From: Chloroflexota bacterium
Lineage (GTDB): Bacteria > Chloroflexota > Dehalococcoidia > Lucifugimonadales > UBA3495
Assembly: GCA_028873965.1 (NCBI GenBank)
Contig: JAPPMU010000041.1
Location: 36,056-100,055 of the forward strand
DNA: 64,000 nucleotides
Reading direction: 5' to 3'
Shown: one piece after another, positions 1 through 64,000 of the stretch
Position numbering within the stretch: position 1 is the first letter of the stretch
Layout: each line of letters starts with the position of its first letter
Made by a program: the position numbers and the translations under genes
Notes under the pieces: generated by a model
Told to the model about the DNA's origin: nothing
Database searches by the model: none
Seen by the model: only the letters and a program-made list of their open reading frames with translations

Positions 1-1335
1 ATCCAGCGAACCCAAGGATACGTCGTCGCCGTCAGCGCCCAGCCGCATAACGTTGAGGTTTATTCGGTCAAACTGGATGCGAGGGTTCAGCATGGCCAGA
101 CTGGTGGCGGCGAAATGCACGGCGGAGAGTTGCACGTCGTAGCCGTGGAGGGCCTGTTCTACCATAGCTTTGTGCAGGGCCGGAGCGTTTTGACCGCCGG
201 CTTCGGTGTGGCGTCGTTCGGCTTCCGCGGCCACGGCCATCAGCAGGGTGCCGGTGCCGCAGGCGATATCAGCGACGTTGAGGGATGCGGGAAACTCGTG
301 GTCGCTCCAGTCCACGCCGGGCGGCCAGTGGTGGAACACCAGTCGGGTAAGCAGGGTGGCCGCTGGAATGGAAGTGTAATAAGCGCCGGTGAATTTGGCA
401 TCAGTGAGAAGCGTGTGGAACAGCCGGCCAGACAAGTCGTGTCCTTCCAGATGGCTAGTGTCATCAATAGCTTTGAGCAAGGGGAAAATGACCGGCTCAT
501 GCAAGTCAGCCGGGCCATCCATGAGGATTTGCAAAACGTCGGCGGCCAAGCCGAAAACTGGGCGGTAGCCAATGTTGTCGCAGATATAACGCCAGGCCTG
601 GCAAAGGCCGGAGATTCCGCCGCGCCACGTTTCCCTAACGGTGGGCACATCTTCGTTTGCGGCGGCGAGGCGCATTTGAAAGGCCAGTGCGTTAAATATC
701 ACCAAGCAACCGATACGCAAGGCTTTGGCGCGGTCGCTTTCCTGGTCGGTCTGGGCGATGACATCCCCGACGCGTTGGGCGATTCGCGCATGGGTGGCGA
801 GTTTTGTCGCCGATTGTTCTACGGCGTGCTCGATGATAGCGGCGGCAGCCACTACGCGGTCAGTGCCTTCCAGTTCCAAAGGCAGCGTCCGCAAGTGCTC
901 AGCAATATCGGCGAGAGAGCCCAGTCGGGAACGACGTTCTGTGGTCAACTCGCCATTGGAACCGTGGAGCCACCAAGCGATGTCGTCGGCGTGTGCAAGT
1001 CCTTCACGAGTATCGTCAAGGTACTTCAGACCTTCGGGATAGAGTATACCGATAACGCCTAATGCGTCGGGAAACTCTTGCAACCGGTCATCGAGCTGGC
1101 TTTCCAACTGTGTGGCAGAATCCTCCCACTTGCATTCCAGCAGCACGGTGTCGCCGGCCTTCAACTCGACCCGGACGTCGGGAGTTGCGTTGCGATTGCG
1201 GCGTTCGGCGCGGGCAGCGATGCCCCGTTCTCGCAGCAGTTGGGCAAGCAGTGTATTGACCGCTTCCTCGCGGATAACTTCCCTGCCTCCGATACCGGGC
1301 AGAGTGGCGTTGCGGTTGCGTCGTGGTCGAGGCAT
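1..1335 (-). CDS. Type IIG-like restriction-modification protein (N-terminal PD-(D/E)xK-like region plus N6-adenine MTase), truncated by window edge
   Basis: Not in the ORF track; translated by hand from ATG at 1335 (GAGG upstream), open to position 1. Contains TPDVRVEL..LLECKW, LFHTLL..FTGAYYTS and SAM motif ADIACGTGTLL. Confidence 0.8.
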   Translation of the reverse strand, partial: MPRPRRNRNATLPGIGGREVIREEAVNTLLAQLLRERGIAARAERRNRNATPDVRVELKAGDTVLLECKWEDSATQLESQLDDRLQEFPDALGVIGILYPEGLKYLDDTREGLAHADDIAWWLHGSNGELTTERRSRLGSLADIAEHLRTLPLELEGTDRVVAAAAIIEHAVEQSATKLATHARIAQRVGDVIAQTDQESDRAKALRIGCLVIFNALAFQMRLAAANEDVPTVRETWRGGISGLCQAWRYICDNIGYRPVFGLAADVLQILMDGPADLHEPVIFPLLKAIDDTSHLEGHDLSGRLFHTLLTDAKFTGAYYTSIPAATLLTRLVFHHWPPGVDWSDHEFPASLNVADIACGTGTLLMAVAAEAERRHTEAGGQNAPALHKAMVEQALHGYDVQLSAVHFAATSLAMLNPRIQFDRINLNVMRLGADGDDVSLGSLD

Positions 1336-1467
1336 GGCTTGTTTTCCTCTTGGTTAGGTACATGATAGCCCGCCCGTGGCTGCCGCTTCAATCGCGCGCC
1401 GTCGCAACTGCCAACCCGTTATAATCCTCCCGTTCCCATTTCATTCGACAATAAGGGAGGCAATCCC

Positions 1468-2244
1468 ATGGATTTGACCCTGAACGGTAAGGTTGCGATG
1501 ATCACCGGAGGCAGCCGCGGTCTCGGTCGTCAGTGCGCCCTGGCTCTCGGCCGCGAGGGCTGCGCCGTGGCCATCTGCGGACGCGATGGCGAAACGGTCG
1601 AAAAGACCGTGTCCGAGCTCGCCGGCCTGGGCGTGAAGGCCAACGGCAGCCAGGCCGACGTCACCGACCCCGAAGATGCCGAGCGGTTCCTCCAGGAGAC
1701 CACCGCCGCCCTCGGCGCTCCCGACATCCTGGTGAACAACGTGGGCGGCCGCCGCGGCTCAGTTCTGTTCGACGAGACCTCCATGGAGCAGTTCCTTGAG
1801 GGTCTGGAAGTCAACCTCATCTCGGCCGTGCGCATGACCAAGTTGGCCCTACCCCACATGCAGGCGCAAGGTTGGGGCCGAGTGATCAACATCTCCTCAA
1901 TCTACGGGCGCGAGCATGGCGGCTCGGTTGACTACATGACGGGGAAGGCCGGCATGATCGCCTTTTCAAAGCACCTGGCCCTGCAGTTGGCGCAAACCGG
2001 CGTCCTGGTCAACTGTGTCGCACCCGGCAGCATCGATTTCCCGGGCAGCACCTGGGACCGCTTCCAACAGAACAACACGCCGGAAGTCGTAGCCGAGTTC
2101 ATCGACCGCAACCTGCCCATGGGCAAGTTCGGCTGGCCCGAGCCCATCGGCGAAACGGTGGCGTTCCTGGCCTCCGACCGTGCCGGCCTGATCACCGGCG
2201 CCTGCATCAACGTCGACGGCGGTCAGTCCAAGTCCCTGTTTTAG
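1468..2244 (+). CDS. Short-chain dehydrogenase/reductase
   Basis: TGGSRGLG, NNVG, YxxxK (YMTGK); GGAGG RBS; TATAAT at 1420-1425. Confidence 0.93.
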   Translation: MDLTLNGKVAMITGGSRGLGRQCALALGREGCAVAICGRDGETVEKTVSELAGLGVKANGSQADVTDPEDAERFLQETTAALGAPDILVNNVGGRRGSVLFDETSMEQFLEGLEVNLISAVRMTKLALPHMQAQGWGRVINISSIYGREHGGSVDYMTGKAGMIAFSKHLALQLAQTGVLVNCVAPGSIDFPGSTWDRFQQNNTPEVVAEFIDRNLPMGKFGWPEPIGETVAFLASDRAGLITGACINVDGGQSKSLF

Positions 2245-2409
2245 GGAGTGTCGTCAAATTATCCCGCCATTCCGGCGAAAACCGGAATCCAAGCGTTTCC
2301 ATACCCAAATCATTCTGCAACAGCGAGTGATTTTGGATTCCCGCTTTCGCGGGAATGACGGAAGTGGAACGCTTTGACGCTTGACAACTCAATTTGACGA
2401 CACGCCCTA
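2242..2409. mobile_element. MITE-like element with 19-bp terminal inverted repeats enclosing an inverted REP-like pair
   Basis: TAGGGAGTGTCGTCAAATT (2242-2260) vs AATTTGACGACACGCCCTA (2391-2409), one mismatch; internal palindromes at 2266-2290 and 2335-2359; same left end recurs at 63902-63916. Confidence 0.7.
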
Positions 2410-2417
2410 GGATTTTA

Positions 2418-2543
2418 GTCAGAAGCAGGATTTTCAGGATTATGGGATTGGCAGGATTAGATACGCCGACGCCGCATGTCACTACAATCCCGATGAACCG
2501 TGAATCCTGTAAATCCTAAAATTCGGTGAATCCTGCTTCAGAC
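2418..2543. repeat. GGAT/ATCC 9-bp-periodic inverted repeat element
   Basis: GTCAGAAGCAGGATT ... AATCCTGCTTCAGAC ends, with GGAT/ATCC recurring about every 9 bp inside. Confidence 0.8.
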
Positions 2544-2545
2544 AA

Positions 2546-3364
2546 CTACCCCGGCTGGTGCACCGTTCCCACGAATTCCAGCCAGGCCAGCACGCACTTC
2601 TCCGGAGCCGAGTGCTGGACATAACCGCCGGCGCCGGGGACCCGGGCCAGCCGGCAGTTCGGCATCATCTCCGCCTGCCCTTGCGCCCGGTCGGGGATGT
2701 CTCCCTCGCTCAGTTCGCCAACCATCGCCAGCGCCGGGGTCTGGATAGTCGGCAGTTTTTCGGACAGGTTCTGGGTACCCAGGTAGGCCAGGGTTTCCAG
2801 CACCACGTGGCGGGCGGTTTGTCCCATCTGCTGGATGTACCACTCGTGGTGCTCCGGCGCCTCGTCCGCGCTGACCCGACGGCCCCCGGTGGCTCGCGCC
2901 CAACCGTCCACGCCCTCCTCTGCCACCAGCCGGTAGTAGTTCTGGTAGGTGTCCACTCCCGTGAAATTGTACGGCGACGTGCACGTGGTCACCGTGTGCA
3001 GCCGCTCCGGGTACTGGTAGGCGAACTGCAGGGCGATGGTGCCGCCAATCGTCTCCCCGATCAGGTGCACCCTGTCCAGCTCAAGGTAATCGAGCAGGTT
3101 GCGCAGGTCTCCGGAGAAACCCTCCAGTGACCAGTCGTACCCGGGCTCCGGCACGGTCGAACGCCCGAAGCCTCGCATGTCCACACGGATCACACGGTAC
3201 TGCCGCGCCAGCAGCGGTGGCCAGGCGTACCACAGCCGGCCGCTCTTGGCGTTGCCGTGATGCAGCACGATGGTTTCGACCGTACTCGGATCACGCCACG
3301 GATCGGTAAAGTTATCGTCGTCGTAGTACATCTCCAGGTCGCCGGCCAGCGGAGCTATGGGCAT
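2546..3364 (-). CDS. Alpha/beta fold hydrolase
   Basis: LHHG, DMRGFGRS, nucleophile-elbow position reads GETIGG; AAGGAGG RBS. Confidence 0.88.
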   Translation of the reverse strand: MPIAPLAGDLEMYYDDDNFTDPWRDPSTVETIVLHHGNAKSGRLWYAWPPLLARQYRVIRVDMRGFGRSTVPEPGYDWSLEGFSGDLRNLLDYLELDRVHLIGETIGGTIALQFAYQYPERLHTVTTCTSPYNFTGVDTYQNYYRLVAEEGVDGWARATGGRRVSADEAPEHHEWYIQQMGQTARHVVLETLAYLGTQNLSEKLPTIQTPALAMVGELSEGDIPDRAQGQAEMMPNCRLARVPGAGGYVQHSAPEKCVLAWLEFVGTVHQPG

Positions 3365-3387
3365 GGGGCCTCCTTAGGGCTGTTCTG

Positions 3388-3478
3388 GTCAGAAGCAGGA
3401 TTTACCGGATTTCAAGGATTCACTGGATGATAGCAATATCCTGTAAATCCTCCTAATCTTTAAAATCCTGCTTCTGAC
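3388..3478. repeat. GGAT/ATCC 9-bp-periodic inverted repeat element
   Basis: Perfect 16-bp IR GTCAGAAGCAGGATTT ... AAATCCTGCTTCTGAC. Confidence 0.85.
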
Positions 3479-3491
3479 GATTCGGGAATCG

Positions 3492-3869
3492 CTACACGCC
3501 GAGACCGCCGCCGGGCGTCTGATCCGCCAGCGGGATCTGCACGCTGATCCGGTCGACGTCGCCCACGCTGCGGGTGGTATGACCGCGGCCGGTCAGGTCC
3601 TCGCAGAGCTCGATGTCGCCCACGTTGAATATCCGCTTCGTCCCATCACCCAGGCCGATCTCCACCTGTCCCTGCAATGTGATCACGTACTGCCGGCGCG
3701 GCGCGGTGTGAAAATCCACCAACTGGGTGGGCCTCAGGCAACTGAACTGCACGCCGGTGGCCGCCTCGGTAGCGGTCCTCAGCGCGTGTCCCATCTGCTC
3801 GAAGGGCAACTCCATTTCCTCGATATGCGATTCGCCGTCCTCGCCAGTGTAGAGCCTGACTACCTGCAT
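3492..3869 (-). CDS. Cupin-like small protein
   Basis: HTAPRRQYVITLQG..EDLTGRGH; close paralog at 57524-57862; GGAGG RBS. Confidence 0.8.
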   Translation of the reverse strand: MQVVRLYTGEDGESHIEEMELPFEQMGHALRTATEAATGVQFSCLRPTQLVDFHTAPRRQYVITLQGQVEIGLGDGTKRIFNVGDIELCEDLTGRGHTTRSVGDVDRISVQIPLADQTPGGGLGV

Positions 3870-3919
3870 TTCGTGTCCTCCGGTTCCGTTTGTGATTGGG
3901 TCTGATAGCGCCAGAGTGG

Positions 3920-4165
3920 CTAGTCAATGTAGAAATGTGGCCGCAGGTCTGGCTCTGGGACGAATTGTACAGCCTGATTGAAAATTGAGTGCAAGGTTCC
4001 TCTGGCGAGTTCGCGATGGAGCGGGACTGACAAGTTCTGATTTTGACCGGAATCGAGCGTTCTTCTGAGCTTCACATGGCTTCCTTTTTGAGAGTGTCTG
4101 CGGAAACCGAACCGAGCCATGATTGCGATGACGTCGCTGCCGGACAGTCTTCTAAGCCGCGGCAT
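3920..4165 (-). CDS. hicA: HicA-family toxin
   Basis: GF..SQKGSHVKL..VPLHRELARGTLHSI signature; overlaps upstream antitoxin. Confidence 0.88.
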   Translation of the reverse strand: MPRLRRLSGSDVIAIMARFGFRRHSQKGSHVKLRRTLDSGQNQNLSVPLHRELARGTLHSIFNQAVQFVPEPDLRPHFYID

Positions 4166-4388
4166 CGGTTAGCTCCATCTCAAGCACTACAGATAAAATT
4201 GGGTTATCGGCCAACCCAATTTCGGCAAGGTCTTCATCTTCCAAGTGAAGACTGACCGCTTCGCGCAAGTTGTCGAGAGTTTCGTCCAGAGTGCTCCCCT
4301 GGGTCACAACGGCGACCTCCAGACAATTGGCCACATAGTACCCGTCGCTGGGGAAAACGACGGCATGGATGTTACGAGACAGGTTCAT
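4152..4388 (-). CDS. hicB: HicB-family antitoxin
   Basis: YYVANCLE..TQGSTLDETLDNLREAVSLHLE signature. Confidence 0.88.
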   Translation of the reverse strand: MNLSRNIHAVVFPSDGYYVANCLEVAVVTQGSTLDETLDNLREAVSLHLEDEDLAEIGLADNPILSVVLEMELTDAAA

Positions 4389-5065
4389 TGCTGGTTCCTC
4401 CGGTTTGATGCCTGCCCAGTCTCGCAGATGTCATGCAGGCAGCACCCGCCGCATCGGGGGTTGTTCTTGGCGCAGACTTCCTTGTGGTGCCGGTCAAGCA
4501 GGGCGTGAAACTCATTGTACACTTGCACGTCCGACGGGATGCCGGCGTGGAACATTGCCTGCCAGCTGTGATAATCGTCGCGGCCTTGCGGCGTCAGCCC
4601 GACGCGCCGCATGATGCGGATGGTGTAGGCGTCGATCACGAACGACGCCCTGCCGGCCGCGTACACCATGATGTCGTCGGCGGTTTCCGGGCCAATGCCG
4701 TGGATGCCCAACAACTCCCGGCGCAACGCTCCCGTTTCCGCCACGAACATGCGGTCCAGTTCCCCGTCGTAATATCCGCAAACGTGGGCAGCAAAGGCCT
4801 TCAGTTTGCGCGCCTTGGCGTTGTAGTACCCCGACGGCCGCACCAGCCCAGCCAGATCATCGAGCGGCAGCGCGTGCACCGCCGGCCAATCATCTACTCC
4901 GGCGGCACGCAGATTGCCCAGCGCTTGCTCCACGTTGCGCCATGCCGCCGCCTGCGTCAGAATCGCCCCGGCGATCATCTCGAACCGGCTGCTGGCCGGC
5001 CACCAACCCTGCGGCCCGTAGGCGTCCAGCAAACGACGGTATATCTCCATCAACGAGTGTTCCAC
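4385..5065 (-). CDS. Endonuclease III-related HhH-GPD protein
   Basis: GAILTQ, LLGIHGIGPETAD, C-terminal Fe-S cysteine cluster. Confidence 0.88.
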   Translation of the reverse strand: MEHSLMEIYRRLLDAYGPQGWWPASSRFEMIAGAILTQAAAWRNVEQALGNLRAAGVDDWPAVHALPLDDLAGLVRPSGYYNAKARKLKAFAAHVCGYYDGELDRMFVAETGALRRELLGIHGIGPETADDIMVYAAGRASFVIDAYTIRIMRRVGLTPQGRDDYHSWQAMFHAGIPSDVQVYNEFHALLDRHHKEVCAKNNPRCGGCCLHDICETGQASNRRNQQ

Positions 5066-5110
5066 CGATGCACTGTTCCTTCCGTACTGTTGGTAAGCCG
5101 TACCCGTGAA

Positions 5111-5800
5111 TCACAGCAAGGCCGGCACGGCGTCGGCCAGTTCTATGCTGCGCTCGGTCACGTCGCAACGATAAGCCCAGACCGCCACACCGGCGTCACG
5201 CGCTTCTCTCAAGGTGGCTCCTAGCAATGGGTCCGCAACGTCGTGGGGCGCAAATGCCTCGGCATCCGCGCGCTGGATCACGAACACCACTGCCGCGTCG
5301 TGACCCACGTCTCGCGCCGCCATCAGGCTCCGCAGGTGTTTCACCCCCCGGATGGTCGGTGCATCCGGAAACAGGCCGACGCCGGCTTCAACCAGGGTGA
5401 CCGACTTGGTCTCGACATAACACTTGCCGGCGCAACCCTCCAGCAGGAAGTCCAGCCGGCTCTCGCCGAATACCTGCTCGCCCCGTACCACCGGATAGTC
5501 GGCGAACTGCGGCAGGCGTTTCTGCATCAATGCCTCAGCGACCAGCTTGTTGGGCAACCGGGCGTCCGCGGAAGATAGAGCGCTCCCCGTATCCACCAGC
5601 GCCAGGTCGAAGCTGGTTTTGCGATTGGCTCCCTCCGGCGCCGGCGCCAGCAGGACCCGAAACCCCGGCACCAGCAGCTCGCCCATTCTGCCCGAGTTGG
5701 CCACGTGCGCCAGGTATTCCCGGCGCTCCACGTCCACCAGGGCCGCGAACCGGTTCAGTCGTTTGATGAATCGCCCTTCAACCAGCGGAGGGAATTGCAA
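5111..5800 (-). CDS. sfsA: DNA/RNA nuclease SfsA
   Basis: RLNRF, HVANSGRM, SRLDFLL, ETKSVTL, FPDAPTIRGVKHL; start placed at TTG 5800 with GGAG RBS. Confidence 0.92.
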   Translation of the reverse strand: MQFPPLVEGRFIKRLNRFAALVDVERREYLAHVANSGRMGELLVPGFRVLLAPAPEGANRKTSFDLALVDTGSALSSADARLPNKLVAEALMQKRLPQFADYPVVRGEQVFGESRLDFLLEGCAGKCYVETKSVTLVEAGVGLFPDAPTIRGVKHLRSLMAARDVGHDAAVVFVIQRADAEAFAPHDVADPLLGATLREARDAGVAVWAYRCDVTERSIELADAVPALL

Positions 5801-5888
5801 CGGTGCTCTCCAGAATAGACTGCCGACCCCGAGGTCGACAGCCGCGTCGCCACGGCAAACCGCAATCCAAATCGATCTTACGGGGCAT

Positions 5889-5926
5889 GTAACAAAAGCG
5901 TAATCAGTTCGTAATTGCCCGTTAAT
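5889..5926 (+). promoter_or_regulatory. Four GTAAY-type direct repeats at 11-bp period, probable OmpR/GlnR-type operator
   Basis: GTAAC 5889, GTAAT 5900, GTAAT 5911, TTAAT 5922, between divergent sfsA and the regulator gene. Confidence 0.6.
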
Positions 5927-5998
5927 CCGTTGTCCGCAATATAAGGCCATCGGCGGCGCCCTGCCAAACTATCCATGCGCTGCTGACGAGGTTCGGCG

Positions 5999-6691
5999 AT
6001 GATCACGTATGCAGGTTATCAACCCACCAGCGGCGCCGCTCCTCGCGTCCTCTTGTTGGGACAGGGTTGGGACATGATCAAGGGCGCGTTGGCAGCGGCT
6101 TCCGACGCCGGCGCCATCGAGCTTATCGGCCCGGAAGCCTCCTATGACGCAGATGCCAACTACGGCGCGGACTCCCCCGCGGTGCTGCTGCTGTCTCCCG
6201 ACGCGGACGTTCCCGCTCACCCCGACGACGACGCCGGACCCCCGGTCCTGCGCTGCGTTCCCGACGACGAGTTGGACGATCCCGACCTGTACGATGACCT
6301 TGACGACTTTGTCGCCGTGCCCTGTTCCCCCGCCGAACTGATCAAGCGGATCCTTCGCCTCGCCAACCGGCATGCTGCCACCTCGGTTTCGTCAGGCTCC
6401 ATTCGCGTCGGCGGCATATTGCTCAACCCCGCCACCTACCAGGTCACGGCTAACGGTCGGCCGGTGGACCTGGCCTGGCTGGAGTTCCAGCTCCTCCAGT
6501 TCCTGATGGACAACGTGGGCAAGGTCTTTACCCGCGACCAGCTGCTGGCCAGCGTCTGGGGCGTCGAGAACATCGGCGGCACGCGCACCGTAGACGTCCA
6601 TATCCGCCGCCTGCGCTACAAGCTGGAGAGTGGACCCGAAACCTATTTCCGCACCGTCAAGAACGTCGGCTACGGCATGGTCGAACCGTAG
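5999..6691 (+). CDS. OmpR-family winged-helix regulator with degenerate receiver (GlnR-like)
   Basis: C-terminal VFTRDQLL..VWG..GGTRTVDVHIRRLRYKL..TVKNVGY; receiver lacks the canonical acidic pocket; no adjacent kinase. Confidence 0.85.
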   Translation: MITYAGYQPTSGAAPRVLLLGQGWDMIKGALAAASDAGAIELIGPEASYDADANYGADSPAVLLLSPDADVPAHPDDDAGPPVLRCVPDDELDDPDLYDDLDDFVAVPCSPAELIKRILRLANRHAATSVSSGSIRVGGILLNPATYQVTANGRPVDLAWLEFQLLQFLMDNVGKVFTRDQLLASVWGVENIGGTRTVDVHIRRLRYKLESGPETYFRTVKNVGYGMVEP

Positions 6692-6766
6692 CTCGGCGGC
6701 TGGTGACGTAGCAGTAAGGGGCGAGTGTGAAAACCCGCCCCTTTCGCGTTGCCGATTGCGCGGCCG

Positions 6767-7996
6767 TTACCACTCGGCCGGCAGGCTCACCACGCCGCGA
6801 ATGTTCAGCAGGTTGTGGTATTCCAGTTCGTCGGGGTCGCTGGCGAACTTGAAAGGCGGGAACTTGCGGGTCAGCGCGCGAAACGCCTCCTGACCCTCCA
6901 GCCGCGCCAGGTTGGCGCCCAGGCAGTGGTGGATGCCGCCGCCGAAAGCCACGTGCGGGTTCGGGTAGCGCGTGATGTCCAGGTCCTCGGGATTCTCGAA
7001 GGCCATCGGGTCCCGGTTCGCGGAGTTGATGATCGCCATCACCTTTTCGCCTTCCCGGATCTTCTGGCCGCCCAGCTCGATGTCCTCCAGCGCGATGCGC
7101 GGCGCGCGCTTCACCGGCGAGTCGTACCGCAGCAACTCTTCCGTCGCTCGCACCAGCAGGCTGTCGTCCTCCTTGAGCATGTTCCACTGCTCGGGGTTCT
7201 TCATCAGCGCCATGGTTCCGTTGCCCACCAGGTTGATGGTGGTCTGGTGGCCGGCAATGAGCAGCAGCAGGGTGTTGCCCAGCACTTCCTCGCGGCTCAA
7301 CTCGCCCTCCCGCTCGCCGATTGCCAGCACCGACAGCAGGTCGTCGGAGGGCTCGCTGACGCGCGTCTCCACCAGCGGGTTGACGTAATCATTCAGCGTG
7401 GTGATGGCCTCATGCACCCGGGTGTGCCGGTCCGGCGACTCCTGGTCCAGCGACAGCAGTTGCCGGGATAGCGTCCGGATGAACTCCCGGTCCTCCGCCG
7501 GCATGCCCAGCCAGTTGGCGATCACCAGCACCGGCATAGCGTTGGCGAAGTCTCTGAGCACGTCCATCTCCCCGCCCTCGGGGTCGAAGTCCTTCAGCAG
7601 ATCCTGGATTATGCCCTGCACCATCGCCCGGAACCGGTTGTCGATGTACTTCGGGTTGAACACCGGGTGGACGGTGCGGCGCATCCGCAGGTGGTCCGGC
7701 CGGTCCCGCCGGATGAACCAGTTGTTCATGTAGTCCAGGTTGTACTTGTACTTCGGGAAGTCCTCTTCCGAAATCGGCGGGCTGGGTGGCTTCTCATCCC
7801 GCAGGAACACCTCGGACGAGAAGTACTCCGGGTGCCGCAGCGCCCACACCACGGCCTGGTAGGAAGTGACCACCCAGGTGTCGAACTTGGCGTTCCAGTA
7901 AACCGGCGCCTCTTCCCGCAGCATCGCGTAGTACGAATACGGGTTCCGCAGGTTTTCCGGCGAAAGCAACTCGTCGTGGATTCGATCTTTCAGCAT
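6767..7996 (-). CDS. Cytochrome P450
   Basis: EELLRY, FGGGIHHCLG haem motif, I-helix AGHQTT. Confidence 0.95.
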   Translation of the reverse strand: MLKDRIHDELLSPENLRNPYSYYAMLREEAPVYWNAKFDTWVVTSYQAVVWALRHPEYFSSEVFLRDEKPPSPPISEEDFPKYKYNLDYMNNWFIRRDRPDHLRMRRTVHPVFNPKYIDNRFRAMVQGIIQDLLKDFDPEGGEMDVLRDFANAMPVLVIANWLGMPAEDREFIRTLSRQLLSLDQESPDRHTRVHEAITTLNDYVNPLVETRVSEPSDDLLSVLAIGEREGELSREEVLGNTLLLLIAGHQTTINLVGNGTMALMKNPEQWNMLKEDDSLLVRATEELLRYDSPVKRAPRIALEDIELGGQKIREGEKVMAIINSANRDPMAFENPEDLDITRYPNPHVAFGGGIHHCLGANLARLEGQEAFRALTRKFPPFKFASDPDELEYHNLLNIRGVVSLPAEW

Positions 7997-8066
7997 GGGT
8001 ACTGCCTCGCAACTGGGTGTGGTTCACTATGGTGGCAACCAATTTAGCCATCGGGTGATTGGGATG

Positions 8067-8699
8067 TCAACTTGAACGAGCGCGTCGCAGAACTCGCACG
8101 TTCCACCAGACAATCAGCGGCGTAATCACCACCGTAGGCAATATCCAGGGCACCCACACCGGATCCATATCGACGTTCACCACGGTCACCGCCGTGATCG
8201 TGGCGATGGTGCCGGCCATCATGTTCGTGAGATGCCGCGACACCCGTCGCGCGCCGCCCGGCTGTTTCCAGTGAAACCTCGCGTCCGCCAGCCCCAAGGC
8301 GATTGCGATCCCGCCAAAGAGCAGCAGCGTTATCCACTGTGAACTGCCGTCAAGGGCAATGACTACGGCATACCCCCACATCGCCAGGCCCGTCACACCG
8401 ATGGCGGACACGGCAATCCAATCCACCGGATGGGCGCGCCTCTGCCGGTTCCGCGCGAACCGCCATCCCGCGAAAACCAGGTAGAAGCTGAACAGCGCAA
8501 TCAGAAAAAGGAACGTGCTGGCGCCCAGGACGGCCAGCGGCACCGCCGTGAGGAACACCACCGTCATTCCGACCGCATAAACCCGGCCGGCCAGCACATG
8601 CCAACGCCCGCCCTTGGCGGTGACCAACGCAACCCCAGCGCTCGCCAACGATGCCGAACCCGCGGCGATGTGCACCGCCAGCAAAATCAGTTGGATCAA
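8067..8699 (-). CDS. Multi-pass membrane protein (DUF2306-like)
   Basis: HIAAG..KGGRWH..GRVY and RHLTNMMAGTIA motifs; about six hydrophobic segments. Confidence 0.75.
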   Translation of the reverse strand: MIQLILLAVHIAAGSASLASAGVALVTAKGGRWHVLAGRVYAVGMTVVFLTAVPLAVLGASTFLFLIALFSFYLVFAGWRFARNRQRRAHPVDWIAVSAIGVTGLAMWGYAVVIALDGSSQWITLLLFGGIAIALGLADARFHWKQPGGARRVSRHLTNMMAGTIATITAVTVVNVDMDPVWVPWILPTVVITPLIVWWNVRVLRRARSS

Positions 8700-8739
8700 G
8701 GACTGCCGCCCGCAGTGGTGACCTGAGAATACGTCAGGG

Positions 8740-9975
8740 TCATTCCAGCGCCCCGGCCTCAGCCAACTCCCGGTACTCCGCCTCGCTCAACCCTACGATC
8801 TTCCGCAGTGCGTACTCCGTATCCTGTCCAAGCAACGGCGCGGGGCGGTCCAGCCGGCCGGGGGTCAGCGAAAGCTGCACTTCGGTGTAATCGGTGGCGT
8901 AGGGGCCCATCTCGGGGTGGTCCAGCCAGGTGAAATGCTCCCGGTGACGCAACTGCGGATCCTCGAACAGGTCGCGGGTGTCATTGACCACGCCGGCCGG
9001 TACGCCTACCGCCTGCAGCCGGCGCATTAACTCGTGGCGGTCGTGGTTCACCGTCCAGTCGGCGATGATGCCGTCCAGCTTGTCCTCATGTGCTTTGCGT
9101 ACCCTGAACGTCCGGAATTCACCTGACGCGATATCCGCAAACCCGTCGGCCGCGATCTCGTCCCGTAGGGCCGCCCATTGCCCGTCGTCGAACGCCGCGA
9201 TGGCGATCCACCGGTCGGCTTCTCCGTTGGCGTCGGGTGCGCACGGATACGCCCCGTGTGGTGACGCCGCGTAGTGACGATTGCCCACCAGTTCCGGTTC
9301 GCGGCCGTTGACCGCCGCGTCCAGCAGCATCGGCCCGCCGAAGTGCAGGCTGGTTTCCAGCTGCGACATGTCCAGGTGCGTTCCCCGGCCGGTGGCGCGC
9401 TGCCGGTCCACCGCGGCCAGTATCGCGGACACCGCGAACTTGGGGCACACGAAGTCAGTGTAGGCGCCGTAAGGGTTCACGGGCCCGCGGTCCGGCCAGC
9501 CGATGATGTTCGTGTAGCCGGCCAGCGACGACAGCACCGCGCCGAACCCGGGCTGGGTCTGCATCGGGCCGCCGCGCCCCAGCATCGACGCGCTGAACAG
9601 CACGATGCGCGGGTTGACCCGGCTCAGTTCGTCGTAACCCAGCCCCCAGCGTTCCAGAGTACCCGGCGTGAAGTTCTCGGTCACCACGTCCGCCCATTCG
9701 GCGATGCGCAGGATCAGACCCGGCGCGTCGGGATGCCCCATGTCGATGGACAGGCCGTACTTGTTGGCATTGTAGTTGGCGAAATATCCGGAACGGTTGA
9801 CCCCCGACTCACCTCCCGCGAACGGCCCGGCACGCCGCAGCGTCTCCGGCCGTTTGGCAGACTCCACCCTCAACACCGTAGCGCCGTACTCCGAAAGGTA
9901 TTTCGTGGTCATCGGGCCGACGGCAACCCAACAGAAGTCCAGCACCTTCAACCCGGCCAACGGCAAATTGGGCAT
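8740..9975 (-). CDS. Family III CoA-transferase (CaiB/BaiF)
   Basis: PLAGLKVLDF, GATVLRVES, ADVVTENF, APLLGQDT. Confidence 0.93.
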   Translation of the reverse strand: MPNLPLAGLKVLDFCWVAVGPMTTKYLSEYGATVLRVESAKRPETLRRAGPFAGGESGVNRSGYFANYNANKYGLSIDMGHPDAPGLILRIAEWADVVTENFTPGTLERWGLGYDELSRVNPRIVLFSASMLGRGGPMQTQPGFGAVLSSLAGYTNIIGWPDRGPVNPYGAYTDFVCPKFAVSAILAAVDRQRATGRGTHLDMSQLETSLHFGGPMLLDAAVNGREPELVGNRHYAASPHGAYPCAPDANGEADRWIAIAAFDDGQWAALRDEIAADGFADIASGEFRTFRVRKAHEDKLDGIIADWTVNHDRHELMRRLQAVGVPAGVVNDTRDLFEDPQLRHREHFTWLDHPEMGPYATDYTEVQLSLTPGRLDRPAPLLGQDTEYALRKIVGLSEAEYRELAEAGALE

Positions 9976-10104
9976 AGACAGAACCCTCCATCAATGAGGT
10001 TTAGCGAGGAAAGGCGGAGCTGAGCACAGGAAGAACTATATCTTTTTCATGGTGTTCAGGAGCGGCTGTCATCCATCATCAGAAATGGTATTTCACTTTC
10101 GGCA

Positions 10105-10905
10105 TTACCGTTGGATATTCTCCGTGGGCTGTAGGTAATAGATGGTCGGTCTCTCAAGGTTTTCAGCTTCTTGCTTCGTTTGGGTAAAGCACACCGAAAA
10201 CTCTTTGGCACCGTTAGTTTTTTCAGGATTTCGATAGTGCTGCATCAACCGAGTGTACAAATCACCGGACTGCCCAACATAGGATGCACTGATACCAAAT
10301 ACGTCCTGAGCATCCCAGAAGACATACACTCCGGGTTGGTTACGTGGTAAATCGTCGATGTCTTCCGTGTCGAAAGAACGTCGATCTGCGTCCAGAAGCC
10401 TCAGCAGGGAAGGAAGCGTTGACTCCGGGTGCCATGTCCGAAGCCCTTCGTTCGAAGGATTAATCGTTGCTTCAACATTGCCAGAGGCAGACTTCATGAG
10501 TGATACTGAGAATGTTTTTCGAGGTTGCCCGAATCCAAATTCAGTCCAGCCAAATGGAGGTGAACTGTCAAGCTCGGCAGCAGCTTGGCACAACACCCTC
10601 TCGACATACACGTTCAATACGAGATCTCGCACTACACGGTACGTCAACATCTGCTTTTGGAGTTGTTGCTTGACCCTCTCCAAAGAAAAAAACTGGCGCA
10701 AGGCCTCTACGTCGCCATCAGCGGAAGCCCTAATATATTCTTCGTTAGTCGGAGTCAATTTCTGGTCGATTTCATCCAAACGGTGAGACATCTCTTTAGG
10801 AGACATTTCGAACGTCCTACCATATTCCTTGATGACAGCCTCCCAGATGTAATTGGTGGGTTTCATTTTGTTTGATCTCGACATTTCTAACGTCATACCT
10901 CCCAC
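10105..10905 (-). CDS. Protein with C-terminal GIY-YIG nuclease-like domain
   Basis: LPRNQPGVYVF..YVGQSGDLYTRLMQH..LER..QPTEN; visibly lower GC than flanks; start uncertain. Confidence 0.72.
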   Translation of the reverse strand: MGGMTLEMSRSNKMKPTNYIWEAVIKEYGRTFEMSPKEMSHRLDEIDQKLTPTNEEYIRASADGDVEALRQFFSLERVKQQLQKQMLTYRVVRDLVLNVYVERVLCQAAAELDSSPPFGWTEFGFGQPRKTFSVSLMKSASGNVEATINPSNEGLRTWHPESTLPSLLRLLDADRRSFDTEDIDDLPRNQPGVYVFWDAQDVFGISASYVGQSGDLYTRLMQHYRNPEKTNGAKEFSVCFTQTKQEAENLERPTIYYLQPTENIQR

Positions 10906-10916
10906 GCCAGTTTTTG

Positions 10917-12188
10917 TCAGAGAACCCGCAACTCAGCCAACCGCGCCAGGTCCCGCTCGTTAAGGCCCAGTTCAACACCGAGAATTTCCCGGTTGTGCTC
11001 CCCGACCCTTGGAGCTCGCCGTCGCACTCCCACGCGGGAAGGGTCTGTAAGGTCCTTCACGAAATGGCCCGGATAGGTGACCGTTTCTCCGATATCGTCG
11101 TGCTCGATCCGGTCGTAGTAGTCCCGTGCGGCCAATTGGCGGTGCGCGAGAATGTCGCTGGGCGTCGCCACTGGAAAAAGCAGGATACGCCGTTCCAGCG
11201 CCCCGTCGGCCAGCTCGTTGCGGGTGTGGGTCATGAAGAAGGGCGCCACCGCGGCCACCGTCTGCTCCATGATCTCCGCCCGCGCTGTGCCGTAGCCCAG
11301 CTCCTCCCAGTTGACCGCGTCCAATTCCGGACTACCCATGCCTTCCTCGGTCATCCAGGCAAGCATGGAACGGACGCTGCGCGCCGCGCCGGCAGTCCCG
11401 CCTCCGGGCTGGAAGTTCACGTAGCCGTCCTTGCACGGCCAGTTGATCCGAGTGAAAGTTCCACCTGCCGATTCCCGGTACGCTCCCATCCTGCGCAGGA
11501 TGGTCTGCTCCAGGTCCCAATACTGCGGGGCGTGCGCCAGGGTCCGCGCCACCGCCTGCTGGCACGACACGTCCACGTGCTGGCCTTCTCCGGTAAGCTG
11601 CCGGTGCGTGTGGGCGATCATGGCGCCGGCTGCGCCGGCCGCGCTGCCGTGCTGGTAGAACTGGGGCATGCTGACCCGCAACGGCGGTCGATCGCCGTCC
11701 CCGGTCAGGTGCATGAACCCGCCCAGCGCCATGCCCACGATGTCCGATGCCACGTAGTCAGCATACGGACCATCCTGCCCGAACGCCGTGATCGAAACCA
11801 GCACCAGTCGAGGGTTCAACTCATGCAACTCCGCGTAACCCAACCCCAGCGATGCCATGTGGCCAGGGTCGGCCGACTCGATGACAAAGTCGGCCTGGCC
11901 AACCAGCCGCCGGAATAGGACGGAGCCGTCCGTAGTGCCAACGTCCAGCGTGACGCCGCGCTTGTTGGCGCAATACGCCCACCAGAACAGGCTGCGCTCA
12001 GGCCCCGGTTCGTCCCTGTAGAACGGGCCTATCCTTCGTGCCGGGCTGCCTCCCGGCGGCTCCACCTGCACCACGTCGGCGCCCAGGTCGGCCAGCATCT
12101 TGCCGCAGAGCAGACCGCGCCCGTCGGTAAGATCAAGGACGCGGTAGGGCGCGAGAAGACCGGGGCCGTATTCAGTGTCAGACGTCAC
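10917..12188 (-). CDS. Family III CoA-transferase (CaiB/BaiF)
   Basis: RVLDLT, LADLGADVVQVEPPGG, NKRGVTLD, APRVGEHN. Confidence 0.93.
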   Translation of the reverse strand: MTSDTEYGPGLLAPYRVLDLTDGRGLLCGKMLADLGADVVQVEPPGGSPARRIGPFYRDEPGPERSLFWWAYCANKRGVTLDVGTTDGSVLFRRLVGQADFVIESADPGHMASLGLGYAELHELNPRLVLVSITAFGQDGPYADYVASDIVGMALGGFMHLTGDGDRPPLRVSMPQFYQHGSAAGAAGAMIAHTHRQLTGEGQHVDVSCQQAVARTLAHAPQYWDLEQTILRRMGAYRESAGGTFTRINWPCKDGYVNFQPGGGTAGAARSVRSMLAWMTEEGMGSPELDAVNWEELGYGTARAEIMEQTVAAVAPFFMTHTRNELADGALERRILLFPVATPSDILAHRQLAARDYYDRIEHDDIGETVTYPGHFVKDLTDPSRVGVRRRAPRVGEHNREILGVELGLNERDLARLAELRVL

Positions 12189-12466
12189 TGCGTCGGCGTC
12201 CGTCGTTCAGGGTTGGCGCCGGTGGGTTCCATTCCGGGCGGTATGGTGAACACGGCATTGCCGTCGGCGTCGTGCGTGTGGTTGGCCAGAGAGTACAGGA
12301 GTTGCTGGTTGCCTCTGTGCATTTCCTCGCGCAACTCTTCTATCTGGACAGACAAGTTCTCTACTTGGTTGGACAGTTTGCTCAACTGGTAAATGCCAGT
12401 GGCAGCAGCGATTAGCATCATCACGACGGCCACGGCAGCCGTGATATTTCCGGCGTTCACTTTCAT
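12185..12466 (-). CDS. Small membrane-anchored coiled-coil protein
   Basis: One N-terminal TM helix, heptad-like segment, HTHDADG tail; 4-bp overlap with the CoA-transferase start. Confidence 0.6.
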   Translation of the reverse strand: MKVNAGNITAAVAVVMMLIAAATGIYQLSKLSNQVENLSVQIEELREEMHRGNQQLLYSLANHTHDADGNAVFTIPPGMEPTGANPERRTPTQ

Positions 12467-12552
12467 AGTCGCTACTCTAACACGGCGCAACTGGGGCCAG
12501 ATTTGACCGCGCACCGTACATCAATCTTATCAGATTGACCGGACGCAACTAC

Positions 12553-13104
12553 CTAATCTTCCTGCACCACCAGGGACGGCGGCGCGGCATCCAGAATATC
12601 GGCAACCAGGCGGGCGATGTCCGGCGGGCTGAAAACCGTCCCCGCCAAGGGAGAGGGATCGTCCCGCCACATGTCGTCCAGGCAATTCGCCAGCACAAAC
12701 AGGTGCCACTCGTCCTCCTCAGGCAGCGCCGCGATGGTATTGTGCGCCAGGTAGGCGGCGATGCTGCCCTGGCCGCGCGATGCGCTTTTGGCCGCTTGGG
12801 CAGCGAACAGAATGCGGCTACGTATCCTCTCAGGCAGATCGTCACAGTTGAAGCTTCCAGCGCCATCCTGTAACCCATAGCAGGTCATCATGACCGCCGG
12901 CTCGATGTCGTCTTCGTACTCAGCCGCGTCCGCCACCTCGTTGCGGAGCGGCCAGTATTCCGTCGCCAAAGCGAGTCCCACGTCCCAGGCATCACGGATT
13001 TCGTGAGTCCCGCCGCCAGCTTTGGGTACAACGTTCCAATCGGAACGGCGGAGCCACTCCGACCAGACGCGACGGTTGTCCGCTTGGTCGTATTCGCTCA
13101 ACAT
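12553..13104 (-). CDS. Hypothetical protein
   Basis: Non-overlapping 3' part of ORF 12553-13491, starting MLSEYDQ just after the cyclase stop. Confidence 0.55.
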   Translation of the reverse strand: MLSEYDQADNRRVWSEWLRRSDWNVVPKAGGGTHEIRDAWDVGLALATEYWPLRNEVADAAEYEDDIEPAVMMTCYGLQDGAGSFNCDDLPERIRSRILFAAQAAKSASRGQGSIAAYLAHNTIAALPEEDEWHLFVLANCLDDMWRDDPSPLAGTVFSPPDIARLVADILDAAPPSLVVQED

Positions 13105-13136
13105 CGCGAAGGTTCCGGTGCGGAAGCGCGATAACT

Positions 13137-14072
13137 TCAGAACGTCGCCAGCGGGTTCACCGGCGATCCGGTGGCGTTGTGCCAGCGCAGCGGCGCGACG
13201 GTGAACATAAAGTCCCACCGGTTCAACCGGCGACACACCGGCGCAACCTCGTCGAAGTTCGCCGCGTCGATCAACCACAGTCCCATGCCGACGATACCCA
13301 CCTTGTGGATGGGCAAGCCCACGTAGGGATATTCGCTGGGCGCAACGTCCCATGAAGCGTCGCACGCCGCGATGGACACGCCCCGCTCCCGCAGCCAGGG
13401 CAGCGTCTCCGCGTGCAGTCCGGGCCGCCCTTCGGCCGCAGTGGGCGGGCCGACCTCCTGGCGCCGCTGGTACCAGCCCAGGCGGATGCAAAGCGCGTCG
13501 CCTTCGGTGACCCGAACTCCCTGGGCCTCTTCTGCCGCTTCCAGGTCAGCGGTGAACACCGGCTCGGCGGCGTCCAGCCAGTCTTTGCCCTTCACGGCGG
13601 CGATGTCCAGCAGCACCCCGCGTGTCACCACGCCGTTTCGCACGTTGTCGATTGCCCCGGCGCCGGCTTTGTTCGCGTTGTTGACCAGGCCCGCGTCCTT
13701 CCCGTTGTACATCTTGCCGTTCCAGAACTGGTGGCACAGGCTGTCCAGGTGGGTCACCGTCAGCCCGTGGAAGGACACGCCGATAAAATCGCTGGCTCCT
13801 CCGCTTCCTTCCGACGGCGCGGACTCGCCGGTGGACACCATGTAGTGCAGCGGCGGAATGCTGGTCACGTCCGGCGCCATCTCCGGAACCAGCAGTCGCG
13901 AACAGGTAACGCTGACGCCCTCGCGCACCAGGCTCGCCGCCTCCTTCCGCTTGGCGTCGGTGATCAGGTTCAGCGTGCCCAGTTCGTCGTCGTCGCCCCA
14001 GCGACCCCAGTTGCTCAGCGAATCGAACCAGCCCAGCACTTGCTCCTCGGTGGGAATGGTCGGTGTAGTCAT
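13137..14072 (-). CDS. Cyclase / kynurenine-formamidase-family metal hydrolase
   Basis: SNWGRWG..GTLN, HGLTVTHLDSLCH, ATGSPVNPLA; start MTTPT with GGAGG RBS. Confidence 0.9.
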   Translation of the reverse strand: MTTPTIPTEEQVLGWFDSLSNWGRWGDDDELGTLNLITDAKRKEAASLVREGVSVTCSRLLVPEMAPDVTSIPPLHYMVSTGESAPSEGSGGASDFIGVSFHGLTVTHLDSLCHQFWNGKMYNGKDAGLVNNANKAGAGAIDNVRNGVVTRGVLLDIAAVKGKDWLDAAEPVFTADLEAAEEAQGVRVTEGDALCIRLGWYQRRQEVGPPTAAEGRPGLHAETLPWLRERGVSIAACDASWDVAPSEYPYVGLPIHKVGIVGMGLWLIDAANFDEVAPVCRRLNRWDFMFTVAPLRWHNATGSPVNPLATF

Positions 14073-14236
14073 GATGTTCCCTCCGCTTTTATCGACGACT
14101 TCACATCCAAACTTCCGGTTGCAGGGATTGTAGGGTTCGCCACCGGGCAGGTCAACGACGTTGCCGTGATAAAATCCAACCCATGCCCGATGATAATCTG
14201 GCTGGTCTATATTCACCGATTGCCGCGAGTCCAATC

Positions 14237-14596
14237 ATGACTTTTCAAAAATATCAGGCTGCCAGCCGGCATCTGTTGGCCCAAAGTCGTCGAGAGTTGG
14301 CGCGCGGCGATGTGCGCCAAGCCTCGGAAAAAGGCTGGGGCGCGGCCGCGCAGATAGTCAAGGCAATCGCGGAGCAGCGCGGTTGGCCGCACCGAAGTCA
14401 CGCCGCCCTGTACGATGCCATCTCCCACCTCATCGGCGAAACTGGTGACGTCGAAATCCGGCGGCTATTCGATGTGGCCGGCAACCTCCATATGAATTTT
14501 TATGAGGACTGGAACAACGCCGAGAACGTTGGCGGCAGCTTGAACGACGTGGAGCGTTTCCTGGACAAGATTGAACCGCTGGTATTCGCGGAATAG
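14237..14596 (+). CDS. PaREP1-family (HEPN-like) protein
   Basis: GDVRQASEKGWGAAAQIVKA..LHMNFYE. Confidence 0.82.
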   Translation: MTFQKYQAASRHLLAQSRRELARGDVRQASEKGWGAAAQIVKAIAEQRGWPHRSHAALYDAISHLIGETGDVEIRRLFDVAGNLHMNFYEDWNNAENVGGSLNDVERFLDKIEPLVFAE

Positions 14597-14616
14597 AACC
14601 GCAGTCGCCTGGCGCC

Positions 14617-16014
14617 ATGACCGCCCCCAACTTCGCCGACCGCACCATCTGGACCGGGGACAACCTGGACATCCTGCGCGGCCTGAACTCCGCGTCGGTT
14701 GACCTGATTTACCTGGATCCGCCCTTCAACTCCAACCGCAACTACGCTGCCCCGGTGGGCAGCGCGGCGGCCGGCGCCGCCTTCAAGGACACCTGGACCC
14801 TCTCCGACCTGGACGTGGCCTGGATGGGCCTCATCGCCGACGAGCAGCCGGCCATGTACCAGGTTCTGCAAACCGCCGGCCTCACCCACGGCAAAGGGAT
14901 GCAGTCCTATCTCTGCATGATGGCCGTCCGCCTGCTGGAAATGCGCCGCGTCCTCAAGGACACCGGCTCCATCTACCTGCACTGCGACCCGACGGCCAGC
15001 CACTACCTCAAACTGCTGATGGATAGCATCTTTGGCCAAAATCGATTCCGGAGCGAGATCACTTGGCGCCGCACTAACGCCCATAGTGACACCCGGCAAG
15101 GTCGCAAGCAGCACGGCCGTGTTCACGACGTTATCCTTTACTTCACCAAGTCGCAACAATGGACTTGGAATCCGGTTTACACTCCCTATGACCCCCAATA
15201 CATCGAGAAGTTCTACAGGTTCGTTGAGCCGGAGACGAACCGACGCTACCGGCTTGGCGATCTGACTGCGCCAGGCGGTGCTAGCAAAGGCAATCCACAT
15301 TACGAGCTGATGGGTGTTACCAGGTACTGGCGCTACAGCCAGGAGCGGATGCAAGAACTTGTCGACGCAGGTAGGGTAGTCCAGCGAAGGCTTGGAGCGG
15401 TTCCTGCCTACAAGAGATACCTCGACGAGATGCCGGGCGTTCCGCTGCAAGATTCATGGGACGACATCGGCCCATTGCAGGCGCAGTCCAAAGAGCGCAT
15501 CGGCTACCCCACGCAGAAACCCCTGGCCCTGCTGGAGCGCATCATCAAGGCGTCGTCCAACGAGGACGACGTGGTGCTGGACCCCTTCTGCGGCTGCGCC
15601 ACCGCCTGCGTCGCCGCCGAGAACCTGGGCCGCCGCTGGATCGGCATCGACATCTCGCCCAAGGCGGTCGAGCTGGTCAACATGCGCCTCCAGCAGACCA
15701 TGGGCGAGCTCTTCCACAACCGCCTGGTAACCGCCCGCACCGACGTCCCCCGGCGCACCGACATCGACGCGCCCATACCCTACCGTCAGAACAAGCACGT
15801 CCTCTTCGGCCAGCAGGAAGGACGCTGCAACGGCTGCAAGTCCGCCTTCGAGTTCCGCCACCTGGAGATCGACCACGTCATCCCGCAGTCGGCCGGCGGC
15901 ACGGATCACGTCGAAAACCTGCAACTGCTCTGCGCCCACTGCAACCGCGTCAAAGGCGACCGCCCGCAGGAATACCTCGTAGCCCGCCTGCGGGAGATGG
16001 GCATGGCGGCATAG
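14617..16014 (+). CDS. Beta-class N6/N4 DNA methyltransferase fused to C-terminal HNH endonuclease
   Basis: LIYLDPPF, YPTQKP, LDPFCGCAT, then CNGC..IDHVIPQSAGGTDHVENLQLLCAHCNRVKG. Confidence 0.92.
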   Translation: MTAPNFADRTIWTGDNLDILRGLNSASVDLIYLDPPFNSNRNYAAPVGSAAAGAAFKDTWTLSDLDVAWMGLIADEQPAMYQVLQTAGLTHGKGMQSYLCMMAVRLLEMRRVLKDTGSIYLHCDPTASHYLKLLMDSIFGQNRFRSEITWRRTNAHSDTRQGRKQHGRVHDVILYFTKSQQWTWNPVYTPYDPQYIEKFYRFVEPETNRRYRLGDLTAPGGASKGNPHYELMGVTRYWRYSQERMQELVDAGRVVQRRLGAVPAYKRYLDEMPGVPLQDSWDDIGPLQAQSKERIGYPTQKPLALLERIIKASSNEDDVVLDPFCGCATACVAAENLGRRWIGIDISPKAVELVNMRLQQTMGELFHNRLVTARTDVPRRTDIDAPIPYRQNKHVLFGQQEGRCNGCKSAFEFRHLEIDHVIPQSAGGTDHVENLQLLCAHCNRVKGDRPQEYLVARLREMGMAA

Positions 16015-16049
16015 GGACACAACATACCCTTGGGGGTGCTTGAGCTGAT

Positions 16050-16346
16050 ATGGGCGAGCTAGCAAAAATCGCGATCCAAATCATATCTGACAGTTTGCCA
16101 GATAGTGATATTGCCAAACTGGTGGCACTGGTGATCTTCTGCACATTCCTGCTGATGCTGTTTGGGCGCATAAAGTTGGAATGGATTGCCTACGCATTGA
16201 GACATATTTATCGTTGGCTACGGTGCAAAATCTTCAGAAAGCATAGATATCGCCTACAGGGAATCGGCAGCACCAATTTGGCAACAGGTAGCGTACGAGG
16301 TACATTCATCTGCGCAATATGTGGGCATCTTCGGATTGTGCGTTAA
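16050..16346 (+). CDS. Small membrane protein with C-terminal Cys/His motif
   Basis: One TM helix, LRCKIFRKH..CAICGH; lower GC. Confidence 0.55.
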   Translation: MGELAKIAIQIISDSLPDSDIAKLVALVIFCTFLLMLFGRIKLEWIAYALRHIYRWLRCKIFRKHRYRLQGIGSTNLATGSVRGTFICAICGHLRIVR

Positions 16347-16462
16347 CACTGACGGTGGTACATCGTTCGTACCGGGGCACATGCAAATGGGTTATTGGAC
16401 ACAAAATCCGCCGCTGTGTTGGATTGCGCGATGCCCGCACGACATCAAGCAGGAGGCGTGAC

Positions 16463-16735
16463 ATGGCATTCAAAATTCGAGAAACGCAAGAAGACCCGAC
16501 CCGCCTCCATGACAGGCGTACCCTTTTCAGACAGCAGAGAGGAAAGTGCGGCGGGTGCGGCTTCGCTTTTGAATTTCGCAACCTGCAAATCGATCACATC
16601 GTCCCCATGGTCGACGGCGGTACAGACCGCCTGGAAAACCTCCAGCTCCTTTGCGCCCACTGCAACCACGCCAAAGGGTCACGGTCGCAGGAAAATTTGT
16701 CGGATTACCTGCGCAAAATCGGCGTTATCGCATAA
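16463..16735 (+). CDS. Stand-alone HNH endonuclease
   Basis: CGGC..IDHIVP..GGTDRLENLQLLCAHCNHAKG; AGGAGG RBS before ATG 16463. Confidence 0.85.
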   Translation: MAFKIRETQEDPTRLHDRRTLFRQQRGKCGGCGFAFEFRNLQIDHIVPMVDGGTDRLENLQLLCAHCNHAKGSRSQENLSDYLRKIGVIA

Positions 16736-16774
16736 GGATGTCTACGCGGTGACTTCCAACCGGAGGTTCAGGAT

Positions 16775-17002
16775 ATGAAGGTCAAATACTTTTCCGATAC
16801 CGACACCCTGTACATCGAACTCTATCAAGCCGAGGTTGACGAAACCCGCGATTTGGACGAGGACACGCTCTTGGACCTGGACGCCGCCGGCCGGCTGTGT
16901 GCCATAACTATTGAACACGCCAGCGACCGCATGGACATACCGGCGTTTTCTTACGAGCAAATCCCGGCGCAATCTATCCGTCCAACCGGGCGGTCTATAT
17001 GA
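16775..17002 (+). CDS. DUF2283-family small protein (antitoxin-like)
   Basis: MKVKYFSDTDTLYIEL..LLDLDAAGRLCAITIEHAS pattern. Confidence 0.8.
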   Translation: MKVKYFSDTDTLYIELYQAEVDETRDLDEDTLLDLDAAGRLCAITIEHASDRMDIPAFSYEQIPAQSIRPTGRSI

Positions 17003-17231
17003 GTGCGGCAACCCACAGCCCGCCATCCAATCCTGTCCAATCATAAAATCCCGCAAATCCTGCTTCTGACGATTCCTACGGAGCTGTGAAATGTCGTTCA
17101 GACCCCAACGTGACACGCCCTTGCCGGAAGGATTGGTCCACGGGATAACCTCGATAATGTTCGAAAGCGCATTGGTCCCAGCAGAGCCGCCGGAACCGGC
17201 TGATACTCCTCCTCATCAAGGAGACCCCAAT

Positions 17232-17432
17232 ATGAAAACCGTGGCGGAAATCCGGCAGGCCATTTTGGAACTGCCCGAGGCCGACTATGCTCAATTGAGC
17301 CGCTGGTTTCACGAGGTGGATGGGACACGCTGGGACGCGGAAATCGAGCAAGATTCCCACGACGGCAAGCTGGACCCCCTGGTTGATCAAGCCGCTCAAG
17401 CCAAAGCCGACGGCACGTTGCAAGAACTCTGA
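17232..17432 (+). CDS. Small antitoxin-like protein
   Basis: MKTVAEIRQAILEL..WDAEIEQD..GKLD pattern; AAGGAG RBS. Confidence 0.7.
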   Translation: MKTVAEIRQAILELPEADYAQLSRWFHEVDGTRWDAEIEQDSHDGKLDPLVDQAAQAKADGTLQEL

Positions 17433-17462
17433 TCCCATCATCCTGTCCATCCCTGCAAAACT

Positions 17463-18725
17463 TCACGCCTCTCGCAACCGCCGCGAAAACAGGCACAGAA
17501 ACACCGCCACTGAGCCGGCGATGCCCAGGTAAAGCGCGGTCAACGGCGCGCCGATCTGCGTAACCATCCACCCGTTCAACGCGCTGGCCGGGAAGTGCGC
17601 CTGGATCGCCAGCACGCGCATCCCGCCCATGCGCCCGCGGAACTCGGGATCCGAGTTGCCCATCAGCACCGTCATCACCAGCACCAGCGACACCGAGCGT
17701 CCGATGCCGGTAAGGACCTTTATTGCCAGGGCCACCACCAGCACGGCCCCGAAGGGCAGCAGCCCCGGCAGCGTCAGCACGGCTACGGCGAACAGGATCA
17801 TCGACCCGTGCCAGCCGCCGTTCACCGCCCACACCAGCCACCATCCCTGCCGCCGCAGGTTGCCGATGCCGGCCACCACCAGCGCGCCGATCACCGCGCC
17901 CGCGCCCATGGCTCCGTTGAGCAGACCCAAAACCTCCGGCCCGCCCTGCAGCGTTTCCTTGGCAAAGATCGGCATCAGCGCCGTGGTGAAAGGAAAGCCG
18001 GTCACGTTGTACATCGCCGCGATCAGCAGGGCCATGAACAGTTCCTTACGCTGCCAGACGTGACGCAAGCCCTCGGCCACACCGATGATGATCTGGCGAG
18101 GCGTCGTGCTGCCCGCGGTCGCGTTGCGCGTTCGCACCGCCAGCGCCAACCCGCCGCCAATGAGATACATGACGCCGATGAATCCGAATAACCCCGCCGG
18201 AGTGAGCGGGGTGTAGAGGAAACCGCCGACTATCGGCCCCACGAACTGTGTGAGGTTTTGGCCGAAACCCAGCATGGCCACTGCATTGGTGAGCCGCTCG
18301 CGTGGCACCGTGTCGATCAGCAGGGCGTTGGTCACCGGAAGTTCAACGGTGCGAAACGCGCCGCCCCCAAGGATGATTACAAAGATCATCCAGACTTTGA
18401 GCGCGTCCAGCAGCAGGAGCGCCATCAACAGGAACGCCAGCGCCGCCGCGATGAAATGACCCGCCGCCATGAGCAGCCGGCGCGGCATCCGGTCCACCAC
18501 CGCGCCGGCGAAGACGGACAGGAACGCCAAGCCGAGGGCCGATCCGCCGGCCAGCCCTACGAGCAGGGCGTCGCCCGTCAACTCCAGCACCAGCCAGAGC
18601 ACTGCGATGATCTCCATCTGCCGGCCGGCCATGGCGATGTTGGCGGACACCCAGACCAGCGAAAAGTCGCGCCGCCGGAACGAGCCGAAGGTCTCGCTGG
18701 CACGGGCGCCCAGGAATGTGGCCAA
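17463..18725 (-). CDS. MFS transporter
   Basis: About 12 TM segments, GAVVDRMPRR motif A, EFRGR. Confidence 0.9.
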   Translation of the reverse strand: MATFLGARASETFGSFRRRDFSLVWVSANIAMAGRQMEIIAVLWLVLELTGDALLVGLAGGSALGLAFLSVFAGAVVDRMPRRLLMAAGHFIAAALAFLLMALLLLDALKVWMIFVIILGGGAFRTVELPVTNALLIDTVPRERLTNAVAMLGFGQNLTQFVGPIVGGFLYTPLTPAGLFGFIGVMYLIGGGLALAVRTRNATAGSTTPRQIIIGVAEGLRHVWQRKELFMALLIAAMYNVTGFPFTTALMPIFAKETLQGGPEVLGLLNGAMGAGAVIGALVVAGIGNLRRQGWWLVWAVNGGWHGSMILFAVAVLTLPGLLPFGAVLVVALAIKVLTGIGRSVSLVLVMTVLMGNSDPEFRGRMGGMRVLAIQAHFPASALNGWMVTQIGAPLTALYLGIAGSVAVFLCLFSRRLREA

Positions 18726-18889
18726 GTTGCTAGCTCCCTCGCAAACCGGCGCCGATTATAGCACCGGGCCATCTGCCCTTCCGCATCAGCACCCACTCGC
18801 GACGACCACAGCTCGCTATGAACCCGAACTTGCAACGTCCGCGTGGTAAAATTTCGCATCTGAAACGCAGCATCGCTGGAGGCAACGGA

Positions 18890-19948
18890 ATGGAAATCGG
18901 CGTCGGACTGGACCACACTCTGGGAATGAATTGGGACGACCAGGCCAACTTGGCCCGCGAGGCGGCGGAGTTGGGCTACGAGAGCATCTGGACGCCCGAG
19001 AACATCGGCACCGATTCTTTCCAGGTGTGCGCTCGCCGTTGGCAGGCCAGTTGCGACGTCGTTGAGGGCGGCCTGACCACCGGGATCGGCGTCTCGCCGG
19101 TCATGTACCGCACCCCGGTAGGTTTCGCCATGTCCGGCGGCACCGTGAGCCAGCAGACCGGCGGCAAGTTCATCATGGGTATCGGCGCGGGCAGCGCCTA
19201 CCGGCCCGCCAACCGCCGAGATCTCGGTTTCCCCCGGGTTTCCGCTCTGAACCTCATGCGCGATTATCTGACCACCGTGCGCGGCCTGGTCCGCGGCGAG
19301 CGTGTCTCCTACCAGGGCGAGCACATCAACTACAACAACATCCGTCTCGCCATCCGCCCGGCGCCGAACACGCCCATCTACCTGGGCACGCTGGGCCCCG
19401 AGATGCTGCGGCTGGCCGGAGAGATCGCCGACGGCGTGTGCCTGAACTGGTGCACCCCCGCGCAAATCGCCTGGAGCCGCGAGCGCATCGCCGAGGGCGC
19501 GGAGCGCGTCGGCCGTGACCCATCGGAGTGCAAGGTCGTCGAGTACATTCGTATCTGCGTCGACGAGGACGAGGACGTCGCCCGCCGCGCCTTCGCCAAG
19601 AACTGCCTGGGCTACCCGCTCGGCGCGGCAGTTCCCACGGAGCGGGAGCGCCAGTTCGGTTACCGCGCCCACTTCGAGCGCATGGGCTACACCGAAGAAC
19701 TGGCCGGCGCCGACGCCATCCGCTCGCGCGGCGGCGACATGGACGAGGTCGCCGACGCCTACCCCTCGGATGCCCTGCTGGCCGTCGGCTATTACGGCAA
19801 GCCCGACGGTGCCGCCGCGGCTTTCGCTAAGCTGGCCGAGGGCCTGGACGTCGCCCTGGTTCGCGTCATCTCCGCCCGCCCCGAAATTGCCTCCACCCAA
19901 GCCGTCATGCACGCCTGCGCGCCGGAACGGGTGCGGGCTGCTTTGTGA
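18890..19948 (+). CDS. LLM-class (luciferase-like) oxidoreductase
   Basis: AAELGYESIWTPE, PIYLGTLGPEMLRLAGEIADG; GGAGG RBS before ATG 18890. Confidence 0.9.
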   Translation: MEIGVGLDHTLGMNWDDQANLAREAAELGYESIWTPENIGTDSFQVCARRWQASCDVVEGGLTTGIGVSPVMYRTPVGFAMSGGTVSQQTGGKFIMGIGAGSAYRPANRRDLGFPRVSALNLMRDYLTTVRGLVRGERVSYQGEHINYNNIRLAIRPAPNTPIYLGTLGPEMLRLAGEIADGVCLNWCTPAQIAWSRERIAEGAERVGRDPSECKVVEYIRICVDEDEDVARRAFAKNCLGYPLGAAVPTERERQFGYRAHFERMGYTEELAGADAIRSRGGDMDEVADAYPSDALLAVGYYGKPDGAAAAFAKLAEGLDVALVRVISARPEIASTQAVMHACAPERVRAAL

Positions 19949-20331
19949 AGCGCCTCGCAATCAACCTGCTGAAAACCATTGTCGCAGCGGCCATCTACGC
20001 CGCGATATTTTGGTATAGTTTCAGCATATCTGACAATCCGGACCGGCGCACAACGGCGATGATCGGGCTGATCAGCCTCGGTATTGCCTACGGCGTGTGG
20101 ACAGCGCTGTTCAAGGTCGCCGGCGAATTGGCAGGGGGCATCATGGTACTGGCAGAATTTCTGAACCGACATCTCCTGGAGCCACAGAAACAGCGATTGC
20201 TGGAACAAGGACGCCGGGAGGGGCGCAAAGAGGGACGCGCCGAGATCCTGGCCAGGATGGAGGAACTGGGTATGGATCCCAGTGCGCTCCTCGCTGATCA
20301 AGAAGCGGAGAACGAAGGCAACGACAGTTGA
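19945..20331 (+). CDS. Two-TM protein with EGRxEGR repeat tail
   Basis: Two hydrophobic helices then EQGRREGRKEGRAE; sits between two LLM genes, 4-bp overlap with the upstream one. Confidence 0.7.
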   Translation: MKRLAINLLKTIVAAAIYAAIFWYSFSISDNPDRRTTAMIGLISLGIAYGVWTALFKVAGELAGGIMVLAEFLNRHLLEPQKQRLLEQGRREGRKEGRAEILARMEELGMDPSALLADQEAENEGNDS

Positions 20332-20342
20332 AAGAGGCCACC

Positions 20343-21428
20343 ATGCACGTAGGCGCCGCCACCATTTTCCAGAACCCGGGCAAGTTCTCCTCCGATTACG
20401 ATGTGTATCGTGAGGAGCTGCGGCTCGCCGATCTGGCCGAGCCATTGGGCTTCCAGTCCATCTGGGGCGTGGAGCACCACTTCACCGACTACACCATGTG
20501 CCCCGACGTGCTCCAGTTCCTGACTTACATGGCTGGCCGGACCACAGGCATGCAGCTGGGCAGCATGGTCTGCGTCCTGCCCTGGCACGACCCCATGCGC
20601 GTCGCCGAACAGGTCTCCATGCTGGACAACCTCAGCGATGGCCGATTCATCCTGGGCGTGGGCCGTGGCCTGGCCAAGGTCGAGTACGACGGCTTCCGCG
20701 TGGACATGAACGAGTCCCGCACGCGGTTCATCGAATCGGCCGAGTGCCTGCTGGCCGGCCTAGAAAGCGGGTTCTGCGAGTTCGACGGCGAGTACATCAA
20801 GCAACCCCGCCGTGAGATCCGGCCCAACCCGTTCCGCAGCTTCAAGGATCGCACCTACGCCGCCGCCATCTCACCAGAGAGCAGCCGCATCATGGCCCAA
20901 CTGGGCGTGGGCATGCTGGTCATCCCGCAAAAGCCCTGGGACGAGGTCGAGCGCGACCTCACCAACTACCGCAACGCCTGGTACGAGAGCCACGGAACCA
21001 ATTCCACAGGGCCCCCGCCGCCCGTCGTCGCCTGCTGGACCTTCTGCCACGAAGACGCCGATTACGCCCGCGACATGGCCCGCCGCTACATCGGCGGCTA
21101 CTGGCACACGGTCATGGACCACTACCAGTTCAAGGCCGACCACCACAAAGACATCAAGGGTTACGAGTACTACGGCAAGGTCGCCGAGAAGATGTTCGAC
21201 TATGGCGACGATGAGGTCGTGGATTTCTTCGTCAACTTGCAGGTCTGGGGCACGCCCGAACAGTGCTACGATAAGATCCTGCAGATCCGCGACCGCACCG
21301 GGCACGACACCTACGTGGGCGCTTTCAGCTACGCCGCCATGCCCTACGATGTCGCCGAAGCGAGCATGCGCCTCTTCGCTGCGGAGGTGACGCCGGAGCT
21401 GAAGGCTCTGACGCTGGGAGCGGCTTAA
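20343..21428 (+). CDS. LLM-class flavin-dependent monooxygenase
   Basis: GFQSIWGVEHHF, PMRVAEQVSMLDNLSDGRFILGVGRG. Confidence 0.92.
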   Translation: MHVGAATIFQNPGKFSSDYDVYREELRLADLAEPLGFQSIWGVEHHFTDYTMCPDVLQFLTYMAGRTTGMQLGSMVCVLPWHDPMRVAEQVSMLDNLSDGRFILGVGRGLAKVEYDGFRVDMNESRTRFIESAECLLAGLESGFCEFDGEYIKQPRREIRPNPFRSFKDRTYAAAISPESSRIMAQLGVGMLVIPQKPWDEVERDLTNYRNAWYESHGTNSTGPPPPVVACWTFCHEDADYARDMARRYIGGYWHTVMDHYQFKADHHKDIKGYEYYGKVAEKMFDYGDDEVVDFFVNLQVWGTPEQCYDKILQIRDRTGHDTYVGAFSYAAMPYDVAEASMRLFAAEVTPELKALTLGAA

Positions 21429-21541
21429 TTCACATCGATGAACAGGATAAACGGGATTGGCTTTCGGCCCGTCATTCCCGGCTCATCCCGTTATTCCCGC
21501 TTTCGCGGGAATCCAGCGCCTGGCACGATAGCGAGGAAGGC

Positions 21542-21823
21542 ATGACTGACGCCTCACGGGTTATCTGGGCGTACACCGAAGGCCATCTGCGCCAATGGAT
21601 GGAGGGGCTGTACCGTTACTATAGCAACAGAGGCCGTCATGGCTACCACTATCGGTTTCCCGACCCGGCATCCCCGACACCGGAGCAGGCGGACGAGCTG
21701 TATCGCCGCATCAAGCACATACTGAACATCCACGTGGACTTTCCGGATCAGGGGATTGAAGAGTACGCTTGGCAATCACTCGAGACGATGGGCCTCATCA
21801 GTGAACGACCGGGCGGCAAGTAG
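21542..21823 (+). CDS. Hypothetical protein
   Basis: 93-aa ORF with GAGGAAGG RBS; no recognised motif. Confidence 0.55.
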   Translation: MTDASRVIWAYTEGHLRQWMEGLYRYYSNRGRHGYHYRFPDPASPTPEQADELYRRIKHILNIHVDFPDQGIEEYAWQSLETMGLISERPGGK

Positions 21824-21836
21824 AGACGATTACAAG

Positions 21837-21931
21837 ATGCTCCAACTGCCCACCGGCTGCAAGACGGACGCAAGGCCGTCTAGCTCACCCACCGCAAGGA
21901 ACTGACCGAGCAGATCCGTGGGATGCTCACC
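21837..21931 (+). pseudogene. Remnant of a DEAD/DEAH helicase N-terminus
   Basis: MLQLPTGCKT then, frameshifted, GRKAV*LTHRKELTEQ; matches MTQLPTGGGKT..GRKAVWLTHREELANQ at 33684-34025. Confidence 0.7.
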
Positions 21932-22122
21932 CGCCCCCAATATCCACCGATTGGGCCAACGTCTAACGCGACGTGCTATACGTCGGCCGGATCAATCAGC
22001 AATTCACGCAGTGGCCTGATAGATTTCCGTTGCTTGCAGGAACAGCGATAATCCCGATACGGTGACATTGGGATCATCCTGCTTATCCTGTCCATCCATG
22101 CCAATACCGGAGGCCACCGCTC

Positions 22123-23757
22123 ATGTCCGACTGGTTTCCCAAGCAAACGATTGGAGACTTGCTCAACCAGGCCGCCGGCCGTTTCGGCGGGCGCGAGGCC
22201 CTCATGTACGAGGGCCGACGGTGGACCTTCGACGAGTTTCGCGGCGAAGTTGATCGCGTGGCTCGCGCCCTGATCAACCTCGGCGTCCAGCCCGGCGACA
22301 AGGTTTCGATATGGATGCCCAACCGCGCGGAATGGCTCTTCCTGTTCGGCGCCGTGGCCAAGATTGGAGCCGTGCTGGTGCCCATCAACACCCGGTTCCG
22401 CACCACCGACATGGAGTACCTGGTCAACCATTCCGACTCAACCGCCCTGATCCTCATGGACCGTTCCGGCCCGGTGGACTTCCTGGACATGCTGCGCGAG
22501 GTCGCCCCGGAGGTCGATTCCGGCGACGCCTCGGACCTGCGCCCGGCCGTCTTCCCTGCCCTCCGCAACGTCATCGTGTTGGGCGAAACCCACCCTGCCG
22601 GCGCCATCGACTGGGATGCCATGCTGGCCGGCGCCGACGAAGTGCCCGCCTCCGAGCTCACCCACCGCGAATCCGCCGTTAGCCCCGACGACACGTTCCT
22701 GCTCATGTACACGTCCGGAACCACCGGGTTCCCCAAGGGCGTGATGCACTGCCACAACCCCATCCGCACCATCACCGACGCCGCCAACCGCATGGCCATG
22801 TCCTCCCGCGACGTCATCCTCATGTACCTCCCCCTGTTCCACTGCTTCGGGCTCTACGAGGGGCCGCTGATGTCGTGGATCACCGGTGCCCGCATCGTGC
22901 TCACCACCATGTTCGATGCCGGCGAGGTGCTGGATCTCCTGGAATCCGAGCGGGCCACGGTGATGAACGGGTTCGACACCCACTTCTTCGACCTGACCCA
23001 CCACCCGGACGTCGACCGGATCGACCGGGGCAGCCTCCGCACCATGCTGCTCGCCGTCGGAATGGCCTCTAGCGAACCCACCGCGCGCCTCACCCAGCAG
23101 AAGCTCGGCCCGTCGCTCTCGGCCTGGGGAATGACCGAGGTCGGCGTGGGCGCCACCCGAACTTTCCTGGACGCTCCCGAGGACGACCGTTGTGTTGAAA
23201 GCGGCCACCCGCTGCCCGGCTACGAGTTCAAGGTCATCGACCCCGAAAGCGGCGACACTCTGCCCCCGTCGACTGTCGGCGAGCTGCTGGTGCGCGGCTA
23301 CGCTCTCATGCAGGGCTACTACAAGCGCCCCGAGGCCACCGCCGAAGCCATCGACGACCAGGGTTGGTTCCACACCGGCGACGTGGCTACCATGCGCGAC
23401 GACGGCAGCATCCGCTTCATGGGCCGCTACAAGGACATGCTCAAGGTCGGGGGCGAAAACGTCGATCCCACCGAGGTCGAAGCCTTCCTGTTGGAGCACC
23501 CGGCGGTCAACAAGGTGCAGGTCATCGGCGTCCCCGACGCCCGCCTGACTGAGGTCGCCTGCGCCTGCGTGGTCGTCGAGCCGGGCCAAGCCATCACCGA
23601 CGCCGACCTGGACGGTTTCTGTCGCGGGAAGATGGCCAGCTTCAAGATACCGCGCCATCTGGTCATCATGGACGACTATCCGATGACCTCCAGCGGCAAG
23701 GTCCAAAAATACCTGCTCCGCCAGATGGCATCAGAGCAACTTGGCCTGTCCGCCTAA
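22123..23757 (+). CDS. Acyl-CoA synthetase (AMP-binding)
   Basis: YTSGTTGFPKG, WGMTE, WFHTGD, TSSGKVQK. Confidence 0.95.
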   Translation: MSDWFPKQTIGDLLNQAAGRFGGREALMYEGRRWTFDEFRGEVDRVARALINLGVQPGDKVSIWMPNRAEWLFLFGAVAKIGAVLVPINTRFRTTDMEYLVNHSDSTALILMDRSGPVDFLDMLREVAPEVDSGDASDLRPAVFPALRNVIVLGETHPAGAIDWDAMLAGADEVPASELTHRESAVSPDDTFLLMYTSGTTGFPKGVMHCHNPIRTITDAANRMAMSSRDVILMYLPLFHCFGLYEGPLMSWITGARIVLTTMFDAGEVLDLLESERATVMNGFDTHFFDLTHHPDVDRIDRGSLRTMLLAVGMASSEPTARLTQQKLGPSLSAWGMTEVGVGATRTFLDAPEDDRCVESGHPLPGYEFKVIDPESGDTLPPSTVGELLVRGYALMQGYYKRPEATAEAIDDQGWFHTGDVATMRDDGSIRFMGRYKDMLKVGGENVDPTEVEAFLLEHPAVNKVQVIGVPDARLTEVACACVVVEPGQAITDADLDGFCRGKMASFKIPRHLVIMDDYPMTSSGKVQKYLLRQMASEQLGLSA

Positions 23758-23839
23758 CAACCGCATGAACTCCCTCGCGCACCCTATGAACAGCCCGGCC
23801 ATCCCCTCGCCTGACGTGGTGTCCACCACGGGCGATTCC

Positions 23840-23948
23840 GTCATTCCCGCGTGTCATCCCGTCATTCCCGCGTGTCATCCCGTCATTCCTGCGTGTCATC
23901 CCGTCATTCCTGCGTGTCATCCCGTCATTCCTGCGAAAGCAGGAATCC
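23840..23948 (+). repeat. Four 21-bp tandem units ending in a full REP-like palindrome
   Basis: (GTCATTCCYGCGTGTCATCCC)x4 followed by GTCATTCCTGCGAAAGCAGGAATCC. Confidence 0.9.
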
Positions 23949-23982
23949 AGGTACTCCGATCGAACAGCGTGGTACTCGGCCG

Positions 23983-24741
23983 ATGACTCCTTACATCGGC
24001 ATCACCGGCTTCTGCTCGCGCAGCGAGGTCGACGCGGTCCTCGCGGCCCTTCCGGCCAATCCCAACCGCCAGTTGATGTGCGGCGCCCTGCTCAGCAATG
24101 CCCTGCTGTCCGGCGAGCCCAGCGACGCCCCAAACCGCTGCCCGGCGCCGGATGCCATAGCCGGCATTTTCTCCGACGACCCCCGCTGTCTGAACCTCGT
24201 CCACTACCGCCCGCCCCCGGGCGCGAACCTGGCGGACGCTCTGGCCCGTGCCACCGAGGTCGGAGGCCCGCATTGCCACGGGGTCCAGATCAACGCCACC
24301 CGCGGCGCTCCGTGGCCTGACCTTGACGCCCTCGCGGCTTACCGCGAGTGCTGCCGTCCCTCCCGCATCGTGTTCCAGGCCGGACGCGAGGCGATGGAAT
24401 CGGTCAACCACCGGCCCGACGAACTGGCCCGGCGCTGCGCCACCTATTCCGGCCTGGTAACCGACGTGCTGGTTGACGCCTCCGAAGGTCTCGGGCTGTC
24501 GCTCGATGCCGCCCGCTCCGCCGACTACCTGGAAGCCCTTCGCGCCGCCGCCCCGGAGCTGGGACTGGTGGTCGCCGGCGGCCTCCACTCCGGCAACATC
24601 TCCGAACTCCTGTCGCCCCTGCTGCCCGAATGGTCCGGCGTCAGCATCGACGCCGAGGGCCGCCTCCGCGACGCCGACGACCACCTCAACACCTCCGCCG
24701 CCATCGCCTATCTGCAGGCGGCGTCGCAGTTGCTCGATTGA
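23983..24741 (+). CDS. TrpF-like TIM-barrel protein of unknown function
   Basis: MTPYIGITGF start; VLVDASEGLG, VVAGGL..N and SIDAEGRL resemble the PRAI C-terminal motifs. Confidence 0.6.
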   Translation: MTPYIGITGFCSRSEVDAVLAALPANPNRQLMCGALLSNALLSGEPSDAPNRCPAPDAIAGIFSDDPRCLNLVHYRPPPGANLADALARATEVGGPHCHGVQINATRGAPWPDLDALAAYRECCRPSRIVFQAGREAMESVNHRPDELARRCATYSGLVTDVLVDASEGLGLSLDAARSADYLEALRAAAPELGLVVAGGLHSGNISELLSPLLPEWSGVSIDAEGRLRDADDHLNTSAAIAYLQAASQLLD

Positions 24742-24753
24742 CCCGGAGTCGCC

Positions 24754-25437
24754 GTGGCCACGCTGACAGTGAAGCGTATCGTCTGCCTCGCCAATTCCCG
24801 TAAAATGGCGGGCCGCTGCGTTGCCGGCAAGGAAATTTCGGAGGACGGCCACCCGGGCAACTGGATCCGTCCGGTCAGCAACCGCGAAATCGAATCTATC
24901 TCGGAACGGGAAAGATGCTACGCCGACGGCAACGACCCGGAACTGCTGGACATAATCGAAGTGCCTCTCCTCAGCGCCAAACCCAAGGACTACCAACAGG
25001 AAAATTGGCTGCTGGACCCCTCCCGCCAATGGCGCAAGGTGGGCCGATTGTCCTGGGATGACCTTCCGAGTTTGGCTGACCCGGAAACCCCTTTGTGGAC
25101 CAACGGATTCACCTCCCGCGGCGGTAAAAACGACCAGGTGCCGGTAGACGTCGCCGCCGGACACGACACCTCACTGCGGCTGATAAGAGTGGAAGATCTG
25201 ACCGTCATAGTCTCGGAGCCGTCCCGCCCCAGCGCCAATTTCTCCATCCTCCGGGGTCGTTTCACCCACTGCAACGAAACCTACTGCTTTCGCATCACCG
25301 ACCCGGTCAGCGAGAACGGATCGATCAACCTCCCCTACGCGGAATACCCGGTGGGCGAGCGCTACCTCACAGTCAGTCTCGGTGAGCCCTTCGAAGGCCA
25401 CGCGTACAAGCTCATCGCCGCCATCATCAGGCCCTGA
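24754..25437 (+). CDS. Dual-OB-fold domain protein
   Basis: IVCLANSRK..GRCVAG..WIRPV..YQQEN..ITDP..LTVSLGEPF..YKLIAAII. Confidence 0.75.
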   Translation: MATLTVKRIVCLANSRKMAGRCVAGKEISEDGHPGNWIRPVSNREIESISERERCYADGNDPELLDIIEVPLLSAKPKDYQQENWLLDPSRQWRKVGRLSWDDLPSLADPETPLWTNGFTSRGGKNDQVPVDVAAGHDTSLRLIRVEDLTVIVSEPSRPSANFSILRGRFTHCNETYCFRITDPVSENGSINLPYAEYPVGERYLTVSLGEPFEGHAYKLIAAIIRP

Positions 25438-25451
25438 CGGAGGACCTCCGT

Positions 25452-26087
25452 TTGAACCAGACTAAGCCAATGGTGCTCACCGTCGGACACTCCAACCACC
25501 CGCCGGAGGCATTCATCAATTTGCTGGTCCGACACGGCGTCGACGAGATCATAGACGTCCGGTCCGCACCATACAGCCGCTACGCGTCCCAGTTCAATCA
25601 TGAGGGTATCCAGCGGATGCTCGACGATATTGGCATCGGTTACGCGTACCTAGGCGGCGAGCTGGGCGGCCGCCCCGCTGATCGTTCGTGCTACGACGCG
25701 GATGGCCGCGTTCGATATGATCGGGTCGCAGCAATCGATTCATTCGACGACGCATTGCGCCGAGTTACCCGGGTGGCGGATGAAAACCGCGTCGCTCTCC
25801 TGTGCACCGAAAAGGAACCGCTGGAATGCCACCGCACCTTGCTGGTGGCGCGAGCCTTGGCTGAACGTGGCGTCGATGTCGCCCACATTCAGGGCGATGG
25901 TTCCCTGGAGGACCACGATGACGCCATGAGCCGTCTGCTCGACCTGCACAAGCTGCCCCCGCACGGCGACATGTTCCGCACCCGAGCCGATGTCATCGCC
26001 GAAGCCCTTGACCGGCAAGCCCGCAAATTCGCCTATGTTGAGACCAACCTGCCTCCTGTGATTGACGGATGGGAGTCCGCTCCGTGA
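25452..26087 (+). CDS. DUF488 family protein
   Basis: TVGHSN, DVRSAPYS, ELGGRP, LCTEKEPLECHR. Confidence 0.88.
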   Translation: MNQTKPMVLTVGHSNHPPEAFINLLVRHGVDEIIDVRSAPYSRYASQFNHEGIQRMLDDIGIGYAYLGGELGGRPADRSCYDADGRVRYDRVAAIDSFDDALRRVTRVADENRVALLCTEKEPLECHRTLLVARALAERGVDVAHIQGDGSLEDHDDAMSRLLDLHKLPPHGDMFRTRADVIAEALDRQARKFAYVETNLPPVIDGWESAP

Positions 26088-26521
26088 AGCTCTACACCAT
26101 CGGTTTCACCCGCAAATCCGCGGCCGAATTCTTCGGCTTGCTCCGCGAGTCTGGTGCCAAACGGGTTGTCGACGTGCGTCTGCGCAACACCTCTGGGTTG
26201 GCCGGGTTCTCGAAAAAGAGCGACCTGCCGTGGTTCCTGCGCGAACTCTGCGGCATGGACTACGTGCACCTGCCCCGCCTGTCTCCCACCGACGCGCTGC
26301 TGGACGGCTACCGGAAACGCGACATAACGTGGGATGAATACGTGCCGCAATTCCACTCCATAATCGAACGCCGGCTCATCCGGGCCGCCATCCCGCAGGA
26401 TATAATCGCCGACAGTTGCCTGCTGTGCAGCGAGGACCGGCCCGAAAGGTGCCACCGCCGGCTCATCGCCGAGCACTTGCAGCAGCATTGGGGCAATGTA
26501 GAAATAATCCATCTGGTCTGA
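26084..26521 (+). CDS. DUF488 family protein (short type)
   Basis: LYTIGFT, DVRL, LLCSEDRPERCHRRLIAE; GTGA overlap with previous gene. Confidence 0.88.
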   Translation: MKLYTIGFTRKSAAEFFGLLRESGAKRVVDVRLRNTSGLAGFSKKSDLPWFLRELCGMDYVHLPRLSPTDALLDGYRKRDITWDEYVPQFHSIIERRLIRAAIPQDIIADSCLLCSEDRPERCHRRLIAEHLQQHWGNVEIIHLV

Positions 26522-26586
26522 ATGAAATTATCCTGTTTATCCTGTCCATCCCTGTAAGGACTCGTCTTTCGCCGGAGGGAACCGCA

Positions 26587-27537
26587 ATGTCGCAGGTCAA
26601 CACCGTCCTCGGTCCCATCGACTCCTCCGAGATGGGTTTCACCCTCAGCCACGAGCACATCACCCTGGGCGCGGCCGGCGCCGCCGCCACCTACCCCGGC
26701 TTCCAGGACCGCCAGGCCATCGCCGACGCGGCCACCGCGGCCCTTGCCGAAGCCTACCAGGGCGGGGTTCGCACCATCATCGACGTCACCACCTTCGACC
26801 TCGGCCGCGACGTGGCCATGATGCAGGAGGTCAGCCGCCGTTCCGGTGTCCACGCCATACCCTGCACCGGGAATCACCTGGCCGTGCCCCGTATCTTCTG
26901 GGGCGCGCCCGTCGACCGCGTCGCCGCCCTGTTCATCAAGGAGATTGAGGAGGGCATCGAGGACAGCGGCGTCAGGGCCGGCATCATCAAGGTGGCCAGC
27001 GACCGGGGCGGGATCACCGAAAACGAGGAGATCGTCCTGCGCGCCGCCGCCCGCGCCTGCAACGCCACCGGCACCCGCATCAGCACCCACACCTGGTCCC
27101 CCGACCGCGTCGGCGAGGAGCAGGTTCGCATTCTCAAGGAGGAGGGCGTGGACCTCAACCGGGTCTACATCGGCCACAGCAACGACGACACCGACGTCGG
27201 CTACCTTATCGGCCTTCTGGAAGAGGGCGTATGGCTCGGTCTCGACCGTTATCCCGGCGGCCGCACACCGGAAACTCCCAGGTGGGAGACGCGCACCGAG
27301 GTCGTGAAGCAACTCATCGACGCCGGCTGGGCCCATCGACTGATGCTGTCCCACGACCATTCCACCCCCGTGGTCCAGCCCTCCGAGGAACTCCGCCGCG
27401 AGCGCGAAGAATTCAACCCGGACGGTTACCTCTTTATCACCCGCAACGTCCTGCCCCGCCTCATCGAGTTAGGCGCCACCGACGCCGACGTGCAGGCCAT
27501 GATGATCGATAACCCCCGCCGTTTCTTTGAAGACTGA
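26587..27537 (+). CDS. Phosphotriesterase-family amidohydrolase
   Basis: VNTVLG, LSHEH, GIIKVA, STH, IGH, LSHD, DNPRRFF. Confidence 0.92.
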   Translation: MSQVNTVLGPIDSSEMGFTLSHEHITLGAAGAAATYPGFQDRQAIADAATAALAEAYQGGVRTIIDVTTFDLGRDVAMMQEVSRRSGVHAIPCTGNHLAVPRIFWGAPVDRVAALFIKEIEEGIEDSGVRAGIIKVASDRGGITENEEIVLRAAARACNATGTRISTHTWSPDRVGEEQVRILKEEGVDLNRVYIGHSNDDTDVGYLIGLLEEGVWLGLDRYPGGRTPETPRWETRTEVVKQLIDAGWAHRLMLSHDHSTPVVQPSEELRREREEFNPDGYLFITRNVLPRLIELGATDADVQAMMIDNPRRFFED

Positions 27538-27563
27538 CCCCCACGCCATTTGCGAGGCCGGCC

Positions 27564-28445
27564 ATGAACATCGGTTTTTCCCTCTCCAACAACCAGGGTC
27601 TCACCAACGTCCAGGACGTGGTGAGCGTGGCGGCCCGCGCCGAGGAGCTCGGGTTCGACTCGGTCTGGGCCAGTGACCACGTGTTCAACGTCAGCTACGT
27701 GTACGAGCGTCTGGGCAACCGTCCGTATTACGACCCGCTGACCATCCTGACCTTCGCCGCCGCCCAGACCCAACGGGTCATCCTGGGCACCAGCGTGCTG
27801 GTCCTGCCCTACCACAATCCCATGCGGTTGGCGAAGCAGGCGGCCACCCTGGATCAATTGTCCGGCGGCCGCGTCGCCCTGGGCGTCGGCGTGGGCGTGA
27901 TCGACACCGAGATCGAAGCCATGGGTGTGCCGTTCGCAGAGCGCGGGCCCTACACCGACGAATCCATTGCGATTATGAAGACCCTGTGGTGCGATGACGA
28001 GCCGCGCCACGAAGGCCGGTTCTTCCAGTTCGCGGACATGGCCTTCTCGCCGCGCCCGGTTCGCCCCGAAGGCATTCCGCTGATCATCGGCGGTACATCC
28101 CGCGCCGCCATCCGTCGCGCGGCCCGCCACGGCGACGGATGGCATCCCACGGCCATGCCGCCGGAGGATCTCGCCCAGGGCATCCGTTACCTGCACGAGC
28201 GGGCCGAACGCGCTGATCGCGATCCGGCATCCATCCCCGTGTCAGTCAGCGTCCCGCTTCAGGGAGGCCGGCCTGGGCGTTTCGCCCTCGGCACGGAGCC
28301 CGCCGAGATGCGCGCCAACGCCCAGGCTTTCGCCGACATCGGTGTCTCTCGCATCGTGGTATCACCCTACTCCGGCGACCCCGCCGTGGTGTTCCCCGCC
28401 ATGGAAACCGTGGCCGCCGAGGTCATGCCGGCGGTAGCCGAGTAA
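27564..28445 (+). CDS. LLM-class oxidoreductase, probably F420-dependent
   Basis: GFDSVWASDHV, LAKQAATLDQLSGGR, RAARHGDGWHP. Confidence 0.88.
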   Translation: MNIGFSLSNNQGLTNVQDVVSVAARAEELGFDSVWASDHVFNVSYVYERLGNRPYYDPLTILTFAAAQTQRVILGTSVLVLPYHNPMRLAKQAATLDQLSGGRVALGVGVGVIDTEIEAMGVPFAERGPYTDESIAIMKTLWCDDEPRHEGRFFQFADMAFSPRPVRPEGIPLIIGGTSRAAIRRAARHGDGWHPTAMPPEDLAQGIRYLHERAERADRDPASIPVSVSVPLQGGRPGRFALGTEPAEMRANAQAFADIGVSRIVVSPYSGDPAVVFPAMETVAAEVMPAVAE

Positions 28446-28461
28446 AGCGTCTGAAAAAACT

Positions 28462-28497
28462 CCCTCTCCCCTGGTGGGAGAGGGCTGGGGTGAGGGG
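28462..28497 (+). repeat. CCCTCTCCC-n-GGGAGAGGG palindromic repeat
   Basis: CCCTCTCCCCTGGTGGGAGAGGGCTGGGGTGAGGGG; single copy in this window. Confidence 0.65.
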
Positions 28498-28527
28498 GCG
28501 TTCCCCTTCGCCATTGGAGTTTCCCTC

Positions 28528-30468
28528 GTGACCACCGCCAACCCAACCATCGCTCCGTACGGTTCCTGGCGCTCGCCCATCACCGCCGACGCCATCGTCG
28601 CCGAGTCCATCGGCATCAGCAGCGTGTCCATCGACGGCGACGCCATCCTCTGGACGGAATCCCGCCCGTCCGAGGGCGGACGTTACGTCATCGTCCGCAT
28701 GGGTCCCGACGGGTCGGTCTCCGACGTCAACCCCGCGCCGTTCAACGCGCGCACCCGCGTCCACGAATACGGCGGCGCCGCCTGGATTGCTGACGCCGGC
28801 ACGGTCTGGTTTTCCAACTTCGACGACCAGCGCATGTATCGCATCGACCCGGGAGGCGCGCCGGAACTCATCACACCGGACGCCCCGCTGCGCTACGCCG
28901 ACGCCGTGCTGGATCACGCCCGCAACCGGCTCATCTGCGTGCGGGAAGATCATTCCGACCCCGACAACGTCATCAACGCCATCGCGGCCGTTCCCGCCGA
29001 CGGCTCCGGAGAGCAGACCGTCCTGTTCGCCGGCTGGGATTTCGTTTCGTCACCTCGGTTGAGCCCTGACGGCTCCACCCTGGCTTGGATGTCCTGGAAC
29101 CATCCCAACATGCCCTGGGACGGGACGCATCTGTGGACCGCCCCCGTGCTCGACGACGGTGCTTTGGGCGAGGCCACGCTGGTCGCCGGCGGTGAGACAA
29201 TCTCGGTGTGCCAACCCGAATGGTCTCCCGACGGCGTCCTGCATTTCGTGGCCGATCAATCGGGCTGGTGGAACCTGTACCGCCTCGGCGGCAACGGCCC
29301 GGAGCCCATCTTCCCCGACGACGCAGAATACGGCCGTCCCCAGTGGACTTTCGGCGCCCGCGCTTATGGTTTCGCCGGGAACGGCAATATCGTTTGCGCC
29401 GTCAACCGTCGCGGGTCCTGGTCTCTCAACGTTGTGAACCCGAACACGCGGGTGAGCTTCCCGGTTAACGTTCCGGCCGGTGAGATGGGCCGGGGCGATC
29501 TGGCCGTTTCCGGCATAACCGCCGCCGTGATCGCTGGCGACTCCCGCCGTCCCATGTCCCTGATGCGGGTCAACCTCCGGACCGGCGATTGGGATACGGT
29601 GCGTCAGTCGGCAGCCGTCGACGTCCCAGCCAACTACATCTCACCTGCCCAGACCATCGAGTTCCCGTCCACTGACGGCCGGCCGGCATACGCCTTGTAC
29701 TACGCTCCTCGCAATCCCGAGCACGCCGCGCCCGAAGGGACGCTACCGCCGCTGTTGACTCTGAGCCACGGCGGACCGACCGGAGCCGCTTCGGGGGCAT
29801 TGGATCTGTCCATCCAGTATTGGACCACCCGCGGGTTCGCCGTTGTCAACGTCGATTACGGCGGCAGCGTCGGATACGGTCGGGCCTACCGTCAGTTGCT
29901 TAACGGCAACTGGGGCATCGTGGACGTGGACGATTGCGCCAACGCCGCCCTGCACCTCGTGCACCAGCATCTCGCCGACGGGGATCGGCTGGCAATCCGG
30001 GGCGGCAGCGCCGGCGGCTACACGACCCTCGCGGCGCTGACTTTCCGCAACGTGTTCGCCGCCGGCGCCAGCTACTACGGCGTCTCGGACCTCACCGCCC
30101 TGGCTGAGGATACCCATAAGTTCGAGTCGCGTTACCTGGACCGGTTGGTCGCGCCCTATCCCCAGGGCGCGGAAACCTATCGTAGCCGCTCACCCATCGC
30201 CTATACCGAAGGATTGTCCTGCCCGATCATACTTTTCCAGGGTCTGGAGGACCGCATCGTCCCACCCAACCAGGCCGAGATGATGTACGAAGCGGTGCGC
30301 TCCAAGGGTATCCCCTGCGCCTATCTCCCCTTCGAGGGCGAGCAGCACGGCTTCCGCCGCGCCGAGAACATCAAGCGCGCCCTCGAGGCCGAGCTGTACT
30401 TCTACTCCCGGGTCTTCGGGTTCGACCTGCCCGACCCGGTGGAACCGCCTCGGGTCGAAAACCTGTAG
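28528..30468 (+). CDS. S9 family peptidase (prolyl oligopeptidase-like)
   Basis: APYGSWRSPI, HGGPT, GGSAGG, QGLED, GEQHGFR. Confidence 0.94.
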   Translation: MTTANPTIAPYGSWRSPITADAIVAESIGISSVSIDGDAILWTESRPSEGGRYVIVRMGPDGSVSDVNPAPFNARTRVHEYGGAAWIADAGTVWFSNFDDQRMYRIDPGGAPELITPDAPLRYADAVLDHARNRLICVREDHSDPDNVINAIAAVPADGSGEQTVLFAGWDFVSSPRLSPDGSTLAWMSWNHPNMPWDGTHLWTAPVLDDGALGEATLVAGGETISVCQPEWSPDGVLHFVADQSGWWNLYRLGGNGPEPIFPDDAEYGRPQWTFGARAYGFAGNGNIVCAVNRRGSWSLNVVNPNTRVSFPVNVPAGEMGRGDLAVSGITAAVIAGDSRRPMSLMRVNLRTGDWDTVRQSAAVDVPANYISPAQTIEFPSTDGRPAYALYYAPRNPEHAAPEGTLPPLLTLSHGGPTGAASGALDLSIQYWTTRGFAVVNVDYGGSVGYGRAYRQLLNGNWGIVDVDDCANAALHLVHQHLADGDRLAIRGGSAGGYTTLAALTFRNVFAAGASYYGVSDLTALAEDTHKFESRYLDRLVAPYPQGAETYRSRSPIAYTEGLSCPIILFQGLEDRIVPPNQAEMMYEAVRSKGIPCAYLPFEGEQHGFRRAENIKRALEAELYFYSRVFGFDLPDPVEPPRVENL

Positions 30469-30476
30469 CCCCAGGG

Positions 30477-31661
30477 TCAGTAAGCCGCCCGCAACACTTC
30501 CATAATCGGCCCGGCGTCCACGATCGTTTTGGGGTTCGTGCTCAGGCTGCGGTCCTGCAGCGTCGCCGTGGCAATGTACTCCAGGCCGTCTTCCGGCACG
30601 CCCACTTCCCGCAGGGTACGGGGCAGCTCCAGCTCACGGCACAACTCGTCAACCGCGTCGGCCGCGGCCAGTCCGGCCTCCTCGTCGGTCATGGTGGAAC
30701 TGGCCACGCCGATGGCCTCGGCGATGAGGCGTTGCCGGTCGGCGCAGGCGTCCAGGTTGTAGCGCATGCTGTGCGGCAGAAGTATGGCGTTAGCCTCGCC
30801 GTGCGGCACGTCGTACAGCCCGCCCACGTGGTGGCAGGTTGCGGTGTTCAGCCCCAGACCGCCGAATGACCCCAGCGAAGCCATGGCGCACGCGGTCTTG
30901 GTGGCCAGTAGCGTGTCGATATCCCTGTCCTTGCAACGGGGCAGGTTCTCAAACAGCAGCCGTATGGCGTGCAGAGCCATCCCGTCGCCGATGGGGTTGT
31001 GCCCGGTGGAATACACGGTTTCGATGGCGATCCGCAGCTGACCGATGGCTGTCGACACCAGGATCCGTAGGGGGGTGGTCGCCAACGCCTGTCCGTCGAT
31101 GACCACCGTGCGATGGGTCACGCCGTCCCCGGCGATACTGAGCTTGCGACCCTGCCTGAGGTCAGTGACGCCACCGCCGCCACGGCTGAACTCGGCGCAA
31201 CCCATGGTGGTGGGCACGCTGACGATGGGCACCTTGGGCGACGGCGTGGGCGGCACGGTGATCTTGTCGGGCGGCTCAAAGATGATGGCGTAGTCCCGAA
31301 TATCGCCGCCCTCGCCGAGCAGTACGGCAATGGCCTTGGTCGTGTCGTGTGTGCTGCCACCGCCCACACTGATGAAGATGTCCGGCTGCGTTTCCTGGGC
31401 CATCGCCGCCCCGGCCTCCACGGTCTCCACCGGAGAATGCGGCGCAACTCCCGAGTACGTCCCAACGTATCGTGAGCCCAGCGCCTCTTGAACGCGCGGC
31501 ACCACGTCGCACGCGCTGAGAATGGTGGGTCCGCAGGTGATCATCGCGCGGCTGGCGCCCAGGCCATCCACAACCGCCGGCAGGTCGTCTATAGCGGTCT
31601 CTCGACAGATGACGTCCTGGTGCAGCGGATCGTATCGGTACTTCAACGTGCTCGTGGACAT
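30477..31661 (-). CDS. Iron-containing alcohol dehydrogenase family
   Basis: GGGSTHD, VPTT, HHVGG..PHGEAN. Confidence 0.9.
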   Translation of the reverse strand: MSTSTLKYRYDPLHQDVICRETAIDDLPAVVDGLGASRAMITCGPTILSACDVVPRVQEALGSRYVGTYSGVAPHSPVETVEAGAAMAQETQPDIFISVGGGSTHDTTKAIAVLLGEGGDIRDYAIIFEPPDKITVPPTPSPKVPIVSVPTTMGCAEFSRGGGGVTDLRQGRKLSIAGDGVTHRTVVIDGQALATTPLRILVSTAIGQLRIAIETVYSTGHNPIGDGMALHAIRLLFENLPRCKDRDIDTLLATKTACAMASLGSFGGLGLNTATCHHVGGLYDVPHGEANAILLPHSMRYNLDACADRQRLIAEAIGVASSTMTDEEAGLAAADAVDELCRELELPRTLREVGVPEDGLEYIATATLQDRSLSTNPKTIVDAGPIMEVLRAAY

Positions 31662-31713
31662 AATTGGATCTCCAGTGTGCAGGGCGGCTAAGGTGGATTG
31701 TCGTCAGAAAAAT

Positions 31714-32142
31714 CTAAATCACCGCCAGGTGGCTTTCATTCGCTCCATGAACGGCGTCCAGAGGAATGCGTCTGTCCAGAGTTACTAGCCGGGCGTCGTG
31801 GGCCACGGCCAAGGCCAGCAGATAAACGTCCGCTATCTGGCGATGCCCGTGGATCCTCCGGACATCTACCCGCGTTTCGTCAAGCAGGCTGATGTCGTCG
31901 GGGATGAACCGGTGGAATTCTACGGACGTGGCAGATCGCAGCTGTTCCGCAGCAGCGGACGGGCTTATCGGGCGAGGATATCGCGGCTGGGACAATACGC
32001 GAACACAACCGTTCTGCGTCAGTGGACAGGATGCCCACCCCTCTTCTGCATTGGCCGCGAACCAAACCGATACCACATGATGAGCATCGTGGTTTCGGTC
32101 AAATAACGAAACCAGAAAGCTTACGTCGTACAGAGACCTCAT
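31714..32142 (-). CDS. vapC: VapC-family PIN-domain toxin
   Basis: LYDVSFL..TQNGCVR..QIADVYLLALA..LVTLD. Confidence 0.85.
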   Translation of the reverse strand: MRSLYDVSFLVSLFDRNHDAHHVVSVWFAANAEEGWASCPLTQNGCVRVLSQPRYPRPISPSAAAEQLRSATSVEFHRFIPDDISLLDETRVDVRRIHGHRQIADVYLLALAVAHDARLVTLDRRIPLDAVHGANESHLAVI

Positions 32143-32145
32143 TTT

Positions 32146-32349
32146 TCAGATGCCCAATTCGTCGCGCCATTCGTTCACCATCTCAGTGGTGACCACGTAG
32201 TCACTGATAGGTAGGGGCCGAATACCGTATTTCTCCAGGTCCACTGCTTCGACCAGACTGACCTCCACCTCTACGGCTTGGCCTTCCGGCAGGCCGAGAG
32301 GTTCGTTAAATTCGATGGTACGTCCTTTGACTGTGCCTCTTCGTTTCAT
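32146..32349 (-). CDS. Probable antitoxin
   Basis: 67 aa directly upstream of vapC; LPEGQAVEVEV and VTTEMVNEWRDELGI patterns. Confidence 0.7.
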   Translation of the reverse strand: MKRRGTVKGRTIEFNEPLGLPEGQAVEVEVSLVEAVDLEKYGIRPLPISDYVVTTEMVNEWRDELGI

Positions 32350-34025
32350 CGCGCGTTCTCTCCGAGTTCCTCGTACATCTTGGTCCGCTCTCTGCGCATG
32401 AAATCCAGTGCTGCTTGCGTGAGCGAACCACCGCCTTCACAGATATTTTCTGCTTCCGAAAAGTCTGCTTCGGCCAAGTCTATGTTTCCCATTTCGGCAT
32501 GAACAGTGGCCCGATACGTATGCCAAGCAGCCAGTTGACCCGGGCGATTCTCCGTTTTGGCGACGTGAATGGCGAAGAAATAATCCGCCAGTGCTGCTTC
32601 CAGATTTCCTTCTTCGTGGAACTCTTCTGCGCGTTTTGCGTAAGACAAGCTATCTTGATTGCGATTAAATCGGCCAATGCCTAACTTGCCATGTATGTCA
32701 TCATGACAGCGATCGCACACCGCTTCATGCTCTACCGGACAGTCAACGGTCCAGCGGCTCCACGGGCGGAACTTGCCGCAGCGTGGGCACGGTTTTCCCA
32801 AATCTGCGCCGCACTCCGGACAGTTATGGTGGGCGGGATGTGTCATGTAGTTGCACTCGTGGCAATGATGCACCGGCGGTTCCCCGGCCGCGGGGTTACC
32901 ACGGGCAGAAAGTGACCAGTCGCGACACTTTTCGGGCAGGCCATGTTCTTCGGCGTTGCCGGCCAAGTCGAGTATAAGGCAGTAGTTACTGCCATCATCC
33001 TTGCGGCGCAGTCCCCGGCCTACCATTTGCAGGTACAGGGCCAGGCTTTTTGTAGGGCGGGTTATCATCACGCAGGAGGCATCGGGCAGATCAAAGCCCT
33101 CGGTAATCACAGCATGGTTGACCACCACCGTAAGACAGCCGCTCTTGAAATCATCGATTGCTTGCTGCCGCTTATCCTGAGGCGTGTCGGACAATATCGC
33201 TGCGGCGGAAATCCCTCTGTTGGTGAACTCCCGTACCAAGTTATCAGCGTGCGTTTTTGAGACGGCATAAACGACAGTTTGACGGCCCGCCGCCATTCTT
33301 CGCCAGTGGATCACCGCCAAAGTGGTCATTATGAAATTGCCACCATCGCCGTCGTCATCGTTGGCTTTTGCTATGCCGCCTTCCGTAAAATCGCCCATTC
33401 CGCCGACTTCGCCGCCGCTAATCCTGTCTTGAAGGGGGGTCCATACTTGCGAGTGAGCCAAATATTCTTCGGCCTGCAATTCCGCTGTCTGCGGTCCGGC
33501 GATCAGCGCGTGAAACAGGTGGTCGAAACCCTCTCCCTGAGACAGCCGCCATGGCGTAGCCGTTAGACCCCAGACACGACCCGGCCACTGCACTATCGCC
33601 CGTTCCCAGCCGCGTGCCGGGGCATGATGCACTTCGTCGACTACCAACAAATCTTCTGGACCATAGTTCTCCCAAATTTGGAGTTATCCATTATTGCGCC
33701 GGCTTACGGTTTGGGCTTTGAGGATGACGACGCCATTGACGTTACGAGGCGCTGGACGGCCGGTACTCCATCCGTCGGTGCCAGCCATCGCCGGTATTGT
33801 CCAGTTTAGCGACAGTCGTTCTTCGGTCTGATTGGCCAGCTCTTCTCGGTGCGTCAGCCAAACCGCCTTGCGCCCGCCAACGAGGAATTCTTTCAAGAAC
33901 GCACCGGCAATCTCCGTTTTGCCGCCGCCGGTGGGCAACTGAGTCATTACCCTCGCTCCATCCAGGGCGAGGGCTTCTTGGGATCTTTCCAGCAGGTCTT
34001 GCTGGTAGGGGCGCAGCGCAATCAT
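32346..34025 (-). pseudogene. DEAD/DEAH superfamily II helicase with Zn-ribbon and TPR-like tail, split by one in-frame TAA
   Basis: LRPYQ, PTGGGKT in 33684-34025; same frame continues after TAA (33684-33686) into DEVHH, TATP, EGFD, QMVGRGLR and CxxC repeats. Confidence 0.85.
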
Positions 34026-34047
34026 GGATTTACCATTGCAACGGTGT

Positions 34048-34566
34048 TTACTGATTCAGCCCCCGCTGCATCCCCCGCAGATAGCCGGCCTGTCCGCCGT
34101 GCTGGTTCACCTCCCAGATGAGCAGGCGGAACATATCGGCAACCGCCATGCTCTCTCCGCGACGATTGGTCATCTGGGTACTCACCAGCGATTCGTCGTC
34201 GTGTACCTCAAGGAACTCCAGCAGGTTGTTTCGAGCGGCGTCGGCATACTCCATGAGCAGCGCCTTGCCGGGGCACTGCCAGCCGGTCAGGTCTTCGACC
34301 GTGTAGCCGAATCCGACGTTCATGGGTTCCGGCTCAAACCCCAATCGCACCGCCCACTCCCGCTCGTAGAGCTGCTGTTCCTGTCTGGCCAGCGATTGCA
34401 CCCACATGTCCAGGGCCCGGCCGTAATGCCACACGATGAAACCGATGGAGTGGCACTGCTCGTTCGGCGTGAACTCGATCTCCTCCTGGGTCAGCCCGTC
34501 CACGTACCGGACCAGCCACTCCCAGTTGGCGTCGAACGACTCCTTGATGAACTCTTTGAGCGCCAT
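34048..34566 (-). CDS. DinB family protein
   Basis: SIGFIVWH and EVNQHGGQAGYLRG. Confidence 0.82.
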   Translation of the reverse strand: MALKEFIKESFDANWEWLVRYVDGLTQEEIEFTPNEQCHSIGFIVWHYGRALDMWVQSLARQEQQLYEREWAVRLGFEPEPMNVGFGYTVEDLTGWQCPGKALLMEYADAARNNLLEFLEVHDDESLVSTQMTNRRGESMAVADMFRLLIWEVNQHGGQAGYLRGMQRGLNQ

Positions 34567-34584
34567 GATTCCCTCCGCCTGCTT

Positions 34585-35559
34585 TCAGGTGGTCCACACC
34601 GGTTGCCGCTTTTCCAGGAACGCCGAGATGCCCTCCCTGGCGTCGTCGGCCAGGAGGTTGTCCACCATGACCTTGCTGGCAAACTGGTACGCCGAGGGCC
34701 GGTCCATCTCGATCTGCTGGTAGAACGCAGCCTTCCCGAGAGCCAGTGTGTGCGCACTGGCCGAGGCGATCTGGCGAGCCAACTCGTCCACCTGCTCCTC
34801 CAACTCGTCGACCGGAGCGATTCGACTGATCAGACCAAACTCCAGGGCTTCTCGGGCTGAAATCGGTTTGCCGGTGAGCAGCATTTCCATCGCCTTTTTC
34901 GGCATCACCGACCGCGCCACCGCGACGCCCGGCGTGGTGCAGAACAGACCGATCTGCACGCCCGGCGTGGCGAAAGCAGCGGTGTCCGCCGCCACCGCTA
35001 TGTCGCAGGTCGCAACCAACTGGCAACCCGCGGCCGTGGCCAAGCCCTGCACCTGCGCAATCACCGGCTTGGGCAGCAGGCGAATGGCCTCCATAACCCG
35101 CGTGCAGGCCTCGAATACCGCCGTGTAATCCTCGGCTTCGCCGTTCACCAGTTCGTTCAGGTCGTGGCCCGAACTGAACACCGGCCCCTCGGAGCGGATG
35201 ACCACGACGCGGGCGTCGGGATCGCCAGCGATTTCGGCGAGGCGACGCTCCAAAGCGAGCAGTGTTAAGAAAGATAGAGCATTGCGCCGGTTCGGGTTGT
35301 TGAGAGTGAGGACGGCTATACCGTCATCAGTCAACTGGTGCATTACTGGGGGCGGCGGAATTTCGTCCGGAGTCTCCAGGCGAATCTGCCCCCGCTCAAC
35401 ATAGATCACGTCGATAGTGTCACCGTCGGGAGCAAAGAATTCTGCCAGAAAAGAAGTGTCTGGCTCGAAGACGTGAACGACTGCGCCAGCATCGCCGGCT
35501 TTCAGCCCATGTTCAGGCAAATCAACGGTGAGTCTAATAGGGTCATGTTCGTTGATCAT
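34585..35559 (-). CDS. Enoyl-CoA hydratase with N-terminal DUF4926-like domain
   Basis: First ~60 aa MINEHDPIRL..GLKAGDAGAVVHV..AEF, then LNNPNRRNALS, FSSGHDL, AAGCQL, AFLEKR. Confidence 0.85.
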   Translation of the reverse strand: MINEHDPIRLTVDLPEHGLKAGDAGAVVHVFEPDTSFLAEFFAPDGDTIDVIYVERGQIRLETPDEIPPPPVMHQLTDDGIAVLTLNNPNRRNALSFLTLLALERRLAEIAGDPDARVVVIRSEGPVFSSGHDLNELVNGEAEDYTAVFEACTRVMEAIRLLPKPVIAQVQGLATAAGCQLVATCDIAVAADTAAFATPGVQIGLFCTTPGVAVARSVMPKKAMEMLLTGKPISAREALEFGLISRIAPVDELEEQVDELARQIASASAHTLALGKAAFYQQIEMDRPSAYQFASKVMVDNLLADDAREGISAFLEKRQPVWTT

Positions 35560-35899
35560 ATGTATCTCCCGATGGGTAAGCCGTAACCAGGGCCGGCCTC
35601 GCTGAGTTGTGTCGGATAATCCTAACGGTACGGACGTAAGGGTTGCGCCCGTCCGGAGTTTCCAGAATGCCGTCAACAGCGAATGTCGGCCCGTGCGGGG
35701 TGTCACGAACATTGACAACTTCATGCCTTGACCCGTGAACTCGCAGCGCCTCCGCAAACTGTTGCCATTGCTCAGGAACGAACCCGAACTTTAGGAAAAA
35801 CTCGGCTTTGTCCCGGCCTCGTGGGTTGTCAATCGAAAGCAAATATCCCAAGATTTTCGCCGGCGGGACGTAAGCGTTTTCTGCGTTGGGCAGTTTCAT
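35543..35899 (-). CDS. DUF6883-like protein (toxin-like)
   Basis: MKLPNAENAYV..KILGYLL..GRDKAEFF..TPDGRNP..LVTAYP. Confidence 0.75.
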   Translation of the reverse strand: MKLPNAENAYVPPAKILGYLLSIDNPRGRDKAEFFLKFGFVPEQWQQFAEALRVHGSRHEVVNVRDTPHGPTFAVDGILETPDGRNPYVRTVRIIRHNSARPALVTAYPSGDTYDQRT

Positions 35900-35901
35900 G
35901 C

Positions 35902-37074
35902 CTACCCGCGCGGCAGGCCCAGCCCCCGGCTCGCGATGATGTTGCGCTGCACCTCGCTGGTTCCGGCCGCGATGGTGTGCGAGAACGCGCGGAGCCAATG
36001 CTCCTGCATGTCGGCTTCCATCGGGGTCCACTTCTCGTCGCGCAGCCCGCCGTACATCCCCATGATCTCCAGGCATGACGCGGTGGTCCGCTGCACCGTC
36101 TCACTGCCGAAGACCTTGGACATCGAGGCTTCCTTGTTGGGCACTAGCCCCTCGCCCTGCATCCACGCCACGTTGTACGCGATCAGCCGTGCAACCTCGC
36201 ACTCGATGTACCGGTCAGCCAGCGCGTTACGCACCCACGGTTCCTGGCTGAGCGGCTTACCATTGCGACGGATGCCGTCGGCCCACTGCCGAGTGTCGTC
36301 CAGGTGCCGGCGGGCAGCGGCGGAATAGTCGATGCCGGAGCGCTCAAAGTCCAGCAACGTCACGGCCACGTACCATCCGCGGTTCTCTTCACCGACGATG
36401 TTGCGGGCCGGTACCCGGACGTTGTCAAAAATCACCTGGTTAAATTCGTGCCGGCCGCCCATGTTGATGATGGGCCGCACTTCGATCCCGGGCGTTTTCA
36501 TGTCCACCAGGAAGAAGCTGATGCCCCGGTGTTTCGGCGCATCGGTATCGGTCCGCGTCAGCAACATGATCCAGTCGCCGCGGTGGCCCATTGAAGTCCA
36601 GATCTTGCTGCCGTTGATTACAAATTCGTCGCCGTCGCGGATGGCGCGGGTGCTCAGCGAGGCCAGGTCGGACCCCGACTCCGGCTCGCTGTACCCCTGG
36701 CACCATTGCACCTCGCCCTTGGCCACCGGCGGCAGGTGCTCGGATTTCTGCTCGTCGGTCCCGTGGATCATCAACGTCGCGCCCATCATCCGGACGCCAA
36801 AATTGTCCCGCCCGGGGGCTCGATGGTAGGTCATCTCCTCGTTGAAGATGGCCGTGCGCACCGGCGAAGCCTTCTGCCCGCCGTACTCCTCGGGCCAGTG
36901 CATGGTGAGCCAGCCGCGGTCAGCGAGTTTCCGGCGCACCTCCAGCGTGCGCTCCCAGTTTTCCTCACCGGAGCCCCGTTCTCCCAGCTCCCATTCGGGA
37001 ACATACTCGTCATCGATGAATTGCCGCAAATCGCTTCGGAAAGTGTCGTCTGCGGTGCTGAGTTGGAACTCCAT
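35902..37074 (-). CDS. Acyl-CoA dehydrogenase
   Basis: WCQGYSEPESGSDLA, NGSKIWTS, TIAAGTSEVQRNII. Confidence 0.95.
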   Translation of the reverse strand: MEFQLSTADDTFRSDLRQFIDDEYVPEWELGERGSGEENWERTLEVRRKLADRGWLTMHWPEEYGGQKASPVRTAIFNEEMTYHRAPGRDNFGVRMMGATLMIHGTDEQKSEHLPPVAKGEVQWCQGYSEPESGSDLASLSTRAIRDGDEFVINGSKIWTSMGHRGDWIMLLTRTDTDAPKHRGISFFLVDMKTPGIEVRPIINMGGRHEFNQVIFDNVRVPARNIVGEENRGWYVAVTLLDFERSGIDYSAAARRHLDDTRQWADGIRRNGKPLSQEPWVRNALADRYIECEVARLIAYNVAWMQGEGLVPNKEASMSKVFGSETVQRTTASCLEIMGMYGGLRDEKWTPMEADMQEHWLRAFSHTIAAGTSEVQRNIIASRGLGLPRG

Positions 37075-37137
37075 GGTGGTACTCTCCTGATGGCGCGGGG
37101 GAGAACGGAACGTTGGTGAGGTTGAAACGCTTAACTT

Positions 37138-37677
37138 CTAATTTCGCTGGATAACGCCGCAGGCCACGCGGGCGCCGGCGCCAGGGTCTGCGCCGTAAGA
37201 ATCCGGCTTTTCGTGGACGATGATGGCAGAACCGTCAGCGTCAAACAGGGTGTGGCCGACGCCGCCGTCCAGGGTAATGGTGTCGGTGAAATAATCCGCA
37301 CGCACGCGGCCGTCGGTTCCCGCGTATATGTTGGGCATATCGCCGGGATGTACTCCGCTAGGGTGGTTGAGGCCGTGACCGATGTTCTCGGGGTTGAAGT
37401 GATCGCCGGCGGCGGAAAAGTCTGGCGTACATGATCCTACGGCATGGATGTGAAAGCCGTGCCCTCCGGGTTCCAGTCCGGTAACGTCTGCCGCCACCAG
37501 AACGCCGTGAGGGGATTGCGTCAGCGTAACGGTTCCCATGGTCGAGCCGTCCCGCCCGAGCAGGTCGGCGACGGCCTTCGCGCCAACTCCCTGCGGCCGG
37601 TGCGCTTCCGATTGGCAGGCCAAGGTTGCCGTCATGGCGACGGCAATAACCATGACAACGATGAGAACTCTCGGCAT
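37138..37677 (-). CDS. sodC: Cu/Zn superoxide dismutase family lipoprotein
   Basis: Signal peptide ending TLAC, HGFHIH, HFNP, HPGDMPN, GARVACG. Confidence 0.88.
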   Translation of the reverse strand: MPRVLIVVMVIAVAMTATLACQSEAHRPQGVGAKAVADLLGRDGSTMGTVTLTQSPHGVLVAADVTGLEPGGHGFHIHAVGSCTPDFSAAGDHFNPENIGHGLNHPSGVHPGDMPNIYAGTDGRVRADYFTDTITLDGGVGHTLFDADGSAIIVHEKPDSYGADPGAGARVACGVIQRN

Positions 37678-37739
37678 TATATCGCTTCAATTATGGATTT
37701 TCGCAAAGCGGATGCAGCCATCTTATCACGGGGGGGTGA

Positions 37740-38591
37740 TTACATTTGGCTGTATCCGCTGCCCGGCCCGCGCGTGTCGTCGACACCCCAGCCGCGTCCT
37801 TCGGAAATCCAGCCGAATTCCAGCAGGATCTGCTGACTGTAACAAACGCGGCCGGTCACCTTGTCCGCCGGCTCCGACGCCAGCAGCAGTGTGGCTTTGG
37901 CCAGCAGTTCCGGCGGCTCCCCGCGAGGGTCGTCCATCCCTTCCACCAGGTGGTGGAACACGGTTCCCGGAGTGGGCACTACCAGCGATGGCGCCACCGC
38001 AGACACTGAGATACCATACTCGTACACTTCCTGGGCCAACCCCTGGGAAAACCGCTCCAGCGCTGCCTTTTCCGCCCCATAGCAGGTGCCGTTGTTGGGA
38101 AGCGTCGTGTACGGGCCGCGACCCGGACCCACCGCCGAACCGGACGAGATGTTCACGATGCTTCCCGACCGGCGCTCGATCATATCTCCCAGAACCAGTT
38201 GACTGAGAATGAAAGGCGCGTGGAAGTTCACCGCCCACGACCGCATCCAACGGTTGATGGGGAAGTCCTTAATGGGCAGGTAGTAGGTAAGCGCCGCGTT
38301 GTTCACCAGCACGTCCACCGGCCCGTAGATGCTGCGGGTCTCCTCCACCAGCCGCTCGCAATCCTCCGGCAGCGAGATATTTGCTGCCACCGCCGTGGCT
38401 TCACCGCCGGCTTCTTTGATGTCGGCGATGGTCTTGGAGAGCGAGCCTTCCAATGGATGATCGCCTTCGTTGACCGTGCGCGCGGCGCAAACCACTCGCG
38501 CCCCTTCGGCGGCAAAGAGCTTGCTGATCTCCGCGCCGATGCCACGGCTCGCTCCGGTGACGATGGCTGTTTTTCCTTCGAGTCTGGGCAT
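37740..38591 (-). CDS. Short-chain dehydrogenase/reductase
   Basis: TGASRGIG, NNAA, YGAEK. Confidence 0.92.
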   Translation of the reverse strand: MPRLEGKTAIVTGASRGIGAEISKLFAAEGARVVCAARTVNEGDHPLEGSLSKTIADIKEAGGEATAVAANISLPEDCERLVEETRSIYGPVDVLVNNAALTYYLPIKDFPINRWMRSWAVNFHAPFILSQLVLGDMIERRSGSIVNISSGSAVGPGRGPYTTLPNNGTCYGAEKAALERFSQGLAQEVYEYGISVSAVAPSLVVPTPGTVFHHLVEGMDDPRGEPPELLAKATLLLASEPADKVTGRVCYSQQILLEFGWISEGRGWGVDDTRGPGSGYSQM

Positions 38592-38618
38592 TTCCTACTC
38601 TTCCTTCTGCGTTTTCAG

Positions 38619-39080
38619 CTAACCTGAGTTATTTTCACGGGCGCCGTTGCGCGAGGGCGGAGGCTCCGTGAAAGCGCTGCCCTCGCGTTCCGCTGCCTCC
38701 CGGCGTTCGTTCCAGGCTTCCCAGGCTCGGTTGGCCTCCGCGCGACCCTCCTCACGACCTTCCTCGCGACCCTCCTGACGCACCAGGTCACGGTACAACT
38801 TGGCAAGTACCATGGGTAAGCCCTCCACCAATCCGAATGCCAATGGGAACGCGACGCCGACGGTTACCGCTGCGGCGACGATGGCGATTATAGCAATTTC
38901 GGGCCATTCCAGAGGTGCGTTCTCCGCCGTCACCACCCGCGCATAGCTGAGCAGTCCGGCCAGCGCTGCCCACAGAGTGTAGAACGTCGCCAGGAACCAG
39001 CCGTTGCGACGGATCAAGACGTCAAACGCGTTGGCTCTGACGCCCCGATTTCTATTGTCGGGAGAACCTCCGCTAGACAT
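38619..39080 (-). CDS. Two-TM protein with EGREEGR repeat tail
   Basis: Two TM helices, QEGREEGREEGRAE..WEAWNERR..FTEPPP; overlaps panB stop. Confidence 0.72.
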   Translation of the reverse strand: MSSGGSPDNRNRGVRANAFDVLIRRNGWFLATFYTLWAALAGLLSYARVVTAENAPLEWPEIAIIAIVAAAVTVGVAFPLAFGLVEGLPMVLAKLYRDLVRQEGREEGREEGRAEANRAWEAWNERREAAEREGSAFTEPPPSRNGARENNSG

Positions 39081-39906
39081 CCAGCAGGTCAGCCAGCAGG
39101 CTTTCGTTCATCGTAAAGCTCTCCGCTTCCGACGGGAACGCGCCGCTCCTTACGTCCTCCGCATACTTTTCAAAAGCCCGCGCCATGTCCGATCCCAGCT
39201 CGGCATACTGCCTGGCGTGCTTGGGCACGAAATCGAGGAACAGGCCCAACATGTCGTGAAATACCTGCACCTGCCCATCGCAGTGCGGACCCGCGCCGAT
39301 CCCAATGGTGGGAATGGTCAGCCGTTCGGTGATCGCTCTGGCCAGTGGCGCCGGCACACACTCGAGCACGACCGAGTACGCCCCGGCCTCCTGCAGCGCC
39401 AGAGCGTCGTCCAAGACCCGCCGCGCCGCCGCCTTGGTGCGCCCTTGCACCCGGTAACCGCCCAATGCGTTGACCGACTGCGGGGTCAACCCGATGTGGC
39501 CCATAACCGGAACGCCGGCATCCACGATGCGCCGAACCGTTCCCGCTATGGAGACCCCGCCTTCCATTTTCACGGTGTGCGCCCCGGCTTCTTGCATCAG
39601 CCGGCCGGCATTGCGCAACGCTTCCCCGGCATCGACCTGGTAGGACATGAACGGTAGGTCCACCACCACCAAAGCCTGCGACGCCCCCCGGCTCACCATG
39701 CGCCCGTGCCGCACCATGTCGTCCATAGTCACCGGCACGGTGGAATCGTAACCCAGCACAACCATGCCCAGGCTGTCGCCCACCAGGATGATCGGGATGC
39801 CTGCGGCGTCGGCGATGCGGGCCGCCGTGTAATCGTAAGCCGTGACCATGGGGATTTTCTCCCCGGTCCGCTTCATCTCGGCCAGTTGTCGGATCGTGAT
39901 CGCCAT
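39073..39906 (-). CDS. panB: 3-methyl-2-oxobutanoate hydroxymethyltransferase
   Basis: TAYD, LVGDSLGM, KMEGG, GHIGLTPQ, GIGAG. Confidence 0.97.
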   Translation of the reverse strand: MAITIRQLAEMKRTGEKIPMVTAYDYTAARIADAAGIPIILVGDSLGMVVLGYDSTVPVTMDDMVRHGRMVSRGASQALVVVDLPFMSYQVDAGEALRNAGRLMQEAGAHTVKMEGGVSIAGTVRRIVDAGVPVMGHIGLTPQSVNALGGYRVQGRTKAAARRVLDDALALQEAGAYSVVLECVPAPLARAITERLTIPTIGIGAGPHCDGQVQVFHDMLGLFLDFVPKHARQYAELGSDMARAFEKYAEDVRSGAFPSEAESFTMNESLLADLLDV

Positions 39907-39921
39907 CGTGCCGCGATTTTA

Positions 39922-40806
39922 TCAGTCAGACGCGCCGATTGTCCGCCTCAATTGCTCCAACTGCGATTCCGGTATTCCCTTGGCCCGGGCCAGAGGAAGC
40001 GACGACTCAGTCAACTGGCGATACAGCGGGAGCAGATGGGCTGCGTGCTGCGACAGCGATTCCAGGTGTGCGGACACTGTTTCAGCGTCGCCGCGTACCA
40101 CCGGCCCGGTAACGGCGTTGGTCGGACCCAGACGCTCGATGGCCTCAATGGTGGCGTGCGCCAAGGGCACCGCCGCCCTGACGCCATCCTCCTCAGTGAA
40201 CCCCATGTTTGTCCACAACTCGACGGCGGCGTCCAAAAGGGTGGACAAGTACCCGCAACTCAATACCGCGCTGGCATGGTACAAAGGACGCATCCCATCG
40301 GGGATTTCGATGCCATGCCCGCCCAGAGATTCGGCCAAGTTCGGTAGAAACTCAGCGAGCCAGCCAGTGCCCGAAATCGCGAAGGTCACTCCCTTCAGCC
40401 GTTCGGCTGCTTGCTCCGGACCCTCAATGGCTGCAAACGTTTGAAACGGGTGCATGGCTCCTACGGCTGCTCCGGCGTTTGCCGCAGAATCGAGGAGTTC
40501 GATCGACGCCGCGCCGCAGCAGTGTGCCACGCCTTGACCCGGCCTCCACCTCACCGTCCGAGACACCTCGGCTATCACTGAGTCCGGCGTCGTGATGAAC
40601 ACCAGATCGCAGGCCTCCGCCACCTGCTCCGCAGTTGCCAGTGCCGCGCATCCGTCAATCAGGCTCGCCGCCCGCTCCGCGCTCGATTGCGTGCGACTGG
40701 CGATTGCCGCGACCCGCCAGCCGGCTGCGCTCAGCGCCAACGCCAGCCCGCTGCCCAGCACGCCCGCGCCCACAAAACCAATGGCGATGCCCTCAGGCTT
40801 GACCAT
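39922..40806 (-). CDS. Rossmann-like/DUF2520 protein (PanG-type ketopantoate reductase candidate)
   Basis: GAGVLG, HCCGA, HPFQTF, YHASAV, TGPVVRGD; adjacent to panB. Confidence 0.85.
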   Translation of the reverse strand: MVKPEGIAIGFVGAGVLGSGLALALSAAGWRVAAIASRTQSSAERAASLIDGCAALATAEQVAEACDLVFITTPDSVIAEVSRTVRWRPGQGVAHCCGAASIELLDSAANAGAAVGAMHPFQTFAAIEGPEQAAERLKGVTFAISGTGWLAEFLPNLAESLGGHGIEIPDGMRPLYHASAVLSCGYLSTLLDAAVELWTNMGFTEEDGVRAAVPLAHATIEAIERLGPTNAVTGPVVRGDAETVSAHLESLSQHAAHLLPLYRQLTESSLPLARAKGIPESQLEQLRRTIGASD

Positions 40807-41788
40807 CCCTCAACTCCGAAACTGCGGGTATGCCTGCCAAACCCTGCGCCGACCGAATGCCATCCAGTACCGCCAGCGCTGTAACGTGCGTGGCCGCCGC
40901 GACGACGGCCATCAGATTGGCATCGGCGGAACTCTCACCCGTGGCCACGCAGAACATCGTGTCGCCGTCGCTGGGCGTGTGGCAAGGGCGAATCGTCAAC
41001 GCCATCCCGTCGTGGCAGGCGGACGCCACGAAATTAGCCTGCATCTTGTCCAGCTTCGCGTCCGTCGCCACGACACCGATGGTGGTGTTCGCCAAAGGAG
41101 ATGAACCCATGGACGGCTCTTCGGTCAACATAAACTGCACCGGATCCGCCATCGTTCCGCCCTTGCCGCGAGGTCCGGCAACCAGGCTACCGTCGCGATG
41201 ATCGAATATACCGCCCCACGCGTTGACCGCCACCGTCGCGCCTACAGACACTCCATCCGGCAGTACGCAGCACGCGGACCCGATACCTCCCTTCATCGCG
41301 CCATCCATCCCGTGAGCCTTGGCAACCGTCGCTCCGGTTCCGGCCCCAACGGATCCCACCACCATCCTGGCGTCGTCAGACGCGCCGCAAGCCGCATAGC
41401 CCGCCGCTCCGTCAGGACGCACGTCCGACCGGCCCACACCCAGGTCGTACAGTATCGCCGCCGGGACGATGGGCACGGGACCATGCGGCGCGGCAAAGCC
41501 GATGCCCCGCTCTTCCAGCCATTGCTGCACTCCGGAAGCCGCAGCCAAACCGAAAGCACTGCCTCCGCTGAGCAATACGGCATGAACCTGATTGACCCGT
41601 CGGATCGGATCCAGCAAATCGGTCTCCCGCGTTCCCGGCGACCCGCCGCGCACCGCCACGCCGCCCACGGCGCCTTCCGTCGTGAGGATCACCGTACACC
41701 CGGTCGCTGCCTCTGTGTTCGTCCAGTGCCCCACCGACACACCCGGCACGTCAACGATGGAGCCGAAATGTTCCCCGCGTGCGATCAC
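40793..41788 (-). CDS. Peptidase S58/DmpA (P1) family protein
   Basis: VGHW, RGGSPGTRETDLL, GGSAFGL, NTTIG, DGDTMF. Confidence 0.9.
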   Translation of the reverse strand: MIARGEHFGSIVDVPGVSVGHWTNTEAATGCTVILTTEGAVGGVAVRGGSPGTRETDLLDPIRRVNQVHAVLLSGGSAFGLAAASGVQQWLEERGIGFAAPHGPVPIVPAAILYDLGVGRSDVRPDGAAGYAACGASDDARMVVGSVGAGTGATVAKAHGMDGAMKGGIGSACCVLPDGVSVGATVAVNAWGGIFDHRDGSLVAGPRGKGGTMADPVQFMLTEEPSMGSSPLANTTIGVVATDAKLDKMQANFVASACHDGMALTIRPCHTPSDGDTMFCVATGESSADANLMAVVAAATHVTALAVLDGIRSAQGLAGIPAVSELRDGQA

Positions 41789-43047
41789 TGGTCAGAGCCT
41801 GTCCCCACCGACGAAAGCAGTTCCTCGGCCCGCTCCAGCAGATGGTCCCGTCTCTCCGCGCTGAATCCGCGGCTCTCCAGGTACAGTCGCAGCGCCGTCA
41901 ACGGTTGGAGGTCGGACGGTTCCACCGAGATGCGCCGGCGCTCGGCGTCGGTAACCTCTCGGGAAATGCTCGCCACGTAGTGCGCCGCCGACAAAGACGG
42001 ACGTAAATCAGAGTCCCTCAGCTTCGCGGACTGTTCGGAGGACAACTTGACCCGCAAGCGCACGATAGACCCGGCCACCTTATGCCGGGCAATCGCGCGG
42101 GTAACGAACGCGGCCGGATTTTGCTCAACCTCCGGCACCGCAGCGTCCACGGTGACAAACGGGCGCGCCGCGATTTTCTGGAACTGGAAATCGGTGACCC
42201 TTTGACCCTGGGCAGCCTTGGGATCGACGTCCACCACGCAGAATCCCTTCTCGTCCGATTCCTCCGAAAAGTCCACCCGCTGCACGCTGCCCGAATACGC
42301 CACGGCTGGCCCGTCCTCGCCGGCCGGCCGCAGCACCTGGTGCTTGTGTATGTGCCCCAGCGCCACGTATTCCAGTTCCGGACGCTGCACCGCGCTCACG
42401 TTGAGCACGTGGTCGTTGCCCAGCATCATCGAACGCTCCGATCCCACCGTGGCCCCGTTCACCGTGACGTGCCCGGCCAATATCGCCGGTACGTCCGGGT
42501 CGATACCCTGCGCGCGACCGGCTATGGCCAGCGTCATCCGGCGTTCGGTTTCCGCCCGGATCTCCTCGATGCTGAGCCCCCGCGACTCCTCGCGGGCCAG
42601 CATTGCTCCCCGAGAAGGCCATGGCACCGCCAAGACTTGCAACGGCCCGGCTCTGGTCGGAACCGCGTAAGTTTGCAGGCTGGCCCCTACGTGCACGTTG
42701 GGCACCTGCAACGTGGAAAATATTTCCACCGCGTGGGCTCGCCCGGTCGCCGCCGGCAGGTCGTGATTACCGGGCAGCAAAAACGTCGCAATTCCGCCGC
42801 CCGAGAGCTTGAGCAACCGGCGGGCGAACTCCCGCTGGTGGGTCTGCGTTGGATCCCGCCCTTTGTACGCGTCGCCGGCCAATACCACAACGTCAACCCC
42901 ATCGGCCAGAGCGAATTCCACCAACTCGTCCAGCGCATCCAGGAAATCCCCCAGCCGCGTGGATAGCCCAGTGTTCGGGTCGGTGCGGCCGTAGTTCTCC
43001 ACGCCGATGTGCAGATCCGAGAAATGCAGGATTCTCATCGCTAGCAT
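41785..43047 (-). CDS. sbcD: SbcD/Mre11-family nuclease
   Basis: HFSDLHIG, AGD, GNHD, ALGHIH, YSGS. Confidence 0.9.
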   Translation of the reverse strand: MLAMRILHFSDLHIGVENYGRTDPNTGLSTRLGDFLDALDELVEFALADGVDVVVLAGDAYKGRDPTQTHQREFARRLLKLSGGGIATFLLPGNHDLPAATGRAHAVEIFSTLQVPNVHVGASLQTYAVPTRAGPLQVLAVPWPSRGAMLAREESRGLSIEEIRAETERRMTLAIAGRAQGIDPDVPAILAGHVTVNGATVGSERSMMLGNDHVLNVSAVQRPELEYVALGHIHKHQVLRPAGEDGPAVAYSGSVQRVDFSEESDEKGFCVVDVDPKAAQGQRVTDFQFQKIAARPFVTVDAAVPEVEQNPAAFVTRAIARHKVAGSIVRLRVKLSSEQSAKLRDSDLRPSLSAAHYVASISREVTDAERRRISVEPSDLQPLTALRLYLESRGFSAERRDHLLERAEELLSSVGTGSDQ

Positions 43048-43107
43048 CCAAGCCGGCCGAGATTGCTTGACTCGGGTCGCGGCGGCAGCCGCCGCGTGAT
43101 CTCCGAG

Positions 43108-43881
43108 TTACGCCCGGATCTCCTCCAGAAATCGCCCGGCGCTCTGCCGCACGAAGTCCTGGATATTCACCGACATCAGCCGCACCCCGCGCTCGGCGAA
43201 CTCACGGAACCGGCCCACGTTGTCCACCGTCATTCCCGCGCCGGCGACGCCGATGACCTTGCCCTCCGCCAGCGTCCCGTCGATCACCTGCGAAATCGCC
43301 GCGTCCACTTCCGCTTGCGGCGGCATCCCCATGGCTTGCGTCAAGTCGCTGCTGCCCACCAGGATCGCGTCGACCCCATCCACGGCGGCGATCTCACGCA
43401 CGTTGCCCACCGCCTCCGGCGTTTCGACCATGCAGATGACCAGGGTTTCCCGGTTCGCTGCCTCGTAGTATTCGGCCGGCGGCAGCCCGCTTCCCAACCG
43501 GTTGGTGCGCCCGCCCGTGGAGCTGCTCCGGTCGCCCATGGGATAGTAATGCGACGCCCGCGCCACCGCTTCGGCTTCCTCCCGGTTGTTGATGTGCGGG
43601 ACGATCAAGCCTTGCGCGCCTCGATCCAGGAAACGCAATAGCGTGGAGGGTTCAGCATTGGGAACCCGCACCACCGGCGTGATGTCGTGCAGTTCGGCGG
43701 CGCGGATCATGTTCTCCGACTCCGAGTCGTTGGATGACCCATGCTCGCAGTCGATCCACGCCCAATCGAAGCCCAGCACTCCGTACATCTCGACCACAAT
43801 CGGAGCGTAGAAATTTACGCTGCCCCCAACCGCGATTTCGCCTGCGAGCAGTTTGGCTTTGGCTCGGTTCGTCCTGACCAT
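43108..43881 (-). CDS. HpcH/HpaI aldolase family
   Basis: WIDCEHG, VVRVP, LDRGAQG, MVET; GGAG RBS before ATG 43881. Confidence 0.9.
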   Translation of the reverse strand: MVRTNRAKAKLLAGEIAVGGSVNFYAPIVVEMYGVLGFDWAWIDCEHGSSNDSESENMIRAAELHDITPVVRVPNAEPSTLLRFLDRGAQGLIVPHINNREEAEAVARASHYYPMGDRSSSTGGRTNRLGSGLPPAEYYEAANRETLVICMVETPEAVGNVREIAAVDGVDAILVGSSDLTQAMGMPPQAEVDAAISQVIDGTLAEGKVIGVAGAGMTVDNVGRFREFAERGVRLMSVNIQDFVRQSAGRFLEEIRA

Positions 43882-43953
43882 ATCGTTCTCCGTTGTCTGG
43901 TGGGATCGGGCGTTGTCCCGCTCGCGGGGGATTGCGGTGCGAGGGTGGAGAAT

Positions 43954-44395
43954 GCCGGCCGGCCTGTAAGCCGGGTTCTGTATCCGCCCCCGTCGCGTGG
44001 GCAGGGACAGGACGGTGACCATCTATCTAGCCCCGATGCAGTATAACCCGCATCGCCCCGTGAGACGGGGCAGCGTTGCCGCTGGGGTCAAGCGGCCAAC
44101 CCGGGGACGGGCCGGACACCCATGGTCCCTCTATTTGGCCTTGCTCCAGGTGGGGTTTGGCCGCCGGTGCGTCACCACACGCGGCCGGACGCTCTTACCG
44201 TCCGATTTCACCCTTGCCGGCGCGCCGAAGACGTGCCGGCGGTATGTTTCTGTGCCACTTTCCGTCCCCGACTCGGTTTCCCGCGCCGGAGCCTGGGCGT
44301 TACCCAGCACCCCGTCCGGTGGAGCCCGGACTTTCCTCCCCGAGACAATAGCCATTTCTGACCATCGCTCGCGGCGGCCACCCGGCCGGTCCGGC
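43954..44395 (-). ncRNA. rnpB: RNase P RNA (type A)
   Basis: Minus strand has GAGGAAAGTCCGGGCTCC, AGTGGCACAGAAA, GGTGAAA, GGAGCAAGGCCAAA and ACAGAACCCGGCTTACA; ends pair as P1. Confidence 0.96.
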
Positions 44396-44481
44396 TTTCT
44401 CCTGATGCGAGGCTAGCACGGGCATTTAGGGGGGTCAAGCAACCACATTCCCAGCCAGGGCCTGTGCCAACTCCTTTCTCA

Positions 44482-44555
44482 TCCGCTCATGGTGAGCCTG
44501 TCGAACCATCCGCCGATTGCAAAGGGCAGCCTTCGACAAGCTCAGGATGAGCGGA
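44482..44555. repeat. TGAGCYTGTCGAA-type inverted REP-like pair
   Basis: TCCGCTCATGGTGAGCCTGTCGAA ... TTCGACAAGCTCAGGATGAGCGGA. Confidence 0.8.
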
Positions 44556-44924
44556 AAAGGTTTGAGGGGTGACTTTGTACAGGCCGTGATTCCCAGATCA
44601 TCCCGATGCGTCGTTGCGGTCCCTCACCTGATGCTTTGGCGGCAATCTCGTTCCCGGATGGTTCGTCGTACGATGAGTGCCGCGCAAAACAACCTGGAAT
44701 TTCGGCCCAGGGCTGGCAGAGACGGTGAAAATCCCCGGACCGGGCAGAACTAGCGAATTCTGGTGACGCAAAACGTTCCGTCTCCTGGAAAGGGGGTCCT
44801 TATCACCTGAAACCGGGCCTCTGTAGCCTTACTGCGGAGGCCCATTTATTAGGCTATCATGGGGTAGGGTTGCCGTAATACCCTGTTGTAATCGCAATTT
44901 CTCAGTAGCGCGGAGATCAGGTCC

Positions 44925-45314
44925 ATGACGACTATCACAATCCGCGAACAAGCGCGGACAATCTTCGACGATGCCAGAGCGATGCACCACCAGTCCCTGG
45001 AGCGGCTTGATGCTGGAGACCTCCGCGACGCTGCAGAAAAAGCCTGGTGTGCGACTAAGCGCGCTACCGACGCGCTGATACTGGCGAGAACTGGCGAAAA
45101 AATTGAAACGTCGTCCGGCACCACGCAGGAATTGGTCAGACTTGTTAGAACCGACCGGGATTTACGGCCACTGCGCGGCAAGTACTTCGACCGGCAATCG
45201 GCTTTGCATGAAGCCTGTTTTTACTTGGGAGCATGCGATCCCGAGGATGACGAAAAACTCATCCGAGAAACCGCTCAGTATCTAAACGATGCTGAAAGGT
45301 TGGCGTTTTTGTAA
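44925..45314 (+). CDS. PaREP1-family (HEPN-like) protein
   Basis: GDLRDAAEKAWCA..LHEACFY, similar to 14237-14596. Confidence 0.75.
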   Translation: MTTITIREQARTIFDDARAMHHQSLERLDAGDLRDAAEKAWCATKRATDALILARTGEKIETSSGTTQELVRLVRTDRDLRPLRGKYFDRQSALHEACFYLGACDPEDDEKLIRETAQYLNDAERLAFL

Positions 45315-45450
45315 TGGCGCCCACCGCGCTCGGCTCATCGGTACGGGATCTTGGGGAGGTTTGTGCGGAAATGCAAGCGTTTTGCACGTGACTAGTATAA
45401 TGGCGCACCACACCCCTTCCCGTTTCCAACCCAGCCTTGAGGTAGTAACC

Positions 45451-46563
45451 ATGGCCACGGAACCCGTCAACATTTTCGAGTACGAACAGATCGCCAAAGA
45501 GCGCATTGAGCAGGGACACTACGACTTCATCGCCGGCGGAGCCACCGACGAAATCACCATCCGCCGCACCCGCGCCGTGTTCGATTCCATAATGTTGCGC
45601 CCCCGCATGATGGTGGACGTCGAAGACCGGTCCCTGTCCACCACGGTGCTGGGTCAGGATATTGCTCTCCCGGTCATGCTCGATCCCGCCGGCAACCACA
45701 GCGCCGCTCATCCGGAGGCGGAGATCGCCACGGTCGAAGCAGCCGGCGAGATGGGCACCGTCATGGTGCTCAGCTCCCACGCCTCCCGCACCCTGGAGGA
45801 CGTCGCCGCGTCGGCATCCGGACCGTTGTGGTTCCAGCAGTACTTCTTCAAGGACCGCGGCCTGACCCTGGAAATGGCCGCCCGGGCGGAGGAGGCTGGC
45901 TACTCCGCCATCTGCATGACCCTGGACGCCAAGATCAAGCCCAAGCGCGAGCGCAACATCCGCAACGACTACGTCGGCGCCGAGTCGCCCAACTACGCCC
46001 AATTGGACCTGGGCACCCACACCTGGAAGTTCGCCGCAGACGCCCCGGCCGGTCCCAGCGACATCCGGGACGTGGCCTCCACCTGGGACGACCTCGAATG
46101 GTTCGCGTCCAACATCCGGCTCCCGGTTGTCGTCAAGGGCATCATGGCCGGCGAGGATGGCCGCCTGTCCGCCGAAAACGGTGCGAAAGCCGTGATCGTC
46201 TCCAACCACGGCGGCCGCTATTTGGACACTACCCCAGCCACCATCGAAGTGCTGCCCGAGGTGGTCAACGCCGTTGACGGCAACGCCGAGGTTTACCTGG
46301 ACGGCGGCATCCGTCGCGGCACCGACATCTTCAAGGCCGTCGCCCTGGGCGCCCGGGCAGTGTTGATCGGCCGTCCGTTGTTCTGGGGGCTGGCCGTTGA
46401 CGGCTCACCGGGCGTCGCCGCCGTCCTCGAATTGCTCCGCGACGAGCTGGACGCCACCATGGGCATGTGCGGCTGTCCCACTGTCGAAAGCATCAGCTCG
46501 GCAACCATCGATACGGTCTCGCCCCTGCTGGCCGCATTCCCGTCTCCGGCAGATTTCAGGTAG
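45451..46563 (+). CDS. FMN-dependent alpha-hydroxy-acid oxidase/dehydrogenase
   Basis: PVVVKG, SNHGGR, DGGIRRGTD, GRP; TATAAT upstream near 45396. Confidence 0.94.
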   Translation: MATEPVNIFEYEQIAKERIEQGHYDFIAGGATDEITIRRTRAVFDSIMLRPRMMVDVEDRSLSTTVLGQDIALPVMLDPAGNHSAAHPEAEIATVEAAGEMGTVMVLSSHASRTLEDVAASASGPLWFQQYFFKDRGLTLEMAARAEEAGYSAICMTLDAKIKPKRERNIRNDYVGAESPNYAQLDLGTHTWKFAADAPAGPSDIRDVASTWDDLEWFASNIRLPVVVKGIMAGEDGRLSAENGAKAVIVSNHGGRYLDTTPATIEVLPEVVNAVDGNAEVYLDGGIRRGTDIFKAVALGARAVLIGRPLFWGLAVDGSPGVAAVLELLRDELDATMGMCGCPTVESISSATIDTVSPLLAAFPSPADFR

Positions 46564-46590
46564 CAGCGCCCCGTTTGAGAGGAAATTGAA

Positions 46591-48297
46591 ATGCACAACC
46601 ATGCCCCGGTGGAGAGCGTCGCGGAGGCTTACCTGGAACTGCTGTCCTCCCGCGGGATAGACTACTTCTTCGGCAACGGCGGCACGGATTTCGCGCCGAT
46701 AATCGAGGCCTACGCCAAGCGGCAGGTGCAAGAACTGCCCGTGCCTCGTCCCATCCCGGTGCCCCACGAGGTCACCGCGGTGAGCATGGCTCACGGTTAC
46801 ACCATGATCACCGGGCGTCCCCAGGTGGTGATGGTACACACCGTTCCCGGCACCGCCAACGCCATCGGGGGCATCGTCAACGCCGCCCGCTCCAACGTGC
46901 CCATGCTCTTCAGCGCCGGCCGCACGCCCATCACCGAAGGTGACGCCCGAGGCTCTCGCGACGGCAGCATCCACTGGGCACAGGAGTCCTTCGACCAGGC
47001 GGCCATGGTGCGCGAGTGGGTCAAGTGGGACTACGAGCTGCGACACGGCGCCGACCTAGAAAATCTGGTGGACCGGGCTTTCGCCATCGCCGAGAGCCCG
47101 CCCGCTGGGCCGGTGTACCTGACCCTGCCCCGGGAGGTGCTGGCCGAGGAGATCGAGGGCCTGTCATATCGCGATGCTTCCCGGCAACAGAAGTCCGGCG
47201 ACCGGCTGCCTACTCCGGAAGCCATCGGGCAGGCCGCCCGCGCGCTGGCCGGAGCGCGCAATCCCATCCTGGTCACTCGCGGCGGCGGCAAGGATCCCCG
47301 GGCGGTCGCGCCGCTGGTGGAGCTGGCCGAATCGCTGGGCATGGCGGTGTTCGAGTCTGGCGCGCTGTACGCCAACTTCCCCAAAGACCACCCCCTGTAC
47401 GCCGGCTCGGACGTCGGGCCAGCCCTGGCCGACGCGGACGCGGTGGTGGTGCTGGAAGCCGACGTGCCGTGGACGCCCAAGCGACATCAGCCAACTGACA
47501 ACAGCGTGGTAATTGGCATCGGCGATGATCCGCTCTTTTCGACCTATCCGGTGCGCGGGTTCCAGGTGGACCTGAACCTCGCCGGCACGCCCCGATTGGT
47601 CCTCCAGGCATTGCTGGATGCGGTGCGCGAGATCGGCGTGGACGCGGGCGCAGCGGAGAAACGTACTACTGAGTGGGCGAGTCGCAACGACGCGATGCGC
47701 GCCGGTTGGCTGCGGCAGGCCAATGCCGCCAGCGATCAGACACCCATCAGCAAATCGTGGTTCACCAAGTGCCTGTCCGACGTGCTCGACGACGACACCA
47801 TCGTATTGAACGAACTGGGCATCAACGCGGTGCAAATCGACATCAGGAAGCCGGGAAGCTTTTTCGGCGTGCCGGTGTCCGGCGGTCTCGGTTGGGGGAT
47901 TGGCGCGGCGCTCGGCGCCAAACTGGCCGACCCGGACCAAACCGTGATCTGTTGCGTCGGCGACGGGTCGTACATCTTCGGTTCCGGCACTGCCGGGCAC
48001 ATCGTGTCCGATGCCCAGGGTCTGCCCATCCTGACCATCGTATGGAACAACGGCATCTGGAATGCCGTGCAGAGCGCGACCCGAGGCACCTACGCGGACG
48101 GCTACGCGGTGCAGACCAACAACTTCGCAGTCACGACGCTCTCCCAGTCCTTTCAGTACGAGCTGATCTGCCAGGCGGCCGGCGGCTACGGAGAGCGGGT
48201 CGAGGATCCCGCGGAGGTGCCGGCGGCGCTGGAACGCGCCCTGAACGCCGTCCGCCACGAGAAGCGCCAGGCCCTGCTCAACATAATCGGGCAGTAG
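46591..48297 (+). CDS. Thiamine-diphosphate-dependent enzyme (decarboxylase/ALS-like)
   Basis: GTD, HE, GDGS..NN ThDP motif. Confidence 0.92.
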   Translation: MHNHAPVESVAEAYLELLSSRGIDYFFGNGGTDFAPIIEAYAKRQVQELPVPRPIPVPHEVTAVSMAHGYTMITGRPQVVMVHTVPGTANAIGGIVNAARSNVPMLFSAGRTPITEGDARGSRDGSIHWAQESFDQAAMVREWVKWDYELRHGADLENLVDRAFAIAESPPAGPVYLTLPREVLAEEIEGLSYRDASRQQKSGDRLPTPEAIGQAARALAGARNPILVTRGGGKDPRAVAPLVELAESLGMAVFESGALYANFPKDHPLYAGSDVGPALADADAVVVLEADVPWTPKRHQPTDNSVVIGIGDDPLFSTYPVRGFQVDLNLAGTPRLVLQALLDAVREIGVDAGAAEKRTTEWASRNDAMRAGWLRQANAASDQTPISKSWFTKCLSDVLDDDTIVLNELGINAVQIDIRKPGSFFGVPVSGGLGWGIGAALGAKLADPDQTVICCVGDGSYIFGSGTAGHIVSDAQGLPILTIVWNNGIWNAVQSATRGTYADGYAVQTNNFAVTTLSQSFQYELICQAAGGYGERVEDPAEVPAALERALNAVRHEKRQALLNIIGQ

Positions 48298-48322
48298 GCG
48301 GAGCCGCTCGCGCCTTCCCCCT

Positions 48323-48600
48323 CACGCGTACCCAGTTTCACACGAACTGTCATTGCGAGCGAAGCGCGGCAATCTCGTTACTGGAGGAGCCATTCTTCGT
48401 GTGACGAGATCGCCGCGTCGCTCAGCTCCTCACGGTGACAAACTGGGTACGCGTGAGCGCCTGCCCCGCACGCGTACCCAGTTTCACAAACCCGCCATTG
48501 CGAGCGAAGCGCGGCAATCTCGTTGCTGGAGCAGCCGTTCTTCGTGTGACGAGATCGCCGCGTCGCTCCGCTCCTCGCGATGACAAACTGGGTACGCGTG
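48323..48600. mobile_element. Two tandem ~132-bp MITE-like units with perfect 16-bp TIRs
   Basis: CACGCGTACCCAGTTT ... AAACTGGGTACGCGTG at 48323-48455 and 48469-48600, each enclosing a CATTGCGAG..GCAATCTC / GAGATCGC..TGAC pair. Confidence 0.8.
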
Positions 48601-48636
48601 AGCACCTGTAACTGTTCAGGGTCCGCGGAGAAACAC

Positions 48637-48730
48637 GTCGTTCCTGCGAAAGCAGGAACCCAGAACATCCACGCGCCGGCAATCGCGAGCATAGAAGGAT
48701 TTCCTGGATACCGGCTTCCGCCGGTAAGAC
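48637..48730. repeat. Inverted pair of GTCRTTCCYGCGAAAGCRGGAA-type palindromes
   Basis: 48637-48661 and a degenerate partner at 48706-48730. Confidence 0.75.
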
Positions 48731-48787
48731 GGCTTTGGCGTTAGGCGGCCACCTCAAACGTGAGCAGTTACGAGCGCCTGCCCCACG

Positions 48788-48816
48788 TTGACGCCGTCGC
48801 GGATGCTGGGTATCAT
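48788..48816 (+). promoter_or_regulatory. Sigma70-type promoter of the ABC transporter operon
   Basis: TTGACG (48788-48793), 17 bp spacer, TATCAT (48811-48816). Confidence 0.7.
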
Positions 48817-48826
48817 TCGTCGCCGT

Positions 48827-49011
48827 ATGTGCAGCGCGGGCTCCGGATTCACTTGAACGCCTTGCCGACCACTCCGGGTTGAGTGGTGGGCGGGTGCGTC
48901 ATGCGCCGGGTGAGCAACTAGCCTCCTATTTCGCTGCGTTCGCGTTTCCCGTCTTCCCCAGAATATCAGGGCGTCTGACGACGTCTCCTCACGAATGATG
49001 GTGAAACGCAC
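48827..49011 (+). promoter_or_regulatory. Structured leader with UGA-containing uORF, SECIS-like hairpin and RBS-sequestering stem
   Basis: ATG 48827, TGA 48854-48856, hairpin ACCACTC-CGGGTT-GAGTGGT 48868-48887; 48942-48953 is complementary to 48997-49009. Confidence 0.5.
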
Positions 49012-49905
49012 ATGTTACATAAACCGCTCGCGCGCGCGGTCGCGATCGTTGTTCTGATCTCGGTCCTTCTGGCGCTTGTCGCCTGCGCCGAAGAAGAACT
49101 GCCCGTCCTCTACCTCGGCGGCATCCCCGACCAGGACGTGGCCGTCCTGGAAGCCCGCTTCAACCTTCTCGCCGAGCACGTCAGCGAGGAAACCGGCGTC
49201 CCCGTCCGTTACCTTCCATCCCAGTCCTACGCCGCTCTGGTCACCGGATGGGACAACAACGACGTACAGCTGGCCTGGTACGGTGGCCTGACCGGTGTCC
49301 AGGCACGGCTCGCCGTCCCCGGCTCTGATGCCGTGGCCCAGCGCAGCACCGATGAGAACTTCACGTCGGTGTTCGTCGCCGCACCCGACTCCGGCATATC
49401 CTCGCTGGCCGGCCTGAAAGGACGCACCTTCACCTTCGGCAGCGAAAGTTCAACCTCGGGCAACCTGATGCCTCGTTACTTCCTCGGCCAGGAGGGCATC
49501 GTACCCGAGACCGACTTCAAGAGCGTGGCCTACAGCGGCTCCCACGACGCCACCTGGAAACAGGTCGAAGCCGGAGCGGTCGAGGCCGGCGCCCTCAACG
49601 CCAACGTATGGAAGACCCGCATGGAGCAGGGCGACGTTGACGCCTCCCGGGTCACCGCCTTCTACACCTCCCCCGGCTACGTCGACTACCACTGGGTCGT
49701 CCGGCCGGGCCTGGACGAGATCTACGGCGACGGGTTCACGCAGCGCGTGGTCGATGCCCTCCTCAAGCTGAACGCCGCCAACGGCGGCCGCGATCAGGAA
49801 ATCATGAACGCCTTCCAGGCTGACCGGTTCATTTCCACCACCAATGAAAATTACCTCCCCATCGAAAATATCGCCCGCGACCTCGGCCTCATCTCCGAAC
49901 AGTAG
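49012..49905 (+). CDS. PhnD-like ABC substrate-binding lipoprotein, putative selenate-transporter subfamily
   Basis: Lipobox LVAC; IPDQD, WYGGLTGVQARL, FTFGSESSTSGNLMP, SGSHDAT, as I recall them for that subfamily. Confidence 0.8.
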   Translation: MLHKPLARAVAIVVLISVLLALVACAEEELPVLYLGGIPDQDVAVLEARFNLLAEHVSEETGVPVRYLPSQSYAALVTGWDNNDVQLAWYGGLTGVQARLAVPGSDAVAQRSTDENFTSVFVAAPDSGISSLAGLKGRTFTFGSESSTSGNLMPRYFLGQEGIVPETDFKSVAYSGSHDATWKQVEAGAVEAGALNANVWKTRMEQGDVDASRVTAFYTSPGYVDYHWVVRPGLDEIYGDGFTQRVVDALLKLNAANGGRDQEIMNAFQADRFISTTNENYLPIENIARDLGLISEQ

Positions 49906-50656
49906 CCATCCGGCAATTCTGATCGACGGTGCGGGCAAGACCTACGGCGACGTCGAGGCCGTCCGCCCGATCTCGCTGACCATCCAGCCGGGCGAGACCG
50001 TAGCGCTGCTGGGACCCAGCGGTAGCGGCAAGACCACCCTGCTGTCCATGATTGCCGGCGAGCTGGAGCCGTCGGAAGGATCCATCCGTCTGCGCGGCAG
50101 AAACTTGGCCGACCTTCATCCCGGCCGGGAGCTCTCCCGCGAGGTGGGCATGATCCACCAGCAGTACGACCTCGTCCCCAACCTCTCGTCGTTGCAAAAC
50201 GTGCTCGCCGGACGATTGGGAGACTGGGGCCTGTTCAAATCGGTAATTTCCCTGGTGTGGCCCCAGGACCGGCAGGTGGGCATGACCGCCCTGGACCGAG
50301 TGGGGGTCGGAGACCGCGCCCGGGTTCGGGCCGGCTTTCTCTCCGGCGGCGAGCAGCAACGGGTGGCCGTGGCCCGTCTCCTGGTGCAGGATCCCGCCAT
50401 CATCGTCGCCGACGAACCGGTTTCGTCCCTGGACCCGGCCCGGGCCGAAGAGGTGATGGGCATCCTGAGCGAGTCCGCCCGCCAGGCTGGAAAAACCCTG
50501 GTGGCCACCGTCCATTCCACCGATGTGGCGCGAACCTACTTCGGGCGCCTGATCGGTCTGCGCAACGGCGAACCGGAATTCGACCTGCCTTCCCACCTGG
50601 TCACCGACGACCAGTTCAATGCCCTCTACGCGCTGGAGGGCCTGCGGGATGAATGA
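49844..50656 (+). CDS. PhnC-like ABC ATPase
   Basis: GPSGSGKT, LSGGEQQR, ADEPVSSLD; true start uncertain. Confidence 0.9.
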   Translation: MKITSPSKISPATSASSPNSSHPAILIDGAGKTYGDVEAVRPISLTIQPGETVALLGPSGSGKTTLLSMIAGELEPSEGSIRLRGRNLADLHPGRELSREVGMIHQQYDLVPNLSSLQNVLAGRLGDWGLFKSVISLVWPQDRQVGMTALDRVGVGDRARVRAGFLSGGEQQRVAVARLLVQDPAIIVADEPVSSLDPARAEEVMGILSESARQAGKTLVATVHSTDVARTYFGRLIGLRNGEPEFDLPSHLVTDDQFNALYALEGLRDE

Positions 50657-51458
50657 CCGCGCGCACCAGGGATCCCTGGGAGGGCGTGGCGCGCTGACCG
50701 CAATCTTGCTGATCGCTTTCGCGGTCAGCCTGGTGGGCATCGGATGGGGCGACGGCGTGCTCAACGCCGGCGGTCTCCGCGCCGTCGGGCAGATCCTGGT
50801 GGCCGCCATCCAACCGCAGTTGGACCTGAACGTCCTGTCCATCGGCGCCCGCTCCACCTGGACCACGCTGGCTTACGCCTGGGCCGGCATGACTGTCGCC
50901 CTGGCTATAGGTATCCCGTTGGGTATCCTGGGCTCCGGAACCGTGGTTCGGTCCCCCTGGGCTCGACGGTGGAACATCTCATCGGCGCGCTTTGCTTTGG
51001 CGGTGTTCCGCGCTATCCACGAGCTGGTATGGGCCTGGCTATTCGTCGCGGCGCTCGGCCTGTCTCCTATGGCCGGAGTGCTCGCCCTGGGGCTGCCCTA
51101 CGGCGGCATTCTCGGTCGGATCTACGCCGAGCTGCTGCAGGACGTACCCGATGCTCCCCTACGCGCCCTGCGGAGCGCCGGAGCCTCTGAGTGGCGCGTC
51201 TTCTGGTTCGGTCGGCTCCCCATGGCCCTGCCGGACATGCTCAGCTACACCTTCTACCGCCTGGAATGCGGGATACGGTCGGCGGCCATCCTGAGCTTCG
51301 TGGGTCTCGGCGGCCTCGGTCACAACATCCAGATTTCCCTGCAGGACATCGATTACAGCCGCATGTGGACCTTCGTCTATTTCCTCATCGCGCTGGTACT
51401 CGTCGTTGACCTTTGGAGCTCGCTGGTTCGGCGCCGAGTCGCCATCGAGCAGGGTTAG
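50649..51458 (+). CDS. PhnE-like ABC permease
   Basis: RAIHELVW, YRLECGIRSAAILSFVGLGGLG. Confidence 0.9.
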   Translation: MNDRAHQGSLGGRGALTAILLIAFAVSLVGIGWGDGVLNAGGLRAVGQILVAAIQPQLDLNVLSIGARSTWTTLAYAWAGMTVALAIGIPLGILGSGTVVRSPWARRWNISSARFALAVFRAIHELVWAWLFVAALGLSPMAGVLALGLPYGGILGRIYAELLQDVPDAPLRALRSAGASEWRVFWFGRLPMALPDMLSYTFYRLECGIRSAAILSFVGLGGLGHNIQISLQDIDYSRMWTFVYFLIALVLVVDLWSSLVRRRVAIEQG

Positions 51459-51461
51459 CAG

Positions 51462-52361
51462 ATGGCAGCCCCATACGGACGCGGCGAACCGGTCTCCCGC
51501 GGCGGAGCCACGGCGCCAATCGCTCCGACCCGCCGCATCGGGTTCCTCGCCGCCTCCGCCGCCATCGCCATTGTGATGGGGGTGGCCGCGTGGGTGACCA
51601 TCATCGGCAACGACCACTTCCCTAGCCGGGGCCTGCTCTCCCTCGAAACAGTGACCCGGGCGGCGGACTTTGCCGGCGGGTTGATCGGCACGAAATCTGC
51701 ATCCACTCCCGCTTTCTACCAGCCGGCCGAATGGGCCGAGAAAGCGCGTTTGGCCGGCGAAACCCTGGCCATGAGCGTGGCCGCCGCCGGCCTGGCCGCC
51801 CTGGGAGCCCTGGCGCTGTTCATGTTCGGCGCGCGCAACGTGATGATGGGCAGCCTCGCGCCCTACCGGTCGCCCTTCTGGACGGCGCCTTTCTTCCTGA
51901 TCCGCGCGGTGTTCACCGTGAGCCGCGCCGTGCCGGAACTGGTCTGGGCCATGATCCTGGTGTTCGTCTTCACCCAGGGAACCCTGCCCGGCGTAATCGC
52001 CCTCGCCATCCACAACGGCGGCATCCTGGGCAAGCTGGGCTCCGAAATCGTAGAGGGACTCGACACGCGCCCGATGCGAGCACTGCGGTCCACCGGCGCC
52101 GGCCGGATGCAGGTGCTGCTCTACGGCGTGCTCCCCGAGGCCCTGCCCAAGTTCATCACGTACCTGTTCTATCGTTGGGAGGTGATCATCCGCACCACCA
52201 TCGTGGTCGGATTCGTCGCCGCCGGCGGCCTCGGCACCGAGTTCCGCCTGGCCATGAGCCACTTCAAATTCACCGAAGTGTCGCTCATACTGTTCTGGTA
52301 CCTGGTCCTCGTCCTGTTCGTGGACCTCGTCTCCGCACAGATGAGGCGGCTCGCCAACTGA
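51462..52361 (+). CDS. PhnE-like ABC permease
   Basis: RAVPELVW, YRWEVIIRTTIVVGFVAAGGLG. Confidence 0.9.
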   Translation: MAAPYGRGEPVSRGGATAPIAPTRRIGFLAASAAIAIVMGVAAWVTIIGNDHFPSRGLLSLETVTRAADFAGGLIGTKSASTPAFYQPAEWAEKARLAGETLAMSVAAAGLAALGALALFMFGARNVMMGSLAPYRSPFWTAPFFLIRAVFTVSRAVPELVWAMILVFVFTQGTLPGVIALAIHNGGILGKLGSEIVEGLDTRPMRALRSTGAGRMQVLLYGVLPEALPKFITYLFYRWEVIIRTTIVVGFVAAGGLGTEFRLAMSHFKFTEVSLILFWYLVLVLFVDLVSAQMRRLAN

Positions 52362-52420
52362 GTGCGGCTCGATACCGGCCGCATGCGCTACGGTCGAACC
52401 CTACAAGCAGGTCTGATTGG

Positions 52421-54043
52421 TCAGTTGCCCCGATTGTAAGTGTCCGGCGGGGTAACCCCGTGAAAGATCGAATATTCTGAGATAACTTCCCGCGCACCGC
52501 CCAAATCGCCCCACACGACCACCGTGTATACCCCACTTCCATGCTGGTTCAGTATCCGGCCAATGTCGGCTTTCACCGCGAACGTCTCTCCCGTGGCCGT
52601 CCATGATGAGGCGGTGATCCATGGCAAAGTTAGCGACTGAGCCTGCCGGGATTGACTGGCGTCGTACGCATCCTGCCAAGCCCTGTGGGCTTCAGCAGGC
52701 GAACGCGGAGCTGGCGAGTCGATCGCAACATCATACGGACTGGGACAAGGTTTATGGGTTTTAGAGAACGTATCTGTAGTCCACCGATAGCCGCCAGTCA
52801 ACGGCCATCGCAAACTCGCTACCGGGCGTCCGTTGTCGTAACAATAGGTACGAGCGACCTGTGCTCTGGCCAATTCGTGCGGCGGCGGGTCATAGTAAAT
52901 CTGCACGCCTAAATCTTTCTCTTGACTGAACCGCACTCCATGCTTTGTAGTGCCGGAGAATGACACGACGTCGTTTGAGATGGACGGGACCCGGTCGTAC
53001 TCAACATAGTCGCCCTCGAAATGCTGGTACATCGCGGTGTTGTACCGATCCCAGGCAATGCCGATGTTCACCCGCTTGTGAGCGGGATCCAGCATGTTCC
53101 GGCGGTGCCCGGGACTTCTCATCCAGCCGTCCATCGTCTCTCGAATTTCTTGCTTAATGGGGCCATTGGCGCGGTAGCCGTCGGACGCTGTGATGCAGTA
53201 ATCCAATCCGCTGCCGTTTTCGCCGTTGGACTGGTAACCACCGGCCAGGCTGTAACGCATATACGGCTTCAGGCCGTCAATACCCCAATGGGAAGAAAAG
53301 CAGTTGTCCAACGCGGATTCGGCGTGCAGCTGGGCAGCGACGTTCTCGCCGAGGGTTATTGCGCCAACGCCGGCTTTGTTGCGCTCGGCGTTGATCAGGG
53401 ACAGCATATAGCGCTTTTCCTCGGTGTACCGGAGATTCGGTTTTTGTGTAACGGCCGGGACGCTAACGGTTGCGACCGGCGTCGGTATCCTGACAGGGAG
53501 CAGTGGCGCCAGCGTGGGCAAGGCTGCAACTGATTTCGTGGGCGTCGGCGTATTGGTCGGTTGCGTAACCATCGCCAAGTGTGGGAACACCCCACCGCAG
53601 TTCTCGTCCACCAGAGCCCGGACGCTGGCTACCGAATGGAGGCCCCGGTCAATGGCCGAATTCGTGGCAGCGAAGCGGCGCCGCTTCTCCTCCCCGGAGT
53701 ATTGGCCATTGCATCCGGCGAAAGCATCAACGACTATCTCCCGCTCTGTCGTCCCGGCCGGAGTTAACGTTGGTTCAGGCGTTAGTTTGGCAGCTGTCGG
53801 CGTGAGGGGCGCCGGTGGCATTGGGGTGGGCGGGGGAGTGGGAGACAGCGCCGCCGCCGGGCGCGGCGTGTCGGTGGGGAGTGGAGCGGATGTTGGCGAT
53901 GGAGACGGCGCGGGCGTGGCCGTCACTTCCCCGACACGCACGTTCACCTGCACCGGATTACGGCCCAGATACAGCATGAAGCCATATACGATGCCGCCGC
54001 CGATGACAGCGAAAACCAAAGCAATGGCCAGCACCCGCGCCAT
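52421..54043 (-). CDS. Membrane-anchored CAP (SCP-like) domain protein with Pro/Thr-rich linkers
   Basis: N-terminal TM, PT-rich tracts, LINAER..AQLHAE..SH..GEN..WMRSPGHRRNML..IGI. Confidence 0.85.
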   Translation of the reverse strand: MARVLAIALVFAVIGGGIVYGFMLYLGRNPVQVNVRVGEVTATPAPSPSPTSAPLPTDTPRPAAALSPTPPPTPMPPAPLTPTAAKLTPEPTLTPAGTTEREIVVDAFAGCNGQYSGEEKRRRFAATNSAIDRGLHSVASVRALVDENCGGVFPHLAMVTQPTNTPTPTKSVAALPTLAPLLPVRIPTPVATVSVPAVTQKPNLRYTEEKRYMLSLINAERNKAGVGAITLGENVAAQLHAESALDNCFSSHWGIDGLKPYMRYSLAGGYQSNGENGSGLDYCITASDGYRANGPIKQEIRETMDGWMRSPGHRRNMLDPAHKRVNIGIAWDRYNTAMYQHFEGDYVEYDRVPSISNDVVSFSGTTKHGVRFSQEKDLGVQIYYDPPPHELARAQVARTYCYDNGRPVASLRWPLTGGYRWTTDTFSKTHKPCPSPYDVAIDSPAPRSPAEAHRAWQDAYDASQSRQAQSLTLPWITASSWTATGETFAVKADIGRILNQHGSGVYTVVVWGDLGGAREVISEYSIFHGVTPPDTYNRGN

Positions 54044-54049
54044 GTTCAG

Positions 54050-54523
54050 CTATTCGCTTTCGTCCGGAGGCGGCTCGTCGAAGGTCTTTCCTTCGGCCTC
54101 GGCATTGGTCTTGCGATTCAGCCAGTCGCGCCATTGCGCGTTGGATTCGATACGCCCTTCAATATGCCCTTCAGTGTGGCCCAACTCGCGCTGGGCATTG
54201 AGCAAAGGCCGGATTACCTTCTCTATGATTGCCATCAGGCCATGCCCTCCTTTGTGGATCAGTAGGATGATGGCAAGCGTTTCTGACGGGTTTGGCAGCA
54301 GGTCGAGTGGTTCCATCTGCCGATCAGTGCCGTTACCGCCTTTGCGGTTTCCGCGTTTATCATACCGCCCTGTGCCATCATGTTGCCAATGATGACCACT
54401 GCCAGGACTATTTCCAGGGTGGTCAGGGCTGGGCGCTATCAGACGGAATAGCGTCCACGGAAAGCCTTGCCTTGGCTCTCTGGGCTGACCGAGCAACTCG
54501 CTGAGACGTTGGGCAAAGGTCAT
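54050..54523 (-). CDS. EGxxEGR-tail family protein, probably frameshift-damaged
   Basis: Tail TEGHIEGRIESNAQWRDWLNR..FDEPPP resembles 38619-39080; expected TM helix lies in another frame. Confidence 0.55.
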   Translation of the reverse strand: MTFAQRLSELLGQPREPRQGFPWTLFRLIAPSPDHPGNSPGSGHHWQHDGTGRYDKRGNRKGGNGTDRQMEPLDLLPNPSETLAIILLIHKGGHGLMAIIEKVIRPLLNAQRELGHTEGHIEGRIESNAQWRDWLNRKTNAEAEGKTFDEPPPDESE

Positions 54524-54783
54524 TCTCGACCGTCGCTGGGCGGCGACTCTTCCATATCGGAACTGTCTTCATCATGACGAGTGGTCACCGCCCAGTGGCA
54601 AAAACCGAGGAGCAGCGTTCCGTGAACAACCTGGACCGCGGTGAGTAGGTTGAAACCAATCAGATCGTGTCCCGCCATGTATGCGGAGAGGCCGAGCCAG
54701 AGCACGACCGCCAGTACCATCTTGAACCCTTTGATTCCCGGCGGCATTCTCATCAGCGCGCTCCGGCTCCCCTCAGTCGTCAA
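54520..54783 (-). CDS. Small two-TM hypothetical protein
   Basis: Two hydrophobic segments; ATGA overlap with next gene. Confidence 0.5.
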   Translation of the reverse strand: MTTEGSRSALMRMPPGIKGFKMVLAVVLWLGLSAYMAGHDLIGFNLLTAVQVVHGTLLLGFCHWAVTTRHDEDSSDMEESPPSDGRE

Positions 54784-54801
54784 TCCCGCCGTTCGCTTAC
54801 C

Positions 54802-55755
54802 CTACTCCGCGTCGGGATGAGTCGTGATGAACCGCGCCGCCCGCTCCGGGTCCACCTGCGGCGCCCGCACCTCGACCCCTGCCTGCTCCTCCTGCAAGCG
54901 CACCGTGCTGCTGCTGTCGGCCTGGCCCCAGCCGCGGTTCATGGCCTGCAGCGAGATCTGCTGCGCCAATGTGGACATGGGCATGGGCACGTCGTACTCC
55001 CGCGCCAACTCCGTCGCCAGCGAGATGTCCTTGTGCGCCAGGTTCAACGCGAAACTCGCCGGCTCAAACTCCCCGCGAAACATCGTCCGCACCAACCCCT
55101 CGTGGAGGAAGGACATCCGGCCCAACGCCCCGCGCCTCACGCACTCCCACAGCGGTTCGGGATCCACGCCCGCCTTGACGCCCAGCGTCAGCCCTTCCGC
55201 GATGGCCTGCCGCACGCTGTGGCCAATCATGTTGTGCACCAGCTTTGCCACACTGCCAGCGCCGATCTCCCCCGCGTAGAACACCTTGTCCCCAAAGGCG
55301 TCCAGTATCGGCTTCACCCGATCAAACACCTCCCGGTCTCCACCCACCATCACCGCCAGGTTTCCCGACGCCGCCCCCGTCTTCCCCCCGCTCACCGGCG
55401 CGTCCAGCACGTGACAACCCTTGGCCCGAAACTGCGGCTCGATCTCCCGAATCAGCGTCGGCCGGCTCGACGACAGGTCGATGTACACGCTCCCCGGACG
55501 GATCCCTTCCAGCACTCCCGAAGCGCCCGTCGAAACCGCCTCCACCTCGTAGGGACCCGGCAGCGACGTGAACGTCACGTCGCTGGCCTCCGCGACCTCC
55601 GCCGGCGTGTTGGCGAGACGCGCGCCGCCTTCCAGCAGGGGCAATGCCGCCTCTTCGCGCAAATCGTAAACGATCATCGGGTAGCCGGCCCGCTGGATGT
55701 TGGCGGACATCCCGCCGCCCATGTTCCCCAAGCCAATGAATCCTACTGTTTCCAT
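54802..55755 (-). CDS. 3-hydroxyisobutyrate dehydrogenase-family NAD(P) oxidoreductase
   Basis: GFIGLGNMG, DAPVSGG, AKLVHN. Confidence 0.93.
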   Translation of the reverse strand: METVGFIGLGNMGGGMSANIQRAGYPMIVYDLREEAALPLLEGGARLANTPAEVAEASDVTFTSLPGPYEVEAVSTGASGVLEGIRPGSVYIDLSSSRPTLIREIEPQFRAKGCHVLDAPVSGGKTGAASGNLAVMVGGDREVFDRVKPILDAFGDKVFYAGEIGAGSVAKLVHNMIGHSVRQAIAEGLTLGVKAGVDPEPLWECVRRGALGRMSFLHEGLVRTMFRGEFEPASFALNLAHKDISLATELAREYDVPMPMSTLAQQISLQAMNRGWGQADSSSTVRLQEEQAGVEVRAPQVDPERAARFITTHPDAE

Positions 55756-55849
55756 AACGCATCACCTGCTCGCAAATTTGGGTTCGCAGCCGCAGTATAT
55801 CGCACGCCAAACGGCCCGATCTGAACCGAGTGCTATAATGAAATTGCAT

Positions 55850-55923
55850 TGCCCCGTGGTGTAGCGGTAGCACGTCAGCCTTTGGAGCTGTAAGCCCTGG
55901 TTCGAACCCAGGCGGGGCAGCCA
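55850..55923 (+). tRNA. tRNA-Gln(TTG)
   Basis: Acceptor TGCCCCG/CGGGGCA, anticodon loop CTTTGGA, GGTTCGAACCC, encoded CCA; extended -10 TGCTATAAT at 55831-55839. Confidence 0.96.
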
Positions 55924-55965
55924 AACACGCTGCGTTTCAAAACTTGGGCGACCTGGTGGCCGCCC

Positions 55966-57366
55966 TCATTTATTGGTTCGTCGTTCCAGGAAAATGGGCA
56001 TCCCACCCTTGGGCCGGAGCGAAATCAGCGGAAGCATTTCGGCCTTGTGCTTGGGGTCGTGGCGCACCTTCCATTGCTGTCCCAGGGTCGCCAGGATCAT
56101 CTTGGCTTCCATCATCGCGAACCCCTCGCCGATGCACTGGCGCGGCCCCCCGCCGAAGGGGTAATACGCGTAACGCGGCAGCCCATCCCGGAACTCGTCC
56201 GTCCACCGCTCCGGACGGAACTCCAGGGGGCCGTCGAACCAGCGGGCGTCCCGCTGGATCACCAGCTGCGGCGCCGCCAGCAGGGCCCCCGGCGGAATGT
56301 CGTAGCCGCCCAGCTCGAAGGGCTGGAACGCCATTCGCGACCAGAACCAGATCGGTGGGTACAGCCGCAGCGATTCCGCGAGCACCTTGTCCGTATAGGT
56401 CAGGTTCGCCAGATCCGACAATTCCGGCGACCGGTCGCCGAGAACCTCATCCAGTTCCTCGTGGAATCGCCGTTGCGCGTCGGGATTGGTGGCCAGCAGG
56501 TACCATGTCCACGTGAGGCACACCGCGGTGGTCTCGTGGCCCGCCGCAAACATCGTGATGGTCTGGTCGCGCACCTGCTGGTCGGTCAGCGGCTGTCCCA
56601 CGCCTTCCTCGTCCTCCAGCCGGGCGTCCAGCAACAGGGAGAGCAGATCGTCCTCGCCCGTGGATCTCTCCCGCCGCTCGGAGATCGCGCCGAAAATGAT
56701 GCGATCCAGTTCCGCCCGCGCCCTCCGGAAGCGCACCGTGTACGGCACCGGCAAGCGATGCATGAGCCTCCGCAACTTGGGCGGCTGGTTCACCCGTCTC
56801 ACCAGGTAGTTGTTGATTAGCTCGAACGCCTCGCCGATCCGCCGCACGTCATCGGGAAGTTCCAGCCCGAACAGCGTTTTGACCACCACCCGCAGCGTGA
56901 GCGCCCCCATCTCCCGGGCCATGTCCACCCTTTGCCCGTCGGACCACGACGCCCGGTGGTGTGCGGCGAAGTCCCGCATCAGCTCGCCATAGCCTTCCAC
57001 CCGCCCCCGGTGGAACTGCGGCTGCATCAACCGCCGTTGCTGCAGGTGCTCCACCGGCCCGGCAGTCACCAAACCGTCGCCCATCGCGTACTTGAGCACG
57101 TCGGTGTTCGGCCCCCGCCCCACCAGCCGGTGGTTGGTGACCACCACGTCCCGTATCAGGTCGGGGTGGTTCACCATGAGCAGCAGGGCCGGTTTGACCG
57201 ACAGCGTGACCAGGTCACCATACCGCGCCGATTCCAGCATGAACCGGATCGGATCGCGGATGTACCGCAGCGTCTGTCCGATTACGGGCAGCTCCGGCGG
57301 CCCGGGTGGCAACTCGCTGCGGTCGACCACCGGCCGCGGCGGATATGTCACGGTGGACGTAGTCAT
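55966..57366 (-). CDS. Cytochrome P450
   Basis: PPGP, AGHETT, ESLRLYPP, PERW, FGGGPRQCIG. Confidence 0.95.
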   Translation of the reverse strand: MTTSTVTYPPRPVVDRSELPPGPPELPVIGQTLRYIRDPIRFMLESARYGDLVTLSVKPALLLMVNHPDLIRDVVVTNHRLVGRGPNTDVLKYAMGDGLVTAGPVEHLQQRRLMQPQFHRGRVEGYGELMRDFAAHHRASWSDGQRVDMAREMGALTLRVVVKTLFGLELPDDVRRIGEAFELINNYLVRRVNQPPKLRRLMHRLPVPYTVRFRRARAELDRIIFGAISERRERSTGEDDLLSLLLDARLEDEEGVGQPLTDQQVRDQTITMFAAGHETTAVCLTWTWYLLATNPDAQRRFHEELDEVLGDRSPELSDLANLTYTDKVLAESLRLYPPIWFWSRMAFQPFELGGYDIPPGALLAAPQLVIQRDARWFDGPLEFRPERWTDEFRDGLPRYAYYPFGGGPRQCIGEGFAMMEAKMILATLGQQWKVRHDPKHKAEMLPLISLRPKGGMPIFLERRTNK

Positions 57367-57414
57367 GGATAGAACTCTGGTTTGGCCCCGCACCAACCTT
57401 TGCATCATCTAATC

Positions 57415-57490
57415 GTCATTCCTGCGCAAGCAGGAATCCAGAGTCCGCTGTGAATAGCGACTTCCGGGTTCCCGCGAAAGCGGGAACAAC
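57415..57490. repeat. Inverted pair of GTCATTCCYGCG-type palindromes
   Basis: 57415-57439 and 57466-57490. Confidence 0.8.
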
Positions 57491-57523
57491 GCGTGGTCTC
57501 CCAAAAGGCCCATAGAGGATCGG

Positions 57524-57862
57524 CTAACCGTCCAGGGGAATCGTGGCGGTAAGCCGTGGCTGGTCCCCCACCGCCCGCGTGGTGTGTCCCTGGCCGGTCA
57601 GATCCTCCGCCAGCGTCACGTGGCCCGCGCCGAACCGGTGCACCGTCCCGTCACCCAGGCCAATCTCAACCTCGCCCTCCAGCGTGATTACAAACTGGCG
57701 GCGTGGCGCGCAGTGCCAGTCGCTGAAATATCCCGGCTCAACTCGCCGGAACACGATCCCCTGCGCGGCCTGCATCGCCGCGTACTCCGGATGCGACTCC
57801 AGTTCGATGTGCTCGATGTGCGACTGTCCGTCCTCTCCCGTGTAAAGCCTCATTATCGGCAT
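57524..57862 (-). CDS. Cupin-like small protein
   Basis: WHCAPRRQFVITLEG..EDLTGQGH; paralog of 3492-3869. Confidence 0.8.
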   Translation of the reverse strand: MPIMRLYTGEDGQSHIEHIELESHPEYAAMQAAQGIVFRRVEPGYFSDWHCAPRRQFVITLEGEVEIGLGDGTVHRFGAGHVTLAEDLTGQGHTTRAVGDQPRLTATIPLDG

Positions 57863-58160
57863 GGTATTCCCCCTTGTGTGTTGTCATCCTGTATCGTTCC
57901 CAGTGCAATTCTATCAAAATCCGCCTGCCTATCACTTCCTGACGTCAGAAAACCGGAGCCGCATCTCCGGGCTTGCGTCGGCGGCAGACCACTCGCGCCG
58001 CGCTGCTGGATGGTCAACCCTGCCGCTTCACGGAATCACGCCCTCGGTAGGTGGGATCGGCGCTGGCGGGGGCCTCCCACCTGGCCCGGTTCGGCAGTCT
58101 CGGTTGACCGATGTTTACCGCCTTGTTAGAATGCCCGGCAGTCTATTTATTCGGGCGGTC

Positions 58161-58778
58161 ATGCTTACAATCGGTCTAACGGGCGGCATTGGAAGTGGCA
58201 AAAGCGTAGTTGCCGAGCTGTTGCGGGCGCAAGGCGCGTCGATTATCGACGCCGATCGGCTGGGCCACGAGGCTTACGCTCCGAACTCCGAAGCCTGGCA
58301 GCAGGTCGTTGCCGCCTTTGGAGAGGACATTCTAACCACGGAAGGCGAAATCGATCGGCGCAAACTTGGATCCATAGTATTCGCTGACCCGGCACAACTC
58401 GAGCGGCTCAACGGCATCATGCATCCCCTGATGGCTCGAATGGTCGAGGACCGCAAGGCAGGCCTCGCCGCCGATGGCGTTGAGGTTGCGGTGGTGGAGG
58501 CCGCGGTGCTCTTCGAGGCGGGTTGGGATAAGCTGGTCGACGAAGTCTGGTCCACTCACACGCCAGCCGACGTGGTTGTCGAACGACTGCGCCAGCGCAA
58601 CGGAATGACCGAAGAGGAAGCCAGAAAGCGAATCAACTCGCAGATGCCGGCGGAAGAACGCAACGGGCGTTCCGACGTGGTGGTCGAAAACGCGGCCGAT
58701 TTGGCCGATTTGGAAAGCGAAGTGGCTGCTCTGTGGCAGGCTCGAGTCAAAGGAAAGGTAAATCAAGGCAATGGTTGA
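58161..58778 (+). CDS. coaE: Dephospho-CoA kinase
   Basis: [32 protein letters not shown]. Confidence 0.95.
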
Positions 58779-59682
58779 AGCAAACATCGAAATGCTGGAA
58801 GACGAACCCAGTTTCAAGGAATTCGCCATCGAAGAGTTCCTGGTCCGCAGCGAACCGTACTACCGCGCTGTCGGCGACGAACTCGAGCTGTTCGAGGCCG
58901 CTTACGAGCAACACATCCCGGTCCTGCTGAAAGGCCCCACCGGGTGCGGCAAGACGCGCTTCGTCGAGTACATGGCGTGGAAACTCGGCCGGCCCATCAC
59001 CACGATCCGCAGCGAGGGCGCGCAGGAAATGCGCGAAGGTGAGGTTCGCGTCCCGCTGGTAACCATTGCCTGCCACGAGGACCTCACTGCCAGCGACCTC
59101 GTGGGACGCTACCTCCTTGACGCCAACGGCACCCGCTGGATCGACGGCCCCATGACCCGCGCGGTCAAGGCCGGCGCCATCCTGTACCTGGACGAAGTGG
59201 TGGAAGCCCGCAAGGACACCACCGTTCTGATCCACCCTCTCACCGACCACCGGCGCATCCTGCCCGTCGAGAAGACCGGCAATATCATCGAGGCCGATGA
59301 TCGCTTCCTGCTCTGCATCTCCTACAACCCTCACTACCAGAGCGCCCTGAAGGACCTGAAGCACAGCACCCGGCAGCGGTTCATCTCCATCGAGTTCGAC
59401 TATCCGCCGGTTGACGTGGAAGCCGAGATTGTCGCCAAGGAAAGCGGCTGCGACGAAGTCCAGGCCCATGCCCTCGCGCGCCTGGGCGAAAAGATCCGCA
59501 ACCTCCGCGAGCACGGCCTGGCCGAAGGCGCCAGCACTCGCCTCCTGATCTACGCCGGCCGGCTGATGCAGCAGGGCATTCCCGCCCGTCGCGCCTGCCA
59601 GGTGGCCATCGTGTGGACCCTGAGCGATGAAACCGAGCTCCAACGCAGCATCGAAGAGGTGGTGTACTCCATCTTCGAGTAG
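58771..59682 (+). CDS. CbbQ/NirQ/NorQ-family AAA+ ATPase
   Basis: [48 protein letters not shown]. Confidence 0.93.
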
Positions 59683-59696
59683 CTGATGGAACCGCA

Positions 59697-60290
59697 ATGG
59701 GTGCACTCACCCTCGATCTAGTCCGCAACGCGCTGGCCAATCGCCAGCGGATTACTGCCGCCGCAGAAGGCCTGATGCCGGCGGCAGTAATGCTATTGCT
59801 GTACCCCAAGGACGGAGATTTCTGCGTCCTGCTCAACAAGCGCTCCATGACCGTCGAGCACCACAAAGGGGAAATGTCGTTCCCCGGCGGAGCCCGCGAC
59901 CCCGAAGACGCGGATTTCGAGGACACCGCCCGGCGCGAGACTGAAGAAGAAATGGGCATCGCCCGAGACGACATCACAATCTTGGGACGCCTGGACGACA
60001 ACGTCACCCGTTCCAACTTCATTGTGAAGGTCTTTGTCGGGACCATACCCTATCCCTACCGGTTCAATCCCAGTTCGCACGAAATCGCAGAGGTCGTCGA
60101 AATTCCCATCAACGTCCTTCGCGATCCCGCCACGCTGCGCTGGGATTCCCGGATCGAAAATGGCGAGAGGATTTCCGTGCGATCCTATGGCTACCAGCAA
60201 CACCTCGTGTATGGAGCCACCGCCAAAATCCTCGATCAGTTCCTCGACATCATTGACGCCCAGTTGACGATCAACGCCGAGTTGACATAA
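59697..60290 (+). CDS. Nudix hydrolase, CoA-pyrophosphatase-like
   Basis: AAV, HKGEMSFPGG, ARRETEEEMG, YGATA. Confidence 0.88.
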   Translation: MGALTLDLVRNALANRQRITAAAEGLMPAAVMLLLYPKDGDFCVLLNKRSMTVEHHKGEMSFPGGARDPEDADFEDTARRETEEEMGIARDDITILGRLDDNVTRSNFIVKVFVGTIPYPYRFNPSSHEIAEVVEIPINVLRDPATLRWDSRIENGERISVRSYGYQQHLVYGATAKILDQFLDIIDAQLTINAELT

Positions 60291-60304
60291 GGAGGACACG
60301 AGCC

Positions 60305-63300
60305 TTGACTAATTCCGCTACAGGCGACCTGCTGGACGAATTGGCCAAACTGCCGCCGGCAGTTGCCGAAGCCTATCAGGCCGTCGTCGACGCCATGGCC
60401 GAGTCCTTCAGCGATGAGGAAACGGCTCTTTGGGCCCGCGAGGGTGTCGCCATCGGCACCCAGACCGTACGTTCCTGGGAGTCCGCGGTCGAGTACTACC
60501 GCGTCAGCCCCGAGGTGGCCCGATCCCTCGCCTTTGCCTCATTCATGCAGTGGGCGCGCTGCGGGACCTATCTGTCCCAGGACTCGCCGACCCTGGCGGT
60601 CGCCTTCTTCAAGGCCAGCCCATCTATCGTCACCAACCTGCGACCCCAGTACATCCCGCGCTGGGCCGGCCTCGGCCGCTCACTCTACAAGGGCACCTGG
60701 AAGTCCAGCACGCTGGCGGCTCGCTTCTTCGAGGTTAGCCCCGACCTGGTGCGCAACCTGCCCTTCTGGGACGTGGAAGTGTTCGCGTCGCTGATCGAGG
60801 CGCTGTCCTACAAGTCCTACGACGTTGCGGCCGAGTGCCTCGTCCTGGGGCGAGACGTCCTGCCGGCCATGGGACGCGAGCGCGAGGCTTTCCTGTCCAT
60901 GTCCCGCGCCCTGACCGACAGCAGTTGGCGCGAGGTCAAGGCTTGCCTGGAAATGGCTCCCCGCGCTCTCCAGCACGTCGAAGAGGGGCAGACCGGCCGG
61001 TTCCTGCGCCTCGGCGAAAAGCTCGCCAAGATGGGCCTCCGCGACACCTCCCGGTTCCTCTACGACGGCGCCCAGGCCCTGTCCCACGTTTCCGCCGGCT
61101 CCCAGGGCCACATCCTTGACCTGTGCGACGGCCTGCTGGCCAGCACTCCCGACGCGGTGCCGCCTTTCCTCAAGAGCCTCGACCCGGTGCTCAACCGGAT
61201 CACCCTGCAACAGCTTGACCAGTGGTACCAGCACGGCGTTGAGCTACTGAATGATAACCCCGAAAGCGGTATCGCGTTTTTCAAGATCGAATCCAATACC
61301 TCCGAATCCATGCTGGAAACCCTCTCTTCCAGCCTGGACCTGGAGCGGGTCAAGGGCATCATGCGCCTCTACACCCGCGCGCTGTCGGGCGAAAATATCG
61401 AGGTGCTCAGCACTGCGGAACTCGTCCGCAAGCAGATCGGTTGGGTCGATCAGGACACCGCTTCCACCGACGGAACCAAGGTCTACCTGCCCCCCGTGAT
61501 CGACAATTACAACGACAAGTCGCAGAACTTCGCTTGGTTCAAGGTCGTCGCCACCCACCAGGTTTCGCACCTGGAATTCGGCAGTTTCCAGTTCGAATTT
61601 CCCCGCCCGGCCAACGTGTTCGACGATCGCCGGATCCGGATGGAAGAGGCGATCCAGGCGCGCATCGAGGCCATCCGCACCGCCACGGCCGAGCATTTCC
61701 AGCTGCTAGACTCCGACACCGCCCCGTCCATAGAGGTCGGCGAGGGGCCCGGCGGGACCATGCGTGTGTACACCGACATCGGTCGCTTCCTGGCCCTCTT
61801 CGAAGACCGACGCATGGCCTTCGACCTGTTCAGCGTGCTCGAGGACTGCCGGCTCGACTATCGCATCAAGACCGAGTACCCCGGCATCCGCCGTCCGGCG
61901 CTTGACGTGCAGGGCGACGCCCTCACCCAGCGTCCTCGCATCGAGGAACTTCCTTTGCAGGAAGCCCTGATCGAACTGCTGGTTCACATGAGCCTGGACC
62001 GCTTCGAGGGCCTGCCGGTGCCGCAAGACTACCGGGAAGAGGCTTTCATGCTGGCCCGGATCATGCACCGCCTGCGCACCGTCCGCGCTTCGATAGAGGA
62101 CACTGCCGAAGCGGCGCTGCGGGCCTATGAGATCATCTCCCGCCTCCAGAACCAGCAGGAGCCTGAGGACGAGTTCCAGCCCGAAGACCTGGACGACCCC
62201 GGCGAGTTCTCCGAGGAAGAGTACCAGGCATTGCTCGACAAGCTTCAGGCGCAGATGAGCGAGCAACAGGGCGAGCAGGGTGAGGGAGACCCCTACGAAT
62301 CCCCCGAACCCGTTGAGTATCGGGGCGACTTCAAACCCGAGATGGTCCAGCTGCTTACCAAGTTGCAGATGGACCAGAGCGAGATGGGCGACGCCGAGCC
62401 CATGACCCAGGAGGAACTCGAACAGTTGCTCCAGGACAGCGCCGAGCTCGAACTCGACGCCCAGGAAGGCGACGTGGACCAGAGCATGGCCATGTTCGCC
62501 CAGAACATCATGAAGGAAGCCGGCGTGCCCCCGCCGTCCAACGACCCGGGGCGTGGCTACGGTCCCATCCTCCACGATGACGACGCCGGCGGCGAGCTGG
62601 AAGCGCTGGAACCCAAGACCTTCGTCTACGACGAATGGGACTTTCGCGCCAACGACTACAAGCCCCGCTGGTGCATCGTCAAGGAGAAGGTCCTTGACGA
62701 AGGCGACCCGAATTTCTACAACGATTCCCTGCGCAACTACGCCTCGCTGCTGGCGCACATCAAGCGCCAGTTCGAGCTCATCATGCCGGAGACCTGGCGC
62801 AAGACCTACCGCCTGATCGACGGCGAGGACATCGACCTGAACTCGGCTCTGGAAGCTTGGGCCGACCTTCGCATGAACGTGCCTCCGGACGAGAAGATCT
62901 ACTGGCGCCGTAACCGCGTTGAGCGCGACGTCGCCGTGGTCTTCCTGCTGGACATGTCAGCCTCCACCGCCGAGGCCATCGACGAGGGCCGTCACTCCGT
63001 GGACGACCGGGACGCGCCGGACGACCCGGTGGAGTACATGGTCTGGCTCCGCCGCCGCCGCGAGGGCCTGGTGCGCCGCCACTACAAGCGCATCATCGAC
63101 CTCGAGCGCGAGAGCTGTGCCCTCCTGATCAACGCCCTGGAGTCCATCGGCGACACCTACGGCATCTATGGCTTCTCCGGCTATGGCCGCGAAAACGTGG
63201 AATTCTACGTGATCAAGGACATCGAGGAGCAGTTCAACGACAAGATCAAGCGGCGCATCGACAAGGTGACCCCACTGCACGCCACCCGTATGGGCTCAGC

Positions 63301-63613
63301 CATCCGCCACGCCATCACCAAGCTGGAGAACCAGGACGCGGCGACCAAGATCATGTTCCTGATCAGCGACGGTCGGCCCCAGGACCGCGGTTACAGCCGC
63401 GAGGGCGTGGAGAAGGAATACGCCGTGCACGACACCCACCAAGCCCTGTTGGAGGCCAAGCGCAAGGAGATCAACCCCTTCTGCCTCACCGTCGACAAGG
63501 CCGGGCACGACTACCTCAAGACCATGTGCGGAGACCTCAACTACGAGGTCCTGGACGACATCTGGGCCCTGCCGGAACGGCTGCCCATGCTCTACCGGTC
63601 CCTGACCATGTAA
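60305..63613 (+). CDS. Large CbbO/NorD-like VWA-domain protein
   Basis: YDEWD..Y..WC, LLDMSAST MIDAS, TRMGSAIRH, SDGRP; AAGGAGG before TTG start. Confidence 0.9.
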   Translation: MTNSATGDLLDELAKLPPAVAEAYQAVVDAMAESFSDEETALWAREGVAIGTQTVRSWESAVEYYRVSPEVARSLAFASFMQWARCGTYLSQDSPTLAVAFFKASPSIVTNLRPQYIPRWAGLGRSLYKGTWKSSTLAARFFEVSPDLVRNLPFWDVEVFASLIEALSYKSYDVAAECLVLGRDVLPAMGREREAFLSMSRALTDSSWREVKACLEMAPRALQHVEEGQTGRFLRLGEKLAKMGLRDTSRFLYDGAQALSHVSAGSQGHILDLCDGLLASTPDAVPPFLKSLDPVLNRITLQQLDQWYQHGVELLNDNPESGIAFFKIESNTSESMLETLSSSLDLERVKGIMRLYTRALSGENIEVLSTAELVRKQIGWVDQDTASTDGTKVYLPPVIDNYNDKSQNFAWFKVVATHQVSHLEFGSFQFEFPRPANVFDDRRIRMEEAIQARIEAIRTATAEHFQLLDSDTAPSIEVGEGPGGTMRVYTDIGRFLALFEDRRMAFDLFSVLEDCRLDYRIKTEYPGIRRPALDVQGDALTQRPRIEELPLQEALIELLVHMSLDRFEGLPVPQDYREEAFMLARIMHRLRTVRASIEDTAEAALRAYEIISRLQNQQEPEDEFQPEDLDDPGEFSEEEYQALLDKLQAQMSEQQGEQGEGDPYESPEPVEYRGDFKPEMVQLLTKLQMDQSEMGDAEPMTQEELEQLLQDSAELELDAQEGDVDQSMAMFAQNIMKEAGVPPPSNDPGRGYGPILHDDDAGGELEALEPKTFVYDEWDFRANDYKPRWCIVKEKVLDEGDPNFYNDSLRNYASLLAHIKRQFELIMPETWRKTYRLIDGEDIDLNSALEAWADLRMNVPPDEKIYWRRNRVERDVAVVFLLDMSASTAEAIDEGRHSVDDRDAPDDPVEYMVWLRRRREGLVRRHYKRIIDLERESCALLINALESIGDTYGIYGFSGYGRENVEFYVIKDIEEQFNDKIKRRIDKVTPLHATRMGSAIRHAITKLENQDAATKIMFLISDGRPQDRGYSREGVEKEYAVHDTHQALLEAKRKEINPFCLTVDKAGHDYLKTMCGDLNYEVLDDIWALPERLPMLYRSLTM

Positions 63614-63631
63614 GTCCGGTTCCGGCAGCAC

Positions 63632-63673
63632 AAAAAAATCAGGGGCGAATGGTCATTCGCCCCTGTGCTTTTG
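63632..63673. terminator. Probable bidirectional intrinsic terminator
   Basis: A-tract, stem CAGGGGCGAAT/ATTCGCCCCTG, then T-rich tract. Confidence 0.8.
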
Positions 63674-63898
63674 TTGTACGGTCGATCTCGGCTAATCTCG
63701 GCGCCGTCGTCGCACCCCAATCCGCAGCGGATTGCGCCGCCGGTCTTCAATCATCTCGTCCACCACCGCAACGCCAGCCTTATCTTCCAATCGTTCCAGC
63801 CGCTCGCGCACGTCAGTCAGCGTGTCGATTTCCCGCGCCGTCAGTTTCTTCCTGCGTTCATCAATTGCCCAGAACACCAATTTGACGCCTCCTCCAGC

Positions 63899-64000
63899 CA
63901 AGGCGTGTCGTCAAATAGCAACATACCCGTCGTTCCTGCGAAAGCAGGAACCCAGAAAAGCCTCTGCGACGGGAACGTTGGCCTTATTTTGCGCTCTCTG
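63899..64000. mobile_element. Left end of a second copy of the 2242-2409 MITE-like family
   Basis: GGCGTGTCGTCAAAT (63902-63916) followed by palindrome GTCGTTCCTGCGAAAGCAGGAACCC (63929-63953); right end outside the window. Confidence 0.6.

What the first reader, a model, noticed from the sequence alone, without database searches (positions are those of the whole stretch)
48788..49014. Candidate selenocysteine-sensing leader-peptide attenuator upstream of a putative selenium-oxyanion ABC transporter
Seen: promoter TTGACG-17-TATCAT; ATG 10 nt after the -10 box opens a uORF MCSAGSGFT-TGA(48854). Exactly 11 nt after the TGA begins hairpin ACCACTC/CGGGTT/GAGTGGT, whose stem extends back toward the UGA (CTTGCC/GGCGGG, ACGC/GCGT). 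Read-through gives a 28-aa peptide ending at a second TGA (48911). GCGTTTC-CCGTC (48942-48953) can pair with GATGG-T-GAAACGC (48997-49009), covering the transporter's likely RBS. The uORF start region has alternative partners (GCAGCG/CGCTGC; ATGTGC/GCACAT over the transporter start codon). Known: bacterial SECIS elements lie just 3' of the UGA (11-nt spacing in E. coli fdhF) with a G-containing apical loop, and the binding protein looks like the putative selenate-transporter subfamily of PhnD. Inference: ribosome behaviour at the UGA, or SelB binding, reports Sec-tRNA supply and switches uptake. I know of no described Sec leader-peptide attenuator for Se uptake.
Basis: partly seen in the sequence, partly recalled or inferred. 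Interest (0 to 1): 0.85.

Follow-up and report, generated by a model that had tools for sequence, protein, structure and literature searches.

The report
Selenocysteine-codon leader before selenium transporter
A tiny upstream reading frame ending in Gly-Phe-Thr plus a UGA codon, followed by a hairpin that looks like a selenocysteine-insertion signal, is conserved in front of a putative selenium-uptake operon in many Dehalococcoidia and probably couples that operon to the cell's selenocysteine supply.

Summary
The finding also passes each refutation test that I could run. The genome has selA, selB, selD (itself with an in-frame TGA) and tRNA-Sec. Rfam finds nothing in the leader. The binding protein scores 324.6 bits on TIGR04553 (cut-off 250).

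Forty distinct orthologous leaders from several Dehalococcoidia lineages keep three things:
- a sigma-70-like promoter;
- an in-frame start 0-15 nt after the -10 box (39 of 40);
- a 7-23 codon uORF ending in [G/S]-F-T-TGA. TGA is present in 40 of 40, and the last three sense codons vary almost only at wobble positions.

In 29 of 37 leaders the hairpin CCACUC-CGGGNN-GAGUGG starts 14-16 nt from the U of UGA. Its spacing, stem length and G-rich loop match genuine SECIS elements of the same genomes.

A model of the element hits once per genome, always upstream of this transporter. Orthologous operons without it usually carry a divergent selenium-type LysR gene instead. Two metagenome contigs place the same module before an OsmC-like/acyl-CoA-dehydrogenase pair.

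How the signal reaches the transporter gene is unresolved. Equilibrium folding, duplex tests and covariation do not support the proposed switch. A minority class has no hairpin like the genuine SECIS elements at the usual spacing. The substrate is unproven, because the closest solved homologues bind phosphite.

The parts
48788..48816 (+). Sigma-70-like promoter TTGACG-17-TATCAT
   Evidence: It is the only such site in 48300-49100 (10 of 12 matches; 0.1 expected). A comparable promoter lies at the same place in 39 of 40 distinct leaders.
48827..48856 (+). uORF MCSAGSGFT plus TGA. It is leaderless or nearly so, because the ATG lies 10 nt after the -10 box.
   Evidence: Across 40 distinct leaders the last three sense codons vary at positions 3, 6 and 9, plus one G-to-A change at position 1. 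TGA is present in 40 of 40.
48854..48856 (+). The UGA codon, a candidate Sec codon and sensing point
   Evidence: It is invariant in 40 of 40 leaders. No Cys-codon, TAA or TAG variant was found in 77 upstream regions.
48861..48894 (+). SECIS-like hairpin: lower stem CUUGCC/GGCGGG, a 1x1 G.G internal loop, upper stem ACCACUC/GAGUGGU (48868-48874 / 48881-48887) and loop CGGGUU (48875-48880)
   Evidence: CCACUC starts 14-16 nt from the U of UGA in 29 of 37 leaders. The loop resembles loops of genuine SECIS elements.
48893..48907 (+). Second small hairpin GGUGC-N5-GCGCC, overlapping the lower stem by 2 nt
   Evidence: The stems are conserved and the loop is variable in alignments A1 and A3. 80% of cells are paired. 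Its role is unknown.
48857..48913 (+). Read-through extension: 18 codons to the second TGA at 48911-48913
   Evidence: Neither the frame nor the length is conserved. The next stop lies 6 to 141 nt away in relatives, and a 1-nt indel shifts the frame between L066 and L067.
48914..48996 (+). C/U-rich, G-poor spacer with a small hairpin at 48969-48986
   Evidence: From UGA+45 to 15 nt before the transporter start the composition is C 0.34 and G 0.23 here. The medians over 37 leaders are C 0.37 and G 0.26. No intrinsic terminator lies within the leader.
48942..49009 (+). SD-sequestering helix: GCGUUUCCCGUC (48942-48953) pairs with GAUGGUGAAACGC (48997-49009)
   Evidence: It is part of the minimum-energy fold. 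P(unpaired) of the SD window is 0.09. The 80%-identity subgroup has the compensated version GCGUUCUCCGUC/GACGGAGACGC.
49012..49905 (+). Substrate-binding protein of the ABC importer (TIGR04553, 'putative selenate ABC transporter substrate-binding protein')
   Evidence: 324.6 bits against a cut-off of 250, and Pfam PF12974. The closest solved structures are the PhnD1 proteins 7s6g and 5lq5.
49844..50656 (+). PhnC-like ATPase ORF. The true start is probably later than 49844.
   Evidence: TIGR02315 scores 224 bits, below its cut-off of 266. PF00005 matches.
50619..52361 (+). Two PhnE-like permease genes (50619-51458 and 51462-52361)
   Evidence: TIGR01097 scores 185 bits for each, below its cut-off of 216.7. 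PF00528 matches.

Best explanation
This is the 5' leader of a TIGR04553-type ABC importer operon. It is built around a very short, leaderless or nearly leaderless uORF that ends in Gly-Phe-Thr-UGA. A bacterial-SECIS-like hairpin sits 11-13 nt after the UGA.

I read it as a cis-acting sensor of selenocysteine-decoding capacity (Sec-tRNASec and SelB). The first ribosome reaches the UGA within 7-23 codons. Either SelB with Sec-tRNASec, docked on the hairpin, decodes the UGA and the ribosome moves on, or the ribosome waits or terminates there. The conserved Gly-Phe-Thr nascent end may slow RF2.

The fate of that ribosome would then decide how the G-rich 3' half of the hairpin and the C-rich distal leader fold, or whether Rho gets access. 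That in turn would decide whether the transporter's sequestered Shine-Dalgarno site becomes available.

Shown by comparison: the uORF, the UGA, the spacing and the hairpin are conserved. The uORF evolves like coding sequence. The element is specific to this operon. Sec decoding exists in these genomes.

Inferred: that Sec is inserted, that SelB binds, the direction of regulation (I guess ON when Sec is scarce), and the output step.
For: (1) Sec machinery is present.
- selB scores 356.9 bits and selA 542.2 bits. selD scores 377.6 bits and has one in-frame TGA.
- aragorn finds a tRNA-SeC.
- 5 of 9 Redoxin-family matches in this genome carry one in-frame TGA.
- selD carries a TGA in 5 of 5 leader-bearing genomes of other lineages.

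(2) The leader is conserved.
- 16 of 30 loci from relatives and 36 of 80 loci from named genomes carry the motif. Together they give 40 distinct leaders.
- TGA is present in 40 of 40.
- GGN TTY ACY varies at wobble positions only, apart from one AGC.
- 39 of 40 have a promoter-like site ending 0-15 nt before an in-frame start.

(3) The hairpin is conserved and well placed.
- CCACUC-CGGG(N2-3)-GAGUGG begins 14-16 nt from the U of UGA in 29 of 37 leaders, while the spacer sequence varies.
- 91.3% of cells are paired, against 33-54% when partners are slid.
- One AU-to-GC compensated pair occurs in 4 sequences.

(4) It resembles genuine SECIS elements.
- Stems of 5-9 bp start 7-20 nt after the UGA and carry G-rich loops (AGUUG, AGUCG, GGAGU, GGC, GGG, CGGGU, UCGGGAA, GGUCU). 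This holds in the selD and Redoxin selenoprotein genes of this genome and five others.
- The selD elements of three leader-bearing genomes share UCCGGG with the leader hairpin at 12-13 nt spacing.

(5) It is specific to this operon.
- Covariance model R1 hits 16 of 61 related genomes, once each, always about 260 nt upstream of the TIGR04553 gene.

(6) Other regulators take its place elsewhere.
- Of 80 orthologous loci, 36 have the uORF and no LysR gene, and 24 have an adjacent LysR gene (23 of them divergent) and no uORF.
- Two of those LysR proteins score 242 and 229 bits on NF040786, the selenium-metabolism LysR model with a cut-off of 250.

(7) It is modular.
- 2 of the 8 complete copies on metagenome contigs precede an OsmC-like gene plus an Rv1679-family acyl-CoA dehydrogenase gene instead.
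Against: - No experiment or read-level data show translation of the uORF, Sec insertion, SelB binding or a selenium response.
- The only RNA run holds contigs of relatives and gives no 5' ends.
- The upper stem is invariant in 6 of 7 pairs, and the covariation score is not above shuffles (184 of 500 shuffles reach it). The structure therefore rests on conservation, not covariation.
- With a ribosome masked at the UGA or at the next stop, equilibrium folding leaves the SD as sequestered as in the free RNA. In the own-type leaders P(unpaired) is 0.09 in all three states.
- The G-rich strand is no more complementary to the distal leader than shuffled versions of it are (z about 0).
- A minority class has the UGA inside a longer helix. 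It comprises L039, L101, L103, L104, L118, L035 and L124. At the right spacing it has at most a 3-4 bp CCAC...GUGG hairpin (read by eye), and often a second UGA two codons later. Sec insertion is doubtful in that class.
- No orthologue has a Cys codon in place of the UGA, although such replacements are common in true selenoprotein families.
- Genuine selenoproteins in the genome do not have GFT directly before Sec.
- selB is nearly universal in the order (58 of 61 genomes), so its co-occurrence with the leader does not discriminate.
- The closest characterised homologues of the binding protein prefer phosphite.
Confidence: 0.55

Rival explanations
1. This is a termination-arrest leader peptide that does not involve Sec. 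The UGA is only an RF2-specific stop. The conserved Gly-Phe-Thr end makes the ribosome pause at termination, as TnaC does, perhaps in response to a small molecule or to translation status. The hairpin would be a structural part of the RNA switch or a pause element, not a SelB site.
For: - Only the last three residues and the UGA are universal. The N-terminal part of the peptide and everything after the UGA vary.
- The minority class lacks a convincing SECIS and has tandem UGA-NNN-UGA.
- GFT is not found directly before Sec in genuine selenoproteins.
- Rho is encoded in the genome (536.6 bits), and the distal leader is C-rich and G-poor.
- TnaC shows that RF2 can be blocked at a UGA by a nascent peptide (PMC8450073, abstract in a search listing).
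Against: - The loop sequence CGGG and the stem sequence are conserved far beyond what a structural hairpin needs.
- The hairpin matches genuine SECIS elements in spacing and loop type.
- The regulated operon is annotated as a selenium importer, and elsewhere it is paired with a selenium-type LysR gene.
- The region just after the UGA is G-rich (0.40-0.45 in most leaders), not rut-like.
Confidence: 0.2
2. This is a SelB operator like the SECIS-like element in the E. coli selAB 5' UTR. SelB, with or without Sec-tRNASec, would bind the hairpin and change leader folding or stability. The uORF would only deliver ribosomes or be incidental.
For: - The hairpin is SECIS-like.
- There is a precedent: SelB with GTP and Sec-tRNASec binds a SECIS-like element in the selAB 5' UTR and represses expression (passage in PMC13449736).
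Against: - In E. coli the element lies 3 nt from the SD (the same passage). Here it lies about 110 nt upstream of the SD.
- The strict conservation of the in-frame UGA, of the 14-16 nt offset from the UGA and of the coding pattern of the uORF would have no explanation.
Confidence: 0.1
3. This is a small functional selenopeptide gene (…GFT-Sec-…) co-transcribed with the transporter, for example a selenium carrier, and not a regulatory leader.
For: - The uORF evolves like coding sequence.
- A SECIS-like hairpin follows the UGA.
- In some lineages the product would end one residue after Sec (…GFT-U-A or …GFT-U-G).
Against: - After the UGA, the frame, length and sequence are not conserved. The next stop lies 6 to 141 nt away, and a 1-nt indel shifts the frame between close relatives.
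- The N-terminal part is also variable, at 7 to 23 codons.
- The read-through peptide matches no NCBIfam family.
Confidence: 0.05
4. This is a purely RNA-based riboswitch or other structured leader, and the apparent uORF is a by-product.
For: The leader is long (about 185 nt) and strongly structured, and its blocks are conserved.
Against: - Variation in the nine bases before the TGA is confined to the third positions of the three codons, with one exception.
- An in-frame start sits right after the -10 box in 39 of 40 leaders, although the uORF length varies.
- No Rfam family matches.
Confidence: 0.05

Closest known systems
Bacterial SECIS elements inside selenoprotein genes (for example selD and Redoxin-family genes of these same genomes)
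   Same: An in-frame UGA is followed after about 11-13 nt by a 6-7 bp stem with a G-rich apical loop. The UGA itself sits at the base of a longer helix.
   Different: - It lies in a 10-codon uORF of a 5' leader, not in an enzyme gene.
- The sequence after the UGA is not kept in frame.
- No Cys-codon orthologues exist.
SECIS-like element in the 5' UTR of the E. coli selAB mRNA. I saw it only as a passage in PMC13449736. The original paper was not read.
   Same: A SECIS-type hairpin in a leader is used to report Sec-tRNASec and SelB status and to control a selenium-related operon.
   Different: - The E. coli element lies 3 nt from the SD, has no decoded UGA before it, and controls Sec synthesis genes.
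- Here the hairpin follows a UGA in a translated uORF, lies about 110 nt from the SD, and controls an importer.
Amino-acid leader-peptide attenuators (trp and his type). The trp example appears in the introduction passage of PMC3892789. The rest is recalled.
   Same: A short ORF in the leader contains the codon for the amino acid whose supply is to be sensed. The position of the ribosome would set the folding of the leader.
   Different: - The sensed codon is a recoded stop that needs SelB and a SECIS.
- No intrinsic terminator is present.
- Alternative pairings are not supported.
- The mRNA appears to be leaderless.
TnaC arrest peptide of the tna operon (abstracts of PMC8450073 and related papers in the listing)
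   Same: A leader peptide has a conserved C-terminal end immediately before a UGA. RF2 action at that UGA is the regulated step. Rho is available.
   Different: - TnaC needs conserved residues along 24 aa and free tryptophan.
- Here only three residues are conserved.
- A SECIS-like hairpin follows.
- The sequence next to the stop is G-rich, not rut-like.
Selenium control of fdhF(Sec) transcription by translational coupling in Treponema primitia (PMC3892789, passages)
   Same: A ribosome that stalls or terminates at a Sec UGA when selenium is lacking changes expression downstream. The SECIS is proposed to take part in this.
   Different: That effect occurs inside the selenoprotein gene itself and lowers its own transcript. 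Here a dedicated uORF would govern separate downstream genes.
LysR_Se / HrsM selenium-associated LysR regulators (PMC5322559, passages; NCBIfam NF040786)
   Same: It appears to do the same job for the same operon. 24 of 80 orthologous loci have an adjacent LysR of this type instead of the uORF, 23 of them divergent.
   Different: It is a protein transcription factor, not a cis-acting translated leader.

Membership tests
Bacterial SECIS element | An in-frame UGA within a translated reading frame | tested here: met
   The uORF runs 48827-48856. TGA is present in 40 of 40 distinct leaders, with wobble-only variation of the three preceding codons and an in-frame start after the -10 box in 39 of 40. 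Translation itself is inferred.
Bacterial SECIS element | A hairpin starting roughly 11 nt downstream of the UGA, with a G-containing apical loop | tested here: met
   The spacer is 11 nt here, and CCACUC starts at offset 14-16 in 29 of 37 leaders. The loop is CGGGUU. Genuine elements of this and five related genomes have stems starting 7-20 nt after the UGA, with loops AGUUG, AGUCG, GGC, GGG, CGGGU, UCGGGAA and GGUCU. The 11-nt figure for E. coli is recalled.
Bacterial SECIS element | The host encodes selA, selB, selC and selD | tested here: met
   selB is over its cut-off in 58 of 61 related genomes. selD has a TGA in 5 of 5 other leader-bearing genomes.
Bacterial SECIS element | It binds SelB and directs Sec insertion | not testable with these tools
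   This needs binding assays, reporters or mass spectrometry.
Bacterial SECIS element | It is present in all members of this leader family | tested here: not met
   Seven leaders (L039, L101, L103, L104, L118, L035, L124) have at most a 3-4 bp CCAC...GUGG hairpin or none at the usual spacing, by my reading of the printed sequences.
Classical leader-peptide transcription attenuator (trp/his type) | A short leader ORF carrying the regulatory codon(s) | tested here: met
   The uORF has 7-23 codons and one UGA. Most of the minority class have UGA-NNN-UGA.
Classical leader-peptide transcription attenuator (trp/his type) | An intrinsic terminator with a competing antiterminator | tested here: not met
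   No terminator-like site lies between 48857 and 49011. Ribosome-mask folding shows no switch. Duplex energies are no better than those of shuffled strands.
E. coli selAB-type SECIS-like operator | A SECIS-like hairpin immediately (3 nt) upstream of the SD of the regulated gene, with no decoded UGA | tested here: not met
   The hairpin ends at 48894 and the SD region starts at about 49000. A conserved in-frame UGA precedes the hairpin. The E. coli feature comes from a passage in PMC13449736.
TnaC-like termination-arrest peptide | Conserved nascent-chain residues ending directly at a UGA stop | tested here: met
   [G/S]-F-T-UGA is present in 40 of 40 leaders. Only three residues are conserved.
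TnaC-like termination-arrest peptide | A Rho-dependent terminator or rut site next to the stop codon, masked by the stalled ribosome | tested here: inconclusive
   Rho is present. The 42 nt after the UGA are G-rich (0.31-0.48). C-rich, G-poor sequence starts further downstream.
Any Rfam family | A covariance-model match at or near the gathering score | tested here: not met
   The leader has only weak miRNA or snoRNA chance hits (E of 1.8 or more).
TIGR04553 (putative selenate ABC transporter substrate-binding protein), for the downstream gene | An HMM score above the curated cut-off | tested here: met
   324.6 bits against 250. The substrate assignment is a 'hypothetical equivalog' annotation, not an experiment.

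The most novel reading that the evidence does not exclude
The Gly-Phe-Thr-UGA uORF with its SECIS hairpin is a portable sensor of selenocysteine starvation. A ribosome is held at the UGA by the nascent peptide and released only by SelB with Sec-tRNASec.

The sensor would define a selenium-starvation regulon in Dehalococcoidia/SAR202. That regulon would include the ABC importer and, elsewhere, an OsmC-like/Rv1679-type acyl-CoA dehydrogenase pair.

It would also give independent evidence that the TIGR04553/PhnD1 family imports a selenium oxyanion such as selenite, whose three oxygens recall phosphite. This family would include the abundant picocyanobacterial PhnD1, which binds phosphite that the cells cannot use.
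Probability: 0.25. Interest if true: 0.9.

Novelty: new variant of a known kind. Interest (0 to 1): 0.8.

Why it matters
- **A new sensing principle.** Leader peptides are known to sense standard amino acids through ordinary codons. A leader that uses the recoded stop codon, a SECIS and probably SelB to sense the 21st amino acid would extend that principle. It would be the first cis-acting selenium-status sensor for uptake genes.
- **No description found in print.** None of my nine answered literature searches turned up such an element. These searches cover only the held open-access library. [quoted passage not shown]
- **A handle on selenium uptake.** If the element is real, it marks which genes a widespread marine and subsurface lineage treats as selenium-acquisition genes.
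- **The PhnD1 question.** It offers a testable explanation for picocyanobacterial PhnD1, which binds phosphite in organisms that cannot use it (PMC10284923). Those organisms do carry selD and ybbB (PMC1273633).
- **A natural test system.** It provides a compact setting in which to study the competition between RF2 and SelB at a UGA.

Tried and rejected
- **Rfam.** At gathering and at permissive thresholds there is nothing in the leader.
- **NCBIfam on the 28-aa read-through peptide.** No family matches.
- **Genome-wide scan for a TGA plus a GGG-loop hairpin in long open frames.** It gave 129 candidates, mostly noise from non-coding frames of a 63% G+C genome. Only selD and one Redoxin gene were recognisable. 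I replaced it with family searches. The PF00384 matches carry no TGA.
- **Equilibrium folding of 37 leaders with a ribosome mask at the UGA or at the next stop.** The SD does not open consistently.
- **RNAduplex of the G-rich strand against the distal leader.** The energy is no better than for shuffled strands. In the own-type leaders the best target often overlaps the anti-SD strand, but this is mostly a composition effect among related sequences.
- **Covariation count on the hairpin.** The structure is conserved, but the covariation score is not above shuffles.
They are not compensated or kept in alignment A1.
- **Intrinsic terminator.** None lies within the leader.
- **Public RNA data.** One metatranscriptomic run holds a small share of the words. 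When laid, it gave contigs of relatives (90-95% alike) over 48786-48907 and 48977-49338. One contig extends upstream of the promoter. There are no 5' ends, and DNA carry-over is not excluded, so it is no evidence either way.
- **The search for homologous proteins.** It listed only relatives of 58% identity or more. It therefore could not show whether picocyanobacterial PhnD1 passes the TIGR04553 cut-off.
- **Co-occurrence of the leader with selB.** It is uninformative, because selB is nearly universal in the order.
- **A second genomic match to GGNTTYACYTGA on contig C3.** It has no in-frame start and I treat it as chance.
- **The metagenome pattern scan.** 19 of the 27 contigs lack the second arm of the hairpin and are chance or unrelated matches.
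- **Supplementary files of papers.** I did not open any. Those of PMC10284923 (ligand screen) and PMC5322559 may bear on the substrate question.
Full report
**Observation.**
- The promoter is TTGACG (48788-48793), a 17-nt spacer and TATCAT (48811-48816).
- An ATG at 48827, 10 nt after the -10 box, opens MCSAGSGFT and ends in TGA (48854-48856).
- Eleven nt later comes the hairpin ACCACUC/CGGGUU/GAGUGGU (48868-48887). It is extended by CUUGCC/GGCGGG.
- A second in-frame TGA lies at 48911-48913.
- GCGUUUCCCGUC (48942-48953) is complementary to GAUGGUGAAACGC (48997-49009), just before the ATG at 49012.

The promoter is the only sigma-70-like site in 48300-49100 (10 of 12 matches; 0.1 expected). 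The stretch 48854-48905 folds at -30.1 kcal/mol, and none of 200 shuffles folds as well (z -4.35). Rfam has no match in the leader.

**Context.** The gene at 49012-49905 scores 324.6 bits on TIGR04553, 'putative selenate ABC transporter substrate-binding protein' (cut-off 250). A PhnC-like ATPase and two PhnE-like permeases follow it.

Record titles of close relatives name Dehalococcoidia and a SAR202 cluster bacterium.

The genome encodes the Sec machinery:
- selB at 356.9 bits and selA at 542.2 bits;
- selD at 377.6 bits with one in-frame TGA;
- a tRNA-SeC;
- five Redoxin-family genes with one in-frame TGA each, out of 9 matches.

**Conservation and coding signal.** TIGR04553 is over its cut-off in 33 of 61 related genomes.
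- Of the 30 loci fetched from those genomes, 16 carry a uORF ending in GFT-TGA. These are the 14 closest orthologues (79-100% protein identity, own locus included) and two from other families.
- A scan of named genomes gave 80 more loci, and 36 carry the motif.
- The 52 motif-bearing loci collapse to 40 distinct leaders.

Across those 40 leaders:
- the stop is TGA in 40 of 40;
- the nine bases before it are GGN TTY ACY, with variation at positions 3, 6 and 9 only, apart from one AGC (Ser) for Gly;
- the rest of the peptide varies in sequence and in length (7-23 codons);
- in 39 of 40, a promoter-like site (8-10 of 12 matches) ends 0-15 nt before an in-frame ATG or GTG.

This is the pattern of a translated, leaderless or nearly leaderless reading frame. 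Only the last three residues and the stop are under selection. No upstream region has GFT followed by a Cys codon, TAA or TAG. Of 41 occurrences of the nine-base word, 36 are followed by TGA, and the other five are not leaders.

After the UGA neither the frame nor the length is kept. The next stop lies 6 to 141 nt away, and L066 and L067 differ by a 1-nt indel. The read-through product is therefore unlikely to matter.

**The hairpin.** In 29 of 37 leaders CCACUC begins 14-16 nt from the U of UGA. The spacer sequence differs between lineages.

On the 25-sequence alignment A3:
- 91.3% of cells form pairs, against 33-54% when the partners are slid;
- six of the seven upper-stem pairs never vary;
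- one pair switches AU to GC in four sequences;
- the covariation score is not above shuffles (184 of 500 shuffles reach it).

The stem and the loop start CGGG are thus conserved as sequence. That fits a binding site better than a plain structural hairpin, and it also means that covariation does not prove the fold.

I compared the hairpin with genuine SECIS elements.
- In this genome, selD has GGACCUG-GGC-CAGGUCC 20 nt after its UGA.
- Four Redoxin selenoprotein genes of this genome have 6-7 bp stems starting 7-13 nt after the UGA. Their loops are GGAGU, AGUUG, AGUCG and AGUUG.
- The selD genes of three other leader-bearing genomes have GGUCC-GGG-GGACC or GGUC-CGGGU-GACC 12-13 nt after the UGA. 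They share UCCGGG with the leader hairpin.
- Redoxin selenoprotein genes of five other genomes have 5-9 bp stems starting 13-19 nt after the UGA. Their loops are GUG, GGC, UCGGGAA, GGGUC, GGUU and GGUCU.

The leader hairpin has an 11-13 nt spacer, a 6-7 bp stem and loops CGGGUU, CGGGUC, CGGGCU or CGGGAAC. It falls inside this range.

A further group (L105, L115, L116) has a different two-tier hairpin, AGAGGC-GGAGGGU-GCCUCU, 13-14 nt after the UGA. Its outer stem shows compensated changes (read by eye).

**Specificity and alternatives.** A covariance model of the uORF end plus the hairpin (R1) hits 16 of 61 related genomes. Each has a single hit, about 260 nt upstream of the TIGR04553 gene. In one of these genomes the gene is broken into two pieces.

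The 80 loci from named genomes divide as follows:
- 36 have the uORF and no adjacent LysR gene;
- 23 have a divergent LysR gene and no uORF;
- one has a co-oriented LysR gene;
- 20 have neither, and three of these lack upstream sequence.

These loci are related, so the exclusivity is not a statistical test. Two of the LysR proteins score 242.4 and 228.7 bits on NF040786, 'selenium metabolism-associated LysR' (cut-off 250). That is far above any other LysR model. A selenium-linked LysR subfamily has been described (PMC5322559, passages).

A metagenome scan with a pattern for the UGA and the first arm found 27 contigs, and eight of them have the complete hairpin. Six of the eight precede the binding-protein gene. 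Two (L179, L198) precede an OsmC-like gene (PF02566) and an Rv1679-family acyl-CoA dehydrogenase (NF049984, about 310 bits on truncated ORFs). One of the OsmC-like proteins has a weak hit to NF041052, 'OsmC-related (seleno)protein' (E 9e-4).

The window's binding protein also gives a weak hit to the Rv1680 SBP-like family. The module is therefore portable.

**Mechanism.** The input side is reasonably constrained: a ribosome reaches a UGA that is followed by a SECIS-like hairpin. The output side is not.
- No intrinsic terminator lies in the leader.
- In the own-type leaders the SD is buried in a helix. That helix is kept, with compensatory changes, in the 80%-identity subgroup.
- Masking a ribosome at the UGA or at the next stop leaves P(unpaired) of the SD at 0.09.
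- Other lineages bury the SD differently.
- The G-rich 3' strand of the hairpin can pair with the C-rich anti-SD strand, but no better than shuffled versions of it can.
- The distal leader is C-rich and G-poor (median C 0.37, G 0.26), and Rho is encoded. Rho-dependent or kinetic, co-transcriptional control therefore remains possible. I could not test either.

The conserved Gly-Phe-Thr does not occur directly before Sec in genuine selenoproteins here. My inference is that it tunes the competition between RF2 and SelB at this UGA, for instance by slowing release. TnaC is the precedent for a nascent peptide that blocks RF2 at a UGA (PMC8450073, abstract in the listing).

**Exceptions.** Seven leaders have the UGA enclosed in a longer helix that involves uORF codons: L039, L101, L103, L104, L118, L035 and L124. 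At a shorter spacing they have at most a 3-4 bp CCAC...GUGG hairpin with a CGGG-containing loop (my reading by eye). Six of the seven have UGA-NNN-UGA. Sec insertion is doubtful there. This keeps alive the rival reading that GFT-UGA is a termination-arrest device in which the SECIS is an addition.

**Substrate.** The closest solved structures are the picocyanobacterial PhnD1 proteins. 7s6g/7zck score 236 bits and 5lq5/5lq8 score 224 bits, both over nearly the full length. These proteins bind phosphite better than phosphate or methylphosphonate. The strains cannot grow on phosphite, and expression does not follow phosphate levels (PMC10284923, abstract and passages). The word 'selen' does not occur in that paper's main text.

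Prochlorococcus and Synechococcus carry selD and ybbB (PMC1273633, passages). The selenium assignment of this family therefore rests on annotation and on two contexts found here: the Sec-type leader and the selenium-type LysR gene. I did not test whether PhnD1 passes the TIGR04553 cut-off.

**Known systems and novelty.** The nearest known systems are these.
- The SECIS-like operator of E. coli selAB (passage in PMC13449736).
- Amino-acid leader-peptide attenuators.
- TnaC.
- The translation-coupled selenium control of fdhF(Sec) in Treponema primitia. Its authors say that an attenuation mechanism based on a rare amino acid had not been reported in nature (PMC3892789, passages).

Nine answered searches of the held library found no description of a Sec-codon leader upstream of an uptake operon. 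This does not cover subscription journals.

**Verdict.**
- The element is real, conserved, translated-looking and specific (about 0.9).
- That it senses Sec decoding is the best-supported reading (0.55).
- The output mechanism and the direction of regulation are inferred only.
- I file it as a new variant of known kinds (leader-peptide sensing and SECIS-based regulation), with high interest.

Noticed in passing
window 48321-48602: Four copies of an 18-23 nt element (core GGGTACGCGTGAG) lie in alternating orientation between the TPP-enzyme gene and the promoter. The core occurs 73 times in the genome. It also turns up just upstream of the promoters of several relatives' loci and in an RNA-library contig. 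It looks like a REP-like dispersed palindromic repeat.
   Followed up: partly
window 43951-44394 (-) and 55850-55920 (+): There is a bacterial RNase P RNA class A (211 bits) and a tRNA gene.
   Followed up: no
G000:C10:54762-55679 (-); G000 contigs C13, C33, C43, C54: SelD is itself a selenoprotein (…CAG-U-AAKL). Five Redoxin-family genes carry one in-frame TGA each at CxxC-type or peroxiredoxin-type active sites. The selenoproteome appears rich in thiol oxidoreductases.
   Followed up: partly
G009:C1:2543641-2544689 (-): One relative keeps the leader (81.3 bits on model R1), but its binding-protein gene is split into two pieces with TGA and TAG stops inside. It may be a decaying operon.
   Followed up: no
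L179 and L198 (metagenome contigs): The same GFT-UGA plus CCACUC-CGGG-GAGUGG module (uORFs MYPHLHSLRRGFT and MNCPRRGFT) precedes an OsmC-like gene and an Rv1679-family acyl-CoA dehydrogenase, not the transporter. The window's binding protein also weakly hits the Rv1680 SBP-like family. This hints at a functional link between these families.
   Followed up: partly
L077:430-1410 (-): In a lineage that uses the LysR gene instead of the uORF, the gene next to the LysR gene is an EgtD-type L-histidine N-alpha-methyltransferase (TIGR03438, 319.7 bits). From memory, hercynine is also the precursor of selenoneine. I did not follow this up.
   Followed up: no
L026, L031, L037, L038, L040-L045 (same genus, about 47-50% identical binding protein; L017 and L046 of this clade differ): A second TIGR04553-type clade in the same genus has no uORF. 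It has a short leader behind a promoter region with the repeated words GTTGAC...GTTGATACTATC, and in several cases an adjacent tRNA gene on the opposite strand. It is probably controlled differently.
   Followed up: no
window 49012-49905: The closest solved homologues are picocyanobacterial PhnD1 proteins, whose physiological substrate is debated. Selenite was not among the words found in that paper's main text.
   Followed up: partly
window 49844-49905: The longest ORF of the ATPase gene overlaps the end of the binding-protein gene by 62 nt. The HMM match starts at residue 27, so the real start is probably later.
   Followed up: no
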